Shown here in pieces: positions 1 to 64,000 of a stretch of DNA of 64,000 nucleotides (position 1 is the first letter of the stretch; every line of letters begins with the position of its first letter). The position numbers were made by a program, and so were the translations under genes. Source of the stretch: Calcarisporiella thermophila CBS 279.70. Lineage: Eukaryota > Fungi > Calcarisporiellomycota. The notes beneath the pieces are model-generated. The model did no database searches. It was given only the letters and a program-made list of their open reading frames with translations, and had not been told where the DNA came from. Where the stretch lies: contig NW_027192191.1 of assembly GCF_041956535.1 (NCBI RefSeq), positions 817,443 through 881,442 on the forward strand. The letters are read 5' to 3'.

Positions 1-99
1 ATTGATTAGTATTAATGGTGATGGATGAGAAGATTTGGTTATAATGTATTTATGTAGTTCAGGAATGCTAATTTATATAAAATTTTCAATTCTTTCATA

Positions 100-846
100 A
101 TAGCGCCTGGTTTAGTAACCTTGCTTATATGAATCAGAGGCAACAAACAAAGTTAAATACAATTGCTGACTAAAGGTTTGATTGCAGAGCTTGAAGAAAA
201 AAATCCTATTACGTGGTTACTTTAGCACATACTTACATTATAGACTTAAAAAAAAATATTGCTCAGAACTAAGTGTAGTGAGTGCTCATTCGTTATGCGA
301 TTGAAAACATCGATAATTTGGATTGACTTTGATTTCAGATGTGTTCGAATCGGATTAAAGCGTCACAATTGCTAGTGTTTGTATATATTGCTTTTTTCCC
401 CTCCTACTAGCAAGCATATTTCACCTTTAGCATCATCAAATTTAGCAGGACATATATAAGATTATTATTGTTTATTTGTTGATATTTTACCTATTCGATT
501 ATAATAGGATATATGTCAATGAGGGTGTTCACGGTGCCGCTTTTTTGATCATAAATAAGGGAAATAGCGCATTGTGATTGGACTAATGATTTTTAATAGC
601 CAGTTAAAATGGAAAATTTTGTTTTATATTAAGCAAAATAATCCGAATAAGCGGCAGCGTGAACACCCCCATGTCCAAGGCGGATTCTTGTATTTTTCGC
701 TGCTATTTTTCTCTAACTTTAGCCAATTTCAACTCGATAAAGTTGTGCCTGATTATAACACTGCGATACATTCAGCATTTCCATTCAATACCGATCTTTG
801 GTCAGAATTCAAAATTGATCGTGATTGCTTGGCTTCAGCTGTTTAA
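100..846 (+). CDS. possible 3' exons of an unidentified multi-exon gene entering from the left edge
   Basis: Series of short GT..AG-bounded segments ending in ...QFQLDKVVPDYNTAIHSAFPFNTDLWSEFKIDRDCLASAV* (stop 844-846); no family recognised. Confidence 0.25.
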
Positions 847-1280
847 CATATATCAAATTGAAAATATTAAAAATTTAAAATGAAACTATTTTAATACTTT
901 TTAGCAACTCCAACAACCCTTTATACTTATTTGTGTATGGAGTATATTAGAAAATATAGTGCACTCACAAGAGTGGTTATGCCTATGACACTTTGAAAAA
1001 GGCAAGGGCCAGTGTGTATAAAAGAAAACAAGGGTGCGTAAACTTATAACCGTACGGCCTTAGTTCAGCCTGACCATATTTCTAGACTAGCAAAACCGAT
1101 ATATATAACATAGAAATATTTATTTCACCTCCCTCTTACAATAAAAAGATTCTCTCTATCGCAACATATTAATTTTACAAAACAATAAAAATCGAAAATA
1201 TAATAAAAAGCCATGGTAAATGAAAAGCAATTTTCTCTTTAACACTCTAATCATCAATATCTGAAGACATATATCCCACA

Positions 1281-2560
1281 TCAAACCATACTCGAGAAGC
1301 ACTTCGAAAGCCCAATACACATTCCAACGATAAAGAGAAGCACACTCATATCCCGCCAGCACTGTTGATAGAGCGAACGATAACCTAAAATGAGCTGGAT
1401 ACTTGCAGTGACTGCTGGCGGAAGTACAGCTACCAACGTACGCATAATATCAGAGGTGATTTCCTTTGTCTTATAAAAAAAGTGATTTTAGAACAAATTC
1501 CATATATCCATCAAATGTATGAATAGGATGACATACTGGAAAAAATGCAATACTAGTCGATTGCAGGATTAATTCGATTGTAATAAACCACCAAAATATC
1601 GACTATTTGGGATAGAGTCACGGTAAGGATAAAAAATCTCTAGAACATCTGAAATATTTGTTGACTATACCGATGATGAAACTCTGTCGTCAAGGGGAAC
1701 TTCCTCTGGAGGAAACTGAGCTAGGAGTCCAAAGCGACGAATCCCTCCATTTTTTCTCAGGAGTTCACCTAATACTATCCATAGCCCCAGCAAAATTGCG
1801 ATTCCCAAATGTACGAATTTCCAATTCCTGGAAAACGACGATTCCTCCTTTTCAACCTGTGCGGTCTTTTGCCCTTCACTTCCAGTAGCGCCAAATAATC
1901 CGCTGTCAGGAGATATTCCAGCCAAATTGAAAAGCTGCTCTGGATTGAGAGTTCCCTGTGTTCTGTGATGTTCATTCAGCAATGCTTGCTGCTGAGTTTC
2001 CAGCTGTTCGCGAAAGACGCGAGCTTGTATAAGTAGATCATCCTCACTATCGCTAGGAGAGGGTGGATGTGTAGAAACAGAGGAGCGGCGAGGCAAGTTG
2101 CGAGTAATTGGAGATGCTTGCGCGAATGCTGTCGAATTCTGTCGTAGATCATCGATTGAGCTATTTTTCTCTGCCTTTTCCGCACCGTCCTGCGAGGCGG
2201 TAGATGAGGTTAAGTTTGACTGGCCAGACAGAGGGGTAGATGTAGAATCTAAATTAAAAACGTATTTAAATAAGTTTTTCAATGCTAAATTTGTTGATCA
2301 ACAGAAAATTTTGTCTTACCAGTCGCATTGGCAGTAGATGTTTGATTATTGTTGAATGAATGATCTCTAGGTGAGGAGGGCACTGAAGAAGCTGCAAGCA
2401 CAGCAGGGGCAGGCTGATTTAATTGAGAAGCAATTTCGGATTTTGCGTCCCCACGAGCTGTTGACGTAATACGACTCAATCGGTCGCCAGCAGAGGCTAA
2501 AATCCGACGTTGTCGTGCCTCGCGACGTTTTCTCAATTTCTCTTGCTCCGTCTCTGCCAT
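1281..2560 (-). CDS. GET2: GET complex subunit Get2/CAML (tail-anchored protein insertase), 4 exons
   Basis: N-terminal MAETEQEKLRKRREARQRRILASAGDRLSRIT motif typical of Get2/CAML; low-complexity linker; three C-terminal TM segments (HLGIAILLGLWIV, SIFWWFITIELILQS, WRDMSVLLFIVGMCIGL); canonical introns, e.g. 2319-2249. Confidence 0.85.
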
Positions 2561-2747
2561 CAATTAAACATGTAAAAGCATGTAAAAGAATTTCAACCCT
2601 ATAAAAATAATATTGTAGTATAATGGACTAAAAGCAAAATGGGGGTGACGTCTCGCACTGCGCCTCGAGAAGCAAACGAGAAGAGGAAAATGAGTAAAAA
2701 TTAATAATATTTATAAAATAATCTATTCCATATAAATAAACATCGCG

Positions 2748-4455
2748 ATGGATTCACCTAAGGTAAAGAAAATGACAGAGCAAAATGAAGCTGCAAATAC
2801 AACTGTAAAGGTTTGTAGATAATTACTTATTTCATTACAAATAATTTTTATCTAACCATCCGATCTCTCAATAGAAATCCCAAAAGGATATGACAAAAGC
2901 TGAGCGCCGTGCTCTTCAAGAAAAACAACGCGCAGAGAAAGCAGCACGTAAGGCCGCTACAGCACAACAACCAGTTGGACAGAAGTCTGCTGCAATCAAG
3001 CCGCCTACAAAACCAGGTGCTTCATCTGAACAAGCCAAACCTACCAAAGCCAAAACAGCATCAGTTAAACAAGAAGACGAAACTGAGGTGTCTCTTTTCT
3101 CTCACCTTGAAATTCCTAAAGGCCCAAACACTTCAAATCTTGCAGAGGATTTACATCCTGCCGTTGTATCGCTTGGTCTACAGTTTGCCCAATTTAAAAT
3201 TTGTGGTTCAAATGCACGTTGCATTGCAACCCTCACAGCTTTTAAAAAGGTTAGTACCCATATTGTTGCATTATATTAACTACTCATATTGCAAGCATTT
3301 TGTTGAAGTTTTACTTATGTTATATATATTTACTTGGATCTTCTTTAAGCTAATCCAAGATTATCGGACACCCCCTCACACCACTTTGAGCCGTCACCTC
3401 CCCACTTATCTCTCTCCGCAGATTGCATATCTTGTCCAGTGTCGCTCAATGTCGACGAGCATGGGCAATGCAATCCGTCAACTCAAATATGAGATTTCAA
3501 TTCTTGACATCGACATGCCTGATGAAGACGCAAAGACCCACCTCATTGAAAAGATTGACCTTTTTATTCGAGACCGCATAACAATGGCGGACACACTCAT
3601 TGTACAGATTGGAATGCAAAAGATCCAAAATGGCGATGTTATTATGACATATGGGAGGTCTTCCGTGGTCCAAGCATTATTACTTAGCGCCAAAAAGAAA
3701 GGTCTTAATTTCCGAGTAATTGTCGTAGACTCGAAGCCAAGATTTGAAGGTAACAATCAGCCAGCCCATATTATATTAACCCGAGACATTGGAAAAAAAA
3801 TTTTAAATGTTTTCTGCCTCTATATTTGATACTTTAGGCAAACAACTTCTACGGCAACTTTGTGATGCAGATATCAAATGCACATATGTGCAACTAAACG
3901 CAGTATCATTTGTAATGCCCGAAGTCACCAAGATATTCCTAGGGGCACATTCACTGCTTTCCAACGGTTCTCTATATGCTCGTGTTGGTACAGCAATGGT
4001 TGCAATGGCTGCTCACGATCAGAGAATTCCAGTCATTGTACTATGTGAGACATACAAGTTCACAGACCGAGTACAGCTTGATAGTATCGTTACAAATGAG
4101 CTTGGTATATTTCTTATTCACAATACTGATTTAAATACAACCCTTAAATTCTGTTTTGTTATTTTAAAATATTAGCACATCCTGAAGAGTTAATTCCCGA
4201 AGAAGATGCCCAGCTTACACGAGAGATAAAGAATCTTAATTTCATCAACCTTATGTATGACGTTACCCCATCAAAATATGTTACTGCTGTTATTACTGAA
4301 TTGGGGATTGTTCCTTGCACGAGTGTGCCTGTGGTAAGTGTTGTTTAAATTATTTTAAATTTCTGCTCATAAATATCTATTCTCTTAACACCTAATGCCA
4401 TTTTTATTTTCATTTATTTCAGGTCTTGCGTGAATATAAACCGATGCTTCAATAA
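2748..4455 (+). CDS. GCD2: translation initiation factor eIF2B delta subunit, multi-exon
   Basis: [104 protein letters not shown]. Confidence 0.93.
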
Positions 4456-4698
4456 AAAAGATGTCTGGCTCTTTTTGCATGCATAATGATTTCCCTAGTT
4501 TTTATTTCTTTGATTTGTTTTCGTTTCTATTTTAGAATTTGAAGCAAGGGATCAATCTTAAATTTCTGTCAAACTATTTAAAAATATAATCATTCCACTG
4601 AGGCTGCGTCATCGAATTTATGCATTTGATTTCGCGTTTTTCGGGCACTTTTTCTCACCTTTCTTTCTGTCGCCATTCGTTTATATTACTAAAAGAAA

Positions 4699-6080
4699 AT
4701 GCAAGCTCTTCGCAGGTCAATTGCTCTTGCCCCTCGCCTTACCCGCCCTCTTCTGGCCTCAGTTGCACCCAAGACTCTTCCAGTTGCTCGTCCAACCAGT
4801 TTACTTAGACCTCTAGCCACTCGCTCTTTTTCGGTCTCGGGAATTGCGCGCAATGACAGCGATGGATCCTGGGACGACTGCTATGTTGCTCAGGTGCAGC
4901 ATCCGGCACCATACTGGAAGGTTGATATCCCCGATTTATGTAACAATGAATTTACAATATTAAAATTGCTTTATACAATTGCATTTCTTTTTCTCCTTAT
5001 GAATAATTTAACTAGGCCAAGGCAGTAGTAGACGGTGAGTTCAAGGTTATTAATCTCAATGATTATAAGGGCAAATTCCTGGTTATGCTATTCTATGTAA
5101 GTGAAATCTTGATATCGCTTTTAATAGTTCATGTCCTCACTTAATTTTTCCAAACTTGCAGCCCGCTGATTTTACCTTTGGTATGTGTTGTTGGTGATTA
5201 AATATTTTTATATATACTTATTCCAACTTTTCCAACATTCTTCAGTTTGCCCAACTGAACTCATTGCCTTCAAGTAAGCAATTCTTACATTTTTTTTCTC
5301 TAATATCTTTGTCTGAATAATTGGTTTTTAGTGACCGGCTTGAGGAATTTAAAAAACTCAACTGCGAAGTTGTCGGTATTTCCGTTGACAATGAGCATTC
5401 GCATCTCGCATGGATGTGCGTATATTTTGATTCTTTTTATGTTCTGTCCAATATCTAAATATGCTTATATTACTGTAGTAACACTCCAAGGAAACAAGGT
5501 GGTTTGGGCAAGATTAAGTGAGTATTTATTTTTTGGAATATTCTTACATTTTTCTGCTTACATGCTTTCTTATTTCGATTTTTGTACATTTAGCTATCCT
5601 CTAGGTAAGCAAAATGGTTGCAAACATTTTTAAATCATTTAATGACCTTGTTCCTATAGTTTCGGATCTGACCAAGAGTATCTCACAGGATTATGGTGTG
5701 CTAATCCCTGAATCTGGACTTGCTCTTCGGTATTAAGGGAAAAAATAAGCCTATAATTACTGGTCATTATTAATAAATTTATCATTTTGTAGAGGTCTCT
5801 TTGTCATCGACCCTAAGCAGGTAGTCCGCGTTATGCATATCCATGATTTGCCTATAGGCAGGTCGGTAGATGAGACTCTCCGTGTGATTGAAGCGATCAC
5901 ATTCACCGACAAACACGGTGAGGTTTGGTAAATATCCTTATTTGCATTCGTGGAGTTAGAAGAAGAAGCTTAATATCTGATTTTAATATACTTAGCCCTG
6001 CCAACTGGAAGAAAGGTGACAAGACGATAAAGCCAAATCCTAAGGACTCAAAGGAATATTTTTCGCAAGTCTCCGAATAG
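4699..6080 (+). CDS. TSA1: typical 2-Cys peroxiredoxin (AhpC/TSA family) with mitochondrial presequence; many short exons
   Basis: Spliced FYPADFTFVCPTE (peroxidatic Cys), [30 protein letters not shown] (resolving Cys codon split by an intron); Arg/Ser-rich N-terminus. Confidence 0.92.
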
Positions 6081-6599
6081 CTAATTAAAGTTAATACAAC
6101 GATAAAAAATATACATATCTGAAATAAAAAAGATCTTTATATTAGTTAAGGAAAAATCTATAGAATAAATTAAACTCATTCTTTAGTAGTTATATTTTCA
6201 TTCTATTCAGTTTCTCTCATTAAAAAAATGAATGTTAGTAACTTTCAAACAGAATCTCTCAGCCACTCTTCCTGCCCTACTAACGAGCTGATGTTTTATA
6301 AGTTGTTAAGAATTGAATCAAAACTGGCGCTACTTTATTAATATCTTATCACTAGCGTGCGTCATATTATTACGATACGTGGCAATCTGACTTTTCCCTA
6401 AGGAAAACTTGATAAACAAAGTGGCTCTAATAAACACACGTATTACTAGAGTTTACTTAAAATAATTGCTTATTTGCCAACTGCTATTAATGAAAATTTG
6501 ACTCTATTTGAGGACTGCTTTATTATCGACGTAATCCGAGGCATTATTACAATAAGTTGAGGATTCACATAGTTAGAAATTTAAACGCGAACAGAGAAC

Positions 6600-8256
6600 A
6601 TGTCAGCAAGAGGATCAAAAGTAGTGTTTGGTAAGAGAGTTGATTACTCTGTTTTTTTTTTATACACCACGATTAATTAGTGTCCAATTTTTCAAACTCC
6701 AGTCGGAAATATACCCTATGATCTGACAGAGGAGCAACTGACCGAAATCTTTCAAGAGGTGGGACCTGTGCAATCCTTTCGGTATACTGACATTATCTAT
6801 AATATTTATTGTGAGCTACGCTGATAAGTTTTTTTTTTGACATCAAGGCTAGTGTTTGATAAAATGACCGGAAAACCACGAGGATTCGGATTCTGCGAGT
6901 ACTATGATCCTGAGACTGCCGCGAGTGCTGTTAGAAATTATAGGCTCTGCCAAAAACTAGATTTAATTGAATATCCTTTTTTCTCTTGCGTTTTTATATT
7001 CTTAAACTTTGGCAAGCTGAGAATTATCAGCAGTCTCTCTGGACAAGAACGAACGCATTTTCACATACTCCAATCCCTATTTTTACGTTTTCAGGATATG
7101 GATATGTTTGGATAAGTTGGAGGAACGAAGAATAATTTTCTTTGCGGTTCCTACCAAATTTTTTTGCTTTTTTGATCATTATTGTTCTGTTTCTGGCTTT
7201 ATAATTTGGCCTTATACTGAACAATTATGATGTAGGAGGTCGACAGCTACGCGTAGACTACGCAGAGTTCGATTCTACTACCGGTGAAAGTGTTCCGTCA
7301 CAAGAGAGCGAGGTTTGTAGGCTTTTCTGGCTGACCCTGATCGTAGCATTCAGAATTAAACTTTTAGAGATTTTAATTAGTCGCGAGCAACTCCACCTGT
7401 CTTCCAACAACAGCAATCAACGCCAAGCTCAATTGGCTCTGCATCTACTCCAACACCCATGCCCACAACCGCTAGTCAATCGGCAACCGATTCTATCTCA
7501 CAGACATTAGCGGCAATGAACCCTACTCAGCTTTACGAACTAATATCTCAGATGAAAGTACGAGTTAATTTGCAACATAGATAGATTATTTATCATACTT
7601 CTACATTAATTTTTTGATATTGATGCTACTTTAATCAGTCCCTTGTACAGTCAGCGCCTGATCAAGCACGAAACCTCCTTACTCAAAATCCCCAGCTTTC
7701 ATATGCCATTTTCCAGGCAATGCTTATGATGAATCTAGTCGATGCTTCAGTATTACAGGTACGTCCGACTGACTCATTGAAAATATATAAAGTCTGTTAA
7801 CTATTTGAATATTATAGAGAGTGCTTGTATCCACACAGCAACCACCTGTTGCTGCTGCAGTCCCTCCAGGTTATCAAGGAGTTGATCCTGCAATTGGAGG
7901 TTATACCCCACAGCCCGCACCAGTTGCAGCAGCTCCTCCTCCTGCATCACTTTTATCAGGACTTCCGGGTGCATCGGCTGGTGCAGGACAAGATGTAGAA
8001 CAGCATAAGGTTAGGAAATAGTTCATTATTTCCCACGGATGCAAACATTTGACTCAACATATATGGATATAGGCTCTGCTAATGCAGGTGTTGAGTTTAA
8101 CTCCACAACAAATTGATATGTTACCTCCTGAGCAGCGTCAAATGGTGATGCAGTTGGTAAAGTATCCCGTTATAATGGTTTATTGTATAGAACGGCTTAT
8201 CTAATTCTTACTGCATATACGAGTAGAAAGCACAGATAATGGCAGGACAAACTTAA
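6600..8256 (+). CDS. RNA15: cleavage stimulation factor 64 kDa / Rna15 (RRM + hinge + C-terminal domain)
   Basis: [43 protein letters not shown]|[17 protein letters not shown], hinge [24 protein letters not shown]-terminal [22 protein letters not shown]. Confidence 0.93.
6940..7217 (+). other. non-canonical AT-AC intron in RNA15 (278 nt)
   Basis: The conserved AVRNLNNY is only restored by AAT T|ATAGGC...CCTTATAC|TG AAC; no GT-AG or GC-AG solution found. Confidence 0.75.
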
Positions 8257-8698
8257 GCGGGATTTAGTACTTATAATCATCGTTATCTAAAACTTTTTTT
8301 TGTAAAATGTTAACATGGTTTCTAAAAATTTGAACTTTTTGCTCAAAATAGTTCAATACAAGCATTCATAAAAGAGCACAGTTTGGATTATTACCAAATA
8401 TCTATTAATATATATAAATCTGAAATATAATAAGCAGAAGTCAAAAGCAACATGTAGAAAAGAAAAAACCCCTCCAGATCAATATTGGAAAAAATAGAAA
8501 AATGTCGTTTCTTTCCATATTATATATCGACGAATCAAGTAAGATAAAACCTAAAAGGTTAAAATAAGATTAACAAAGAAAAAAAAATCCAAATAAGAGA
8601 AAATAGCACAACACTAGAATGTGTAGAAAGAAAAATATGAGTTTTTTTCTGGATATATACGATAAAAAACGATTTTAAAAAAGAAAAACTCTATTTAA

Positions 8699-9775
8699 TT
8701 AATGATGGCGACCATTCTCTTTTGTCTCTTCGTCTGTCTCTAGCCGTGATGAATCCACTCTCACATTACTTAATTTAGTGGGTACGGGTTCGTAGGCCTT
8801 TGCAGGCTCATCCGGCTTTGAATATAGGTAGGTGGCAATAAGCACGAAGCTTGCACCACTCAAAAAGTGTAAACTGAGGTGAAAATCAAGAAAGATGATG
8901 GAGAAAATACACGATACAATAATCGAGATGGAAGTAGCAAAACCTTTGAGAATGTTGTCAGCATATTTAACAACAAGCGCGACGATGATGCCACCAAGTG
9001 CCTGGCATAGAATAGCCGCCCATACGATGGGATTGTAGCCGTAAAAGAAACCGTCGTTCATGACTTTGTCTCCTTGAGTCCAAAGCACTCCAACAAAGAG
9101 GGCAGGGAACAAGGAGAAAAAGGAGAGCTGTACATTGCGGATCCAGAGTGAAGCGCTTGTGCCTTTTAACACCTTTTCAAAGTATACACCAGCAAGACCA
9201 GAGATGATGCAAGCTGTAATAACACAAATTAATCCCATTGTCGAATCTGTGTGATGGGCGATCGGCTCATCGTCAGATTTTTTATCATCGGCTGAAAGTT
9301 GAACGAGAGCAACTCCAACCGTTAACAGGACCAGTGAAAACCACTTGAAGCCCGTAAGACGTTTGTTAAGCATGATAACGGAGCATAATGCGGTAGTTAG
9401 AATTTTTAGCTGATAGGTGACTTGGAAAGTGGCGGCATCTAACAAATCCGCCGCTAAATATTGAAGGTTGTTCTGCACTGTATAAAGTGCCGCAGGAATC
9501 ATAAGCTTCCAAGCATCTGGTCCAAACACTTCGCTGTATAACTCTGATGCGGAGAATCGGCCTTTCTCCTTGATTTGGAGCCGTGCAGATGCGACAAGAC
9601 AGATGGTGAGCTTGATGATCTCATTCATGAGTACAGCGGTTGTTGTGTAATAAGCGGGGCCATCAATGGTGCGAGAATATCTCAAGATAAGTGCTAGCAT
9701 AGAGTTCTGCAATATAAGGGTCACTAATGAGATGTACTTTAGTGGCACCCCTCCAAATGTTGATGTGCCTGACAT
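8699..9775 (-). CDS. gms1: UDP-galactose / nucleotide-sugar transporter (SLC35A family), coding region intronless
   Basis: LKYISLVTLILQNS, IPAALYTVQNNLQY, TFQVTYQLKILTTA, GLAGVYFEKVLK, VVKYADNILKGFATS. Confidence 0.92.
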   Translation of the reverse strand: MSGTSTFGGVPLKYISLVTLILQNSMLALILRYSRTIDGPAYYTTTAVLMNEIIKLTICLVASARLQIKEKGRFSASELYSEVFGPDAWKLMIPAALYTVQNNLQYLAADLLDAATFQVTYQLKILTTALCSVIMLNKRLTGFKWFSLVLLTVGVALVQLSADDKKSDDEPIAHHTDSTMGLICVITACIISGLAGVYFEKVLKGTSASLWIRNVQLSFFSLFPALFVGVLWTQGDKVMNDGFFYGYNPIVWAAILCQALGGIIVALVVKYADNILKGFATSISIIVSCIFSIIFLDFHLSLHFLSGASFVLIATYLYSKPDEPAKAYEPVPTKLSNVRVDSSRLETDEETKENGRHH

Positions 9776-9962
9776 TGTACTGGATTATGTAGAATAATAT
9801 AAAACTATATACGGATAGTGTGAGGGGTTGATAAATAGGAAGTATAAAAGGAAAAAGAAGGGAGAGTTCTAAGCAAGTTGAAATCACAATGAATTGAAAG
9901 AATTGAATTGTTTGATGATTTTAAAAGGGTAAAATAAAAATGTCAATGTGTTTCGCAAAGAT

Positions 9963-10263
9963 ATTTTTAACTAATTTGCTGAGCCACTCCTTAGCACCAG
10001 TCGCAACACTGAAAAGAGTTTTGATTTACTAGGTGAAAAGCTTTTAACTAGAGAAACCTAGAATTGCTATTGCCTTTTAGCTTCATTTTAAAGTAAAGTG
10101 TGGGTGGACGACTATTTTTAACTAGTTTGGTGAGCCGCTCCTTAGCATCAGTTGTAACACTGAAAGAGTTTTGAATTACTAGGTGGAAAGCTTTTAACAA
10201 GGGAAGCCTATAACTTCCGTTGCCTTTTAGCTTCATTTTAAAGCAACGTGCGTGTGGACAAGA
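9963..10263. repeat. two-copy tandem direct repeat, ~151-bp unit, diverged
   Basis: 9963-10113 and 10114-~10263 align along their length (shared TGAGCC.CTCCTTAGCA, AGAGTTTTGA.TTACTAGGTG.AAAGCTTTTAAC, TTGCCTTTTAGCTTCATTTTAAAG, GTGGAC). Confidence 0.9.
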
Positions 10264-10774
10264 CTAAAAACAAATTTAGGGATATAGTCTAGAATTTAAC
10301 TAAAGGGGAAAGATAGGTGAAAAATAAATTTATTAAAATATAGATATTTTGAAAACGACCGAGAGTCACGAACCTATAAATCAAATAGATAGTTAACCAA
10401 CTGGTCATTGTTTGAATATTTAAAGAAAAACATTTGGGCATTCAGTAATTATTTAGTCTCATTTCGTTGAACCCGCATGATGAACCAGGCATAGTTCGCG
10501 GTGAACAACACTCAATCGCAAATTACAACCATCATTATAACATTATTTTTATAAATGCAGGAATATGCTTACCCAAAGTTCATTCTGTAGTGGGAATTGA
10601 AATAAAAAAGAAAATATTACATTAAGAAAAGAGAGGTGAATAAGAGAGTTTTAAAGTTGTTTACTATTTATACCATAGGGCTGCGCCATGACTCCTAACG
10701 GAGTATAAATTATAACTTTGGCTTTGCTAGTGCACGAAGCCTTGAGATAGCTATAGCTCTCAACACGAATTTAG

Positions 10775-10817
10775 GCAGTGATAGAAGAAGTTATAATATA
10801 ACTTCTTCTATCACTGC
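10775..10817. repeat. perfect inverted repeat, 21-bp arms, 1-nt spacer
   Basis: GCAGTGATAGAAGAAGTTATA-A-TATAACTTCTTCTATCACTGC. Confidence 0.95.
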
Positions 10818-11106
10818 TTGCAAACAAATATAAGCCATATTGTATTATAGTGGCTATACATGAAATTTTTTTTAAAAAAAGAGGTAATTATCCAAAAGAA
10901 AGTAAGAGCATTAAATAACGGCTTCCACCTCTGCTTCATGCTTCAATCCTCTTCAAGCTCTCGCGCAAGCGGGCATTATATTCTGCAAGTTTCGTGAGTA
11001 ATTTTTATCAATCCTTTCACACCTTCTCTATTCATTCCAATCTTTTTCCTTGAGAAATCTACAATATCTTCAGAGCTAATGTTTTAATCCTATTCACATA
11101 TACACT

Positions 11107-11274
11107 ATGATATCAAGGTTGGATGACAGTGAGGACCATCCCAGTATATGTACTCTGTTGTTCTTAAGCTATGTTTTGGTGATCGTGACAGTGGTTGTGG
11201 CCTTGTCATATTGCAAACTCCAGTCCACTATCTCTACGTATCTCTTTGAGACTACTAAATGTCGCAGGCTGTAA
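11107..11274 (+). other. candidate uORF / small single-TM protein (55 aa) in the putative TSC10 leader
   Basis: MISRLDDSEDHPSICTLLFLSYVLVIVTVVVALSYCKLQSTISTYLFETTKCRRL*; lies between apparent introns at ~10995-11073 (GTGAGT..CAG) and ~11282-11330 (GTAAGT..TAG). Confidence 0.3.
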
Positions 11275-11343
11275 TTGGCTGGTAAGTCTTGTCAGATTAA
11301 ATTTAACATAAATTCTATATGATTCCTAGCTAGATTCATTGAA

Positions 11344-12792
11344 ATGGACAACTTTACTAACGATATCATCTTTGGCCCGGCTGTAATAACATTTATAATT
11401 GTTTTCATTACTGCTGCTTTGTACAATATGCTCTTTAGAACGAATTTAAGATTTGAAGAAAGAGTAAGAATATGATATATAAATTAGTAATTGTTTTCCA
11501 TTCATTTTTTTAACGCATCCTACTATAGCATTGCTTCATTACAGGCGGAAGTCAGGGATTGGGTCTTGGCCTCGCTCTCCAATTGTCCAAACGCGGTGCC
11601 AATGTTACCATTGTGTCGCGTTCAGTTGAAAATCTTAAAGCTGCCCTGGCTCAGATTGAGGCTGTAAAGATAAGCAATGATCAAAAATTCGCATACATTA
11701 GTGCTGATGTGACAAAAAAAGAGGAGGTTGCGCGTGCTTTTGATGAAGCAATTGAAAAACACGATGGTCATGTGCCCGAGTTTGTAGCCTGCTGTGCTGG
11801 TAAGTTACTTAGAGGCTTTTTAAAGAAGAAATACTTTTTCTAATTCTTTTTATAGGTCTCTCCATTCCTGGTCTCTTCATTGAACAGAGTTTAGAAATAC
11901 ATGAGAAACAGATGCAGCTCAATTATTTTGGCACACTTTATACTGTACATGTGAGTTTATGAGATTTCATTTCGTAACCAAGATTCACCGACGAATTTAA
12001 TTTATACGTAGGAGGCAGTGAAGCGAATGGTGGAAAGTGACATTAAGGGAAAAATTGTGGTTACAACATCGATTCTTGGCTTTCTGAGCTTTATCGGTTA
12101 TTCCTCGTACAGTCCCACGAAATATGCAATTAGAGGTTAGAAATAGAAATCAGTTCTAATTATTTTAGGCACCATATGTTAATCCAATTTTATAACTAAA
12201 AGGTCTTGCGGACTCACTCCGCAATGAGTTGAAGATGTTTGGCATTAGCATCCACACCTTCTTCCCTGGTAACATCGATAGTCCTGGTTTTGAAAATGAG
12301 GTAATTCATCTACAACGATTAATTATGAGATTTAACTAATTGTGACTATATCAACACGCATTTTCAAATTTCAGAATAAGACCAAGCCCGATATCACCAA
12401 AAAATTAGAAGGAGCTTCTTCACCTATGAATCCGGAGGCCTGTGCTAAGTGTCTAATCAATGGTATATATCTGATATAATCTATACCTCCTTTAAACGAC
12501 TTACATTATCGGTTTTTTTTAGGGATTGAAAAAAATCATGTACATATCACCAGCGATTTTATTGGTGAAATTTCGCGAATTGGAGCTGGATGTAGGTGCT
12601 CTTTTATTTTTTCACCTCTATAAGCAAAAAGCTCAAACATTTTTATTTTATCATCAATTAATAGCTTCTGCAATACCCAATAACTACCTAATTGAACTTT
12701 TTGCAAAGCCAATATTGTGGAGCGTCTTCTTTATTGTCAATCTCTTTTACGATATGGATGTAAGGAAGTTTGGCAAAAATTACAACAAGTAG
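11344..12792 (+). CDS. TSC10: 3-ketodihydrosphingosine reductase (SDR family), multi-exon
   Basis: N-terminal TM, ITGGSQGLG, catalytic YSPTK, FPGNIDSPGFENENKTKP motif characteristic of KDSR/Tsc10. Confidence 0.9.
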
Positions 12793-14614
12793 AAAAAAAA
12801 AATAGCACTTTCATTATATAATTGACTTTTTTTAATTTTTATTGATTATATTATAAATAATACTTTGAGGTACGCTTAATTTTACCCTCTAATTCGATTT
12901 ATAAATTTATTTAATGCCGCTTTTGCAAAACGTTAAATCTCAATAATATCTCGTGAATGTCTGCAATAGTCTATTACACTGATATAGCATTATTGCCTAA
13001 ATGCAATAAGAAAACTCAAGGATAATCGTGAGATCATTAGGGTTAAATTACCTCTAATAAACTGCAACCAGTTTGATAAAACCGTCTCAAAACGATAAGT
13101 TATATGAATAAACTGTATAACTGCCTACCAATTTTATAATTTAGTATTTACTAAAAGAGCTAGCTCTATATACTAGAGCCATTCGTAAGTATTAAAATGA
13201 GAACAAAAGCTATATATCAGTTGAGCGCTCTACTTGTTCGTGCTTGGTAAAATTTTTTTATGGAAATGCTGTATTCGGATAATCAAAGATATCCGATTAT
13301 AGCCTAGTGTTTTGTCTTTGTTTTTCCTTATTTTGTTGTATCAGGGTAAGCAAAAAATTTTCACAGGGTTCCAGCCAGACCCTTGTTCAAACATTTATAC
13401 AATATTTGGGATTTACAAGATAGGCTTCAATTATACACCTAGCGAAAGGTATGTTACTTGATTTGTTTCCCATCTCCCTTGAATGTGCCTAAAGAATTGC
13501 TTGGCGCTTAGTTTCATTATGATATCAGTCTATTTCGGCGTAATTTGTATATCCATTAGAGATAAATTAAATATCATTATATTCTAAAAATATAATTAGC
13601 CACACTTTTCAATTATTAAAATAACATCACAGTGCTAGAAATAACCTTTGTTATATTCCATAAGCTAATAGAAGTGCAAAAATATGAACCAGGTGCTATT
13701 CTATCCCAATTATATATGTCAAATAGTCTTATATATAAATAACAATAAATTTGTGTACTGATTCATGTTGCAGAATCTTTTTTGAAAAAATTTCAAATAT
13801 TTTGGTATTCAATGTTCAGGTCAGTATAAATAGATACTATCTTCAGGAAGAAAGGCATCTCAAATGTGTGCTGATGCCAACCAGTTCAAGTTTCATGTTT
13901 GTCTGGTAAAGCCTAAATTCCCGTAACAATATTTATGATTAAAACCGCGGCCATTGAATTGAGTCTAACCTACCACTTGTATAAGAAATCTTAGCCTAAT
14001 TCTAAGAAATGATAAATATGCTTGACGCTCTTAGTTAAGCAGATATGAAGTGAGTGACAATTTAAAAAAGAAAAGAATATAATGCATGTTTTCCTACAGC
14101 ATTTTAAACATGACAATTTTGATATATTTAGATCACCCTGGATATCTGGCTGAAATCTACTATGCCTATATTTGGAAACTCAGCATATGTAATCAATGTA
14201 TAACAAAATAGTGTCGAAACGACTTTTAAAGAAAAGCAAGATTCGGCAATTGTCAGCCTCGTTTACGTAGATAATGTGAGTATTTGACATTTTAGATAGT
14301 TAATACTCGCAGGATTGAATATCTCATGTCACGTGTGAGCTACTTGGGCGTTACAACCGTTCCAAACACCATTTTCACTGAAAACCCATGCTCTAAGCCA
14401 ATTGCCCTTCAAATTTTGACCGGGGTTTTGCATAGTTATATAAAATATCGTTTGTATATAAGGTCATATTTCACTATTGAATTTCCTAATCATTCTTGTA
14501 GTTTTTTCCTTTTTCTCTCCGGAATCACGATACGGTGTTTTTTTAAACCTCTTATTTGTTCCCATTGTTTTCGACTACACTTTTTAACAGTCCACTGAAG
14601 CACTTCACCATAAA

Positions 14615-14854
14615 ATGAAGCCCCTCGGATCTCTTTTCTTCTTTGCCGCATTCATTGCACTTCTTCAAGTTGCTTCAGCACAGTCGCTTTTCGGTATTGA
14701 CTGGAGCTCAATCTTTGGATCGAGTTGTGCTGACCAGTGCGATAAACAATTCAATATATGCGTCAGACAGTATTGCGGAAATAACCCGGATAATCCAAAT
14801 TGTAGATGTCCGGACCAATATGAGGCTTGTTCAAGACACTGTCCGCCAAGTTAA
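14615..14854 (+). CDS. small secreted 8-Cys protein (79 aa)
   Basis: Signal peptide MKPLGSLFFFAAFIALLQVASA; Cx3Cx6Cx4Cx8CxCx6Cx3C; good Kozak context (AAAATG); TATA-like element ~14454; paralog at 27308-27511. Confidence 0.85.
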   Translation: MKPLGSLFFFAAFIALLQVASAQSLFGIDWSSIFGSSCADQCDKQFNICVRQYCGNNPDNPNCRCPDQYEACSRHCPPS

Positions 14855-15411
14855 TGATATATGGGGATTATTTAAATACCTTGTTCAAAACTCGACACAA
14901 TGGTTTGCAGGCTGCTATAATTATGCCATCCTCTACTTCCTCTATGTAATGCACTTCATAGTATTAAATGCGTAGAATAAACTTATTTTTCCTCACTATT
15001 TTTAGTTCTTCTTGCATGATAGTAATAGCTTAATTGAAATGGTACTATTCCATGATCTTTGAATTCCAGAAATCAGTTATTTACCATGGACAATTTAACA
15101 AATTGAACAGCTTAACGATCATCTCCCTAACAAATATTTTTATTTAGGAAAGCATTATTTAGTGCTTGCTTGGGTTATTGTTATGTTTCAGTAAATATTA
15201 TAGGGTTAAGCTATAGTAGAGTCTGTTTCTCTCTTCTTAAATGGATGGAGACATATTTAAGTCATTTTATAGCCTATTTAGAGATTGGACATAATGATTG
15301 ATCATATGAAAAATTATGGCTTTGATTAGAAGACCAGTAGTTTAAAAACCATTTTTCGGATAACTAGTATAAATCAAAGGAGAGTAGAATATCACATATT
15401 AATCTCGTTTA

Positions 15412-16374
15412 ATGATGAATCAACGACCTCAGCGCCTACTATATGGCTACTTTCGTTCTTCATGCACTTGGCGCGTGCGAATTGCGCTGGGATACAAAGG
15501 ACTCGAATATAAAACTATATACACAAGTCTTATTAAGGGCGATGAGGTGTGAATTATAGCTTTGTTGTGAGCCACTAGCATGAGTTATATAGAATTTGGT
15601 TATAGCAATCACCAGAATATGCAAAAATAAACCCCTGCAAACGAGTTCCAACATTAGTTGATGACAATTTTACACTAACTCAATCTATCGCTATATTAGA
15701 ATACTTAGAAGAAAAGTATCCCGGTAGGCCTAGCTTCTCTCTATTTCATCATATAAGTATTTAATGTGATCCTACACCTTATACAGAAAAACCGATGCTT
15801 CCAAAAGATCTCCATGCGCGTGCTCAGGTTTGTAAAATATGGAGATATCTCTTTATAGGGATTTTCATCTTTAAAATAGATTCGCTCTCTAGTAAATGTC
15901 ATTGCATGTGATATCTTCCCTTTTCAAAATACTGGAGTGCTCAAACACGCACTTATAGACCCATTCCGTAGAGAATGGGCACAAGAATGGATTATCAAAG
16001 GTTTCACTGGTAGGCTCTAACAGTATATCGGTATGGGTTATATATAATTATATTTGGTGTGTTTAGGCCTAGAGGACTTGTTGAAAAAGACGTCCGGCAA
16101 ATATTGTTACGGGGATGAATTTACGCTTGCCGATTGCGTGCTTGTTCCGCAGGCTTTCAATGCGTTTGTACGGTAAAGTGTTTTTTTTCCTTATATACAT
16201 AAGTAAATGTAGTTTAATTTAGATTACGACTTTAGCTATAGAGTTGACGCATCTCAATTTCCAACAATCAAACGTGTGTACGAGAATTTACTGACTATAG
16301 AGGCCGTGCATAAAGCTCACCCTTTTCAACAACCAGATTGTCCCCCTGAATTCCGCGAGCTCGATTCCTTGTAG
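15412..16374 (+). CDS. maiA: maleylacetoacetate isomerase / glutathione S-transferase zeta, multi-exon (missed by ORF track)
   Basis: [17 protein letters not shown] (GSTZ SSC motif), [62 protein letters not shown]. Confidence 0.92.
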
Positions 16375-16830
16375 GGGACTTAACTGTCATAGATTAAATA
16401 TTCGAGTTGAATATTTAATAGATAATACTCTTTTTACAAAAATATTCTACTTCTATATTTATATCAAAATATCCTTTGTTTTTTACGAAAAATAAAATAA
16501 ATTTATTAGAGCTAATTTTAGTAAGGATAGATACTTCTACTTTGAGCCAGTATTCGTAATAAAACGTGGTAAATATATTTAACAATATCGATACAGAGAT
16601 AACATGAAACAAAATAATAAATGGTTACCCAAGTAGTTCATAGGAGAATGGAATAAACATGAATACACATGACCCGAATAATAAATAATGCTACTATCAT
16701 ACATAATCATGAGAAGTAAGTATGGATTGCTTATCGAACGTAGGGCAAAAGTCGAAACAACAATAAGCTCTAGGCTAATGTTCATAAAGTGCAGGTATTT
16801 CAGCCAAAAAAAGTCTCTCAAAATATATCC

Positions 16831-19186
16831 TTAAATTTGTGACAAGTTCACTCTACTTGAAGTGGGGCTACTGGTAACGCTGTTGCTGGCGATTGCTTCC
16901 GCGACTTCTTGCAACTCTGGATCCAGTTCCTCTTCTTCAACTGCGTGGAGAAGTGCCTGTTTACGCTGCTCGCTTGATTTCTCACGTTCTTCTCGCAGGG
17001 GGGGTAAGCGTTCATTTATTAAGTCAGATCGGCGAGCCTCTTCAAACGTGGTAATTGCTATAGGAATGTGTCGGTTAATACTAATTAAGCAAATACCAGT
17101 CAAATAGTAACAAACTTTACCCTGCTTGATTCCCTCGGTACCCAGCATAAGTGTGCCATAGGGGAGCTTTCCGGTTCCTGATTTGGTTTTCAGCTCCATA
17201 ACACTCTCGGATTCTTGTCTATAAGCAAAAAATATAGCTAAATGCTTAAAATGGCCAGGGCTTTTTACAGAAAATGCATTACCGCAGCACTTGAAATACT
17301 CTTGACATGCGGCCAATGGCAAGGATCTTATTTTTGATTATTTGGCGTCTTTGCTCAACATCCACATCTAACCAGTATTAGTATTGGTAAGAGAATGCTT
17401 AAACATGTAAATATATATTTCAGAATTATACCAGGGAGACTATTGGAAACAAGAGTTGGGCCTTCCTCATCGGCCAATTCCTCTTTGCTACATACGTTCA
17501 ATACAGCGAGGAGCATGTCTGTAACTATTGAAATGAAAAAAATAAATGAATTATTGTCATTTAACATGAATATGATTATCGCTCACTCTTTTCGCCAACA
17601 AAAGGCAAACTCCATGTGAACACGTCCATAAAATTGGGTAGCCAGTATGGGTGTGGCGTATAATTAAATTGTCGGATATTCATTACATTATTCTCATATT
17701 TGAGGATCGCAGCCTTGTTATTATATACATCAAGATAATTGGGTGCCGAAAATATGGTCATAACCGAGGGAAATCCAGTGGTCTTGGTCTTTCGGTACAT
17801 ACGATACCCTGCATCCTGAGCTTCGTGTGCACGGATTACCGAAAGGAGGTTATTTTTCTCTAAGAAGGCACAGGTTGCCTGATAACTAAAGAAGTAGGAA
17901 CAGCCCCTCAAGTGATTGTGCAAAAAAAATTCGTTTGACTTTTCTTGACCAAAGTCCTCGAGGGGATCAGCCCAAAGGAGATCACACATAAGACCGTGGG
18001 TGGGAGGTTCACGAAATCGATCGATCTAGAATATAAATATTAATGAAATTAATATAGGTTGCTCTTCAAGCAATTGATTTGCGAAGTGTAACAAACATTG
18101 CGTAGGTCATCTAGGGAAGTCAGCTCCGGAGAAAGACCACCATGTATGCACAAAAATTGTTTATTCATAATCGCTGCTAATGGAAGCGCACAAAATGACT
18201 CCATACACGCATCGTAGACTTTTTCCGAGTATTTGTGCTTGCCTAATAACTTATTTAGCACTACTATTATATATGTTTCCCTTGAATGAGCACTTACATT
18301 CAATTTGAAAAGTGAAATATCCCGTCAAGTGGCGGCATTCATGATTGCCTCGCAAGAGGAATAAGGTATTGGGATACCACATTTTAAGCGACCAAAGATA
18401 GAGCACGCACTACAAATATAATCGTCTGAGGAAAAATAACGGGATACATATCGGAAAAGAAAATATTCTACCTCTATCGAAAAATACCCACGGTCTACAT
18501 AATCACCAAGGAATAAATAAGTTGTATCTGCAGGGTTGCCACCCACCTCGAATAGTTTCATAAGATCGTAGTATTGTCCATGAATATCACCGCATACTAA
18601 TATGAACAATAATTAAACTAATTTGAGCCATTATTAGGAGAAATTGGTGCTATATATAACGGAATTATATTTATATTGTGTAGAAACAGAAAGATATGTA
18701 CCTGTAATTGGAGAACTCACTTCCAATAAATTAGGTTCTTTCCGCAATATCTCTGTTCCCTTTTGAATAATATAGAGGGCTTGTTCTTCTGTAATTCGAC
18801 CCTCTCGATAGAAATGACTCTTCAGGAATTGTATGTTAGGTAGATCAGGTTTTTCTTTTGAGAAGAATTCGGAATTGGTTGGCAGTTGGACAGCTGGGGC
18901 GGGTACCTCTAAAAAGAACAATAAAGATCAGTTGGCAAACGTTCAAAAAGGAAGTATATATTATACACATAGGTTCATGGGAGGGATATTGAGAATATAA
19001 ACATGATCATTAATTCCACTAACCTTTAATGACACGCTCTTTTGTCGAAATTTTAGTACCGTCTTCACAGGTGTATATTGAAAAATCAATTTTAGGTACA
19101 GGCTCCTTGTTTATGATCTTATCCAATACTGCATTAGAAGTGGTGTTTTGCGAAGTTGCAGCATATTCAAGTGCGTAATCCGTCAT
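16831..19186 (-). CDS. CNA1: calcineurin catalytic subunit A (PP2B), multi-exon
   Basis: [40 protein letters not shown], CnB-binding [23 protein letters not shown], CaM-binding [19 protein letters not shown], autoinhibitory [16 protein letters not shown]. Confidence 0.96.
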
Positions 19187-19368
19187 GTCACTGATCTTGC
19201 AGATCTCACAGTGATAATAATATCAAGTATCTTTGAAAATGTTCTGAAATTGTGACTATTTAAATCTCCAGAAACCGATCTATTCCACAAATATACATCC
19301 TGAATATCCAAATTTAGATAGGATGGATATTTCATATTAATTGCCCAAAAAAAAATAAAGGAAAATAA

Positions 19369-19379
19369 ACGCGTCGCGT
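19369..19379. promoter_or_regulatory. overlapping MCB-like boxes (ACGCGT/TCGCGT) upstream of WRAP73
   Basis: AACGCGTCGCGTT about 25-35 bp before the ATG. Confidence 0.45.
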
Positions 19380-19404
19380 TTAAACGTGAAAAACGAACAA
19401 GAAA

Positions 19405-21294
19405 ATGGATTTCACAGAAGCGTTTAAACAGTCCCAAAACGCAACAAAATTTTCACCGGACAGCTGCTACATTGCGACACCTGTAGGAAATCGCCTTGTG
19501 GTCCGCGATGTCGACACTATGCGCATTGTAACCCAGCGAGAATTTCCTTGGTCAATCCAAGAATTATTATGGTCTCCTGATGGGGAATATTTAATGGTGG
19601 CCAATCTGACCGCATGTCAGATTCGAGTGTGGAGTGTCGTGGATTTGGATTGGACCGCTGCAATTGATGAGACTACTCCAGCAGGATTGCTTGCAGTAGT
19701 GAAGTGGGCGCCGGATGGAAGAAGCATAATTACGATCCCTGATTTTGCGGTATGTGTTTTTCTACCAGCGAAATAGTTAGCAATCAAGCAATCCTACCTA
19801 CTTACAATCCCATATAACTCTAGCTTCGCTTAACTATATGGTCATTGTTAACAAAAAAGGTTACTTATATACAGAATCCGAAGTATACAGATAAAGGTAT
19901 GTATGTCGATAAACATAATATAAAAAAAATTGATAAATATTTAATAATGTCTTTAAGGAATATCATTCCGTGCCGATGGGAAATATCTCGCGATAATTGA
20001 GCGTCGTGACTCAAAAGATTATATTTGTATATATAGCACTACGGATTGGAAACAAGCTAAAGTAAATATAATATCGCTGTAAAGTGTAAAATCAATTAAA
20101 TTTCTAATATATTCAATAGCAAATATCAATTGATACGCTTGATTGCATGGGCTTTGAATGGTCGCCAGATGGTCAATTTATTGTTGTGTGGGAAAATATA
20201 ACTGAGGTAGTATGCAATTGTATTTCATATTCATTAGATATATTGCGCACTAGCGGATACTATATGTAGTATAAAGCGCTAATTTACTCTCTCGATGGTC
20301 GACGTGTATCCAATTATTCAGCATATAAGGAGGGCTTGGGAATCAAGTGTGTTTCATGGTCTCCTGATTCAAAACTCTTAGCCTTAGGAAGTTATGATCA
20401 GAATGTATATTTTGCCTTACTAAACGCCTTACCATATTCAAGTACCTAGCGAACTGAATGAAATTCTATCCTTAGGTGAGAATTCTAGACAACTTCAAAT
20501 GGAGCCCTATAAACGAGCTCTTTCACACTACAAATATTAATATCCCCGGCACGGTGAGATCGCAATTTCACTGTTGGTACTGATTTGTACAATTCTAGTT
20601 TACTGGATCCAAAATTTTTGTGATAGGTTATTTATCATGAGCGAGAAAAACATGAGGATGTAAAAATATTGAGAAATAGGAACGGGTGTAAGTCGACTGA
20701 TTCGCTATCTTTGTAATTAAATTTTATCAAGTTTTTTCGTTAATATATTGGTTAGATACCATATCCGAGCTACCCTTTACAGTAATATCCACCCGTCCCG
20801 ATCCTGAAAAGCCTAATCCAAAGCTGGGTGTTTCTTTTTGTGAATTTAATGCGGACGGCACCCTTCTCGCATCAAGGAATGGTAAATTATTTTACCCACT
20901 CTCGAAAATCTTTTGGGCTGAATTTCTTCCTACACTAGATAATATGCCCAATACCCTCTGGATATGGGATCCGAGTGATCCTAGACCGTTACTTCTAATG
21001 CACCATCGTCAGCCCATTAAAATTGTGAGGTGGGATCCGGTACATCCAGGTCGAATAGCGCTCTGTTGTGGAAATGGGTCACTCTATTTATGGACTGGCG
21101 TTGGTTTTGAACCCGAAGAGATTGAGATTCCTTTAGGTTTGTGAATATTATTGTATTGAGAAATACTATATAAATTAATTCGTTCTATTATAGTGAATTT
21201 TTCAATACACAATTTCCGGTGGAGTCCAGATGGAAGGTCACTGCTTCTTATGGATAAAGAAACTTTCTGTGTTGCGTATTTTGTAAACGAGTAA
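19405..21294 (+). CDS. WRAP73: WD40 protein WRAP73/WDR8 (centrosome/spindle-pole microtubule anchoring), multi-exon
   Basis: [93 protein letters not shown]. Confidence 0.88.
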
Positions 21295-21893
21295 TTGGCT
21301 TTATATAGCAATTCATGGTTCTAACTATACATTAGTTAGTGCGATTTCACTTTTCAAGTTTATGTGTATATAGAGTAGAATAAACATCCCCTAAATCCTA
21401 ATAAATATACCTATAACAAATACCAATTATTGCATGAAACTTCACTGAGTACTACTGTACAAAGAATAGCCTGGCAACCAGTTTGTTTTCCAGAAGATAA
21501 TTTGAGAAAATGTTACTGTATCGTAAAACATCACACAGTGAATTAATATTTATATATTAGCAAACTCGAATTAATAAAAAAGACTGCCACTGAGCTCAGC
21601 TGAGCCAGAGTAAGCGAAATGATGCTAAAGAGTTTATATGGGTTATCTTCCTAAATTGTTGACCTTGATACTGGCTTATAGTAATTAAAGAATGTTACAT
21701 ATATAATAAAATATTACACGGTTCTGAAGAACAATAAATGGATGACCATGTTAATGTGGATTATAACATGTAAATTGATTTAGACATATCAGTGAAAGAT
21801 TTTTCCAAAAGTAGAAATACTTTTGTAACAACTTGGTAGCGACGAAGAAGAAACAAACAACTGTAGTTTCCCAGTCCTACCTTGTCTTTCACG

Positions 21894-24800
21894 ATGCCGC
21901 CAAAAACACGTCAGTCTGCTGCACAAGAACAAACTGAAGAAGATTCGCATAATGAAACTTCGGTTGAAAATCTTTCGCCACAAGTACTGGCAAAGATATT
22001 TGAACTGCTGCAAGAACGAACGAATCGGAGCACGTCGCCTGATTCGATGGGTTCAACATCCAAGGTCACAAAGAAAATGCCTAGTGAATTTTCGGGAGAC
22101 AAATCAAAATCAGCCTCAGCTTGGCCGAAAGGCATTAAGTATTATTTGACAGTCAACGAAATCCCGAAAGAACGCTGGACAACGACCGTAGGATCGTTAT
22201 TGACCGAGGATGCCATGGATTGGCTTATGCAAACGTGCGAAATAAAACCACATTACATGAATGAGAACCTGGATACGGTCGAGGAGTTTTCAGCAGAGTT
22301 CTTGGCGAGATTCGAGTCTAAAGAAAGACAGCTTGATCTGCTTGTTAAGTTTATGAAAATCCGGCAAGTTGGTGATGTAAGGAGCTACATGACCGAGTTA
22401 AGCAAGTTTTGGGGCTTATTTCCGTGGATAAACGAGGGACTGCGCATGCCTAAATTCATTGCGGGTCTGAAAGAAGAGACGCAGCAACATGTACTCAACC
22501 TATTCCCTAAGAATTTGGAAGAGGCGTTTTCAATTGCAGTCCGCTAGGATGAATCTAAATTCGGTAATAATTCACGTTCGAGAAACCGAAATTACAGAGA
22601 CCGCAAAGATTCAAGGGCGACGGTTAATGAAAACCAGAACAAGGCGCGTAAACAAAACGGCCAAACCCCAAAGCCTCAGCAGCAAAAGCATGATCAACCG
22701 AGCGAAATCCCATATTGTTCTAGCTGCAGACAAAAGGGTCATCATCAGCAAGCATGCCCACATGCAAACCAGAAGGGAAAAGGCAGCAGCTAATGGAAAG
22801 TACCGAGGATTCCATTAGCAAAATCGACTCTCTCGGTCTCGAAAAAGATTCCAACTTGACATCCAGCAACAGGCAAAACGGTTTAGACTCAGCGGACATG
22901 AATGACCAACCGGAATTTCAGATTAGAATGGTAGTAAAAGGGGAAATTGGTGGTATCCCTGTGCCCATCCTAATTGACGACGGATCAGCCAAATGCTACG
23001 TTTCGAAGTGTATTGCAGAGCTCCTTCGGACACATTTGACTACGTCATTATCAAAAGGCGTTATTTTGCTAACGGTACTCACGAAGCAGTAAAATTCAGA
23101 CTCTATTCGGCCCCGGTGACGATCGGTGACTACGAGGAGAATTTGAGCTTTGACGTGACTGAGTTAGCAGGGCCAGAAGTAGTACTTGGCAAAAATTGGT
23201 TGACATATCGCGATGTTAACGTGCACCACCCAACCAACGTTGCAACATTTAAGGTGAACGATAAAGAATATAAGTTCACACACATCGATGATGCTGGAGG
23301 AAAAGCACTGCCAGGCATCTCGACCATATCTGCAATGCAGGCAAAGTGGGTACTCAAGAGGGGAGAGCAGTTGTATGCTATGGTAGTAACCGATACAGGG
23401 GAACAAAAACAAGTTGATGCGCAGCCTCCGCCTCCTGAGATACAAAGTTTGTTGAATGAATTCAAGGATGTGTTTCCGGAATCATTGCCGGCTGGATTGC
23501 CTCCTCAAAGAGAGGTGGATCACCGGATTGAGCTCATCCCAGGCTCAGAACCGCCGGCTAGGGCTCCATACCGAATGAGCCAGCCTGAACTGCAAGAATT
23601 GAAGCGACAGATTGATGAATTGCTGGAAAAAGAATTCATCAAACCATCCACATCACCGTATGGTGCATCAGTGCTATTTGCGCCAAAACGTGATGGAACG
23701 TTACGACTTTGCACCGATTATCGAGCACTTAACAAGGCAACTATCAAGAACCGATACCCATTGCCGCGCATTGATGATTTGCTGGACCAACATCATGGGG
23801 CCAAGTATTTCACGCGCATGGACCTGAGGCAAGGTTATCATTAGATTCGTGTCGCTTCCGAGGACACACACAAGACAGCCTTCAGGACACGTTATGGATC
23901 ATACGAGTATTTGGTTCTTCCATTTGGATTGTGCAACGCTCCTGCAACGTTCATGAGATTAATGAATGAGACGTTTGCACCTTTTCTGGATGTGTTCTTG
24001 TATATTTGGACGACATCCTAATATACAGCAAGAATTACCAGGAACATTTAACACATACCCGAAAAATACTAGAGATCCTGCAAAAGAATAAGCTGTACGC
24101 TAAACTACAAAAGTGCGAATTTGCCAAAACGTCGGTGGAATTTTTGGGTCACGTCGTAACAGGAGAGGGGATTGTAACCGACAGTAAAAAGACCGATGCA
24201 ATCTCGGAATGGCCTACACCCAAGTCGATCACAGAGTTGCGTTCATTCTTGGGTCTTTGCAACTTCTACCTAAGATTTGTCAAAGGGTTCGCCAGTATTG
24301 CTGCACCACTGACCAGTGCACTCAGCAACACTACAGATCTTAAGTGGACCTTGGAATGTCAACAAGCTTTTGAGAAACTGAAGAAGGCATTAGTACAAGC
24401 ACCAGTTTTATCACCACCCAACTATGAAAAAGCTTTTGAGATCTATGCAGACGCGTCAGATTTCGCAGTTGGGGCAGTTTTATGTCAACAATATGAGTGA
24501 GAGAGAGTACCGCGACCTATTGCGTTCATGTCAAAGAAACTGACAAAGGCACAATCGCGCTATGCAACACACGACAAGGAATTATTGGCAATCAAAATTG
24601 CTTTGGAACGGTGGACGCATTATGTCGGAGGAAGGCAGTTAACAATCTACTCCGACAACGCAAGCCTGGACACAATATTATCACGCCCAAATTTAACAAA
24701 ACGTCAGACAAGGTGGACAGGGAAATGCAATCTTTTAGACCAACAATAAAATACATCAAGGGCAGATACAACGTAGTAGCTGATGCGTTATCAAGGAGAC

Positions 24801-26377
24801 CAGATCATGCAATTGCTGCAATTAGCACGGCACAAATCGATACTCAATTACTCAACAGGATCAGAGATGGCTATGACAATGATCAGAAGCTGAAACCATT
24901 GTACGAATTCCTGAGGAATCAATCAAAACCTCCAAAGGAATGGCGTTATATGGTATCTAAGCATGTCATAACCAATGGACTAGTATACCGGAAGGAAGAG
25001 AATGGAAATCGTCCAGTCATTCCAAATGACAACGAAATTCGTCTCCAACTTCTGCAGGAAGCCCATGATACACCAACCGCGGGACATCAAGGGGTTGAGC
25101 GTACATACGAGTTAATACGAAGGCATTACCATTGGAAGAAAATGCATCGAACGGTACAGAGATTTGTAAAGTCATGCACAGTTTGCCAGAGGAGTAAAAC
25201 CGACAACAAAGCACCAGCAGGCCTCTTATAACCCATACAGGTTCCAAATCAACCTTGGCAGTCAGTATCACTCGATTTAATCACTAATATGCTGAGGACA
25301 CCAAGAGGTTATGATGCAATTCTGGTATTCGTAGATCGACTTACTAAGATGACTCACCTGGTCCCCACATCAAAGACAGCTACAGCAGCAACCATAGCCA
25401 GGTTATATTTCGACCATGTGTTCAAGCTTCATGGATTGGCTGAAACGATTATCTCAGATCGCGATCCAAGATTCACAGCTAATTTCTGGAAAGAGTTACA
25501 TCGACTTTTGGGTACAAAATTGAATTTCAGCACCGCTTTTCACCCACAGTCAGATGGTCAAACTGAGCGTACTAATCAGACTATTGAAAAGATTCTGCGC
25601 ACTTATGTTCAACAACAATCACCAGAGGAATGAGATCTATGGCTAACACAAGTTGAGTTTGCAATTAACAATGCCACGCAAGCGTCGACAGGACATTCTC
25701 CGTTTATGTTAAACAATGGTAGACACCCTCAGTCACCACTGTCTACATTGAGAGGAGGGGAGGATGGAAACAATTCTAAAACTCCCGCAGCGAGTGAGAT
25801 GGTTACAAAGATACAACATTTAATCCGAGTTGCGACTGATAATATCAAGGAAGCCCAAGAATCACAAGCAAAATACGCGGATCGACACCGTCGTGAGTTG
25901 GAGTTCAACGTTGGCGATCGAGTCATGCTGTCAACTGTAAATCTGGATATCCTGGTCAACAATACAGAGTTACCGAGGAAACTAACTGATCCATTTTTTG
26001 GACCATATCGAGTCAAAGAAAAGATCTCGCCGGTTAATTATCGACTTGAACTACCAAAAAGTTTTAAGATTCACGATGTGTTTCACGTGTCGCTGTTGAA
26101 ATCATACACACCTAATCCAGAGGAATTTCAGGGATGAGAAGAGCTACCGCCACCACCTATTGAAACTTCTGAGGGATTAGAATATGAGATTGATCGCATT
26201 ACAAGAAAACGTGGTAGTGGGAAAAATACCGAATATTACGTTTTGTGGAAAGGTTATCCTATCGAAGAAACATCTTGGGTTACGTTGGAAGATATGACCA
26301 ACGCCGATGAAGCCATCAAAGAGTTCGAGAGACGGAATAAGTCTTCAAGGAGAGGTCGACCTTCGAAGAGGAGGTGA
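21894..26377 (+). pseudogene. gag-pol of the chromovirus, interrupted by nonsense codons and frameshifts
   Basis: Stops at 22545, 23842, 25229, 25631 and 26135; frameshifts near 23040, 24000, 24500 and 24720. Confidence 0.9.
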
Positions 26378-26378
26378 A

Positions 26379-26635
26379 TGTCATGATGTTAATTTTACCC
26401 TCATGACGCTATTAAGGTCTAAGCCATAAATGGCCTAGGATCGTAATACCAATTTTATTAACTGTTATTTTGTATAACATTATTCGATAGTTTGATCTTT
26501 AAATAGTCTCTACTATTTGTTTTCTGGTCCTTACTTCTTTTTCTTTGTTCTTTTATTATATTTTATTATATTATTATAGAGGAGTCCAAAAGTAGAAATA
26601 CTTTTGTAACAACTTTTTGCAACTGAATCATGACA
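26379..26635 (+). repeat. 3' LTR of the chromovirus
   Basis: Starts TG directly after the PPT; ends either TGTAACA (26611) or ATCATGACA (26635; 9-bp inverted match to the start TGTCATGAT); 31 bp (26585-26615) identical to 21804-21834. Confidence 0.8.
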
Positions 26636-27307
26636 CACGCTATGGAAATCATCCGAAATGAAAATATAGCTGACTGTATTAATAAAGATATTTTATTTTA
26701 ATTAAATATATAAATATATTCTAGATTATTGCTTAGAGTGTACTTTTGTGTCTAGTGTACCCTACTCCTGTTTGCTCCGAATTTGAGAATTTTAGTTTCA
26801 AGAAACAAGAAATTCTTTGTTGGCTAAAAATATCGACGAGGGCCTTCAAAGGGAATTAATATTATTTCTCTACTGTATATTTTACATCCGACTTCAACCC
26901 TGCCCTCTTATTATTTAATAATAATCGTCTTCATCATAGAGAGTGTACTATGAAATTCCCCTCAATTATATAAAATATATGATTGAGAAAGTACTGTCTA
27001 CTCCTTTATGTCAGTCAACTTTTGTGTTAAAAGCACCGACTATTGGAGAAATACCCTTTTGAGATATTTGTTTGCTCTTACTCCAAATATATGCTAAATA
27101 AATTTAAAGCAATCAAAATTTATTTTAGAGTGATATGATATTTATGAGTTATATATCTCTGAATTACAGAAATTGTTTTTTAGAGACTAAATTAGAGCTA
27201 CGTGAACAGCAGAATTAGAGTCATATTAAAGGGGCTTGCTTAATCCAAAATAAATATAGAGAGCAGAATGAAATATGCAGATATGATGCGAAGGGACCTC
27301 ACAAATA

Positions 27308-27511
27308 TCAGCAGCTTGCATCGCATTCTTTATAATTTGTTATACATTGACTACAGGACGGATTGCTTGGATCGTAGTTATTATTACAATCGGAAACAAA
27401 GCAGTTATAAAATACGCTATCGCATTGTCCAGCACAGTCCAGAGCTCGGATCAGACGAAACTGGTAAAAGAAGAGTATAGCGATCAAAAGCGACTGCAAC
27501 AGAGGCTTCAT
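27308..27511 (-). CDS. small secreted 8-Cys protein (67 aa), paralog of 14615-14854
   Basis: MKPLLQSLLIAILFFYQFRLIRA signal-like N-terminus; Cx3Cx6Cx4Cx10Cx2Cx6Cx3C. Confidence 0.85.
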   Translation of the reverse strand: MKPLLQSLLIAILFFYQFRLIRALDCAGQCDSVFYNCFVSDCNNNYDPSNPSCSQCITNYKECDASC

Positions 27512-27947
27512 ATTTGACAATAATGTTGAAATGACTACTAACAGATAGCAAAAGAGCGCAAAAGAAATATCGATGGCCATTGAAGCAATTATCATATATA
27601 TATTCAATCAATAGGGAGATCCTTGTTTCTAATTCGCCTAAAACATTTGGGAATACGTGATTACGAAAATTTTCAGACATCGATTTCCTGGTTCAACTAC
27701 TTGAAATAGACCCTGGCTTAAAACCGTCTTCTGTACCTTTAATTATTTTCACAGATCATCTAGTTCCGTCAACCAGCCACAGCAACCGTTCCAGGGAAAT
27801 ATGTACTATGTTACCAGCAAAATTTACCTGAATACTGTGTATGTATATTTACTGTACATATTTTTGATAGTAAGAGTATTTAAAACGCTTGTAGAATATA
27901 TTTTAGAGGGAAATGATATAAAATTATTTACAAACAGTATAAAGATT

Positions 27948-30900
27948 TTAAAACAATGCTTTCTCAACGGCTTCTCTCTTATGGGTTTTTGGAAGCGAAT
28001 CAACTCCTTTACGCACTAGTTCTTCTTCAATTTCGCCTCGTTTGCACGCGGGCGGAATATTATGGACAATATTAAAGATCAATATGTATAGCCGTTCGAT
28101 AGATTGCTCATCGAATATTGAGCGACATCCTAAACATACATTTCGAAATATAATTGATGTGAAAATGGGAGATGCTTCGGAATTCTCCACCCACGCGTTC
28201 CAAAGAATCTATTTAAAAAAAAGTATAAATGTGTTTAGAGGCTAGATAAAGTGAAATCTTCAGGAATAGAAATAAACCTCGAGAACCCTAGTTAATTGAT
28301 GCACAACTGTCCCTTCAGCTTTTTGAAGGGATGGTTCTAGCTTCCTTAGTATACAAAATGAACACAAAACCTTGATTGCGAAGCTGACAATTGCCAGGCG
28401 TATTCTCCCTAATAACCATAACCTCTGTTAATGACACTCCATTACCTTTTATAATAGAAACAAGCTACCTTCCAAGTCAATGTCTTCGAAGACTGAACTC
28501 ACGTTAGATGTCAAATCTACGACAGAGAGAATTCCTCTATTGATAAGTTCTCTTACTAAAATCACAAGTAATCTCCAATATTCGTTTGAAACCCGAGTAG
28601 TCAGTACGCGACAGAATGCAAGCGGAGCATAGGTGGAAAAAATAGGCCGGATATATGCAATGTGTTGTTCCTGCGCAAGATTCTAATTTATTCAAATTGA
28701 TAATCTGAATGAGTAGAGGTATGCGAAAGCATGGATGCTGAATTATATACCTGAACAAGGCGAAAACACCATCCTTCAGATATACTACATCCCTCGATGA
28801 ACGCAAATAGCTGCTGCAGCTGTCTCATTAACAGCTTGCTCCCCTTTGAATCAACCAAGGGTTCAGAAATTGGAGTGAGTCCCTCATCACTGCCACAAAA
28901 TTCTATCAATTGTGCCGGCACTCTGATTTGGGGGACTAGGAACCCAAACTTATTACTGCATTCATGGAGCAGTGGACATAATAACATTTGTGTACTCCAG
29001 TCTATGACAATGTCGTTTGATATGGTTCAGAAAATGTTATAGAGGATTAAAATCAGTAAAGACTTACCAAGATCATTCAATTTATCATAAAATCGTTCAA
29101 CTGCTAAGTACAATAAGCTGTCCGATATAGTATTGTATTCCGAATTTTTGATCCATCCCATTCCTATACTCATAGTCGCACTCAGAGCTTGCTCTACTAA
29201 ATCAAGTATTTTCAGGTCAATTGCATTCCGAGCTCGAAGATTGTACAACAAGGACAAATGATAGATAAGCTCTATGGATTGAACGTTAGATAGCCAGCAC
29301 TGGATTGATTCTTCAATAGGCGACTTTAATGTTGATTCAATAAAGATATTCAATATGTGGAGACAGGCGATCAAAGTAATTTCGCGACCGGGAACATCTA
29401 ACGTTGCAGGTCGAAGAAAGGGAAGGATGCAATATTCAAGCAGTTCGCGAATATCGAAAAGATTCTCAGAGAAGAGTTCACCAACACTTCCATCATCCAG
29501 ATTACAAGACGCTGTGTTATTCTAATATGAATTTTATAGTAAATCAAAAGAGAAATATACTATATTCTTTGTATGCACTTACCATTGCAATTGAGCACTG
29601 TTTCAATAGACTAATAAAATTAACTATTTCTACCTCCTCTTTCCAAACAGTATCCCCCTCATCCACGTCTTGGAGGATGCTTCGAATCACTTCTATCAAC
29701 AGAGAATGGCATGTTGTAGTTGGCCGTAGCCAGCACAGTCGACCCATTCGTCTCAAAACGGAAACAATAAATACGGCTTGCCCTTTATTGTGGATGGCAG
29801 ACTGGACGAGATGAAGTAGTACTTGAAAGGGAGATATTAATGATAGCTATGTGAAATAATATGAAATGTTAAAAATCATAATGGTGATTGTTTCTTCTCA
29901 TATTTGACAATAGAAATATACCTCGATAAGAGTATCTACAACCGAGTCTTGAGCCGGCTGTGTTATTTCTGTATATGGAATATCCTCTTTTTCCTCATTC
30001 TTCGATTCAGCTACGAATTGATTAGATGCAGTGATCAGAGTTCGATTAAAATCAAAAGGCCATATATCAAACGCTCCAAAAGTAGGCTCATCAATCTGTA
30101 GTGACCCTTGTCTAATATATAAAGAAAAGGAATAAAATGTTAATCAAGAGATAATTACTGAAAATTTGATTCCAAAACCTGTTATGAAAAGTCCAATCTC
30201 TAAAGCGATTTCTATCCTCTATCGATGGAATATTGCGGAAAATTTTTAATAATAATAGAGTGGCGTATTTCTGTTGATATGGAAGAAAAAAATAATGAAA
30301 AAAATATTAATTGATTAAAAAGGCAACATGGTGTAAGTGATGTCACTTACAAAACCTTCTTTATGTTCAGCTAATTCCAAGTTTGTTATCAGCTTTATCC
30401 TCCAAATGCTCTTATAATATTCACAATAAAGGCCTTCGGAAACTACCGATCTTGCAATTTGCTCCATAACTCTCTCCTCTTTGATTGATGTGCAATAAGA
30501 AGAACTAGTGAGGAGGATCTCGTCAAATGATATATTTATATACTATTCACAATATTCACATACCCGACGAATAGGTCAAAAAATTGTACCAGAACCTTCA
30601 GCAGCGTTGCGAAACCGACCTCCTCTCGAATTACACACTCGAATACCCACCGAAGCCATTTGCTCGGTGACCATGACTTATTTCTGCTCATGCAACCAGC
30701 TGATAACAATGACTTATGATGTTCTAAAGTCCATTGCAGAGAAAAGGGTAAATTTTCATATATCATTTGACATATGGTCATAAAGACGCGTTCTCGTTGG
30801 GTTATATCGGTATAATCGAAACTTTCTTCTTCATTCAGCTCAAAAAGACTGTAGAATAGAAACGCAATGAGTAAGTGAAGAATAAATAGAGCGTATTGCT

Positions 30901-31924
30901 AAATATCACGTACAGAGGTAAGCTCGCAAAGACATTATTGCTTTTAGAAACTCTTCTCATGGAAGTGTTGTGTGCATCTGTCTCAGAAAATAAGTCCTTT
31001 TTTCTCAAGCTTATAGACGAATCGATCTCGGTATCTAGTTTATGTTCTAATATTAAAGCATTACTATCTTTCAACCAGTTTATTAGCTGTTCAGAAGCAG
31101 TGTCTGTGAATATATAAAATAAGATAAATCAATAGTCTCAAATAATATAAAAAATAAGCTTATAACCTTTTTGATCGATAAGAACGCCTAGATTGGCACA
31201 AATATTCTTTAAATGTGGCCACTGATGCGGTTCATGTTCAAGAACACATGCGATGATCTTAAGGGAGATCTATAAGGATATGTAGGGTGATTCTTATATA
31301 AAATGCCTAGCAGATAGCATCTCTTACTCGTGGAGGAAGGGTATACAATATTTCAGCCTGTTGATTTTCGAGACCCAGCTTCGCAACAAGATAAAGATAT
31401 ATTCGAGTTTCCAAACAACGCTTTGAGCTGTTGGAATTGTAGAGCATGGAATTTTCGCCTGAATATTAACATTCATGTATGATGATTAACAAATGGATTG
31501 CCAATTGTTGTCGAAAATTTTACGAATAGATCTAGGTTACAAAGGATCGATACCTTCTTTTTTTCGCCATGCTAGAAAGAGCATAAGGTGTGCGAAATAT
31601 CTATTTGTATTGATGTAATCGTCTTCTGCCGTCATAGAACGAATAATCGGCTCCAAAATTGAATATGCGTAGGAACTGATATAAACATTACGTTATCGAA
31701 GAGAATAGAACAAGAGACTCAATTAGAACGCTATATAGCGTTTAAATAAAAATAGTATCTTTACCATGCATCTTCAATGTCGCTATTCTCCTCTATTTTT
31801 TGAAGGCAAATCTCGAACTCGTTCTAGATAATTAAGTTTCATTTGAATATTAATTCGCATGTGTCTCTGGTCCGAGGCCTATGTGAAGAGATGTACTTAC
31901 TCTAAATTTGAAACGCCTTGCCAT
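27948..31924 (-). CDS. large uncharacterised Leu/Ile/Cys-rich, probably alpha-solenoid protein, many exons
   Basis: Phase-consistent GT-AG exons from MARRFKFR|NEFEICLQKIEEN to ..KREAVEKALF*; amphipathic-helix pattern; family not recognised. Confidence 0.7.
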
Positions 31925-32044
31925 GAAATGTGTATTGGAGAATATATCGCAGAGGGATGATAAATTTTCATTGATTAGCATTTTTTGAGCCACAATCCGG
32001 TCACTCTTGAGCTTTCACTAATAATCCCAATTACATAGAAAATC

Positions 32045-33057
32045 ATGAACAGATTATTTGGTACATCGAAACCAAAACAACCGAAGCCAACTCTCAATGA
32101 CGCTATTTTATCGGTACTATCTTCTCATTAAATTGCATCATCGTTAAAATAATCTGATAAATTGGTAAACTTTTTCAATTTAAGACCGATAGTAGAGTTG
32201 ATGCTATTGAGGTCAAGATTAAAAAGCTCGAAGCAGAGCTAGCAAAATACAGAGATCAGATGAATAAGATGCGCGAAGGTCCTGGAAAGGTATGACTATC
32301 CCATAGGATATACTAAAAGAACTTTCACGCAATTTATATGGCAAATCAAATGAACTCTTTTATGCATATTACAGAATGCTGTCAAATCCAGAGCTTTACG
32401 TGTACTGAAACAAAAGCGTCAATATGAAGGTCAACGTGATCAATTATTGCAGCAAGTGGCTAATATGGAGCAAACTCAATTTACTACTGAGAATTTGAAG
32501 AACGTTGCAGTGTCGTTTGATGCACTGCGAACAGCAAGCAAAGAGATGAAGAAGCAATATCGTGGGATCGATATCGACAAAATAGATGTAAAACTCTTCT
32601 TATTAGAGCTATTCTTTTGTTCTTTATTTTCATCCTCCATTTATTTTCTACTTAGTCGATTCAAGATGAGCTTGAAGATCTTATGGAAAAAGCCAACGAT
32701 GTTCAAGAAGCACTTGGGCGGTCATACGGTGTTCCGGAGGAAATAGACGAGGAAGAGTTGGATGCAGGTAGGTATTTTTTTTTCTTTTCTTCATAATTTT
32801 TAATTCATATGCGTTACGAATTGAAGAATTGGATGCTCTTGGGGACGAGTTAAATTTTGAAGAGGAAGAGATGCCTTCCTATTTACAAGAGCCTGAGATG
32901 CCAGAGGCGCCTAGTGGTGTGACAGCAGAGTCAGAAACGAAAGAGGTATATAGCGATAATCGCCGGGATTTTGTAATATTCTTGGTAAATAACTATGAAA
33001 TTCCTTACATAGGGTGTTAAAGTGGATGAATTCGGTCTACCAGTTGCTGCCGATTAA
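32045..33057 (+). CDS. VPS60: ESCRT-III-associated Vps60/CHMP5 (Snf7 family)
   Basis: [78 protein letters not shown]. Confidence 0.93.
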
Positions 33058-33326
33058 TTGCAATTGATCGCATGTGTATTTTTTTTTTTTTGGTATCTTT
33101 GATTTTCTCCTTTAGCCAATATACTCGCATCTCCTATTATCTACTATGGCAACATTGCTATAGTATTCTTGTAAATTTTAGTCAGTATTACACTCCATAC
33201 ATTTCACTCACAATTTATTAAATCAGGAACATAATACAAGCTAATGCTCTAATCAAGGAATAAGCTGGGAAATGTTTCCTTATGATAGTCGGTACGGTAA
33301 AATACAATAGTAGGGTGAGGCGATTC

Positions 33327-33388
33327 TCGCGTTTAATTTAAGAAATGCTGACGTAACGCGATTTCAACAAAAAAAAAAAAAAACGCGA
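33327..33388. promoter_or_regulatory. cluster of three ACGCGA (MCB-like) boxes plus TGACGT upstream of MRC1
   Basis: TCGCGT 33327, TGACGTAACGCGA 33349-33361, ACGCGA 33383. Confidence 0.5.
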
Positions 33389-33716
33389 CTCGTATTTTAA
33401 ATGGGCTCCAAATGGCTTTTTAAAAATCTGGTTTAAAAACTATACTATATCTCTATTCTTAATTTGTAATTTCCCGTTAGTGATTATTGTCTTTTACCTT
33501 CTTGTCTATTATTCAATATTATCTCACTCGAAACTTCTCCCTTTTTTTGGGCATACATTTGTAACCGCTGCATTTTACACCAGTTTATACAATTCTTTAA
33601 CTTTGTCGTACGCTCTCCCATACTCGAATATTAAACATTTTAGGTAATTAGTTTTTTTAATTTTGTCGAGTAAGTTTATAAACTTTTACTCTCTTATCTT
33701 TATTAGTTTCTGGACA

Positions 33717-36636
33717 ATGACAGGAGCTATAAGTAGTATGGCAGATGATTCTGTGCGTCTTAATTCTAGAGAAGGCCTCGTTACCCCCCACCCTTCCTCG
33801 GAGTTACATGAGTCAGAACTTGCTCCATCTTCACCCAAAATTATAGAAGACAAGTTTATTACTCGCCCACTACTATCCGAAGAACGATTAAAACAACTAT
33901 TAGCAAAGGCACTTATCGACGGCGATGACGAGGAAACGCCAGAGAGAGAATTAGCACCGTCGCAGCAAGCACATGAATTAAATAACCCTGGTGGCTGGCG
34001 AAAAAGCCTGGTACATGAAGTGGAGGAAGAAAGCGAGGAGTATGATTCGGAGGAAAATGAAAATACGTTTCAGAATCAACATAAAAATAATAGCAAAGAT
34101 GATAAAAAGAAACCGACCAAACCAAAGGTAATTTTTCATAACTGATGCTCACTAATACAAGAATAACTAATTTCCATTTTTTTTTTGTTCTAGCCTTTGA
34201 CAAAGAGAGAGCTTTTGGAAATGCATAAAGAAAGCGATAGACTTATTCGAAGTAATTGCTTCATTAGGCCTATCTGATATCAACACTAAAATTCCTTTTT
34301 CTTCACAGATGCTGTTGTCGCACTGGAGCCACGAGTTGTTAAGAAAAAGACACTTTCCGAGTTTTTAGCAAAAGTTAAACCAAATTCGTCTAGCGAAATG
34401 TAAGTTCTTTAATACATTTTGCTCCACGTTAAGCTTCACTCACAAATTTTGTAGGTCACTTGAACCAGCACAATGCACCGAAACAAACAATGATCAAAAT
34501 AATGAAAACAGTCTGAACAGCCTAGATAACATAGCATCAATCAATGATACATTTCAGTATACTTCTCCTAATAACTCTCGAAACCAACGGAGAGCACGTC
34601 TCCTCGAACTTGCAGCCCAGACTCAAAGAAATGAAGAAGAGAGCGATGATGACCTTGAGATCGTCGGAGGACCTCCCAAAGAAGCTCTAGCAGCAGATTC
34701 TTGCTTAGATTCGTCTGCTAGAAAAGACTTTGACCTGTCGAAAACTCCGCTTACGTTGAATGAACTTAATATGCGTCTCAAAGAGCGAATAGCCCGAGAT
34801 CTCGTAGAAAGAGCACAAAAACTCGAGGAAGAAGCTAAAGCAAAGGGAATGTGGAAATCATCTGAAGATTATGCCAAAGAACAAATGGAGAAAGAACAAG
34901 CAGCGGAACGTGAGAAAGAATGGGAAGAGCGACGAAAGAGAAATCAGCAAGGCGGAAATGACGATGATGATGAAGATGACAGTGAATATTTTGAAGAAGA
35001 GGAGGGATTAGATGAAGAAGAGGTCGCGCTTGGAATCGTGAAATTAGGAGACGGAGTCGATGTAAGTGAAGATGAAGAATCACAGGAAAATGAGAGCGAA
35101 TCTGTAAATGGCGGAAGTGGACATGAAGAAGCACCATTTTCCGACGAGGATTTGGAAGAAAATGAGGAAGAAGAAAATGGTTTCGAAAAAAAAATCAAGT
35201 CTTCTGTTATTCCTTCTCTTCCTCCTACGAAAGAATGGGTATGGAGTAATGAAAATACTCAGGAACAGAATGATTCTGAATCTGCCACTCCGACCGATCT
35301 CCGCTTGGTGAATGCTCTAGAGCCATTTCACGATGCTAGGTATTGTAATTTCTTTAAATTAATATACTAAAAATATAGTCGATTAAAAGGTGGATTGTTT
35401 TGATAGCAATATAAAGCCAAGTTCTTTCCCAGGAGATACACCCTTTTCGACTTTTAGTAATGATATTTCCGGCAATGATCCTGACGATAGTAACCAAGAA
35501 AGCGATAGTAATCATAATGATGAAGAGAGTATTGATGATGAAGCTCGTCGTGAGCGGATGTTGGCGTATAAAAATATGCTTAGGGTTCAGCAATTTAAAG
35601 CGCAAAAATCATCTAAACTGAAATCAGACTTCGTAGAGGAGGAGGCAGAGGAATCAGAAGATGAATTTATGGGTATAGGGGGTGAAGATGAGAATGAAGA
35701 TAATTTGGATGAATTTGAAGAGGATGGAGTTGTGATTCCAGCAGCGCTTGAGGGATTGGACAAAGATGAACGCGTAGATGAGACCAAACTAAGGGCATTT
35801 CATATGTACATTACAATCTTCGGGTTCACATTATTTAAGCCTATTTCACTTATTCTCCTATCATTATCACAGGAAATCCTTGGCTGAGCAGGACAAAGAA
35901 GAGGTGTCCGCGCTATTGAAAGATATCACCAATCACACCTTACTAAAGCGGCGTCGTGATATTGATGACAAAGGTTTTGGCTTCGATGACGATGACTGGT
36001 ACGATGAGTATTATCACACAAGCCGGAGCCTTCCCAGTTGGTACAAAAAGAAAAAAAGAAATGAGGACGATGAGCAAGATCAGCTAGCAAAACTTGGTAT
36101 ACTTTAATTATATGTTTTCCATTGAATTAGGAGATTTATTTTTTCTCCTCTAATTAGCTGCCAACCCCGAGACAGCGGCTTTCGCTAAAGCTGCTGCGAT
36201 GCATCAAATGAGAACCAACCTTGAGATATTGGACAGAGAAAGTGTGGAGGAGTCCCTTGAATCGGAAGAGGATTTTGATCAATCAGATGACAACCCAGAA
36301 GAAAGAGAGGGTGATGAGGAAAGTGAGGTAGATGCAGACCCATACGACTCACCTCTTAGGCCTAGCGACAGTTTACTGAGCCCAGAATCGAGTAATGTGA
36401 ATACCGAGGAATACGCTGGCGAAATATACACACAGGATGAGGACCAAGAATACAATATCACCGAGATCCCGAGAGATGCGCTCGACTCATTGGCCGATAC
36501 CAGGATTGGAATGGCGGACGAGGATATTCTTAACATGATTGAAGAGACGAATCGGTCTGGGCCTAAAATCCCTCGACTATCACGGGTTGCTTCTCCACCT
36601 CCTCTGGGAGGTATGTTTTTCAAATCTACGCAGTGA
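33717..36636 (+). CDS. MRC1: replication checkpoint mediator Mrc1/Claspin-like, acidic, multi-exon; 3' end uncertain
   Basis: LLEMHKESDRLIR segment, MRC1-domain motif SDFVEEEAEESEDEFMGIGG, EQDKEEVSALLKDI, LAANPETAAFAK. Confidence 0.8.
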
Positions 36637-37297
36637 TACAGTAGTACAGTTGTGTATTTCTGTTTAGTTAAACTTCTTTCTTTAACTCCAAAACTGATAA
36701 TGATATTTAAAAATATGTAATATATTGGATATCCATGAACTATCTTTGCATGGCTTTAACTCGAACCCGTGTTATAAGAAACCATCTGCAAAATACTAGA
36801 TTCAAGCAACAGTGTATCATCAGTTCCTCATTTCGGGATTGCCGTATTTTGAGTTCACTATTTTTCAAGCATTTTATAGTTTCAGAGAAGTTTCAGGCAT
36901 ACTTAGCCCGCCGAGCCGGGGCAGGGGTGATGACTAATGTCCACAGCCTCAATCAAAAGCGAAAATTCAAGTTTTGTTATTTTCACATAACTTCTCTTTT
37001 CCCATTTCATTTTATCTTATTTGCTTTTAAAGAGAAAGTAGGGGATTACTCGCAGTGCTTGAGAAAACGAATTTGTCGTCTTCATCTTCACATTTCTTCT
37101 CTTAACCTTTATTACTTCCCTTTTTTCCCTTTTTTCCCTTTTCTCCTTTTTTCTTTCGCTCATTGCGATTGCTGGAACTACAAGGAGCATTAGTCGCCCG
37201 TCGTTCTAGCTATTCCCTCACAAAACCTGTTACCTCAGCAAAAGAACACCGCGTTGTTTTCCCAACAGTTCAGTACTGAATATCACGAACAATCAAA

Positions 37298-37372
37298 ATG
37301 CCTATCATGTGTAAACTCCCCAGAAACGCCGATAATGTCCCGTGGACTACTACCACAGGATCAAGTTGTTGA
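37298..37372 (+). promoter_or_regulatory. uORF (24 aa) overlapping the first in-frame ATG of the Gcn4-like gene
   Basis: First ATG after the pyrimidine tract, strong context CAAAATG; MPIMCKLPRNADNVPWTTTTGSSC*; out of frame with the bZIP ORF. Confidence 0.55.
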
Positions 37373-38630
37373 CGTAATTAACGTCGAACAAACTTGCAAT
37401 AAACCCAGCAATGACCAGCAGACTCGACCGCATAAGGACCAACAATTCGGACTAGACCCTTCAAGTAATGACTCTAATGCACTTCAAAATAGCACCCCAT
37501 TCGCCAAGAATCAAGAGGCTCAATCAGCTTCAGCTTCCTCTCTTGCAGAAAACAAAACTTCTCCCCCCACCTCCGCAGTAAGCAGTAGGCGCCGAAAGTC
37601 CCACCGGCCTATGGCTGCCTACAAGTCTGGTATCATAAAATTCAAGGTGAATTCACCGCCTCTCTCTCGTGGGCATATTCCTACTCCTGAAGACGCTATT
37701 TCGGTGACCTCATTATCCGGTGTCCCTCTTGGTGTCTCCGCTCAGCTCAACCCAAGTCCTGTGAAATCAGTGCTTGACAGCCCCTTTTTCAATGCTAGCC
37801 CGATGGACTCATCGCATCGGGTTCCTGCCGAATCTCCTGGTACCCCTGCTCCTATGTCTGCCGCACTCTTTGAAGATCTTTCAGCTCTTGGACTACCAGC
37901 TGAATCTGATAGTAGCAGTGGCAGTGTTAGCATGAGTAACAGTTTGGCTGATCTTTTTCCCTCATCCCAAGAGGAGCTAGGCCAATTGTTAAATAGCTCC
38001 TCTCTTTTATTCCCAAGCGATACGAGTACAATTTCGCTTATAGACGAGTTATTCCCATCTGTGGGTTCCTCGTCCACTTCGCCCGCACATTCTCTTCTTG
38101 CTACCCCTGCTATGCCCTCTTTAGAGAACACCCCATGGCTCGAGGCTCTCAGCACCCCGATTTTGGAGCCTGCCAATGATTCGTTCATTGTACCCGTCAA
38201 ACCTTCAACTAACTCTAACACCGACACTTCGATGCCCACTCCGCCCATGGGAACGGGAACTCCTGCTCCTCTTTCAAGTCGTAAACGCTCTCATGAAGCT
38301 ATTGATGAGCTTGCTGCTAACGAGAATGCAAATTCTCCAGTGCTTGACGCAGCAGCTTTGAGGCGTCTGCGGAACACCGATGCTGCGCGGAGATCGCGAC
38401 TCAAAAAGATGGCGCACATGGAACATCTCGAGAAAAGGGTGGAGGAACTTGAAAGCAATAACACTAGTCTCAAACTTAAGGTGGCTATTTTGGAGAGCGA
38501 ACGCAACAACTTGGAACAACGTGATATGGAATCTGTCAGTAGAATTCAAAGGCTTGAGGAGCAGCTCTCACAAGCCCACGCCGCTCTAACTGCTCGGATA
38601 TTGAGAGCTGCGTCGTCTTCTAGCAAGTAA
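37335..38630 (+). CDS. GCN4: Gcn4/CpcA-like bZIP transcription factor, apparently intronless (true start uncertain: 37335 or 37611)
   Basis: Basic region AALRRLRNTDAARRSRLKK plus extended leucine zipper; Ser/Pro-rich acidic region with hydrophobic patches. Confidence 0.75.
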   Translation: MSRGLLPQDQVVDVINVEQTCNKPSNDQQTRPHKDQQFGLDPSSNDSNALQNSTPFAKNQEAQSASASSLAENKTSPPTSAVSSRRRKSHRPMAAYKSGIIKFKVNSPPLSRGHIPTPEDAISVTSLSGVPLGVSAQLNPSPVKSVLDSPFFNASPMDSSHRVPAESPGTPAPMSAALFEDLSALGLPAESDSSSGSVSMSNSLADLFPSSQEELGQLLNSSSLLFPSDTSTISLIDELFPSVGSSSTSPAHSLLATPAMPSLENTPWLEALSTPILEPANDSFIVPVKPSTNSNTDTSMPTPPMGTGTPAPLSSRKRSHEAIDELAANENANSPVLDAAALRRLRNTDAARRSRLKKMAHMEHLEKRVEELESNNTSLKLKVAILESERNNLEQRDMESVSRIQRLEEQLSQAHAALTARILRAASSSSK

Positions 38631-39417
38631 ATGAGAAGCTCATTTTCATTTATTGGATTTGCCCCGAGAACTTTTCTTCATGATTTTGTTTTTTGTGTCT
38701 TTTTTAACGGATATATATCTAACCCAGGTTCGTATTACTTATCGTACATATCGTAGTGAAAATGAAAAGAAAGGAATCATTTTTCTCCTGTTATTTCCCT
38801 TAGGTTTTGCTTTGGATGTACTCTACCAAAGAGAAAACTTTTTTTGCTTTACCACTTTCTGTTAATTGTTTTCCTGCTTGTCTTGCTCTTGCCATCTTCC
38901 GTGTTCCTTTTAATTTGCTAAAGAAGCGACTCGGGATAATAAAATTCGTACCTTCGTATTCGAGCTTCTATTCTAGTCTATTTTAAAGTGATATATATTA
39001 GCTTCTTTTGATTTTTCTATTAATGACAAGATCTCCTAGTAGAGTGTATAAATATAAATCATATGTCACTGAATCCTACTATCGATGTAAGTTTAGCTTC
39101 TACGCATATTGAATAGCAAAACTAATACAAATTTTTTTCCCACATAAAAAAAACTTGGAGAGATCCGCTCAACATTCTTCTGCCTCTCTGAATCACTTAG
39201 GATGAAAATATGCTTAGAGTTCTACGATATATGGGATTGAAGGATAAAATAATCAACCAAATAACTGTTTCTCTAGCATGTGAGCGGTGAAAGTTTTCCG
39301 CTCAAAGTTTTTCAAAAAGCTTTTTAAGAGTCTCGAGTTTCAGCAGATTTCCTTTCTCTTGTTCGTCCGTTTTCCCTTTTTCTCCTTTGAATGAACTTCC
39401 TCCATATACCCTCACTC

Positions 39418-39735
39418 ATGAAATATTTTCAAATATTTGTAGTCGCTGCGCTCCTCGTTGCAGCCAACGCCCAGGCGGCTAAAGATTGTAATGAGGCCCC
39501 AACTCCCGAATGCCGGCAAATGTGCACAATAGTAAACGAGTGCTCCACGAAAGAAAACAATAACGAGGTTGTCAGTTGTCTCTGTGCTCGAGGATTCGGA
39601 CCAGTTGGATGCAAGTGCTATGTCGACCTCAAAGTGACTGAGCTGAGTCTCGAAGAGTGCACAAAAAAGGTTGCGGAAGGATGCAAGGATAACTCCAGTG
39701 CGAACATCTTTTCCCGATTCTTGTTCAAGCACTAG
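39418..39735 (+). CDS. small secreted 10-Cys protein (105 aa)
   Basis: Signal peptide MKYFQIFVVAALLVAANA; 10 Cys including CLC and CKC. Confidence 0.8.
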   Translation: MKYFQIFVVAALLVAANAQAAKDCNEAPTPECRQMCTIVNECSTKENNNEVVSCLCARGFGPVGCKCYVDLKVTELSLEECTKKVAEGCKDNSSANIFSRFLFKH

Positions 39736-40390
39736 GGGTGATTGTTTCCTGTGTCGGAGAGTCAGTTAAATGATAAGTCTTGTATACCGTAATGTGATAA
39801 TATGATATAAATTTGTATATTGAAGATTTTCGTTTATTGAAAGCAAATTATCTTAAGAAAACGTGAAGAAATACCAAGGTGAAGAAGAGTGGTTGCAAGA
39901 TGTTAACTTCGGGAGGTAGAAATGAAATATTATCATTGTTCATTTGTGTAAGCAATAAAAGGCGTGTTGCTCTGCGCATTTTGTGTCAAAGGGGTCAACT
40001 TTTTTGGTTTTCGATTGTGGAGAAGAATGCCATTTTTTTAGAGTTTATTTGTGCTCATCCCATTTGAATCTCGCATGGAACCTCGGAATGAAAAATCCAA
40101 TGAACCATTCGCTATGGTGTAAGGTTGTTATGCTTATTAAATACAACGCGGGTATTTCAACTTAGTTGGCTGCCCAGAATGAGTAGAATAGCGGATATTT
40201 CCACTTTCCCTCAGAGGAGTGTAGTGGTAATAAATGGTTAAATTGTATTCAGATTATATTCAAATTACATTTGTCTATACAAAAAGTATCACGCTTGATA
40301 TAACGAAATAAAAACTAGGGTCGCAATATAAAAAATAGATATGTGATTATAAGTGTCGGTATACGTATCAAAAACGAATTAGGAGAATAA

Positions 40391-42073
40391 TCAGTCCATT
40401 GCGTCGCTTTTATACAAAGGGAGATATTCCTGAGCAAGATTGCTCTGTCTGATAACGTGATAAGCATAGACGCCGGCAGCAGAGATAATAAACCTGGTTA
40501 TAAATTTTAATCAATCAGTCTCGCGAAAAAGTAAATAACAGTAATGTATCCAAACCCGGCAAAATTAAGGATGTTGAGTTGGTCACCGTACAAAAACATA
40601 GATATGGTAATCAAAACTGCATCTTTTGTAATTCCTGGAATCCCCAAAGTTACATTACTTCCTGCTCGAAGCAAGCGTAGCTCAGTGAACAAGACCAAAA
40701 AGGCTAACGTTGCACCGATTCCCACAAGAACAAATGTCTCTAGTAATCGGTTAAGCGAGGCGAAATGGGGTGATTTGTGAATTAATCCAACAAAATTTTC
40801 TAAACAAAAAGATAAAATAATCGAGGTAAAGAAGGCGATGGGTGAGAGAAGTCGAATTGTTTTTATTGGGCTGTTCGGACTCTTTTCATTTCGGTAGAGT
40901 ACTTCAGTAAGGGGCCAGCGCAAGCCGCTTGCGATTGACGCAAAAAAGATAGTCGTGAAACCCGAGTGCGCAATTTTTGGAGGATCCAAAACGAATAGAG
41001 AAACTCCCGAAGAGATAATTGCAATAATTGACACCAGTGATAAGCGAAAACGCTCTAAACCGAACACGACTGCAAACAAAATGATAAATACAGGTGTCGA
41101 GTATTTGAGCTTTTAGTGGAGTTGGAGAGATTCAACGGCTGTAAGAATGTGAAATATAAAATATCTTTACATACCAGAGTGTAAAAGCTCAATGGAACAA
41201 AACTCAAGGCAATATTCGAGGTGCATATCTCTATCGCTACAGCTAAACCGCATGGGATCTTCGATACACCTAAAGATCAGTATTCTAGATTGAAAACCGT
41301 AAAACACGCACTACATACTATATTTTTTAAGTAATAAATCCCATCTTTAAGCTTTGGATTTTTTGGTAATAATTCGCGTGTCTTATTGGCTGTCGGGGTG
41401 TCTAGTTGAGGGAAGAGTTTCAAGAGTAGGGAGGAGAGAATATAATGGTACGCGGAATAAAAGGAAGCTAATAGTAATGGAAATTGCCCATTCCTACGTG
41501 AATAAAAGACTGTAAATAAAATGTTTTCAGCAGATGGTGCTTGGAATCTTACCAGTGGTTCTTGTCTAGCATATTCTTATTAAAAAGGGCCAGCATGATA
41601 GAAAAAAAGAACCAGGCTAGAACATAAGGAACATGTTTACGCGAAACGTTGCTGTCAAGTTTATCGGAATTTCGGGCTTTCACATATACTACTGGGCCCA
41701 ACTCCGGCATTATAAAGAGTTTTTCTTCAGCAGGCGTGTGGCCTGGAAGTTCATGACCTGGCTCTTCTTGTGATATATGTTCCTCTGAAATGGTCTCTTG
41801 GTGCCGCATATCTAACGATATTTCTTCGGGTATTGAATTCTGCCCGAATGGCTCCATTCTATCTAATGTGTCAGATATCTGATTAATGGCTGCGGGAATA
41901 TCCTTTGCCTTTTCCACGACACTTTTAATTCCGTTGTCTAACGTCTTTGCCTGTTCTGTAAAGAATTTCTGAAGGTCGCCAGAGAACGGAAAAGGTTGCT
42001 GTTGTAAAGAGGAGCCAAGCCCAATTAATTGACGCTGCGGAAGCGCGAACTTGCTGTTATATGGCCCATTCAT
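40391..42073 (-). CDS. triose-phosphate/nucleotide-sugar transporter family (SLC35C2/Ymd8-like), multi-exon
   Basis: WFFFSIMLALFNKNML..NGQFPLLL, PCGLAVAIEICTSNIAL, FAVVFGLER, SGLRWPLTE, LAFLVLFTELRLL. Confidence 0.8.
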
Positions 42074-42236
42074 TATCGTGGATGGTGAGAAGAAACTATG
42101 TTCCTGTAGCACTCAAAAAAAAGTCGATCACAAAAAGTGACGCAGCACTTTGACGTGTATATTTCCCTTTTTTTTATTTCAAGGTTCCTAAATGGGTTTG
42201 TTCAACTTCATTTAACTACCGAGATCCTTACATAAA

Positions 42237-45200
42237 ATGGACATATCTAAAGAACAAGACACAGCAGATAACGAAAACGCAGTTACCCAAGAAGACTCTT
42301 CACAGATTCATCAAACTCCTAAGTTGGAGCAACAAGAAGAGAATGCAACAGGAAACGGGAAATCTCTAATTCCAGAAGACAGTCATGACTCTACGCATGA
42401 ACCTAACTCCTTCAAACGCGCACGATTAACCCCCCCTGCTGCTACTGCTGAGATAGCTACAGGGCGAGACGAATGGAGTTCTCATGGTGGCGTCGAACAT
42501 CGCGTTGAGGACGAGTCCAAACACGTCCATTGTAAGTGCTTTTGATTTTGAAATGGCAATTGAATTATTTGGTTGCCCCGCAATCAAATTCAATATTCAT
42601 TTTCTGGTATGTATTTTTATTTTAGCTGAATCTTCACATACATCCCACCCTCAGCATTCAATTTCTTCGAATCCACAAACACCACCTAGTAGCGCTTCCT
42701 CCCAAATTCCGCGTACTTCTCAAATAGGTCCGCCTTCGGCTTTTGATCCTATTAGAGAGAACCGAATGCATGCATCTGATTACTCCAGCCATGCTCCTCA
42801 CGTGTCCAGAGAACAGAGTGGTGCATCGCCGCCTGCACTACCTCCAGTATCGACCCTGCCGCGGCTCTCTCAATCTTTTGAACTCCCCTCTATTCAAAAT
42901 CTTGGAAGCGGATCGCTCCTTCCCCCTCTGAGACCCCCTACACAAAGAATGTCCGTCTCTTCTATTTTGAGCCGCAATAGCGACGATTCATACACAGAGA
43001 AAAAACAAGGTCGGAATGAGCAGGGACCTAATGCACGCGGATCTAGTTTACCTCCTTTAAATGAAGCTGACAGTAGTAGACAAAGCGCGGATTACTACGG
43101 CCATCAAGCTAATAACCTTCTCTCTATAGCTCGGTCCAGTAGTCAGCCTCCGACTCCATTAAAACAAGAGACACAGTCTAGTGAAGAACATAAGCCACCA
43201 TCAGGAGGAGTGAGCGAACCAAGTATACAGGAAGAGCCTCCACAAATGCGGCCGCCGTCACCGCCACTTGGTCTTTCTACCTACACACCATATCCAGGAC
43301 ACCCACTCTACTCTGGCCCACCAGATATATTGGGTGGTGGCCACGCCAATTCGCACCACGACCCCATGCTTACCGATCGGATGGCTGAGAGTTCGGTTGA
43401 TTCTTTACATTATCCCAAACAAAATGATATCATGGATGACACCCACGTAATCAACGGGTTCCGCGATGTGGTTGAAACAAATAGGTCTGCTAATCAGGCC
43501 GACGAGAGAAAACCGCAGTTGGTAGTCAAGAACGATCCATCACTTGATATGGCTGGATATCCGGAACATTTCCTTGGTAAACGGCGACTCGCTTATCTGA
43601 CAGATTTTTACAGATTTTTAATTTTAATTTCATATAATAGGAAGCTTTACTTATTCACCAGACTGGATTGCTCCTTCGGAACTGTTACGCATCAACGGAC
43701 TACTCGAAGTTCGCATCCCGTCCATTTATTTAACACATGATAACCCAAAGGTGGTGAAAAAGGCAGTGTGGGGAACAGAGGTGTATACAGATGATTCGGA
43801 TGTTGTTGCAAGTAAGTTCGCAACAATTAGATTAAAAGCTCTATATATATTTATTCTTCTAATTACTTTTATTAACTGCAGTGGTGATCCACTCTGGAAA
43901 ATATGAGTTACCCCCTCCCGGCAAATGCAAAATATCACCCGCTCCGGAACACGATCTCTCAGTGACGCTGCGAGTCCTCCCTAAACTTGTGCGCTACGGC
44001 GCCTCCCAGTGTCATGGAATTGAGAGCCGCGAATGGAACTCGCATGACGGCCTAAGTTACCGTGTCGAAAGTATCATGCCTATTGCCAAAGGTGCTGCGT
44101 GTCGCCATGGTCGAAAGCAACATAAAAAGTGGATGAATAGCGATGCACTCTTCCGAAGACATGTAAGTACTGATTTGACCGCAGATGTGACTGGGGATGC
44201 GCTGTTGATTTCAGCAGCAGCGCAGTTTGGCAACCCGGTGGTGCTGCAATTCAACCGAGAGCGAGATCCATGGTATGGATATCATTTCTTATTCTGGAGA
44301 GATGTCATAGTAATTTACCCTGAATCATGCAATAGTTTTAAGTACATGCCTCATTTGTTGACATCTCAAGAAGACAAACGAAGCGAATATATACCAAATG
44401 CACGAGAATGGTTGCAGAAAGGTGATGTGATATATCTCGAAAACGATAAAGAGAGGTATGTGCATATATTCGCCCCTCGAGTACCAAAACATTTTTAATA
44501 ATATTTAAACAACAGGTACGAACTTAGCTTCCACGACGAGAAATTCAAAGTCTCTCTTGTCTCGCCTTCAGCATGCCTTAGTTCCTCTTCTAATCGCAAG
44601 CGGCAGCGCCAAGAGGATGAATACGCTAAAGGTCAAGCTGCACTGCAAGTCTATCCTCTCCCTGATTCAAGCATTGAACGTGTTTTAGCAGATAATTTGA
44701 ACTGGGATGACATCATTTGGTCGCATAATTGTGTCGCGTTTAAGATTCCATCCTCCAACACTAAAGATCTATTAGCAGGAACAGGAGCAGGAGCAGGAAC
44801 AGGAGCAGGAGCAGGAGCAGGAGCAGATGATAGCACTTTGACAAAGGATTCCACCAATATGGCCGATCTATTATCCTGGCGCACACTGGATCGTGACCTC
44901 GCAGCCCATTTCACCGGAGAAGCTCGCGCAAATAACGTCTTGATATGTTGTGTCCAAAGGTTCTATTGGCGAGAATCCGGAAGGCGAAGAGCCCAAGAGG
45001 ACGAGATGGAGGAAGAGAAGGAAGGAGAGCCAATAAGAAAAGAGAATGGGGAAGCTAGGGCAGACCAGAAAGAGACAAAAGAAAGTGAGAAAACTTCTGC
45101 CGAGAAGGATGAAGGGAACGTGCATGGGCCTGAGCATGAGAACAAACAGGAGCCTGAAAACAAGCCAAATCCAAAGCCAGAGCTTGAGCCCGAGAGCAAG

Positions 45201-45410
45201 ATGGATTTAGATGAGCCTGCTTTGAAGACAGCGACAACAATATGGGCGGATGTGAATCAAACTGAACCGGAAGACATCTCTGTATCCAAATCAAGCAACG
45301 CTAAGGAGAGCGTGAAAAACTCAGGTGATGCATTAGAGCCACAATCAAAATCGCCTGCGACCGAGAATAAAGAACAGAAGCCTATAAAGCAGCAACAAAG
45401 TAATCATTAG
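42237..45410 (+). CDS. RXT3: Rxt3-like histone deacetylase complex subunit with long disordered termini, multi-exon
   Basis: LEVRIPSIYL..VWGTEVYTDDSDVVA..IHSG, DLSVTLRVLPKLVRY, SREWNSHDGLSYRVE. Confidence 0.85.
44775..44826 (+). repeat. coding hexanucleotide microsatellite (GCAGGA/ACAGGA)n encoding a Gly-Ala/Thr run
   Basis: AGTGAGAGTGAGAGAGA in the last RXT3 exon. Confidence 0.9.
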
Positions 45411-45796
45411 ATCTACGATTATGGAGATAATATTCTTTGAGTGTGGGATTAATTAGCCTATCACTCCTAAATATTCTCCATTTTTTTACTGTTTTAGCGG
45501 ATTTATTCTATTGTTTTTTTTTTCCCTTCGCTTTCTGGCATATTCTGTGATTTAAACAAGTCTATATTTTTAAATAATAGCAGCAGGGAAGGAAATAAAG
45601 AAGATTGAGATAGCAGCGAAATAAGATCATTACATATAGATCTCATTATTTTGGTGTAAAGAAAAGGGAAAAAAAGTATCAATAAGCAATATCAACATGT
45701 AAATATACTTATTGTTATCTATGACATTGTGGAATACAGTATATAAAATCATCAATTTATATCATTTTTGATTAAAGCAAGTGCTGTTTCAGATGA

Positions 45797-48700
45797 CTAG
45801 ACGTTCACCAATTGCATCGCCGTTGATGCTCTAGCCTTGGCAATAAGCAGATCTAGTTCTCCAGATCGCTCGCAAAGAGAGTAAAAAACGCTGTTTTGAT
45901 TCTGGAGCAAATTCCAGGGTGAATCAAACTCGACAATTCTACCTTGATCCAGGACCAAGATGCGATTGTAATCTATGACTGTCTGCAATCGATGTGCAAT
46001 ACAGATCAGTGTGGCATCTGAAAATTCTTCACGGATAGTAGTCTGAATCCGTGAGTCGGTATCAAAGTCGACTGAAGCGGTTGCCTCATCCATGACCAAT
46101 ATTTTGGAGTTGCGAAGTAGGGCACGGGCAAGGCAGAGTAACGAGCGTTGTCCTTGGCTGAAGTTTCCTCCACCTTCGCTGACCGGCATGTCAAGGGATG
46201 TGATAGCTCTATTTTGCTCGGAGGAATATTCAGAGACATGTGCGGGATTATCAATGAGGTGGACGCGCCTAAGAGAGGCCCACAATTCAGCATCATCGTG
46301 TTCATCAAAAGGATCCAGATTGGAGCGGATGGTTCCAGAGAATAGAATGGGTTCTAAATCAGATAATATAGATCAAAAAGGGACATTAAGCAATGAAATT
46401 TTGCAGTTATGAGTAAATTTTGTACCTTGTGGAATTATTGTAAGCCTAGAGCGCAAATCATGCAACCCAATCGAAGAGATATCGATGCCATCAATCGAGA
46501 TGCTCCCAGATTCTGGCTCGACAAATCGAAAGAGTGATATTGCCATGGTAGATTTGCCTGATCCAGTTCTTCCCACGATGCCAACCTTTTCCCCTGGGTT
46601 GATGGTGAAGCTGATGCCGTGAATCACAGGATCAAGTTCTGGCGCATATTTTATCACCAGATCTTTCACTTGGATGCGACCATCGGTGGGCCATGCAGCG
46701 GGGGGTCGAGATCCCTCAATGATGGCAGGAGGCTCCTGGGGCATGTCAACGAACTCTTGCACACGCTCAACGGCATTCAAACTCATTTCCATTTCAGTGT
46801 ACCATCTCATGAAGAAATTGACCTGACTCACAAAATTAAGCGCATAACTCAAAGCTAGACCCGCAGTGCCAGCGTCCACCTCACCACGAGCAATACGGAA
46901 TAAAAGGAAACCACCTGTAAGTCCAGAAACAAGAGCGCCAATGCCATCTGCACGTACACTGAGCCAGCGATTCGAACACCAGAGATAATAGTAAGGCCTG
47001 AGATTATTCTCTACTCTGCATAGCAATTCGTTCATGAATCGAGATTGCTCGCCGAAAGCTCGAATAGTCGCCACACCGACAAGAGTTTCGCCAAAGTGAG
47101 AGTAGATTGGGCTTCGTGAAACAGAGTCGAGACGCTTAAGTTCTCGGGAATTAGCTATATACATTCTACCGACCCAGTAATATATCAAGGCTAGAAAAGA
47201 ATGGGGCAGGTTAAACCTTCGACCAATAAAGGAGTATTACTACAAATGCATACCGATGATAATAGATATAACTAAGAACCAAGGGGCAATGTAATCTATC
47301 ACCACCACCACTGCTGAAACAGCGATAGCGTTTATCAATACGCCAGACCAGTTAACAACAAGCTGTGCATCAACTGCCTCAAGATCCTACAAAAATAAAA
47401 TGAATAAACATCTGAGCATAAATTTTGGCGCTCGCCCGTACCTTTGCAAATCGATTGAGTATTCTCCCGATGGGGGTTTTGTCATAAAACCGAATTGGCG
47501 CGCGTAAGATAGCGTTAAGCAATCTTTCGTGCAGGATGCGGCTAGCTCGCAGAGAACCAGTATACTGAACCGCGAGCCGAATTACGGTGAATGAAATTGT
47601 AGATATACAGATGAGAGCATAGATCGAGAGATAGTAATAGATGCTCGCCGACTCCATTGCGTTCTTGCTCGTGCTTAAGTTGGAATCATAAGACGATACC
47701 GAAAAGGACTCCTGGGGAGAGTTGAGGGGCAAGGCGGTGATGAGATTAGGCAATACCATAGGTGCAAAAAATGAGCCATCCTCCGTATTGACCAAGGTGT
47801 TATTGACAAGTAACCCAGCTATATCCTGTTTTTGGTTCTGTCTTGAGCCATACACTTTAGTCCATTCTCGTAGCCACCAAGATTCCATGACAAGCGAAGC
47901 ACGAGCCATCAAAATTCCTCCAAAATGACCCAGGGCGAAGAGAATACCACCAGCGGCAACAAGATAGGTCATGTAGACTTCAAGCTTAACTCCACCACGT
48001 TCACGAGCTTCCTCCTGAACCAACTTTCCGTTGGGTTTCGCATCAGGATTACTATTATTTTGATCCGCAGTGGAAGAGCTCAGGGCATTTGTGTTTTGCC
48101 CTGGCAATGATATGTCCAATCCGTTGATAATTGGCAAAGGCTCGTCCTCTCCAGATTCAGCCGCAGTATCACTAGATTCAGAATCCTCATAATCCGCAGC
48201 CATGTCTGAAGGAACTGTTGCAGCTTCTTCAGCAAGCATACTTGCCAATCTTCCACTTTCTCGTAGCTTAGTAACTTCGCCCGCAGCTTCGACACGACCA
48301 TCCCGAATAGAGACTAAGTATTTAGCGGAAGGCAAACAAAGGCGGACGTGATGCGTTACCAAGATTCGAGTGCGCCCACGCATAAGCTCTCCAGTCAAGC
48401 AACGAAGATATATATGTTTCGCGGTATGTGAGTCCACAGCTGACAGACAATCATCCAATAATACATGTGATGCACGCGAGTAAACAGCACGAGCCAAGGC
48501 AATTCTTTGCTTTTGTCCTCCCGACAAAGTAATTCCCTTTTCACCCACTTCAGTCTGATCTCCTTGCTCTAAGATCTCTAGATCTCGTACAAGTGCACAG
48601 TCCCGCAATACTTTACGGTAGCGGTCCATGTCGAGCGGCTGTCCAAACAAAATATTTTCGCGGATGGTTGCCTGTTGTAGCCAGGGTTGTTGCGCAACAT

Positions 48701-51174
48701 AGGCAATTCCGTTGCGGTTTAACAAAGTGACTGGGTCAAGCAACACTTGACCACGTGGAAGAAACACTTTCCCACTAACAATATCCATCTCTCCGAGCAT
48801 AGCCATCAGCAAACTTGTCTTGCCACAACCAGTAGGACCGAAGACGATGCTTAATTCACCAATTGGAAAATCAAGTGTCAATTCACGCAGCTGGAAGGTC
48901 GAATTGTTTGCTGACTCAGTGGCTTCCTTAAGAGTCGAGCCCACATGCCATTGAAATGATGCACCTTCAAATCCAATTTTTTGTATCTCTCCAGATTGCT
49001 GTAAATGTTGCGGAGAGAGGGGGCTAATCTCATCAGCAGTCAGAAAAGATTCGATGCGTCGTAAAGAAACTAATCCGTTCAGCACATCCATTAGCACATC
49101 TGGCAACGCACTCAGCGGAACGCGCAGTCTTTCAAAAATGGCAATAGCTGTGAACGCAGTGGCAGCTGTAAGTTCACGCTTCTCCACCCCAGTGTAAAAA
49201 GCAAATGAGAAGAGTGGTACAAGGACAGGCGTCCCTACCCAAACCATGGTTTGGCCTCCCAGACATATAAAGGAATACATCAACTGCTTCAACTCATGTT
49301 TGCGTACATCGAGGATGCGGTCCCGAAAGCGTGGCTCCCAAGCAAAAAATTTGACCATTCTTATTCCCTGCAACAGCTCATTCATCAGAGATATGCGAGA
49401 GTCGCGCGCAGCCATTAAACGATTCTGGTAGTGGTTGTAGAGCCTCGAAACGACCGAATTCAAAGGGATGATCAGGACCATCACCGCAAATCCAAAGATG
49501 GCCGACCAAAATCCAATGACCGTACATAAAAATGCGAAGCCAATCACTATAGTCACAGGACATACTACGAGGAAATACCAAAAAGACGAGATGACTCCGA
49601 CGCGATGCGTGTCAACAGCCATCAAATTCGTGATTTTGCCAATATCTGCTTGTGATGCATCATCTACCTCCTTCTCATCCACTACTAGCCCAGTTAGGTC
49701 TTTACGACGCAAACTTTTTGCATATACATCTCCGTTAAGTTGTCCTCGCAAGTTGATATCCATGGATCTGCCATGGTAGAACATTTGTCCCGATGCTAGC
49801 GTACGCACTACTTGACATGAAGTCATACATATTACGTACAAAAATGCGAGTTCCAGTTTGTCTGTTGGATGTTGGATATAATTCAGCAATTTCTGAAGGA
49901 AAAATGGTGCACCATAGTCGAACAAGGATACGATTAAACAGAACACAATTTGCATAGTCAACGATCCGGAGTTTGCAGCTACTATTCGTCGGAGTAACGA
50001 GGATTTCCTAAAATTGCCATTTTGAATGAGTTAGATACAAATTAAAAATGAAAAAGCTCAGGGGTGTCTACCTGATGGTCGAAAAATATTCAAATTGACC
50101 TTTTGGCTGGTACTCTGGAGGAAGCTCGTACAGGTCCTGCTCTTCTAATGGGCGCTTGAAACCAAGCTGAATCAAGGGATTTACCCAATTGAAAGTCAGA
50201 GTTGCAAAAATAGAAGCTTGACTACTGGGACTTGGCTCTCGAGGCTAATACAAAGAGAAAAAGATGAGCATTTAAGAGTATGGAACTCATATAAAAAAGA
50301 ATATCTACATTTTCCTTCGTGTCCTGCTCCGTCCTTCCATGGAGATTAACGGGGGTCCATGGAACGGGGATAGTAAATGCGTTAATAAACGCCAAAAGCG
50401 AGAAAGTAGTGTATATGATGGTAAAAACAAAGTTCGCAATATTTCTATGCTTGTCTGACGATTCTGCGTTCAAAATGGTTGCACGGAGACGTATAAGAGA
50501 TGCAACGAATACGGAGAATGTGAACATATTGAGGAGTATAATTCCTGACATGGGAGAGATCCGACGTTTCATTATGGAGTAGGTAAGTATACATGCGATG
50601 ATCTATAAGCGGCAAGAGATATGTCAGTGAATGTATCTAATCACCTCAGCGCTATATTCATATACCCAGCAGAGACATGCTACAGTAGGCGCTACAATCT
50701 CGAAAGCAGCTAAATATCCTCCATTCTTTAGATAGTCAACTGTGCGAAAACCAGCCAATGTGGCAAAGCCGATTGCTTGGAACAAAAGAATAATTTGGAG
50801 AAATATACATCTCTTAAAGGATCTTCGGATTACAGACTCTTCGAAGTTGATTTTATACACATCATCCTGGCTGAGTGAATCATAATCAGAGCCTTGGAGA
50901 AATTTTCGGCGACTGGATAGAACAATGAAAAAGAGAGAAATAAATGTGATAAAAAGCGGAATTATAGCATCAAATAAACTATTGCAGAGAAAAAAAAGGT
51001 AAATAGAAGTCAGCGGTTAGAATAAATGGTACTAACCTTTCGTATACACATGGTACCAACAAAGAAAATGGGTTGGTATTCTGCCATTAAATGAAAATGT
51101 TAATAGGGAATCTCAGTGACAATATAACACAAAAATGCAACCTGCTCCCCACAGAAATCGGACACAATTCCCAT
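45797..51174 (-). CDS. ABCC/MRP full-length transporter (Ybt1/Bpt1-like), multi-exon
   Basis: NBD1 GPTGCGKT, LSGGQKQR, LLDDCLSAVD; NBD2 GRTGSGKS, FSQGQRSL, VMDEATA; TMD motifs FYDKTPIGRILNRF, RELKRLDSVSRSPIYSHF; N-terminal TMD0. Confidence 0.93.
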
Positions 51175-51699
51175 TGCTAGAGACCGAGTTAATAATTAAC
51201 AGCAAATCTCTTTTTTCTTGCAGCTAATCCTGATCCCTTTGTTATTTATTCCTCCCGAGACACACTAAAACCAAAGAAAAAAAAGAGAATGGGAAAGTGT
51301 AAGTTGTTTGTAACTGCACCTGAGTCAGACCACACATAAAGCTCCGCCAGTTATGGAAATTCTTATAAATCGATTCAAATGGTTTCCGATACTGAGTTGG
51401 GAAAATATGAGTAAGTGCCAGAGGGAAGTTTAAAGCAAACAAAAAACTTTTTCAATGCTGCCTGCTCGTTTTCTCACGCGCCTGCCCCTCTTGGAAATGC
51501 GGTATATCAGATCCTTCGCGCCCTTCTTGCTTTTACCGGCATAACCATCACCTACCTGTCACTCGGAAAAATATTTGGCTCGACCCCCTTATCTTTACTA
51601 ACGATCTAAATCGTGACAGCCTTCAATTGGTGGCTTATCACAAGGACTTCCGTACACCTTCGTTACTCTAACACGATCAACCTTTGTTGTCTTCTAGCG

Positions 51700-52560
51700 A
51701 TGGCGGGCCTAGCACTTGCGATCCTTTTGCTTGTATTATTATCAGAGGCCATCCTCTTCTTTGGTTACACTGCCGTCACAAATTTTGTAAATGCTACGAG
51801 ACAATTTCTCGATGATCTATCAAACTATCCATTAGATTCTAATTATTGGATCGATATATTATGTTCATAGGCATACAACGCATGGCTTGAAATACGGTAT
51901 AAAAAAGAGATGAACAAGCAACGGAAGCTAAAACATGATGCCCTCCAGCTACGTGCTGAAATCAGAGGGACAAGCTCACAAGTTAGTCTGAAAATCTTAC
52001 TTGCATAGAATCTCAGAATTTAAGTGTATGTTTTCTAATAGGATGAATTCGCAAAATGGGCAAAACTTCGGAGAAAGCTGGATAGCACAGTAACTCAACT
52101 CGAAAAACTTAGTGAGCATTGCTATTAATTTAATAGTACAACTCTAAGAAATTGAATATATTTACTTGATTATTTTCTTTCACCAGATTCAGAACTTGCC
52201 TTTTCGAGGACTTCTTTCGAGCTAAAATTCAAGAGTGCACTCTGGATATTAACCAATGGCTTCCAAGCTATTATCATTATACTCTACCGTAAGACTCCTG
52301 TTTTCTATCTGCCAATGGGATGGTTTGGACCAGTGAGATGGCTAGTATCGTTCCCATTCGCTCCGACTGGATCAGTAAGCGTTACCGTCTGGTTTCTTGT
52401 CTGCCGCAGCGTTGTCCGACAAGGACTAGAAGTACTGCAAGTATTGTTACCACCCATTGTGGAGCGATCGGTGCAAACTGACGCTAAGAGTGAGCATGAT
52501 GTAAAGGATAACTTAGATGTAAAGCAACAGTCCTCCCCTTCAACTTCATCTACTAAATGA
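51700..52560 (+). CDS. GET1: GET complex subunit Get1/WRB, 4 exons
   Basis: TM1, coiled coil with TSSQDEFAKWAKLRRKLD, YRKTPVFYLPMGWFGPVRWLVSFPFAPTGSVSVTVW. Confidence 0.92.
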
Positions 52561-53199
52561 TCACTTTTCATTTTTATTCGCGATTGAATTGATTAATAAT
52601 CAAAATCATCTAATTTTTTAACGCGTGCTACGGTTATTTTACGTTATATAGGGTCTTTGGTTTCTCTATAAAAGCTTGTAATTTATACTCGTGAAATACT
52701 TGAGGTACTAGAGAAAGGAAATAGTCAGCATGATAGCATGTCAAGTTCTCTTCCCTTCAACCATAGAAAATTAAGATCATACTTCGAAATACTGTCGTTT
52801 TTTGAAATGTAGATTTTAATGCTAAACAAGTTATCACCAGTGCTTAAAGTACTATTCTATTTTACTTGGAATGCTATTTAAAAACTTTCACAATTTGATG
52901 GGTTGCACATAAAATTAAACCTTTGTTAAGATCATTGAAATGATGGGATATATAAGAAGTTATCATATTTAAAGTTCCTTTGCCATATTCAAGGAACTAA
53001 CCTACACTTTTTCTACTATTAATATAGAATATGAAATACGATTTAATATAATCATCACCCGAATATTCTTAACCAGAAGATAGTGCATTGAAATTTTATA
53101 ATTTTCTCTTGCCCGTAACTTCTTTCACTTTCCTTACCCTAACTTCATATTTTTACATTAATATTCCAAAATACTGCTAGTTTAAACTAATTTTTCATG

Positions 53200-54000
53200 G
53201 ATGCAGATAGATATAATGGCTAACAGTTCCCATCCTTATCTTTTTAAGAGGATGGATCGGCTCCTGGTGGTTCCAAGAAGTAAGTAGCAAAATCTTCGCG
53301 CTCCTGTAGGCTTTCTTCCAATCTTGGTTTCTAAAAAATTCTAAGCCTCTGCTTTTCCATCTTCTTTTATCATCCCTCTAAATGTAGGTATCCGTTGCAG
53401 AAAAAAGAAGTAGCCATTTGGAATATTTCTCCAGTCGAGAGCTTTTCCCTCTGATTATCTCCTCCATCATTTCCCCCTCCGTGATTGAATTACGCACGCC
53501 TAGATTCATTGCCAGTTTTTGAAAAGAGTCGACTAAGGTACTCCAATCATCAAATTTAAGCCAGAATATGCAATTATATTCTTCCGGTTACGATAGCAGT
53601 AACTGAGTATCAAATCAGTCCTTCTCATTCCTGCAAGTCCACGGAGTGCTAGAATTCTACAATCATCTGAAGTAGGTTTAATGCTGAGTTCTTTCATCAA
53701 GGCGTCATGAATGATTGTGCAGACTATGAAATAATCATAATTGCTGCGAGGGAGGCCAAAATACATGTCAATATCTACTAAAGGAGTAGTCGGAGAGAGA
53801 ATTCAAGTAGGGCTTAAGACCTTAAGATCAATGACATTTTAATTAGAAATGTTTTTTAATAAGGAGATTTATATCTACCAATTAAAGCATCACCATTGAC
53901 GTTTATATTTCCACAGATCGTAACCCCACCAGTCTCAGTGCGTACTTGTTGAGTATGGACCGTTTGCGTAGCAATATTGTACTAACATTTCTTCTTTCCT
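53200..54000 (-). pseudogene. possible highly decayed non-LTR retroelement fragment
   Basis: Stop-ridden reading with ILLRKRS and PLVDIDMYFGLP, reminiscent of the region after RT in fungal LINE-like elements; gene-free context; weak. Confidence 0.25.
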
Positions 54001-55449
54001 CAAAATCGCTTTAGAACTGAATTTTGTATTAAATATAAGCTTTTTATGTCTATAACCTATATTAACCTAACGCGTCTTGATTTAAAGATTGGATTTTAGA
54101 GATTTTCTAGAAATTTATTCATCATAAATTCTCTTTTCAATAACTTTTAATTGACAAATTTGAACAGATCAATATCATACAAGCATCAATTGTGCGCAAT
54201 TTGTAAAATTATGTTAGGGGATATTGTAAAATCAGATTTGAATACCTAAATTCTCAGCTTTCACTTGATCGATCATATACCTCATATTTTTCTTTAATCT
54301 TGACAGTAAAAGTTAGCGCATCTTATTGGCAAAACGCTGCGACAGTAGTATTTATAACTCCTTCTAGTTGGCAAATTTTCGTTAGCTCTACTAGAAGCCT
54401 CGATGCCAGTGATTTTCATTTAATCTCCTGATGGAAATCTAAAGTACAAAGGTCTTTCAGATTTGATCAGATATCTAGTACCCTTTAGAAGAAGGGCTCT
54501 GTTACCTCATAATTACCGTAAGTTGCGTATTATCTGACAACCTCATTCCAAAATGTTGCTAGCTCTACACCTTCCTGCCAAATTTATCCACGAGCTATTC
54601 AAGTTATCGACAGTGGTTATTTCTGCATTTTATTAACATCTACTTACATAATATTCGGCTAGACTTCTTTCTTATCCTCCCTGCTTCACGGTTCAAATCC
54701 AAGGTTATTTAATATATCTAATATATTTCATTCAGATTCGGATTAATTCATTGTATGATTCCATTTGATATTTAGAAGACTTAATCAGCTGCGCATCATA
54801 ATAGCTACAAAGCAATGACGAAAGGAATATGTTAATTGTAGGGAAATCGATCGTTTAGCCTACAGTTTTACTGATCTTTTACAATTATCTTCCCCCCAGC
54901 CCTTTAATAAATTAACTACAGAATTAACATATAGTGAACTCACCAGTAGCGAAGAGCACAATCTTTTAAGCATGAATATTTAGTAGCTTTAAAGTCAAAA
55001 ACTTGAGATCTCTGACAATAATAAAATCACTGCAATTATCCCATCAAAAAAAGTGCAAATATGTAACCATTAACATTATGTTGCTATCTGATTCGTTCTT
55101 TATAATATAGCCTACCCTGATAGGAGTGCAAGACAACCTTTTCCGAATTTAGTTTCCCAAAATAGTGAATTTTGATATGTCCAAAAGTCGCTTACTCGAC
55201 ATTGAAATGTTTCAGATAGCACCATGCGTTCCGTTGGCACCGAGATGTGATTTTAGAGCTCTAGGCTAATCAATTCCAAGAAGATTCTGATTCGATGTCA
55301 TTGGTTCTCCTCTCTGTTATCCGGGGAGGCTCCACTTAGTCAGCGGCAAACGGTCACTCGCACACAAGAAAAGTTCTCCTTAATTAATAGATAAGCCTAA
55401 AGGCTATTTTATAAAATTCTCATCGACAAGCAGTTCGCTGAAATCCATT

Positions 55450-56019
55450 GGTCCGGCGATACAGAGGGCCCGGTGTAACCACCACTTTCACATGTGGTAA
55501 AGTGCACGATCTCCACAGGCATGTCTTAAGCGCCAAAAGCTGATATTCAAGGAAGAGCAGCGAGAAACGGCGAAGGATTTCTCAATCGCCTTGTGCTCGA
55601 AGCAAATGTTCATCCATATTTCACAATGGGAGGAATGTTTGCTTGCCCATTATGTGGCAAATCCAGATTGAAGCGCAGCAGCATGCGGCTTCGGTGGCAT
55701 GGGGAAAAAATTGCATTGGAAGGCTGTGTCTGGAGAAACCTTAAAAGATGAGGTTGCGGCCTTAGTCGATGGGAAACCGAAAAGCGAGCCTCAAGCGCGC
55801 TTACCTTCACATTCCACAGCTTGGGCGAGAGCGATAGAGCTGCGACTCGGTTTGAAATGGAGCTTCTCACATTCGTTTGGATTTCGAATGCTAAATCTTA
55901 ACACATGGAAACCAAACCAAGTGCCGAAGGAAAATCCGGAAATATTAAAAATGGGGGGTGGGCCAATCGTGGGCGATGTCGTGTCGTCACACCCGCTTCC
56001 TGGGCAAGAGTATAAATAA
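55450..56019 (+). pseudogene. frameshifted C2H2-like zinc-finger remnant
   Basis: FACPLCGKSRLKRSSMRLRWHG/KKLH, needing a shift at GGGGAAAAAA ~55701; upstream CGKVHDLHRH ends in a stop. Confidence 0.35.
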
Positions 56020-56120
56020 CCAGGAAGCCGGGCCTCGTGCGTTTAGCTGTAGCCTCTGCTCTACGTCCTCTTTTAACAATTGTGCAGCCAGCACTTCTCT
56101 CAGGTCAGTCTCCCGTCGTA

Positions 56121-57503
56121 ATGGCAAGCGCAAACATAATCTCGGAAAAAGCTTCCGAAATCCTTCTCGATACTCCATTCGTAGATACTCCACTTACCGC
56201 AGCTACGGTTGGAATTGTAAGTAGTGGAGAGAATTAAGCCAATCTCCCCTGCCCTGCCTTATTGATGCATGACTCCTTACTGTGTAGGAAAATGGGGCTC
56301 ATAAATATGTGGAATTCGTTCACAAACCTTTGAAACCAAAGAAAATCGTGGTGTTATGTGATGGTACTTGGTACGGTCCTGCCGCTAACAGCAACGTCAG
56401 GAAGCTGTATGAAGAGATGAAGATCGATACAGACCAGGTGGTTTATTATGACTCGGGAGTGGGAATCGGAGGCACCATACAAAACTTTTTTTTGAGTGGA
56501 GCTGTGGCCAAGGATATTGACGAGAAAATCAAAGAGGCATATAGATTCATAGTTAAGTACTATCACCCGGAGGCCCGCGTATGGTTGTTTGGCTTCAGTC
56601 GAGGGGCTTATACTGCGAGATGCGTCTCGGGAATCATTAATCACTGCGGAATTTTAGAAGCGGCCAACATCGCCCTGGTAGATCGTGTCTATGAAATTTA
56701 CCGGAGCAGAGATCCTGTTTATGCACGCGAGGGGGCAGAGGCAACATCCATTAGAACGCAGAGCAGTCATCCTATTGACCTTGCTGAACCTCCTATTGAG
56801 TTTCTTGGATTATGGGATACGGTTGGTGCTCTTGGCCTTCCCTCCTTCTTTGTTGGTAGGGGATTCGAATACTTGCAATTCCATGATCAATACATCCCCA
56901 ATATAGTGCGTCGCGTGTGCCACGCTTTGTCTATTCACGAAAGAATCACCTTTTTCACGCCTTGTCGTGCATTCTCGCAGGAAGATCCACAACGAATCGA
57001 AGAAACATGGTTCCCCGGGGTGCACTGGGAAATTGGGGGGGGGGCAGCTTATGGGAATTGGAGGCGATCCAAAGATGCCACTCGCCACTCTCTTGTGGAT
57101 GATTGAGAAGATATTCGAAGAGAATAAGAAATTCCAAGATGAGACACGAAGGCTTCGCTTAAAGGAGGAAGACATTGAGGTGTATCGAGAGAAATATGCA
57201 CCTTGGAATGGACCATCTGAAAATCTGCCGTCTCGAGTCATTCGGGTTGTCTATGGATGGGTGTCCAATTGCATTCAAAAGACATACTTGTACAGAGATC
57301 GTATCATCCCACTAAAGTTTATTAATGACGAGGGGAAGAAGCAGCTGCACCCACAGCTCCTCTTCAACATGGGCGACTGGCAGAAAGTATATGGGCCGCG
57401 AGATGCATTGGGAAGGCGTTATCCATCCTCGATTGCGTACGAAGAGCTTCGTGATACCATGGATTCGATTGGAGTGACTTTACCAAACGGGATTTTGTAC
57501 TAA
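56121..57503 (+). pseudogene. DUF2235 / T6SS Tle1-like alpha-beta hydrolase (phospholipase); one intron (56217-56287) and a frameshift in a G10 run
   Basis: IVVLCDGTW, SNV, YDSGVG, LFGFSRGAYTAR (nucleophile), LWDTVGALG, HALSIHE, WFPGVHWEIGGG; C-terminus (PLATLLWMIEK) in another frame after G10 at 57035-57044; TATAAATA at 56011. Confidence 0.85.
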
Positions 57504-59280
57504 GCACAAGGGATAGTTGGACAGAAGAAAGTGCACACGACATGAGTAGGAAAAATGGCGGAAATATTTATATACCATTTTGACCAGGAGAGATGTATTG
57601 CGACTTGTATAGCAATGAACATTGAGAAATAAATTTTAGTGTTGTTAATTTTTCATGCTCTCCGCTCCAGTTCACTTCGGTTAGGTAATCCTCTTTTTTG
57701 GTAAAAAGAGTATGATTCGGGTATCTAACATGATGCCTCGAGACTCTATCCTTTGGGTAGTATAATTAGATATACATTCTGTTAAACTTGGAATATTCTC
57801 AAAAATAGGATTGTACTTTGGTGCTACTGATTTATATACCAATCTCATAACATACTAAGGCCTTCCGAATATTGGGTAGCTACTTGAAGAAACTGAGCGC
57901 TTTTAGAAATTATCGCGCGATTTTGACATTTAAAAAAATGCTGGAATGAGAAATTTTCTCTGTGTACATACAAATAATATAAAAGCAAGATATTCTATGT
58001 TGCGTAACATAACCTAGATTATCACTTCGATCGAAATCGATTTTCTGAGAACCTCTGGTATCTTTGTTTTTTGACATAACCTTTGATGATGAATAGAGCA
58101 ACTCACTTCAGAAGCCCGATTTAAAGAGACCTACGCAAACGTTTATGTGAAAAAAAAAATGAATTAGTCACTCTCTTTACTGCACAGTTTTTAGTTAGGA
58201 AGAAATTTTCTTAAAAATAGGCGCCTTAATCTAACAAAGGAGGAAATGGACTAAAAGGGATATCATCTTTTAACCAGGAAATTTTTGTGCTAAGGCATTG
58301 AAGTTTCTGACTCTGTAAATAATTTTTTTTGAAAATGGGCCGGTCTTTAGATAAAAACAAAGACTATGCGAAAAAAATCAAAACGACCCTAAAAACTCCT
58401 CCCACGGTTTGAGTGTTGTATATCAGATCCGCATCCCTGAGAAGTGTTAGCATCCTTTGCAACCTTTCTTCTGATATCCTGAGCATATTTGTTAAATTAT
58501 AGTTCTTAAGCCATGTAATGCACAAGTGAAGTTGCCTTATAATAGCAATTCTCAATCTGACTGCAGAACCATGGACGTACAGTATACTTCAATTTTCTGC
58601 AGTGTGGCGATACTTCTCTTTCTAGTACTTTACAAGATGCAAATATACATTTAAATAATTGCATGGTTAGGTCGAAAGGACGTGTTCTTCCTTACTTTCT
58701 TGGAGTCACATGGTTCGACTATTCTCTATCAAGAAGTAAAATAACTTGGTGACAATCTTTTATTCTTATCACCGAAAATATGAAGGCAGATATTGTCTCG
58801 GATTTAATTGTTGAAGAGCGGAATCCCTCTATAGGACAAGGAGAGGCACTTTGTATATCATTGTATATTATAAATTAGCTCTGTATACTAAGCCTACCGT
58901 TGTCCGTTGTATAAACCCCATAGATTAAACCGTTTATTGCTATTTTCTCCCCACCTCTTTACCACACTTTTCATTTTTCCTTTTTTCTCGATTTTCCTTC
59001 TCAGTAGTTTTATTTTCACCATTTAACATCTTAAATGTATGTTGAATGTATGCTGACTGAATCGCATTTTGCATACACTCTCCTATTATGCCGACACTTC
59101 CATAGTATTCCGCGCATGCCATTCTCTTAAAACGCATGTTTAATCGAATTGTGAGTATTGGTTTTCCCGGTTGTCAACGAAGTAAAGAGTATAAATACCC
59201 TTCATTTGTCTTGGGAAGTAAAGTCATTGTTCACTCATTTCCTTATATATCCGATCATTCAATCCGATTCGCATCGCAAG

Positions 59281-59550
59281 ATGAAAGCAACATTTCTCAT
59301 CTCGGTTCTCTTCTTGGCCTCCGTTGGCCTTACTCGTGCCCAGGATGATGATTTGGCCGATTTTGATCGGGGATCTCGTCGCCGGACCCAGTGCTCTATC
59401 ACTTGTGCTGGCACCCTCTTCCCGGTCTGTTTCTGCGCTAAAAACTGGAACGAAGCTTTTAGTTCTCCCCAGGATTTCGCTCGCAGAAGGACCTCTTCTT
59501 GCTCCGTCTCCTGTAACTCCAATCAAACCCCCATTTGCTTCTGCTATTAA
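59281..59550 (+). CDS. secreted precursor (89 aa) with two RRR-preceded Cx3Cx7CxC peptide cores (KEP-like)
   Basis: Signal MKATFLISVLFLASVGLTRA; acidic pro region; RRR|TQCSITCAGTLFPVCFCA; spacer; RRR|TSSCSVSCNSNQTPICFCY*; TATAAATA at 59190. Confidence 0.85.
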   Translation: MKATFLISVLFLASVGLTRAQDDDLADFDRGSRRRTQCSITCAGTLFPVCFCAKNWNEAFSSPQDFARRRTSSCSVSCNSNQTPICFCY

Positions 59551-60146
59551 CGTCCACGAGTTTGCATGCACTATATCCACCTGATCCACTTATTGCACGA
59601 AGTAACACCCATTTTATAGCACTTTGAGGTAATTGAAAATGATAACAGAGCATATAATGACATGTATCGTATTATTTGGAGGCAATTCATTATCAACTTG
59701 AAAAATAAACCCATAGCGTTGCAATGATGTGATATAATATGTCTCTCTTTCTCTATTTTGTGCCTTAGAATCAATTTTCTAGAGAGATTTCCTTCCCTTT
59801 GCACTGTTGGAAGGATAGCCATTTCGAACAAGTCAATGGATATTGCATGGATAGACTGGTTCTTTAAGTCAAAATTCTGCACTTATTGAAAGTGAAATTT
59901 TATCCACTTCGTTACAAATATTCTGCTAACATTACTTCTGTTTGGTATTCTATATTCAAAGTTGAAGAGTTATGTCTAAAAGCGTTAAATTTGCTCTTTG
60001 TAGGTGATTAATCTTCATTTCGGTGTCCGATTCGTTGTGTTTCAACTTCAAAAGGCTAGTAGTCGACCAAATGGTGGTATAATTGTCTATTTGGCTGTAA
60101 TAATAAACAACTTCAACAGATATATATAAATTGGAAAAAAAAGTAA

Positions 60147-61751
60147 TCATGCTGCAGTAATGTGAATTAATTCCTCGTCTTCCGAACTGCTGGCCTCTTC
60201 GTCAAGAGTATTCAAAAGGATGGACTCGCTCCCCATCGACAGCCGGGATCTTTCAATAGATCGATGCGAATTGCCACCCGGACCCTTGTAGTGACTCGAG
60301 CGAGAGAAATTCCGCCTGTTCCCTAGGTTCAAACTTGGTCTGGGAATGGCCATTTTATCGATCAGCATCGACTCGCGAGCGCTGTTGGTCGTACGCGACG
60401 AATTGAGAAGGAATACGCCAGCAAAAATGGTTAGGAAACCGCAGAATAGAGAGGCAATGTTCACCGTGCTGGAGGTGTTGAAGCCTTGGAACAGAATGAC
60501 CGAGGCAAGGATCGTGGCGGTGGTGAAAAACACATAGTAGATCGGATTCACCCTGTTTGGTCAAAATGTCAATTTACACAAAACAAAATAGTGGCCAAGC
60601 AATAGCCATGCTTACACGTTGGTGGAGAAAGCATCCAGAGCCTTTGTAAAGTAGTTCATCTGGATGAGGATCGCACAGCCAGTCGTTAGGGCGAACACGT
60701 AGGTGGATGGGTGAGTGAGCTGATTATTGCCCGCAAGGGTGAGCTTAAGAGCAACACCAAAGCCTTTCACAGACATCACGGAGATGGAGCCCACTAGTGA
60801 GCAGATGGAGAGGTAGACCAACGGATTCTTCTTGCCGTATTTTGGAGCGATGCGGTAGATCATAAAGATAGTGAATACCAAGACGAAAATGGTATAGATA
60901 AGAAAAGCTAAAAACGAGGAAACTCATAAGGCAAACGGAATTGTAAAAATGGGCTGATTAGGCTTTACGTGGTTGAACCGCATAATGAAGTATCTCATCC
61001 ACTGTCTGGACATCCTATTTATTTGAATGAGGTGCATCAAATTAGGTCATGTCTATATTAATAAGGGCTGTCCATTATTCTCACTTTATCTTCGGGTGCG
61101 TGAAGTACGATAAGTAGAGCTCCAATAACACATAACATACATCCCACTTTGCCGATGTTTTTAAGCTCCTCTTTCAATAAAAACGACGCCAGTATTGCTC
61201 TGAATAAGAAATTGAGACTCTGTATGTCAATGGTCTTCGACCTTCACTATGTAAATGGGAGAGAGAAATGACATACCCTATGATAACGCTTAGTGCACCA
61301 AGAGGGGTAACCAGAATAGCAGGCGCAAAAGTGTAGGCAGCAAAATTGGCCACTTCGCCAAGTCCCACTACAATAAAAAGTATACACGTACACGTATTCA
61401 GGACAATTTTTTAGAAATATTCTCATATTACGATTCATCTTACTTGTTATGATTCCACACCACCATAGCGAGTTTTGAAGAAATGAATATGTATCACCGG
61501 CTAAGGAAGGAGCATATCAGATGAATGGATTAGACGAACTGTCCAATGAATAGACCCATCTACAGTGTACTTACCTGATTTTCCATCCACATTAGATGAT
61601 ATTAATCCTTTTTTAGTTATGATAAAGCTCACTCCGATTAACAACGACGACGACAGAGCTAGTAATAAACCTATGTACCTATTAAGGAACCACATCAACA
61701 AAAGCCATCTGATTATCATCGGGAATAAGAAATCTACTTGTCATCGATCAT
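60147..61751 (-). CDS. NIPA-family magnesium transporter, multi-exon
   Basis: [95 protein letters not shown]. Confidence 0.93.
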
Positions 61752-62484
61752 GATGGTATGCCCAGAGATGTATAGATACAAGTAGTATATAAGGAAGGTA
61801 TATGGAATTAATTTAACAAGGTTGCCCAATTAACCAAGGTGTAGGAATACTATAAGTCGATATCCAAGAGTGTCCAATTAAATAGCCATCAATAATCCCT
61901 AAGATGAGCTTCTCAGGGGAAAAACCAATATGAAAATTCTAAAAGAACACCGAGAAATTTCGTTGAAAGAACCTTATTTTATTTTTAGCCAGCAGGTTCA
62001 AATTTCAAACTTCGTCGAATCTCTGGGTGAAATAAATCTTAAAGTTCCAAACGAACGGTTAAAATACAGAGAAGATATTAGCACTCCCTTCACAGGCTGG
62101 CCTCACCCCTCAAATATACTGAAGTGGAGTGCTGTGCCTCAGTAGATGAAATATTAAAATTGGCCATAGAAAGGAAAATTTCTCTTTGGATCCACCATGA
62201 AAACTCATATCTTTCGCCAAAGGAGACTCTCGGTGTTTCACTTAATAGCTGTATTATTATTATAATTAAGTATTCCTCAAATTTATTTTGAGAATTTGTA
62301 GATCATATCATAGAGGTATATGCGAGGTGTGAAGGGAAATATAATGCACAAAATAAAGTAAGATAATATATAACTCTATGAAAGAAAAAAATTGACATCT
62401 CTAAGGAAGGCGAGGACAAAACGTGGTGGAAATAATAATGTATAATTAAATAAATAGTAGCGGCAAAAACAAAGTTCTATTTTT

Positions 62485-64000
62485 TTAACCCGCCTTCACA
62501 GTGTAGGTCGTGGGGTGCATCTGGAGGTTGTCGATCTCCGGGTTGAAGCGGATGGGTCGGGTCTTGCGAATGATCCAGATACGGAAGGTGGTGTAGGCAA
62601 TAAGAAGGAAGCCGAAGGCGATAGGGATGAGCCAGAACATGGGCGAGAGACGCCAGGAGGTGCCAAAAGGAATGTTAAAAGGGGGAATGTAAACGATTGC
62701 CATCGCAAGCACAGCACCCCCCGCCAAACCAGCAAAGTTGTAAGGGTTGCTGAACATGAATTTGCCAAAAGGCAGGCGCAGACGTGCTTTGCATGCAAAC
62801 ATGTTGAAGGCCTGCATGATCATGATGCTCAGATAGAGAATGGATTGTCCTTGTGCGAGAGCATCCTTCTGTTCCAAGTACGTGAGAACTCGACCCGAGG
62901 CGGTTGTATAGTTAGGCGAATCATCCCGGAAATAACTACCCTCCAGAGCCATCTGACGACAGTCATAGGGAGAAATGCCGTGATAATTCAACACAACAAA
63001 GAAGGATAGCATGCTTGCAATGGTCTCCATGATACCCGCTTCAAGATAGGCCCATAAGAGTAGGTCACCGTCCACAAGCAATTCCGCGCCCGTGGAATCA
63101 ATGAGGTTCTCGCGCCAGAAATCAAGAGTGAACACACGTTTGACACGATGGGCCATCGTTGCGACGCGCCCTGGATGCACTGCTTCGCCGGTTTCTTCGT
63201 CAATGCGGGTAGGCAAGCGGCGAAGGGCAATCCGCCGAAGTCGCTCAATGGATCGGGAAGTAACAGGCTTACGGGGCTGTAATTTCATCAGACCGGACTT
63301 AGTTTCGGGTTTATCCCAGGCGAAGGAAAGAGCAAGGAATAGCTCAAAGCCAAGATCGATCACGAGAATAAGAATGGCCGAGATACCCAAAGGAATGGGA
63401 GCAACGACGTAGAGGAGCTGGGGTACTACCTCAGGGGTCGAGTGCGAGATAGTGTAGCGGATGGATTTCTTTAGGTTAGTGAAGATCAAACGGCCCTCTT
63501 CGATACCGTGGACGGTGGATGCAAAGTTGTCGTCCAGAAGGATCATGGCAGCAGCCTCCTTCGACACGTCACTGCCGGATTGATTCATAGCAATGCCGAG
63601 GTCGGCTTTCTTCAGAGCGGGGGAATCGTTCACACCATCACCTGTTACGCCGACGATATGTCCCATCGATTGGGCACGTTTAACGATCTCTAGCTTGTGG
63701 CGGGGCGAGGTACGCGCAAAAATGATCTCCGTCTTTGAGAAAATACGATCCCATTCTTGGTCGGTGAGCGCGTCGATCATTTCTCCGTGGATGACAATGG
63801 CATCATATTCATCCTCTCCCACATCGTCGACCTGACGCCCAGTACGTTTTGCAACCATTTCGCGTGTATCCGACAAGACCAAGTTAATTTTCCGACCGAT
63901 GGCCTCTGCAGTGAGAGGATGGTCTCCCGTCACCATCATGACTTTAATGCCAGCAGAGCGGCAGCGGCCAATAGCCTCACGAACGCCATGTTTGGGTGGA
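62485..64000 (-). CDS. P-type ATPase, Na+/K+- or H+/K+-like (type IIC) alpha subunit; C-terminal part, continues beyond the window
   Basis: MVTGDHPLTA, FARTSPRHK, VTGDGVNDSPALKKADLGIAM, GIEEGRLIFTNLKKSI, C-terminal TM helices. Confidence 0.92.
   Translation of the reverse strand, partial: PPKHGVREAIGRCRSAGIKVMMVTGDHPLTAEAIGRKINLVLSDTREMVAKRTGRQVDDVGEDEYDAIVIHGEMIDALTDQEWDRIFSKTEIIFARTSPRHKLEIVKRAQSMGHIVGVTGDGVNDSPALKKADLGIAMNQSGSDVSKEAAAMILLDDNFASTVHGIEEGRLIFTNLKKSIRYTISHSTPEVVPQLLYVVAPIPLGISAILILVIDLGFELFLALSFAWDKPETKSGLMKLQPRKPVTSRSIERLRRIALRRLPTRIDEETGEAVHPGRVATMAHRVKRVFTLDFWRENLIDSTGAELLVDGDLLLWAYLEAGIMETIASMLSFFVVLNYHGISPYDCRQMALEGSYFRDDSPNYTTASGRVLTYLEQKDALAQGQSILYLSIMIMQAFNMFACKARLRLPFGKFMFSNPYNFAGLAGGAVLAMAIVYIPPFNIPFGTSWRLSPMFWLIPIAFGFLLIAYTTFRIWIIRKTRPIRFNPEIDNLQMHPTTYTVKAG

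Follow-up and report, generated by a model that had tools for sequence, protein, structure and literature searches.

Is the 278-nt segment that interrupts the RRM of a CstF-64/RNA15-type gene in Calcarisporiella thermophila CBS 279.70 a genuine intron although it begins with AT and ends with AC, which spliceosome would remove it, and does its interior serve a purpose? The gene lies at 6600..8256 on the forward strand of the window (i.e., the whole 64,000-nt stretch of DNA that was analysed), to which all coordinates without a locus name refer.

The CstF-64/RNA15 gene and its AT-AC intron

The exons of the gene are located at 6600-6630, 6703-6781, 6848-6939, 7218-7312 and 7381-7557 (exons 1-5), and at 7639-7758, 7818-8009, 8073-8156 and 8227-8256 (exons 6-9), all on the forward strand. 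Pfam searches performed exon by exon identified RRM_1 (E 4e-6 and 9e-6), CSTF2_hinge (E 8e-9 and 3e-16) and CSTF_C (E 5e-11), which gives the N-terminal RRM, CSTF2 hinge and CSTF C-terminal domain of the CstF-64/RNA15 family, and the orthologs are annotated as "cleavage stimulation factor subunit 2". The full-length protein query was the public protein VTP21DRAFT_354 (P0001, 299 aa), the exons being otherwise searched singly. This public model is identical to the exon model and includes the junction 6939^7218, and the gene is present in a single copy in the C. thermophila genome.

Exon 3 (6848..6939, forward strand) ends in GCT GTT AGA AAT T, which encodes ...ETAASAVRN plus the first base of a Leu codon, and exon 4 (7218..7312, forward strand) begins with TG AAC AAT TAT, completing that codon. 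The intervening phase 1 intron (6940..7217, forward strand) is 278 nt long and single copy, begins with ATAGGC and ends with TTATAC. Both the sequence and the exon translations agree with the original prediction that the RRM motif AVRN-LNNY is split by 278 nt with AT-AC ends. Removal of AT6940...AC7217, with AT at +1/+2, AC as the last two bases and the frame kept, as in three copies from Basidiobolus, is the sole one that restores the conserved AVRN|LNNY. It is not the only splice-like removal that stays in frame, as had been claimed, given that GT6930...AG7246 does so as well; this alternative would delete 13 conserved residues.

The introns of the gene measure, in order, 72, 66, 278, 68, 81, 59, 63 and 70 nt. 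Given that the neighbouring introns span 59-81 nt, the AT-AC intron is 3.4-4.7 times longer than the others of the same gene, which bears out its earlier description as several times longer. Unspliced read-through meets a stop at 7113, hence a transcript retaining the intron would lack a complete RRM. Judged from its sequence, 6940-7217 is a genuine AT-AC spliceosomal intron of the sole CstF-64/RNA15 gene of C. thermophila, and the predicted junction 6939^7218 draws on the public gene models P0001, P0151 and P0261.

Conservation in Basidiobolus and internal elements

An AT-AC intron (/ATAGGT...AC/) is found at the same codon and in the same phase in three gene copies of Basidiobolus, which belongs to a different phylum (L009:1332-1516, L013:1336-1549 and L023:1432-1612). 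These are three independent loci from two assemblies with the same AT-AC ends, and across the copies the intron ends read /ATAGGY...YAATAC or TTATAC/. The public proteins P0151 of B. meristosporus and P0261 of B. ranarum paralog 2 are built on the homologous AT-AC junctions. Before the intron, GTT AGA AAT is identical in all four intron-bearing copies and varies among six intron-less orthologs. The intron is absent at this codon in six other early-diverging fungi, and the intron at the same spot in one metagenome eukaryote is of the GT-AG kind and 29 nt long. A search for further copies with a degenerate pattern of the core described below gave 0 hits among metagenome contigs. Shared by Calcarisporiella and Basidiobolus at one codon and phase, the intron is, by this comparison, old. 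Horizontal transfer between the two was considered and rejected, as a 35-protein tree (LG+C20), with its backbone unresolved, does not join them.

The conservation of the intron was assessed on four copies from two genera. The alignments of the Calcarisporiella intron with the three Basidiobolus AT-AC introns present z-scores of 7.1, 6.7 and 4.0 against shuffles, whereas introns 1 and 2 of these genes, taken as controls, yielded -1.0 and 0.0. Furthermore, a 32-nt run is invariant among the three Basidiobolus copies, whose synonymous third positions in the flanking exons are 48-69% identical (i.e., near saturation). The significant shared sequence, together with 32 invariant nt amid near-saturated synonymous sites, indicates that the intron is under selection, and an intron at the same codon with a conserved interior in Basidiobolus suggests it probably does something. 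Such strong constraint over two fungal phyla fits a functional, possibly regulatory, intron.

The conserved interior consists of several elements, all on the forward strand. A block TTTTTATATTCTTAAACTTTG (6991..7011) is common to Calcarisporiella and B. ranarum paralog 1 (local alignment z of 3.2). It is followed by a conserved core, GAGAATTATCAGCAGTCTCTCTGGACAAGAACG (7019..7051), which contains a small hairpin UCAG/CUGG and is identical to Basidiobolus at 25 of 33 positions, with the invariant Basidiobolus run of 32 nt falling here; the core alone yields a local alignment z of 3.2 between the two genera. The core motif is unique in the C. thermophila genome, where counts of other copies of the intron motifs are at control level. 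A GU-rich block ATGTTTGGA (7104..7112; GTGTTTGGA/T in Basidiobolus) is present in three of the four copies, and a hairpin GGAGGAAC...GGTTCCTACC (7119..7155) has a stem that is invariant in all four and a loop of 5-20 nt that is not conserved. Compensatory changes were sought with RNAalifold and none was found, the program reporting just two hairpins of 4-6 bp. The fold of the whole intron has a z-score of -1.9.

Some of the elements highlighted by the original prediction fall outside the conserved parts. The internal acceptor TTTTCAG, ending at 7094, is present, yet it sits in an insertion specific to Calcarisporiella, whose limits the alignments place approximately at 7052..7103 (forward strand). 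Similarly, U-rich runs do occur at 7159-7200, as claimed for the U/GU tracts, but most of 7170-7210 belongs to another Calcarisporiella-specific insertion. The proposed pairing of the intron ends is at chance level, with -9.0 kcal/mol against -8.1 +/- 2.5 kcal/mol and 94 of 300 shuffles as good; no end pairing was found in the Basidiobolus copies, all four copies being at shuffle level.

Three further candidates for the role of the core were rejected. By eye the core resembles the ACAGAGA/AGC/ISL of U6atac, as a U6/U6atac mimic would, but local alignment to the genome's own U6atac and U6 gave z <= 1.8 for the Calcarisporiella sequence and about 0 for that of Basidiobolus. For long-range pairing between core and exon, the best duplex partners differ between copies. 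As for a coding role, only B. ranarum paralog 2 has a frame that stays open as far as exon 4, and Calcarisporiella has stops. In the B. ranarum annotation a further isoform, P0032, retains the intron and has its ORF start within it. Protein searches with this retained-intron ORF and with the Calcarisporiella read-through peptide gave 0 hits each.

Splice signals and spliceosome type

The 5' splice site /ATAGGC (6940..6945, forward strand; /ATAGGT in Basidiobolus) resembles a U2-type donor in which G1 is replaced by A. Apart from this replacement, ATAGGC/ATAGGT corresponds to GTAGGC, and the original prediction was correct in reading it so, as a normal GTAGGC is confirmed in use at 15724; GTTAGG and GTAAGA are donors of other introns of the same CstF-64 gene. 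Over the four copies, the donor presents 3-5 mismatches against the U12 sequence ATATCCTT, versus 1-2 against the animal U2-type AT-AC consensus /ATAAGT. Compared with the U12 donor /RTATCCTT at the exon boundary, /ATAGGCTC has mismatches at 3 of 8 positions and the Basidiobolus copies at 4-5, and positions +4 to +6 are GGC/GGT rather than TCC. The U12 branch site TCCTTAAC, expected about 8-20 nt before the 3' end, was sought in the last 45 nt, and in each of the four copies the closest match differs from it at 3 positions. The real U12 introns of C. thermophila are 66-130 nt long and have ATATCCTT at +1 and an exact TCCTTAAC 6-16 nt from the AC.

TACCAA (7152..7157, forward strand) is a candidate U2-type branch region, given its likeness to UACUAAC and its position, and it overlaps the 3' arm of the hairpin. 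It is invariant in all four intron copies. In Calcarisporiella it lies 60 nt from the 3' site, which is far for short-intron fungi. Downstream follows a U-rich tail (7158..7215, forward strand), of which about 40 nt (~7171-7210) are the Calcarisporiella-specific insertion, and then the terminal AC (7216..7217, forward strand). In each of the four copies the stretch that separates TACCAA from the 3' AC contains neither AC nor AG, and this 3' AC is the first AC downstream of TACCAA. TACCAA and the U-run after it are the likely branch region, with the first downstream AC as the 3' site. The terminal C stands in for the usual G, and an A/C pair of this kind is known to compensate in yeast and in the vertebrate SCN4A/5A introns. 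As far as sequence can tell, the intron carries the signals of the major (U2-type) spliceosome.

The genome also has minor-spliceosome snRNAs. A search for them, suggested as a check by the original prediction, found candidates for all four: U11 (53.1 bits) and U6atac (47.6 bits) are above the Rfam cut-off, and U12 (44.4 bits) and U4atac (42.9 bits) below it, the U12 candidate carrying GAGTAAGGA. The lineages keeping the AT-AC intron are both rich in U12 introns (PMC10639083).

Within the intron, ATATCCTTTT (6971..6980, forward strand) is a consensus U12-type donor motif that breaks the frame if joined to AC7217: the junction reads GA|T GAA CAA TTA TGA, with the premature stop that had been anticipated. 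The motif is perfect only in Calcarisporiella; ATCTCCTTT, with 1 mismatch, is at the homologous place in B. ranarum paralog 2, and the motif is absent from the B. meristosporus copy and from B. ranarum paralog 1. Of the conservation expected among orthologs, the position of the intron and its AT-AC ends are retained in Basidiobolus, and the internal ATATCCT is missing from two of the three copies. ATATCCTTT has 686 occurrences on both strands of the 28.2-Mb genome, versus 415 for a reversed control, and its chance of appearing in a given 278-nt strand is ~0.2-0.35%, a value that is unusual but belongs to a motif noticed post hoc. Given its absence from two of the three Basidiobolus copies and the lack of a U12 branch site, the claim of a working U12 poison donor is not supported, and the internal ATATCCTTTT, on these sequence comparisons, most probably does not function as a U12 splice site.

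Verbeeren et al. are said to have described, in 2010, a U11-binding splicing enhancer (USSE) in the U11-48K and U11/U12-65K genes, which is reportedly a tandem pair of motifs, conserved over long distances, through which a 3' splice site further upstream is activated. Like the USSE, the motif at 6971 is a U12-type donor located in an intron whose own splicing is not U12-type. Unlike the USSE, it stands alone as a perfect motif (ATATTCTT, the second best, is 25 nt downstream) and is not conserved in most copies.

Proposed function and relation to known systems

We regard it as probable that the intron is real and old, carries U2-type signals, is spliced 6939^7218 and has internal elements under strong purifying selection. 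What these elements do is a more tentative matter. The 33-nt core and the hairpin, which reaches into the branch region with its 3' arm, may be cis-acting controls, which would make an intrinsically slow intron the rate-limiting, tunable step in CstF-64 production. Possibly, though we hold it to be doubtful as a whole, the AT-AC ends, core, GU block and branch-site hairpin form an ancient sensor, in which binding of CstF-64/CF IA, or of some other factor of RNA processing, to its own slow intron would choose between productive splicing and retention or premature 3'-end formation. Such a sensor would be older than the divergence of the Calcarisporiella and Basidiobolus lineages, and its choice would set the dose of a core polyadenylation factor. 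The AT-AC pair would then be kept since the second catalytic step becomes slow enough to regulate. As in CstF-77, there is a conserved intron with a weak splice site, given the conserved interior and the AT donor, and the annotated B. ranarum isoform P0032, which retains the intron, is the one hint of a poison isoform.

The original prediction had instead proposed a three-way switch among U2-type AT-AC splicing, frame-breaking U12 splicing from ATATCCTTTT to the same AC, and intronic cleavage with polyadenylation, with CstF-64 regulating itself via the U/GU tracts. The rarity by chance of the consensus U12 donor, its 1-mismatch counterpart in one Basidiobolus paralog, the minor snRNA candidates, the conserved GU-rich block GTGTTTGG/ATGTTTGG and U-run, and the precedent of CstF-77, where feedback works through a conserved intronic poly(A) site and a weak 5' splice site (PMC3708835), all agree with such a switch. 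It is nevertheless unlikely, because two of the three Basidiobolus copies lack the donor, the last 45 nt contain no U12 branch site (the genome's real U12 introns have a perfect one), TTTTCAG and most of the 7170-7210 tract are in lineage-specific insertions, and the end pairing is at chance level. Alternatively, the intron could belong to the U12 type, as a degenerate or atypical AT-AC member that uses the minor spliceosome, perhaps aided by U11 on the internal ATATCCTTT. Its termini, its being kept only in two U12-rich lineages, and TTCCTACCAA, which is loosely like TTCCTTAAC and is 18-28 nt from the 3' end in Basidiobolus, would be in keeping with this. The donor with GGC/GGT instead of TCC at +4 to +6, and a branch-like motif with 3 mismatches that in Calcarisporiella is 60 nt away from the 3' end, make it distinctly improbable; moreover, we know of no case of cleavage 31 nt upstream of a bound U12-type donor. 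Still, given that both lineages are rich in U12 introns and that one Basidiobolus paralog has ATCTCCTTT where Calcarisporiella has ATATCCTTT, U11 or the minor spliceosome may play some role.

Introns of housekeeping genes frequently host small RNAs, and the very strong conservation of a 32-48-nt core, together with a hairpin followed by a U-run, would suit an independent non-coding RNA (a snoRNA or another small RNA) to which the AT-AC ends are incidental. The probability of this is small: Rfam searches on three introns gave no match at E = 0.05 or better and no recurrent family, no consistent C/D or H/ACA boxes are present, and the likeness to U6/U6atac, the two short RNAalifold hairpins and the lack of a second motif copy in the genome all speak against it. 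An artefact (i.e., an assembly error at both ends, a transposon in a dead allele, or a pseudogene) was considered in view of the length and non-canonical ends of the intron. Nothing was found in its favour, and it is extremely improbable: no other copy of the 278 nt was found, which contradicts a multi-copy transposon in a dead allele, the gene itself occurs once, its remaining exons are intact and yield three Pfam domains, and the same ends recur at the Basidiobolus loci. A U2-type AT-AC intron with selected internal elements is the reading we retain, with cis-acting control of a slow intron as its tentative function.

U2-type AT-AC introns make up ~0.003% of introns; a survey of five species counted 24, with Arabidopsis and C. 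elegans having none (Sheth et al. 2006, PMC1557818). Those known have a strong /ATAAGT consensus, as cited in PMC5029451, and yeast, which is without a minor spliceosome, splices an AT-AC intron (PMC5029451). As in the U2-type AT-AC introns of human SCN4A and SCN5A (Wu & Krainer), the C. thermophila intron presents a U2-like donor, no U12 signals and borders conserved over a long range. Unlike the known cases, almost all of them animal, it is fungal, has /ATAGGY, is 3-4 times longer than its neighbours and has a conserved interior. With the U12-type AT-AC introns of the same genome it shares the AT-AC ends, ATATCCTT/TCCTTAAC not being in the right place. To our knowledge, constitutive U2-type AT-AC introns are essentially undescribed outside animals. 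Here one is kept at the same codon of the gene for a core polyadenylation factor in fungi from two phyla, and its interior is far more conserved than neutral evolution would lead one to expect.

Two systems are close in other respects. The nested AT-AC intron of yeast RPL30 is likewise fungal, with a donor unlike /ATAAGT, and must use the major spliceosome (PMC5029451); its AT-AC splicing, however, is a 1-2% side product within another intron, whereas that of C. thermophila would be the sole productive route in an essential-type gene. CstF-77 (su(f)/CSTF3) likewise encodes a core factor of 3'-end formation and has a conserved intron that is unusually long and weakly spliced (PMC3708835), which makes feedback plausible by analogy, although CstF-77 is another subunit and the elements conserved here do not look like an AAUAAA/GU-rich site.

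The intron offers a testable system for why non-canonical termini persist and how the major spliceosome handles introns with A first and C last in vivo, as well as for the self-regulation of 3'-end factors via a slow intron in early-diverging fungi. In practical terms, gene predictors that consider only GT-AG introns break the CstF-64 gene, as in the model of B. ranarum paralog 1 (P0082), which skips the exon.

Structure of the CstF-64/RNA15 gene and its AT-AC junction

An exon-by-exon domain scan places a nine-exon CstF-64/RNA15 gene on the + strand at 6600-8256 of the window, with matches, when exons were scanned singly, to RRM_1 from exons 2 and 3, to CSTF2_hinge from exons 5 and 6, and to CSTF_C from exon 8. 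In translation, exon 3 ends with ...ETAASAVRN plus one base at 6939, and exon 4 starts at 7218 with two bases followed by 15 residues. The intron between them (6940-7217, 278 nt) begins with ATAGGC and ends with TTATAC. As originally noted, it is far longer than the gene's remaining seven introns, which span 59-81 nt and have GT-AG ends.

For the exon 3/exon 4 interval, every combination of a donor and an acceptor carrying known or near-known dinucleotides was enumerated. The claim that a single in-frame removal exists proved too strong, given several are available (e.g., GT6930...AG7246), yet AT6940...AC7217 is the sole one restoring AVRN-LNNY, a contiguous and universally conserved segment of the CstF-64 RRM; the alternatives drop or add residues relative to it. 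Splice usage was read from public protein models and comparative sequence. With the 40-residue hinge exon as query, HMMER retrieved, at 100% identity across that exon, a 299-aa public protein, P0001 (VTP21DRAFT_354 of Calcarisporiella thermophila in NCBI, phylum Calcarisporiellomycota). Its sequence equals the exon model, ...AVRNLNNY... included, and therefore the AT-AC junction is already present in public annotation. P0001 served as the full-length query, exons being otherwise searched one at a time. The 278 nt occur once in the 28.2-Mb assembly, as do the RRM exon and the hinge exon, which rules out that the interval is a multi-copy element, or the gene a dead allele backed by an intact one at another locus.

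Spliceosome class and the minor spliceosome of the genome

The donor /ATAGGCTC presents 3/8 mismatches to ATATCCTT, the critical positions +4 to +6 among them, and the last 45 nt of the intron contain no match to TCCTTAAC closer than three mismatches. A change at base 1 turns GTAGGC, in use by a neighbouring gene at 15724, into this donor, which agrees with its proposed reading as a U2 donor with G1->A. Judging by these donor and branch signals, the intron is probably a member of the rare U2-type AT-AC class, for which a five-species survey counted 24 introns and which is proven for SCN4A/5A (PMC1557818). Yeast, which has no minor spliceosome, also splices an AT-AC intron (PMC5029451).

When the genome was searched with Rfam models for minor snRNAs, U11 (53.1 bits) and U6atac (47.6 bits) scored above the cut-offs, and candidates for U12 (44.4 bits) and U4atac (42.9 bits) fell slightly under theirs; the U12 candidate has the GAGTAAGGA box, which pairs with the branch site. 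The strict pattern ATATCCTT...TCCTTAAC...AC matches 17 genomic sites versus 7 for the control, mostly compact introns of 66-130 nt, and ATATCCTTT is enriched, with 686 occurrences versus 415. The U6atac candidate (G000:C2:193832-193964 in the genome assembly, or L003:1501-1633) reads ...GATACGAGTCGAGAGATGGTTGGCAC..., compared with ...GAAAGGAGAGAAGGTTAGCAC... in human U6atac, so that alignment does not clearly show the AAGGA box, the element pairing with the U12-type donor.

The neighbouring gene's GT-AG intron (15724-15786) starts with GTAGGC and ends with ...TCCTACACCTTATACAG; its ends share with those of the AT-AC intron the donor hexamer minus base 1, a CCTAC branch-like motif and the 8-mer CCTTATAC. 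Furthermore, the 12-mer TATAGGCTCTGC has exactly two copies in the 64-kb window, at the AT-AC 5' splice site (6939-6950) and at the intron-7/exon-8 junction of the same gene (8068-8079, TATAG|GCTCTGC), so the AT-AC donor resembles a 3' splice site. A weaker version exists in Basidiobolus, B. meristosporus having CATAGGTC at both places. This repeat may reflect chance plus acceptor consensus.

Intron position and constraint among orthologs

Genomic loci were fetched for ten orthologous or paralogous CstF-64 proteins. Position and AT-AC ends are shared, in the same Leu codon and phase, by three Basidiobolus introns: B. meristosporus (L009:1332-1516, 185 nt, AAT C|ATAGGT...CAATAC|TT AAC) and B. 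ranarum paralogs 1 (L013:1336-1549, 214 nt) and 2 (L023:1432-1612, 181 nt). Umbelopsis (L010), Mucor (L011), Paraglomus (L015), Entomophthora (L016), Phlyctochytrium (L014) and Paraphysoderma (L024) have no intron at the site. The spliced junction is present in public proteins P0151 (B. meristosporus) and P0261 (B. ranarum paralog 2). The paralog 1 model, P0082 (K7432_007526, GCA_040143965.1, L013:1001-2668), lacks exon 4, because it takes a GT that precedes the AT-AC donor by nine bases and joins it to a later exon; this is a typical failure of a GT-AG-only predictor, and the gene looks intact.

Among the metagenome contigs scanned, the site is contiguous in nearly all relatives. The exception is a eukaryote (contig Ga0105047_10056143, L033:1709-1737) with a 29-nt GT-AG intron, AAC T|GTACC...TTTAG|TG AAT, matching the AT-AC intron exactly in codon and phase; this eukaryote is GC-rich, and its N-terminus shares around 70% identity with mucoralean proteins. 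In a second metagenome eukaryote, a GT-AG intron sits four codons downstream of that position (L071:1610-1706, RRNLNGRE|FNGRTLRV), and thus introns cluster in this RRM loop. A 35-protein tree does not join Calcarisporiella with Basidiobolus, its backbone being unresolved. Given this distribution and tree, the simplest history is an old intron position, with the AT-AC state common to both lineages by descent and the intron lost elsewhere.

In local alignments against the three Basidiobolus introns, the Calcarisporiella intron reaches z = 7.1, 6.7 and 4.0 over shuffles (0, 0 and 2 of 500 as good), compared with -1.0 and 0.0 for control introns 1 and 2, whose positions are likewise shared. The shared blocks are colinear: GATTNAATTG and TATATTCTTAAACTYTG (the second common to Calcarisporiella and B. 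ranarum paralog 1 only), the core at 7019-7051 (GAGAA...CAGCA...CTCTGG.CA.GAACG, z = 3.2 alone), a GU-rich (G/A)TGTTTGG and, at 7119-7155, the hairpin GGAGGAA(C)-loop-TTCCTACC, with AA and 7-9 consecutive U after it. Over 32 nt of the core the three Basidiobolus copies do not differ at all, and their flanking exons show just 48-69% identity at synonymous third positions; core conservation within Basidiobolus far exceeds the neutral expectation. The three codons preceding the donor, GTT AGA AAT, are identical in 4/4 intron-bearing copies and variable in six intron-less orthologs. In the rest of the genome, matches to the core and to the hairpin motif do not exceed those of the controls.

In Umbelopsis, Mucor, Phlyctochytrium and Paraglomus, the next gene downstream of CstF-64 is TMEM208/SND2, in tail-to-tail orientation, a pair kept across fungal phyla; in the window, the ORF at 8699-9775 is on the - strand.

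Proposed poison splicing and probable working of the intron

The original prediction opposed U2-type splicing to a U12 poison splice from an internal donor. The motif ATATCCTTTT at 6971-6980 is real, with a chance of roughly 0.2-0.35%. It is poorly kept, the homologous place being ATCTCCTTT in B. ranarum paralog 2, deleted in paralog 1 and TGTCCACTA in B. meristosporus, and no U12 branch site accompanies it in the last 45 nt of the intron. Of the other features invoked, the internal acceptor TTTTCAG (7094) sits, like most of the 7170-7210 tract, inside Calcarisporiella-only insertions, and the suggested pairing of intron ends is no better than in shuffles. This leaves the specific proposal of U12 poison splicing weak. 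The conservation strengthens the broader view that a 3'-end factor gene may here carry a weak intron under regulation, for which CstF-77 is a precedent (PMC3708835).

In the U2-type reading, the branch region would be TACCAA (7152-7157), which is invariant and one base off yeast UACUAAC. Its distance to the 3' AC is 18-28 nt in Basidiobolus and, because of an insertion of around 40 nt, 60 nt in Calcarisporiella. The 3' site would be the first AC past the branch: no AC or AG lies in between in 4/4 copies, an absence partly accounted for by U-rich composition (P 0.06 for Calcarisporiella given its composition). The hairpin may tune access to the branch site, as its invariant 3' arm overlaps TACC; its loop varies in length and sequence, and the four-copy alignment contains no compensatory changes supporting it. 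The favoured reading is a slow, U2-dependent intron, its efficiency presumably set by these elements, which would therefore limit CstF-64 output. RNA retaining the intron meets a stop at 7113, and RRM strand beta-4 cannot be made from it. In the B. ranarum annotation, P0032 is a retained-intron isoform whose ORF starts inside the intron.
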